Shown piece after piece: positions 1 to 6,282 of a DNA stretch of 6,282 nt. The position numbers and the translations under genes are program-made. Each line of letters begins with the position of its first letter. Position 1 is the first letter of the stretch. The stretch comes from a virus. Location of the stretch: the IMG/VR virus record IMGVR_UViG_3300029780_000130, positions 1 through 6,282 of that record. One strand, given 5' to 3'. The notes under the pieces are model-generated. The model had not been told where the DNA came from. It saw nothing but the letters and a program-made list of their open reading frames with translations, and did not search any database.

Positions 1-80
1 GAGGACCAAACACTGAACGAACGTATAAACATGGGGCTTGAATTTGGAGAGAACATCGTTGAATTATTATTATCGCTAAG
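1..80. repeat. Terminal direct repeat, identical to 6203..6282. It is an artefact of linearising a circular 6202-nt genome, not a biological repeat.
   Basis: Read directly from the sequence: 1..80 (gaggaccaaacactgaacgaacgtataaacatggggcttgaatttggagagaacatcgttgaattattattatcgctaag) is identical to 6203..6282. Confidence 0.95.
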
Positions 81-174
81 AAAAAAGAGTGGCAAGAAAT
101 CGAAAACAGTAACAGATACATGGAAAGAAAAAGGTAGAAGTCATTCTGAAACATCATACGAAGAATATCATTAA
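1..174 (+). CDS. 3' end of the VP2 (minor capsid/DNA pilot) CDS, continuing around the circle from 5231..6202. 1..80 duplicates 6203..6282, 81..171 is unique C-terminal coding sequence, and the stop TAA is at 172..174.
   Basis: Frame 1 from position 1 is open (EDQTLNERINMGLEFGENIVELLLSLRKKSGKKSKTVTDTWKEKGRSHSETSYEEYH*). It is in phase with the ORF beginning at 5231. The stop lies 1 nt before the Rep ATG at 176. Confidence 0.8.
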   Translation, partial: EDQTLNERINMGLEFGENIVELLLSLRKKSGKKSKTVTDTWKEKGRSHSETSYEEYH

Positions 175-175
175 T

Positions 176-1273
176 ATGTGTTTATATCCTAAATTTATAA
201 AAAATCCGAAATATAAGCCTAACAAAAAAAATAAAGGCAAACCTCCTGTCTGCAAAGATAGGAGGTTGTATTACATTCCCACAAAGTGTGGATGTTGTAT
301 TGAGTGTCGTAAAGAAAAACAACGAGAATGGAGAGTGCGATTAGAAGAAGAGTTACGCTCGAATTTTGGGTATTTCACTACATTAACGGTAGCGCCAGAA
401 AGTATAAAAGAATTAGAAATAGATACGGGGCTAAAATGGAAAGAAAACCCAAACGAGATAGCAACAAGGGCATTAAGGTTATTTTTAGAACGAGCGAGAA
501 AAGATACTGGGAAAAGCATAAGACATTGGTGCGTTACAGAATTAGGAGAAGAGGGAGACAGGATTCACCTGCACGGAATATTCTTTGGACAAAAAAGCGC
601 AGAGCTTGTACGAAAACACTGGAAATACGGTTTTGTCTTTATAGGGCATACCTGTAATAGCAGAAGTGTAAATTACATGACAAAATACATGTTAAAGGTG
701 GATGTCAAACATAAAACATTCAAACAAATCGTATTAGCTAGTAAAGGAATAGGAAACGGGTATTTCGACAGGCTTGATTTCCTCTGGCAAAAACAAAATT
801 ACAAACAAATCAATGTAGCTACCTATACATTCCGGAATGGTACTAAAATGGCCATGCCAAAATACTATAAAAACAAGTTATTCACAGATAAAGAGCGTGA
901 AAAAATGTGGATAAATAACTTAAACAGGGGAATACTATGGATATTCGGAGAGAAAGTGAAAGCTGATGACTGGAAAACGATAGACAACCTCAGAACGTAC
1001 TGGCAGAAGTATGGACGTGATGTAATGGGCGATGACCCAATAGCATGGAATGCGATGAAAGAGAGGCGAAAGGAAGAGAAACAACGCAAAGCTATCGCAG
1101 AGGCTAAGAAATTAGCCGAAAAATTCGGCACGGAAATTCTAGCGGAAGCTCCGTTACAGGACGAATTTCCTATGCAACAGAATGACTGGGATGAAATTGT
1201 GTACAGGTATTGGGACGAAAATAAGGAATACATGATAGAAAGGCATTGTAGGGTGCTGGGCATTAGCGCGTAA
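176..1273 (+). CDS. Rolling-circle replication initiation protein of superfamily I (Microviridae VP4, phiX174 gpA-like), 365 aa.
   Basis: RCR motif I FTTLT (aa 67-71, nt 374..388). HUH motif IHLHGIFF (H131/H133, nt 566..574). A double catalytic tyrosine motif Y-MTK-Y-MLK (Y167/Y171, nt 674..688) closely matches phiX A FYVAKYVNK. The N-terminal Cys cluster C26..C38-G-C40-C41-x2-C44 is the kind of zinc-finger-like element seen in gokushovirus VP4, though that attribution is from memory and not certain. The C-terminus is K/E-rich. Confidence 0.9.
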   Translation: MCLYPKFIKNPKYKPNKKNKGKPPVCKDRRLYYIPTKCGCCIECRKEKQREWRVRLEEELRSNFGYFTTLTVAPESIKELEIDTGLKWKENPNEIATRALRLFLERARKDTGKSIRHWCVTELGEEGDRIHLHGIFFGQKSAELVRKHWKYGFVFIGHTCNSRSVNYMTKYMLKVDVKHKTFKQIVLASKGIGNGYFDRLDFLWQKQNYKQINVATYTFRNGTKMAMPKYYKNKLFTDKEREKMWINNLNRGILWIFGEKVKADDWKTIDNLRTYWQKYGRDVMGDDPIAWNAMKERRKEEKQRKAIAEAKKLAEKFGTEILAEAPLQDEFPMQQNDWDEIVYRYWDENKEYMIERHCRVLGISA

Positions 1274-1318
1274 GGTTCGTTTTGACACTACACCTATTGC
1301 GTATTCACGCAAAAGTGA

Positions 1319-1329
1319 GTTTTCAAAAC
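1319..1329. promoter_or_regulatory. Perfect 11-bp palindrome GTTTTCAAAAC in the intergenic region downstream of Rep. It is a candidate protein-binding site.
   Basis: Read from the sequence. It is its own reverse complement around a central C. Confidence 0.3.
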
Positions 1330-1339
1330 GATTGTGCAG

Positions 1340-1530
1340 AAAGCCAGAATTAGCTGACCATCAGAATACTACCAGCGGCAGAATTAGCGGCACAGATAGC
1401 TCGCTTCGCTCGGGGTGTTTAAGGCGGAAAGTCCTTCGTCCTTTCCTTGTCGCTTCGCTCCTTTTTGTACGCTCACTGACGCGGAGCTTGTTCGCTGTAA
1501 GCCTTGCAGGCTTGCGCGCAATACTATCAG
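1340..1530. other. GC-rich (~55% GC against a ~37% background) non-coding island containing three pairs of short direct repeats: CAGAATTAGC at 1345-1354 and 1379-1388; AGCGGCA at 1374-1380 and 1386-1392; TCGCTTCGCTC at 1401-1411 and 1450-1460. A 6-bp-stem hairpin lies at 1499-1513.
   Basis: The compositional shift is visible by eye. Both strands are open here (track ORFs 1332..1562 + and 1361..1555 -), as expected for GC-rich sequence lacking AT-rich stop codons. The + strand ORF starts with TTG. No convincing protein-like sequence is present. Confidence 0.6.
1499..1513. other. Small hairpin AAGCCT-tgc-AGGCTT with a 6-bp stem and 3-nt loop, followed by GCGCGC.
   Basis: Inverted repeat read from the sequence. 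Confidence 0.35.
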
Positions 1531-1546
1531 CGAGTGTTAAAGACGG

Positions 1547-1589
1547 TATTTGCATATGTTAAAATGGGATATTTGCTTGCAAAATGGGA
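1547..1589 (+). promoter_or_regulatory. Two tandem imperfect direct repeats (TATTTGCatatgttAAAATGGGA and TATTTGCttgcAAAATGGGA) 44-86 nt upstream of the first small ORF. They are candidate operator/iteron or promoter elements. The first unit contains a dif XerD-arm-like motif ATATGTTAAAAT (1554-1565).
   Basis: Repeats read from the sequence. AAAATGGGAT recurs at 1561-1570 and 1581-1590 with a 20-bp period. A Bacteroidetes-type -7-like element TAtcTTTa lies at 1600-1607 and a TTTG at 1572-1575, but the 24-nt spacing is longer than canonical, so the promoter call is weak. Confidence 0.35.
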
Positions 1590-1632
1590 TTTTTAACAGT
1601 ATCTTTACACTGTAATCAAAAAAAGCAAGGTC

Positions 1633-1950
1633 ATGAAAAAAGAATTTAACGTAATGCTCATAGCGTTAGAGCAAAAAGAGAACTATTTAGATATTCGCTT
1701 TTTCAAAACAATGGATAGCGCATATAAGTTCGGAAAAGAATTAAAGGACTATAATGAGAATTTTACAGTATTGGGGATATTTAATGTGAAAAAAAGTAGC
1801 AATCATAGCTGGAAAGTGTTAATTTATGATAAAATATTAAATATAAAACACCAGGTATTTGTAAATTCAAAAAAAGAGTGTAAAATTGTAACAAGAATAT
1901 TTCTTGAATATGAAAATAAATACAACATAACCTTTAAAAAGAGATATTAA
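1633..1950 (+). CDS. Hypothetical protein, 105 aa, lysine-rich and basic.
   Basis: ATG start in an A-rich context. Same strand as all core genes. The stop is 1 nt before the next ORF's ATG. No recognisable motif. Confidence 0.5.
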   Translation: MKKEFNVMLIALEQKENYLDIRFFKTMDSAYKFGKELKDYNENFTVLGIFNVKKSSNHSWKVLIYDKILNIKHQVFVNSKKECKIVTRIFLEYENKYNITFKKRY

Positions 1951-1951
1951 T

Positions 1952-2170
1952 ATGAAAGAAGAAATCAAACAATTCTTAAAAGAAAATTGGAAAACAGTAG
2001 CAGGTATCATAGGTGCGGCTGTATTATTAGCAATATCCTATATATTTGAAAGCTGTGGAAGTACCTGGCGAATATCAGGAAATACGGTAAACGTGAACAA
2101 CAAATGCAAAAATGACTCAATTACACATCACAATGATACCATCGATTACGAAGTACGGCAAATTCCGTAA
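1952..2170 (+). CDS. Small membrane protein, 72 aa. It has a charged N-terminus (MKEEIKQFLKENWK), one predicted TM helix (TVAGIIGAAVLLAISYIF) and a polar ~40-aa C-terminal tail.
   Basis: The hydrophobic stretch is obvious in the translation. The ORF is tightly packed between neighbours (ATG at 1952 directly after the upstream stop at 1948-1950). Confidence 0.5.
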   Translation: MKEEIKQFLKENWKTVAGIIGAAVLLAISYIFESCGSTWRISGNTVNVNNKCKNDSITHHNDTIDYEVRQIP

Positions 2171-2390
2171 AAAAGAATGGGTAAAGTCAGCCAAGATACC
2201 CTTCGAAGCATTCAGTGAGGGCGTGTATTGCCTTATGTGGGAAGGGTTTGATTACGACACAGGAAATTGCTTAAAGGGTTTCCGCGTAGTTATGAATTGC
2301 TGTTTATTCAAAGAAGCAGAACGCCTTGAAGACGAGTTACGTAAAAACAAAATTATATTAACAAAAATTGAAGCAATTAAAAACATTTAA
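2112..2390 (+). CDS. Hypothetical protein, 92 aa, with four Cys (C40, C53, C62, C63). It overlaps the 3' end of the preceding ORF by 59 nt in another frame. An alternative start at M8 (2133) is possible.
   Basis: ATG-initiated ORF on the coding strand. Its stop at 2388-2390 is followed 2 nt later by the next ATG. The overlap makes the exact start uncertain. Confidence 0.4.
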   Translation: MTQLHITMIPSITKYGKFRKKEWVKSAKIPFEAFSEGVYCLMWEGFDYDTGNCLKGFRVVMNCCLFKEAERLEDELRKNKIILTKIEAIKNI

Positions 2391-2392
2391 TC

Positions 2393-2647
2393 ATGAATTT
2401 CGAAGAATCATTAAAATGGGCAATCAGCCAAGATGTGGTAAAAATATCTTGCGTTAAAGATGGAGAAGATGACAAATACATTTTCACAGTAGGACAGTAT
2501 AGTGTATCTCCGCTTATATTTGACAGTCAAGAAGAAGCAGAACAGTATCTCAGAGACAATGTCAAACTAACAAATTTAGATTTCGCAATTATCGGAGCGA
2601 TGTGTCAAAGGCTTAACGAAATCAATAATGAATCACCTAAAAAATAA
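2393..2647 (+). CDS. Hypothetical protein, 84 aa, acidic.
   Basis: ATG-initiated, same strand. It ends 6 nt before the VP1 ATG. No recognisable motif. Confidence 0.5.
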   Translation: MNFEESLKWAISQDVVKISCVKDGEDDKYIFTVGQYSVSPLIFDSQEEAEQYLRDNVKLTNLDFAIIGAMCQRLNEINNESPKK

Positions 2648-2653
2648 AAAACA

Positions 2654-4735
2654 ATGAAAGTAAGTATTGGAAAGAACACCCTCGGCGGGGGTAAAAAAAT
2701 GACGACACGGTTAAATAACTATAACCGTAGTACACACGACCTTAGCCATGTCTGCAGAACATCGGCTGCTGTAGGAACTCTAATTCCCACATTCTATCAA
2801 TTAGTATTACCAGGAGATACATTTCCTATACAAACTAGGTGTCACACTCTAACTCACCCAACTATTGGTCCATTATTCGGCAGTTTTAAACAGCAAAACG
2901 ACTTCTTTTTCTGTCCTATCAGGCTGTATAATGCTATGCTACATAATAATGCATTAAATATAGGATTAAATATAAAACAAGTAAAATTTCCTATATATCC
3001 AATACCTTATGGACAATACACCAATAAAGAAAAAATGAAAGGAAGTAATGACTCTCTACTCAATGAAGTTAATCCGAGCTCACTAGTCGCGTATACAGGA
3101 GTAAGAGCCCTATCAACCTTAGAAGGTTATGGTAGAACACAAAAAAATTACAACTGCATTAAATTAATGATGTATTACGACATCTTTAAAAATTATTATG
3201 CAAACAAACAAGAAAAAAATTTTTATGTAATATCTGGAAATACCTATTACACGTACAAACAAATAGCTAGTTCACTTAAAAATGGTGAGGTATGTTTAAC
3301 AATTGCAAACAGTGCCAATTCTCAAAACTCATGGAAAATTGTTGCCACAGGTCTACCGAATACAAAAGGGAGCACAGGTGATTATCCCAAAACTAACACT
3401 AACCACCAGGCATGGGTATTAGCAATAAATCCATACACCCAAGACTCGAAAATAGGACAAGTTGAAGTAAAAATAAATTTTAATACAGGGTGGTTAACCG
3501 AAACAGGAGGCAATGTAGGAGGTTTAAAAACTATTAATATTTATGGAACAATAAACAACCTTGTAGAAAATAAAATTCTAACAAATATTACAGGAAAAGT
3601 TGAAGCTCCTATTGAAGGAATAGAATATTACAAAATAAATGTAACTACATTCCTACCAAAAGAACAAACCCTTAAAACATACTTTTACGTGAACGAACCA
3701 ACTATGGCGGTAAGCGTAGAAGCAAGATATAATAGCTATCGATTAGATACAATTGACGATATGAGAGAGAGTGTACTCACAGCAGGAAAGACTCAATACA
3801 TATCACAAGAACCGTTCATAATTGATATCTTCAAACCTATACAAACAGAAAATGGTCTAGCACCAAGTTGTTCACAGCCATTGGTAGGTCTTGCACTTAA
3901 AACATATCAAAGCGATATTAATACCAACTGGGTCAACACCGAATGGATAGATGGGGAGACAGGTATTAATGCCATTACAGCTATCGATACAAGTTCCGGA
4001 AGCTTTACACTCGATACCTTAAATCTTGCGAAAAAAGTATATACCATGCTTAACAGAATTGCCGTAAGCGATGGAAGTTATAATGCATGGATACAAACAG
4101 TATACACAAGTGGAGGGTTAAATCATATAGAAACACCTATATATCTCGGAGGTAGCTCCCTCGAAATTGAATTTCAAGAAGTTGTAAACAACAGCGGAAG
4201 CGAAGAACAGCCATTAGGAACATTAGCCGGTAGAGGTATTGCAAGTAATCACAAGGGAGGAAATATTATATTCAAAGCAGATGAACCCGGATACATATTT
4301 TGTATCACCTCTCTCACTCCAAGAGTAGATTATTTTCAAGGTAACGAATGGGACAATTATTTATTGACACTAGACGATTTGCATAAACCACAACTTGACG
4401 GTATAGGCTTTCAAGACAGATTGTACCGAAGCGTAAATGCAAATATACCTTACGCAATGTCGAGTAAATCAATCGGTAAACAACCTGCATGGATTGAATA
4501 CATGACAAACGTTAATAAAACATACGGAAATTTCGCACTTATCGAAAACGAAGGTTGGATGTGTTTAAATAGAATATTCGGAGAAATAGATACCTATACA
4601 ACTTATGTATTTCCACACCTCTACAACAACATCTTCGCCGATACAGATATAACTGCCCAAAATTTTTGGATTCAAATAGCGTTTAATACAAAACCAAGAC
4701 GCGTTATGTCAGCAAAAGTTATTCCTAACATTTAA
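2654..4735 (+). CDS. Major capsid protein (Microviridae VP1, phiX174 F-like), 693 aa. An alternative start at M16 (nt 2699) would give an N-terminus MTTRLNNYNRSTHDLSH more typical of VP1.
   Basis: The N-terminal signature NRSTHDLSH...VGTLIPTFYQLVLPGDTF matches the conserved gokushovirus/alpavirus VP1 N-terminus (R-x-x-FDLSH ... LIP ... EVLPGDTF). Its size is in the gokushovirus/Alpavirinae VP1 range. It is the largest ORF in the genome. Confidence 0.93.
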   Translation: MKVSIGKNTLGGGKKMTTRLNNYNRSTHDLSHVCRTSAAVGTLIPTFYQLVLPGDTFPIQTRCHTLTHPTIGPLFGSFKQQNDFFFCPIRLYNAMLHNNALNIGLNIKQVKFPIYPIPYGQYTNKEKMKGSNDSLLNEVNPSSLVAYTGVRALSTLEGYGRTQKNYNCIKLMMYYDIFKNYYANKQEKNFYVISGNTYYTYKQIASSLKNGEVCLTIANSANSQNSWKIVATGLPNTKGSTGDYPKTNTNHQAWVLAINPYTQDSKIGQVEVKINFNTGWLTETGGNVGGLKTINIYGTINNLVENKILTNITGKVEAPIEGIEYYKINVTTFLPKEQTLKTYFYVNEPTMAVSVEARYNSYRLDTIDDMRESVLTAGKTQYISQEPFIIDIFKPIQTENGLAPSCSQPLVGLALKTYQSDINTNWVNTEWIDGETGINAITAIDTSSGSFTLDTLNLAKKVYTMLNRIAVSDGSYNAWIQTVYTSGGLNHIETPIYLGGSSLEIEFQEVVNNSGSEEQPLGTLAGRGIASNHKGGNIIFKADEPGYIFCITSLTPRVDYFQGNEWDNYLLTLDDLHKPQLDGIGFQDRLYRSVNANIPYAMSSKSIGKQPAWIEYMTNVNKTYGNFALIENEGWMCLNRIFGEIDTYTTYVFPHLYNNIFADTDITAQNFWIQIAFNTKPRRVMSAKVIPNI

Positions 4736-4746
4736 AACTTATAATC

Positions 4747-5082
4747 ATGATTAAACCAAAATTATATTCAAGACCGCCGATAACAAACTACGAATACCAA
4801 GAAGGAGAAAGTATTGAAAATAAAGTTCGTAGAATTACCGAAAACAACGAACCTATCACAGACGGGGCACCAATCATCTACACAAACAGAGATGACGGAG
4901 TATTACCGGCTTACAACATCAGAACTGACCGTTGGGAAATAGCACAACAGGCAATGGAAGCAGTCAACCAGGCTAACCTAGCCAAATCAAAAAACTACGG
5001 AAAAATAGAACAACAGGAACAGAATGCCCTCGAATCAAAGGAGATTGGAGATACTCCTTCGCAACAGGATTCGGTGGGATAA
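4747..5082 (+). CDS. Hypothetical acidic protein, 111 aa, located between VP1 and VP2. It may be a scaffolding (VP3-like) analogue, but there is no sequence support for that.
   Basis: ATG 11 nt after the VP1 stop, on the same strand. Its Q/E-rich C-terminal half is followed by a hairpin plus T-run. Confidence 0.55.
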   Translation: MIKPKLYSRPPITNYEYQEGESIENKVRRITENNEPITDGAPIIYTNRDDGVLPAYNIRTDRWEIAQQAMEAVNQANLAKSKNYGKIEQQEQNALESKEIGDTPSQQDSVG

Positions 5083-5101
5083 ACCACACATCTAAAAGGC
5101 T

Positions 5102-5138
5102 GGGAGTCAGAGAGTTATTCTCTACTCCCTCCATTTTT
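5102..5138 (+). terminator. Candidate rho-independent terminator. It is an imperfect ~11-bp stem (GGGAGTcAGAGAG / TCTCTACTCCC, with one bulge) with a TTAT loop, followed by TTTTT at 5134-5138.
   Basis: The inverted repeat and downstream T5 run are read from the sequence, 20 nt after the stop of the 111-aa ORF. Confidence 0.4.
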
Positions 5139-5185
5139 CACAAAATGGTACGCATGTAGCATATATTATCTAGTAATAGGTGTAC

Positions 5186-5205
5186 CCCTTGTGAAATTAC
5201 AAGGG
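5186..5205. promoter_or_regulatory. Perfect hairpin CCCTTGT-gaaatt-ACAAGGG (7-bp stem, 6-nt loop) 26 nt upstream of the VP2 start codon.
   Basis: Read from the sequence. It lies in the 148-nt VP1-module/VP2 intergenic region, which also holds an AT-rich stretch (catgtagcatatattatctagtaatagg). Confidence 0.4.
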
Positions 5206-5230
5206 CGAAAAATTAAACAAACAAAACAAT

Positions 5231-6282
5231 ATGGGATTCGGAAAATTATTTACAGAAAATTTAGCCGGTTCGGGAGCCAGCAGTTTAACAGGATTGATAT
5301 CCGGTGGTATAAGCCAAGCATTAGGATTAAGTTGGTCACCAAGAAAAGCCATGGAAGAACAATGGAAATACAACAAAAACATCATGGCACTACAAAATCA
5401 ATACCAACAGCAAGCAGCTGCGCAATCACAAAAATATGCAAAAGAATATTGGGATTACACGAATGCAGAAAATCAAGTTGCACATTTAAAAAATGCTGGC
5501 TTAAACATAGGGTTAATGTACGGTCAAAGTGGAGCAGGAGGTATGGGAGCGAGTGGAGGGGCTCATCAAGCAGCACCAGAACAACCACAAAGTAACCCTG
5601 TTGCTATGGCTTTGCAAACGCAACAAATCGAACAACAAAGGAGAATGAATGACGCACAAATAGCACTAGCAGAAGCACAAGCGAGAAAAGCGGACGAGGA
5701 AGCGAAAAAAATCGGAGGTGTTGATATTGAAGAAGCTTATAAACGTATAGAGGAAATGAACGCAAAAATCAACGACCTTATTGCCAGCAAAAATTATAAA
5801 GAAGCTGAAACAGAGCTTTCTAAGGCAAAAAAGGCAACAGAAGAAACGATACAACGGCTCAACGAGGCGAATGAAGCACTATCAAGAGCAGACATAAGCA
5901 AAGCATTTGCAATAGCTACGCATTATTCCGAAGCAGCTCACAAAATGTATTGGGAATACCAAAGAGAAAAACTCGGATACGAATACGACAAAGAAACATT
6001 GCAGGATAGAATTGACGCAGCATATTATATGAATTGTCAGATAATTGCGTTAACGGCAAAATACAAAAAAGACGTCGAAGTCGGGGACGCACAAATAAAG
6101 CAACTAGTAGCAGCGGCAAAAGAATTGAATGCATTGGCGGATAAACACGATTGGGACAAAGAAACGTATCGCAAAGAAGTAGAGAAAATGATTGAGCGTT
6201 GGGAGGACCAAACACTGAACGAACGTATAAACATGGGGCTTGAATTTGGAGAGAACATCGTTGAATTATTATTATCGCTAAG
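5231..6282 (+). CDS. Minor capsid / DNA pilot protein (Microviridae VP2, phiX174 H-like). It is incomplete in the window because it runs off the 3' end and finishes at 172..174 after the circular wrap. The full length is ~381 aa.
   Basis: An open frame from ATG 5231 to the window end with no stop, so it is absent from the ORF track. The N-terminus is Gly/Ser-rich (MGFGKLFTENLAGSGASSLTGLISGGISQALG...GQSGAGGMGASGGAHQAAP). A long Q/A/E/K-rich predicted coiled-coil follows. Both features are typical of VP2/H pilot proteins. A possible alternative GTG start lies at 5180. Confidence 0.8.
   Translation, partial: MGFGKLFTENLAGSGASSLTGLISGGISQALGLSWSPRKAMEEQWKYNKNIMALQNQYQQQAAAQSQKYAKEYWDYTNAENQVAHLKNAGLNIGLMYGQSGAGGMGASGGAHQAAPEQPQSNPVAMALQTQQIEQQRRMNDAQIALAEAQARKADEEAKKIGGVDIEEAYKRIEEMNAKINDLIASKNYKEAETELSKAKKATEETIQRLNEANEALSRADISKAFAIATHYSEAAHKMYWEYQREKLGYEYDKETLQDRIDAAYYMNCQIIALTAKYKKDVEVGDAQIKQLVAAAKELNALADKHDWDKETYRKEVEKMIERWEDQTLNERINMGLEFGENIVELLLSL
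6203..6282. repeat. Second copy of the 80-nt terminal overlap (circular genome wrap-around).
   Basis: Identical to 1..80. The VP2 reading frame is continuous across this junction (6203 and 1 are both codon first positions). Confidence 0.95.

Follow-up and report, generated by a model that had tools for sequence, protein, structure and literature searches.

The 72-codon open reading frame at positions 1952 to 2170 of the window (in the following called ORF72) was confirmed as a real, conserved and constrained gene. The window is the whole stretch of DNA analyzed here, 6,282 nt in length, and consists of a circular genome of 6202 nt plus an 80-nt assembly overlap, a point missed by the original prediction. 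The ORF72 product is best read as a lysis-related small envelope protein and would most likely be the lysis effector of the phage, a tentative assignment to which we give slightly less than an even chance. The following features are referred to below, with the evidence used in parentheses:

1952..2170, + strand, coding sequence of ORF72, 72 aa, predicted small envelope-targeted protein (ORF, homologs, dN/dS, shuffles)
1952..1993, + strand, n-region, codons 1–14, MKEEIKQFLKENWK, predicted amphipathic N-terminal helix with a K-x-N-W-K motif (alignment, AlphaFold2, hhalign)
1994..2047, + strand, hydrophobic helix, codons 15–32, TVAGIIGAAVLLAISYIF, putative signal-peptide h-region or membrane anchor (Kyte-Doolittle hydropathy, AlphaFold2, dN/dS)
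2045..2056, + strand, lipobox-like motif F32-E33-S34-C35 (column counts over 121 sequences)
2054..2110, + strand, tail core, codons 35–53, CGSTWRISGNTVNVNNKCK, predicted periplasmic, with a nearly invariant Cys52 (dN/dS 0.049, alignments)
2111..2170, + strand, C-terminal tail, codons 54–72 plus stop, NDSITHHNDTIDYEVRQIP, overlapping ORF92 from base 2112 (pS, pN, codon phase)
2112..2390, + strand, ORF92, downstream neighbor, in the +1 frame relative to ORF72 (ORF list, clade identity)

Re-reading the DNA returned the ORF as originally proposed, with the same sequence, an ATG start and a TAA stop. That it is more than a chance reading frame follows from four lines of evidence. In 300 shuffled versions of the genome with dinucleotide content preserved, no + strand ORF of at least 60 aa with such a hydrophobic segment arose; shuffles were used as the null model in place of the minus strand, which was dropped as a control because it is T-rich and hydrophobic ORFs arise there by composition. 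The databases contain 573 homologs of ORF72. The homolog is unbroken in every clade genome fetched, and all genomes of the clade carry the analogous ORF, including those fetched via VP1 alone. Its conservation across the clade equals that of Rep. The pairwise dN/dS is low, with 0.18 for the whole gene, 0.135 for codons 1–34 and 0.049 for codons 35–53. In the helix and its N-terminal flank the synonymous sites are free to vary (pS 0.44) while the protein is conserved. Outside the overlap with ORF92, ORF72 is under purifying selection, with dN/dS values of 0.05–0.14. A tblastn search of GenBank phages with ORF72 gave nothing, and the homolog in Dulem virus 224 was found only by ORF reading.

The overlap with ORF92, which the original prediction had missed, spans 59 nt and covers the last 19 codons of ORF72. 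Read in the ORF72 frame, it shows a pS of 0.015 and a pN of 0.119. The sites that vary are first positions of ORF72 codons, corresponding to ORF92 position 3, and the codon phase of variability switches at about 2107–2112. The constraint in the overlap belongs to ORF92, not to ORF72. ORF92 is 80–95% identical across the clade and has no family match in Pfam or PHROGs. With ORF105 and ORF84, it makes up three more small uncharacterized ORFs in the same region. The slot next to ORF72, held here by ORF105, is truly variable and swapped out in relatives. By hydropathy, the other small ORFs of the genome carry no membrane or secretion signal.

AlphaFold2 predicted two helices in ORF72, at residues 2–11 and 13–34 (pLDDT 78–89, with 85–89 for the second), followed by a disordered tail at residues 36–72, with no confident fold for residues 35–53. 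The single hydrophobic helix originally described is indeed present, with TVAGIIGAAVLLAISYIF at residues 15–32 and a highest Kyte-Doolittle mean over 19 residues (KD19) of 1.94. The further claim that this is the only membrane-type protein of the genome holds by hydropathy, the other + strand products reaching at most 1.02, although the literature regards the Gly-rich and weakly hydrophobic N-terminus of the pilot protein VP2 (KD19 0.97) as a predicted TM domain (PMC3394797; PMC3091885). Eight N-terminal residues (M1, E4, I5, L9, E11, N12, W13 and K14) are invariant in a 24-sequence alignment. Within the tail, constraint is strongest in the core, whose C-G-S-x-W...N pattern is kept down to 30–45% identity.

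From these features we infer an N-in/C-out topology, with a Sec-type signal or anchor and a periplasmic tail. The strongly basic N-terminal flanks of relatives (Dulem virus 224; the F3 family, MENAKSNKERK...) suggest that the N-terminus lies inside, and the lipobox-like motif points the same way. A surface-export signal has been published for Bacteroidota. Measured against it, the absence of acidic residues after Cys35 (CGSTWR...) suggests that the mature part likely faces the periplasm.

The lipobox-like motif, also overlooked in the original prediction, lies directly after the helix and takes the form [FILMV]-E/G-[SG]-Cys35 in the family. Cys35 is present in 121/121 close relatives. The residue at −1 is S (75) or G (46), that at −2 is E (106), G (9), D (3), N (2) or K (1), and that at −3 is F (66), I (32), L (14), M (6) or V (3); Glu at −2 is atypical for a lipobox. 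In all distant relatives, some of which have A at −1, the invariant Cys is likewise preceded by G, A or S, as is characteristic of lipoproteins. Their motifs include VLSAC, IIGC, CAGC and TGSC, several of which are canonical lipoboxes, and the Dulem virus 224 homolog has IQSC.

We also applied a PROSITE-type lipobox rule (PS51257 type), using a regular expression that we re-implemented instead of the official tool. It demands uncharged residues from −10 to −5, [LIVMFWSTAG]x2, [LIVMFYSTAGCQ] at −2 and [AGS]-C, with the Cys at position ≤35 and K/R in the first 7 residues. ORF72 (FESC) fails this rule because of the Glu at −2, and for the same reason both readings of ORF72, as a cleaved lipoprotein and as a signal-anchored protein, stand. 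The rule is passed by 10/121 close relatives, by the distant relatives P0126, P0127, P0128 and L032, and by 22/34 syntenic ORFs from other families. Lipid modification at Cys35 is thus uncertain. Since Cys52 is lost in some relatives and Cys35 never, the role of Cys35 goes beyond a Cys35–Cys52 disulfide.

A conserved TM ORF at the same position in relatives, which the original prediction had named as a check, was found. Among the 94 related genomes surveyed, 62 contain an analogous coding-strand ORF of 59–99 aa, one per genome, located one or two genes upstream of VP1. About a third have no detectable lipobox ORF. Our preferred explanation is that most Alpavirinae-like gut microviruses possess a small gene coding for a signal helix, a Cys and a polar tail, with ORF72 as its version specific to the present clade. 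A superfamily uniting the mature tails of ORF72 and the syntenic lipobox ORFs (F2–F4) was considered and rejected (hhalign 0.3%). VP1 is 59–63% or 83–92% identical where ORF72 stays at 72–93%, and conversely 85–90% identical where ORF72 reaches only 41–58%. ORF72 type and VP1 (capsid) type therefore assort independently, which fits a conserved host target better than a receptor-specific function.

Some of the syntenic ORFs of related microviruses belong to a family of small uncharacterized peptides from Bacteroidales and their viruses, represented by NCBIfam NF033879 (“smalltalk protein”) and Pfam PF20096 (DUF6486). The syntenic ORF of the L055 type is a true member (E 7.5e-15 and 1.2e-13; 54.7 and 50.6 bits). 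ORF72 itself did not match the DUF6486/NF033879 HMMs at E ≤ 10, and reached E 18 among 3851 six-frame microvirus ORFs with our own smalltalk HMM. With this HMM, built from non-microviral smalltalk peptides only, the top 15 of the 3851 microvirus ORFs were all such small ORFs and included the F1b variant of the ORF72 family (E 0.16). Aligning a broad profile of the ORF72 family with a DUF6486-type profile by hhalign gave a probability of 85% and an E of 6e-6 over 35 columns. The aligned stretch is rich in helix, where false positives occur often, and such scores are raised by helical membrane segments. This alignment pairs Trp with Trp (W13) and Cys with Cys. Narrower profiles gave 15%, and the mature parts alone 0.3%. 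ORF72 and the DUF6486/smalltalk peptides are probably remotely related; our literature searches found no functional work on these peptides.

The short smalltalk peptides, which have 0–4 residues after the Cys or no Cys at all, adjoin a signal-less Amidase_2 gene of 136–147 aa. This was the case for 2/2 bacterial loci found via the peptide and for 10/10 HMM hits in 80 IMG/VR loci, and the pairing was seen for these short peptides only. Elsewhere, the position upstream of the amidase is taken by two-TM holin-like ORFs. The smalltalk-amidase module does not lie within an established phage lysis cassette; its neighbors are primase-like, integrase-like and HU-like genes. Small IMG/VR contigs with the amidase were rejected as microviruses, having no VP1, Rep or VP2 match. 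In the genome of ORF72, Pfam searches found no Amidase_2 partner and no peptidase, amidase or holin match for any ORF.

A lysis role is consistent with ORF72 being the only strongly hydrophobic coding-strand product, with no enzyme or holin domain elsewhere. The original prediction of a lysis or superinfection-exclusion factor is supported in so far as ORF72 codes for a real, conserved protein targeted to the envelope, and no further lysis gene is recognizable in the genome. Between the two functions, the smalltalk-amidase linkage and the uncoupling from the capsid type lean toward lysis. In the proposed course of events, the short amphipathic N-terminus would stay cytoplasmic. The helix of ~20 residues would enter the inner membrane N-in via the Sec route and end at [FIL]-E-[SG]-Cys, with a largely unstructured tail of ~38 residues on the periplasmic side. 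As ORF72 builds up in this membrane late in infection, the envelope would be compromised. We favor a holin-like mechanism by which ORF72 would open the way to the wall for a peptidoglycan amidase of the host, one that has no signal, like the amidases paired with smalltalk. A less favored mechanism would resemble that of the colicin-release lipoproteins, the lipidated tail and the stable signal peptide both damaging the envelope. A point against lysis is that the phage genome lacks a muralytic enzyme, so that the holin-like model requires a putative host enzyme.

Superinfection exclusion or receptor masking seems unlikely as the function. ORF72 would then be cleaved and lipidated at Cys35, and the resulting 38-residue lipopeptide would bind an envelope receptor from the periplasm. 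Re-infection would be blocked and progeny would not be lost on debris or outer-membrane vesicles, as for T5 Llp and the Cor proteins with FhuA. Size and architecture fit such a factor (small precursor, lipobox-like Cys, short mature peptide). So does the likely periplasmic orientation, the Cys being followed by no acidic residues, and the strong purifying selection seen in the mature core (dN/dS 0.049) would suit specific binding to a host protein. Llp/Cor, too, is a small lipoprotein-like phage precursor with a short mature part under selection. However, ORF72 has no similarity match to Llp/Cor or to other exclusion families, its variant does not co-vary with the VP1 type as expected of a receptor-specific blocker, and, unlike in Llp/Cor, its helix part is conserved across a wider family. 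Moreover, the probable smalltalk relatives are almost devoid of a mature part and paired with amidase genes, which suggests that the helix, not the tail, is the common functional unit of the family. A search of 185,579 species genomes turned up no prophage with ORF72, only two spurious matches that were out of frame, making a role in lysogen protection unlikely, although the lytic T5 uses such a protein too. As an exclusion factor, ORF72 would point to the receptor of the phage.

Rather unlikely, in our view, is an accessory, non-essential role of ORF72 in the membrane, adjusting the infection (burst size, replication or assembly at the membrane, host envelope stress) in the manner of phiX174 K, lysis then being done by another, unrecognized factor. 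As phiX174 illustrates, a small membrane protein of a microvirus need not be its lysis protein. The related genomes with no detectable lipobox ORF and the small uncharacterized ORF105, ORF92 and ORF84 in the same region are in line with an accessory role. Against it, ORF72 is unbroken in 100% of the clade genomes and as conserved as Rep, the variable slot being that of ORF105. The other small ORFs, with no membrane or secretion signal, could not act directly on the wall.

In the human gut, few phages are as abundant as the microviruses, and lysis is understood only for the phiX174 type (PMC3394797). The lysis mechanism of the present lineage is undescribed (PMC3394797; PMC9239249). The literature searched on it (including PMC3394797, PMC3091885 and PMC9239249) describes no lysis gene, and the papers searched on the Bacteroidales-infecting lineage name none except an occasional M15 peptidase. 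We found no functional work on a microvirus lipoprotein or on a single-gene lysis protein (Sgl) with a lipobox. The isolated, peptidase-bearing Bacteroides fragilis microvirus phiHBP1 lies in a different clade and was therefore uninformative as to whether ORF72 and the M15 peptidase are complementary. In one contig (L001), a junction cuts short both a Barnesiella intestinihominis gene and VP1, the latter at its 5′ end. The contig was set aside as host evidence because it is probably a chimeric assembly, and it gives only a weak hint at the host.

If ORF72 is the lysis effector, it would be a single-gene lysis protein of a new type, possibly with a new antibacterial target in Bacteroidales, and would provide a first functional handle on the smalltalk/DUF6486-amidase modules, which are multi-copy in Bacteroidales genomes. 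With 72 codons and universal in its clade, ORF72 is a concrete and cheap test case, for which Cys35, Glu33, the Trp motif and the tail are the mutational targets. A more general and improbable extension is that Alpavirinae-like gut microviruses lyse Bacteroidales by bringing only the trigger. The phage would carry only a membrane peptide of the smalltalk type, joined to a short tail in the periplasm, and this peptide would take over the smalltalk-partnered signal-less amidase or another autolysin of the host. Such single-gene lysis would stand apart from the known Sgl targets MraY, MurA and MurJ, and would give the widespread smalltalk/DUF6486-amidase modules of Bacteroidales their first function.

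Searches of Pfam, PHROGs, NCBIfam and PADLOC with ORF72 assigned no meaningful family and gave only weak matches over its helical N-terminal part, and a sequence search of the PDB gave noise only. In Pfam nothing was found at E ≤ 1, including the phiX174 E family (Microvir_lysis). ORF72 shares with phiX174 E, an inhibitor of MraY, its small size, its origin in a microvirus genome lacking an endolysin, and its layout of one hydrophobic helix near the N-terminus plus a polar tail. In E, Pro21 is essential and the gene is overprinted within the external scaffold gene. In contrast, the ORF72 helix TVAGIIGAAVLLAISYIF contains no Pro, and the gene is free-standing, overlapping only with its last 59 nt a neighbor, ORF92, and not embedded in a scaffold gene. 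ORF72 furthermore has a lipobox-like Cys and a constrained tail, and it is predicted to span the membrane in the reverse orientation from E, which has an N-out TM segment and a cytoplasmic tail. The resemblance to E originally proposed is thus not upheld. An E-type or other amurin, whose uncleaved helix would bind and inhibit a membrane step in making or exporting peptidoglycan precursors (MraY, MurJ or similar) so that growing cells burst at the septum, is very improbable: a single small TM protein in a microvirus with no muralytic enzyme would suit it, as would the protein-level conservation of helix and flank (dN/dS 0.135, pS 0.44) expected if the helix contacts a target, but there is no similarity to E or any Sgl family, and nothing in E, which can do without its C-terminal domain, corresponds to the invariant [GS]-Cys and the constrained core CGSTW...N of ORF72.

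Rz1-type o-spanins are likewise small lipoprotein-like products with a periplasmic Cys and partial overlap with a neighboring gene. They differ in that the ORF72 tail is not Pro-rich, no type II coiled-coil i-spanin partner is present (KD19 of the other + strand products ≤1.02), ORF72 has no spanin match in Pfam or PHROGs, and there is no endolysin or holin for it to follow. One-TM holins resemble ORF72 in small size, a single TM helix and charged flanks, and related short peptides lie directly upstream of the signal-less amidase, in the slot held elsewhere by two-TM holin-like genes. The HMM matches of ORF72 to holins are weak and helix-driven, however (phrog_689, E 0.007, residues 3–33 only), and the genome contains no cognate endolysin or other muralytic gene. 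A GenBank TPA record calls a sister-family member (P0205) “SPP1 phage holin”, an automated label.

The colicin lysis or bacteriocin release proteins (BRP) are precursors of ~50–70 aa with a mature part of ~30–38 aa. They, too, are encoded on a tiny replicon that has no enzyme of its own and must release macromolecules from a Gram-negative cell, and the unusually conserved signal-peptide region of ORF72 is a further point of agreement. In the colicin systems, the mature lipopeptide and the stable signal peptide jointly cause quasi-lysis. ORF72 differs in having no sequence similarity to them (no Pfam match, including PF02402), in its atypical lipobox, which is not a canonical L-x-x-C, and in a host among the Bacteroidales instead of the enterobacteria.

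The smalltalk/DUF6486 peptides differ from ORF72 in ending 0–4 residues after the Cys and, in bacteria, in lying beside Amidase_2, a gene missing from the ORF72 genome, whereas in ORF72 the −2 residue is Glu and the constrained tail of 38 residues contains another Cys. What they have in common is a basic or K-x-x-W-K N-terminus, a helix of ~20 residues ending in [TQNGS]-[SAG]-Cys, and a host range within the Bacteroidota, as indicated by SusC/D neighbors.

The window comprises a complete circular microvirus genome of 6202 nt plus an 80-nt assembly overlap, bases 1-80 being identical to bases 6203-6282. Identical genomes are also present as 6321-6329-nt contigs with k-mer overlaps. Every gene lies on the plus strand, and the arrangement agrees with the Alpavirinae gene order VP1, small ORF, VP2, VP4 (PMC3394797).

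Features of the genome
176-1273, plus strand: Rep/VP4 (PF23343, phrog_942)
1274-1632: GC-rich non-coding stretch between Rep and ORF105
1633-1950, plus strand: ORF105
1952-2170, plus strand: ORF72, with a 72-aa product
2112-2390, plus strand: ORF92, overlapping ORF72
2393-2647, plus strand: ORF84
2654-4735, plus strand: VP1, major capsid protein (PF02305)
4747-5082, plus strand: ORF111
Running across the window end, plus strand: VP2, pilot protein

The closest GenBank genomes, Dulem virus 224 (VP1 59% identical) and Microvirus mar60, are faecal microviruses, and human gut metagenomes are the source of the identical and near-identical contigs. The stretch at 1274-1632 has a G+C content of 0.42-0.47 versus 0.28-0.37 in its flanks, folds as single-stranded DNA slightly more stably than shuffled sequences (z -2.2) and has no match in Rfam. 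It could be an origin or packaging region, and a 64-aa minus-strand ORF placed there by gene callers is probably spurious. The other clade genomes lack an ORF105 homologue and carry an unrelated ORF of ~104 aa in its slot. The slot is a swappable accessory position, and the strictly conserved ORF72 comes immediately after it, its start following the ORF105 stop after 1 nt (TAA-T-ATG). ORF92 and ORF84 are conserved small soluble ORFs without a family match; mar60 has a weak ORF84 relative (37% identity) directly upstream of VP1.

The ORF, its 72-aa product and a hydrophobic stretch at residues 15-32, all part of the original prediction, were reproduced exactly from the sequence. The highest Kyte-Doolittle mean over 19 residues is 1.94 for ORF72 and at most 1.02 for all other products of the coding strand, including the Gly-rich VP2 N-terminus (0.97), so that, by hydropathy, ORF72 is the sole membrane-type product. 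A plus-strand ORF of at least 60 aa with such a hydrophobic segment occurred in none of 300 dinucleotide-preserving genome shuffles. Database searches yielded 573 homologues, the best 120 of which are 81-92% identical, many on contigs of ~6.1-6.4 kb. AlphaFold2 with the family alignment gave helices at residues 2-11 and 13-34 (pLDDT 78-89) and left residues 36-72 without a confident fold.

Among 23 aligned genomes, pairwise dN/dS was 0.135 for codons 1-34 and 0.049 for codons 35-53, with a synonymous divergence of 0.44-0.60 across these segments. From about base 2107 on, variability moves from codon position 3 of ORF72 to position 1, which corresponds to position 3 in the overlapping frame of ORF92, and in the overlap the ORF72 frame has a pS of 0.015 and a pN of 0.119. 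This switch indicates that ORF92 begins at 2112 and is the main source of constraint from there on, with its N-terminus under tighter constraint than the ORF72 tail it overlaps. Residues 1-53 therefore make up the functional core of ORF72.

Directly after the helix sits Cys35, a feature absent from the original prediction and invariant in 121 of 121 aligned sequences. The preceding residue is always Ser or Gly, and position -3 is always F, I, L, M or V. Cys52 is mostly retained and missing in some sequences, Cys35 never, which argues for a role of Cys35 beyond that of a disulfide partner. When 1.84 billion cluster representatives were searched exhaustively with a profile, only eight further true clusters emerged. 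In these distant relatives and in the 99-aa counterpart of Dulem virus 224, little is kept besides a basic or amphipathic N-terminus, the hydrophobic helix and the motif [G/A/S]-C-G-S-[T/A]-W-x-[ILV]-x-[GD]-N, and several of them carry textbook lipoboxes (VLSAC, IIGC, CAGC, IQSC). At the sequence level, the helix-Cys pattern of the family is that of a lipoprotein signal peptide. Position -2 is Glu in the window protein and in 106 of the 121 aligned close relatives, and a re-implemented PROSITE PS51257-type rule rejects the window protein, passing 10 of the 121 close relatives and several distant ones. We therefore give putative cleavage and lipidation at Cys35 about an even chance, the alternative being an uncleaved N-in signal anchor. 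The tail is predicted to be periplasmic under both readings. N-terminal flanks are strongly basic in the relatives; the charge bias of the window protein is weak (+4/-3 before and +1/-1 after the helix).

An intact ORF72 homologue is present in every genome of the window's clade, also in those found only through VP1. Identities to the window are 41-93% for ORF72, 78-89% for Rep, 56-95% for ORF92, 73-96% for ORF111 and 50-88% for VP2; for VP1, identities fall into two groups, 59-63% and 79-92%. The ORF72 variant is not linked to the VP1 type: genome L015 combines 88% identity in ORF72 with 62% in VP1, and genome L044 41% with 90%. In the related genomes L011-L032 and L044-L046, VP1 is bimodal while Rep, ORF72, ORF92 and ORF111 mostly remain at ~75-95%, which suggests capsid-gene exchange by recombination.

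Two related contigs are unusual. In L001 (ERZ651911 NODE_3637, 14 kb), microvirus DNA is joined at 4556-4650, at the VP1 5′ end, to chromosomal DNA of Barnesiella intestinihominis with a sulfatase exactly matching WP_419501398.1. The neighbouring bacterial gene is cut short (609 aa versus 691 aa in its cluster), and 1.3 phage genome lengths follow. As the junction must stem either from chimeric assembly or from illegitimate integration, B. intestinihominis is only a weak host hint. L002 is a tandem assembly of 1.8 copies.

To survey relatives, we scanned 94 genomes (VP1 38-100% identical) for a basic N-terminus, an uncharged hydrophobic stretch and [GAS]-Cys. Exactly one coding-strand ORF with this pattern was found in 62 of them, so the search for a small membrane ORF in relatives put forward in the original prediction did not refute it. 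These ORFs are 59-99 aa long. Where checked in annotated GenBank relatives, their position is one or two genes upstream of VP1, and GenBank lists them as hypothetical proteins or omits them. By sequence they split into several families; their lipoboxes are canonical (TVQSC, TLGGC, FLQAC, VITSC), and the mature part spans ~35-38 residues with an abundance of N/Q/S/T/K. For the other families, hhalign detects no homology between this part and the ORF72 tail (0.3%); the equivalence is thus positional and architectural and does not imply tail homology. Genomes without such an ORF are mostly shorter (5.0-5.5 kb); several have in its place a short Cys-less ORF with a single TM, and a few have nothing recognisable. 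In the related locus L102, a 70-aa ORF (2684-2896) just downstream of VP1 overlaps the next ORF's start. Its TM helix is followed by H-R-C-ATVNIQQQNEK, resembling the CVISLNIQKNN tails of lipobox ORFs; Arg at -1 misfits a lipobox, and the ORF may be a non-lipidated variant.

The syntenic ORF of the type found in genome L055 matches PF20096 (DUF6486, E 7.5e-15) and NF033879 (smalltalk protein, E 1.2e-13), over residues 1-30 only (N-terminus, helix and Cys). Two other syntenic families match weakly (E 0.014 and 0.032), and the window protein matches neither model. Aligning the window family with the DUF6486-type group by hhalign gave 85% probability (E 6e-6) with broad profiles, scores of a kind that helical membrane segments inflate, and 15% with narrower ones; the broad-profile register places W13 on the conserved Trp and Cys35 on the Cys of that group. 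We also built an HMM from short, non-microviral smalltalk peptides only and searched 3851 six-frame microvirus ORFs. The top 15 were all small ORFs of this type, including a variant of the window's family (F1b, E 0.16); the window protein itself scored at noise level (E 18). We read these profile comparisons as pointing to a probable remote homology of the window family to smalltalk/DUF6486. The literature searched does not discuss a function for either, and a single GenBank TPA entry is labelled 'SPP1 phage holin' by automated annotation. In mar60 (MZ089806), an unannotated 25-codon ORF at 5927-6004, MKDWVKALLQAIAAAIGALLGGVSC, ends at Cys, resembles short bacterial smalltalk peptides and overlaps an annotated CDS in another frame.

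In both bacterial loci found via the smalltalk peptide itself, one with SusC/SusD neighbours, the gene for the 31-33-aa peptide ends 12-62 nt upstream of a 136-aa Amidase_2 gene (PF01510) whose product lacks a signal peptide. In 80 IMG/VR loci selected because they encode a relative of this amidase, the smalltalk HMM matched ten times, always immediately beside the amidase gene, nine times upstream and once downstream, and nowhere else; in other loci, two-TM holin-like ORFs occupy the upstream position. The smalltalk peptide may act in a holin-like way. Some short smalltalk peptides end at Cys or lack it altogether, indicating that the helix, not a mature lipopeptide, is the family's common functional unit. 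The Bacteroidales module (L104 1194-2480, L105 203-726 and IMG/VR loci L107-L180) consists of a HU-HIG (HU-like) DNA-binding gene, a 29-37-aa smalltalk/DUF6486 peptide and a signal-less 136-147-aa Amidase_2, often near primase-like and integrase-like genes. Given this company, it is not a proven phage lysis cassette.

ORF72 combines a predicted Sec-type N-in helix that ends in a lipobox-like motif with a constrained core predicted to be periplasmic. Every genome of the clade has it, whatever the capsid type, and among the ORFs of the window genome there is no muralytic enzyme and no other envelope-directed product. We infer, with some reservation, that its product quite possibly acts as the lysis effector. 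In the mechanism we favour, the smalltalk-like helix would damage the membrane in a holin-like manner, and this damage would give a host amidase access to the cell wall; alternatively, a lipidated tail and a stable signal peptide could act like a colicin release protein. That these phages carry the trigger peptide only and use the host amidase for lysis is an improbable extension. A periplasmic exclusion lipoprotein masking the receptor is unlikely, as ORF72 does not co-vary with VP1 and tail-less relatives exist. We are about as doubtful of an accessory protein like phiX174 K. The original likeness to phiX174 E is not supported: there is no homology to E, the helix lacks proline and the predicted topology is reversed. 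That ORF72 inhibits lipid II synthesis as E does is very unlikely and would leave the constrained Cys motif and tail unexplained.

By the membership criteria tested, ORF72 falls outside phiX174 E, colicin lysis proteins, holins, spanins and Llp/Cor. It scores below the HMM threshold for DUF6486/smalltalk, to which remote homology is plausible at the profile level only. Nothing like ORF72 is described for microviruses in the literature searched; its form is like that of small phage envelope effectors of known kinds.
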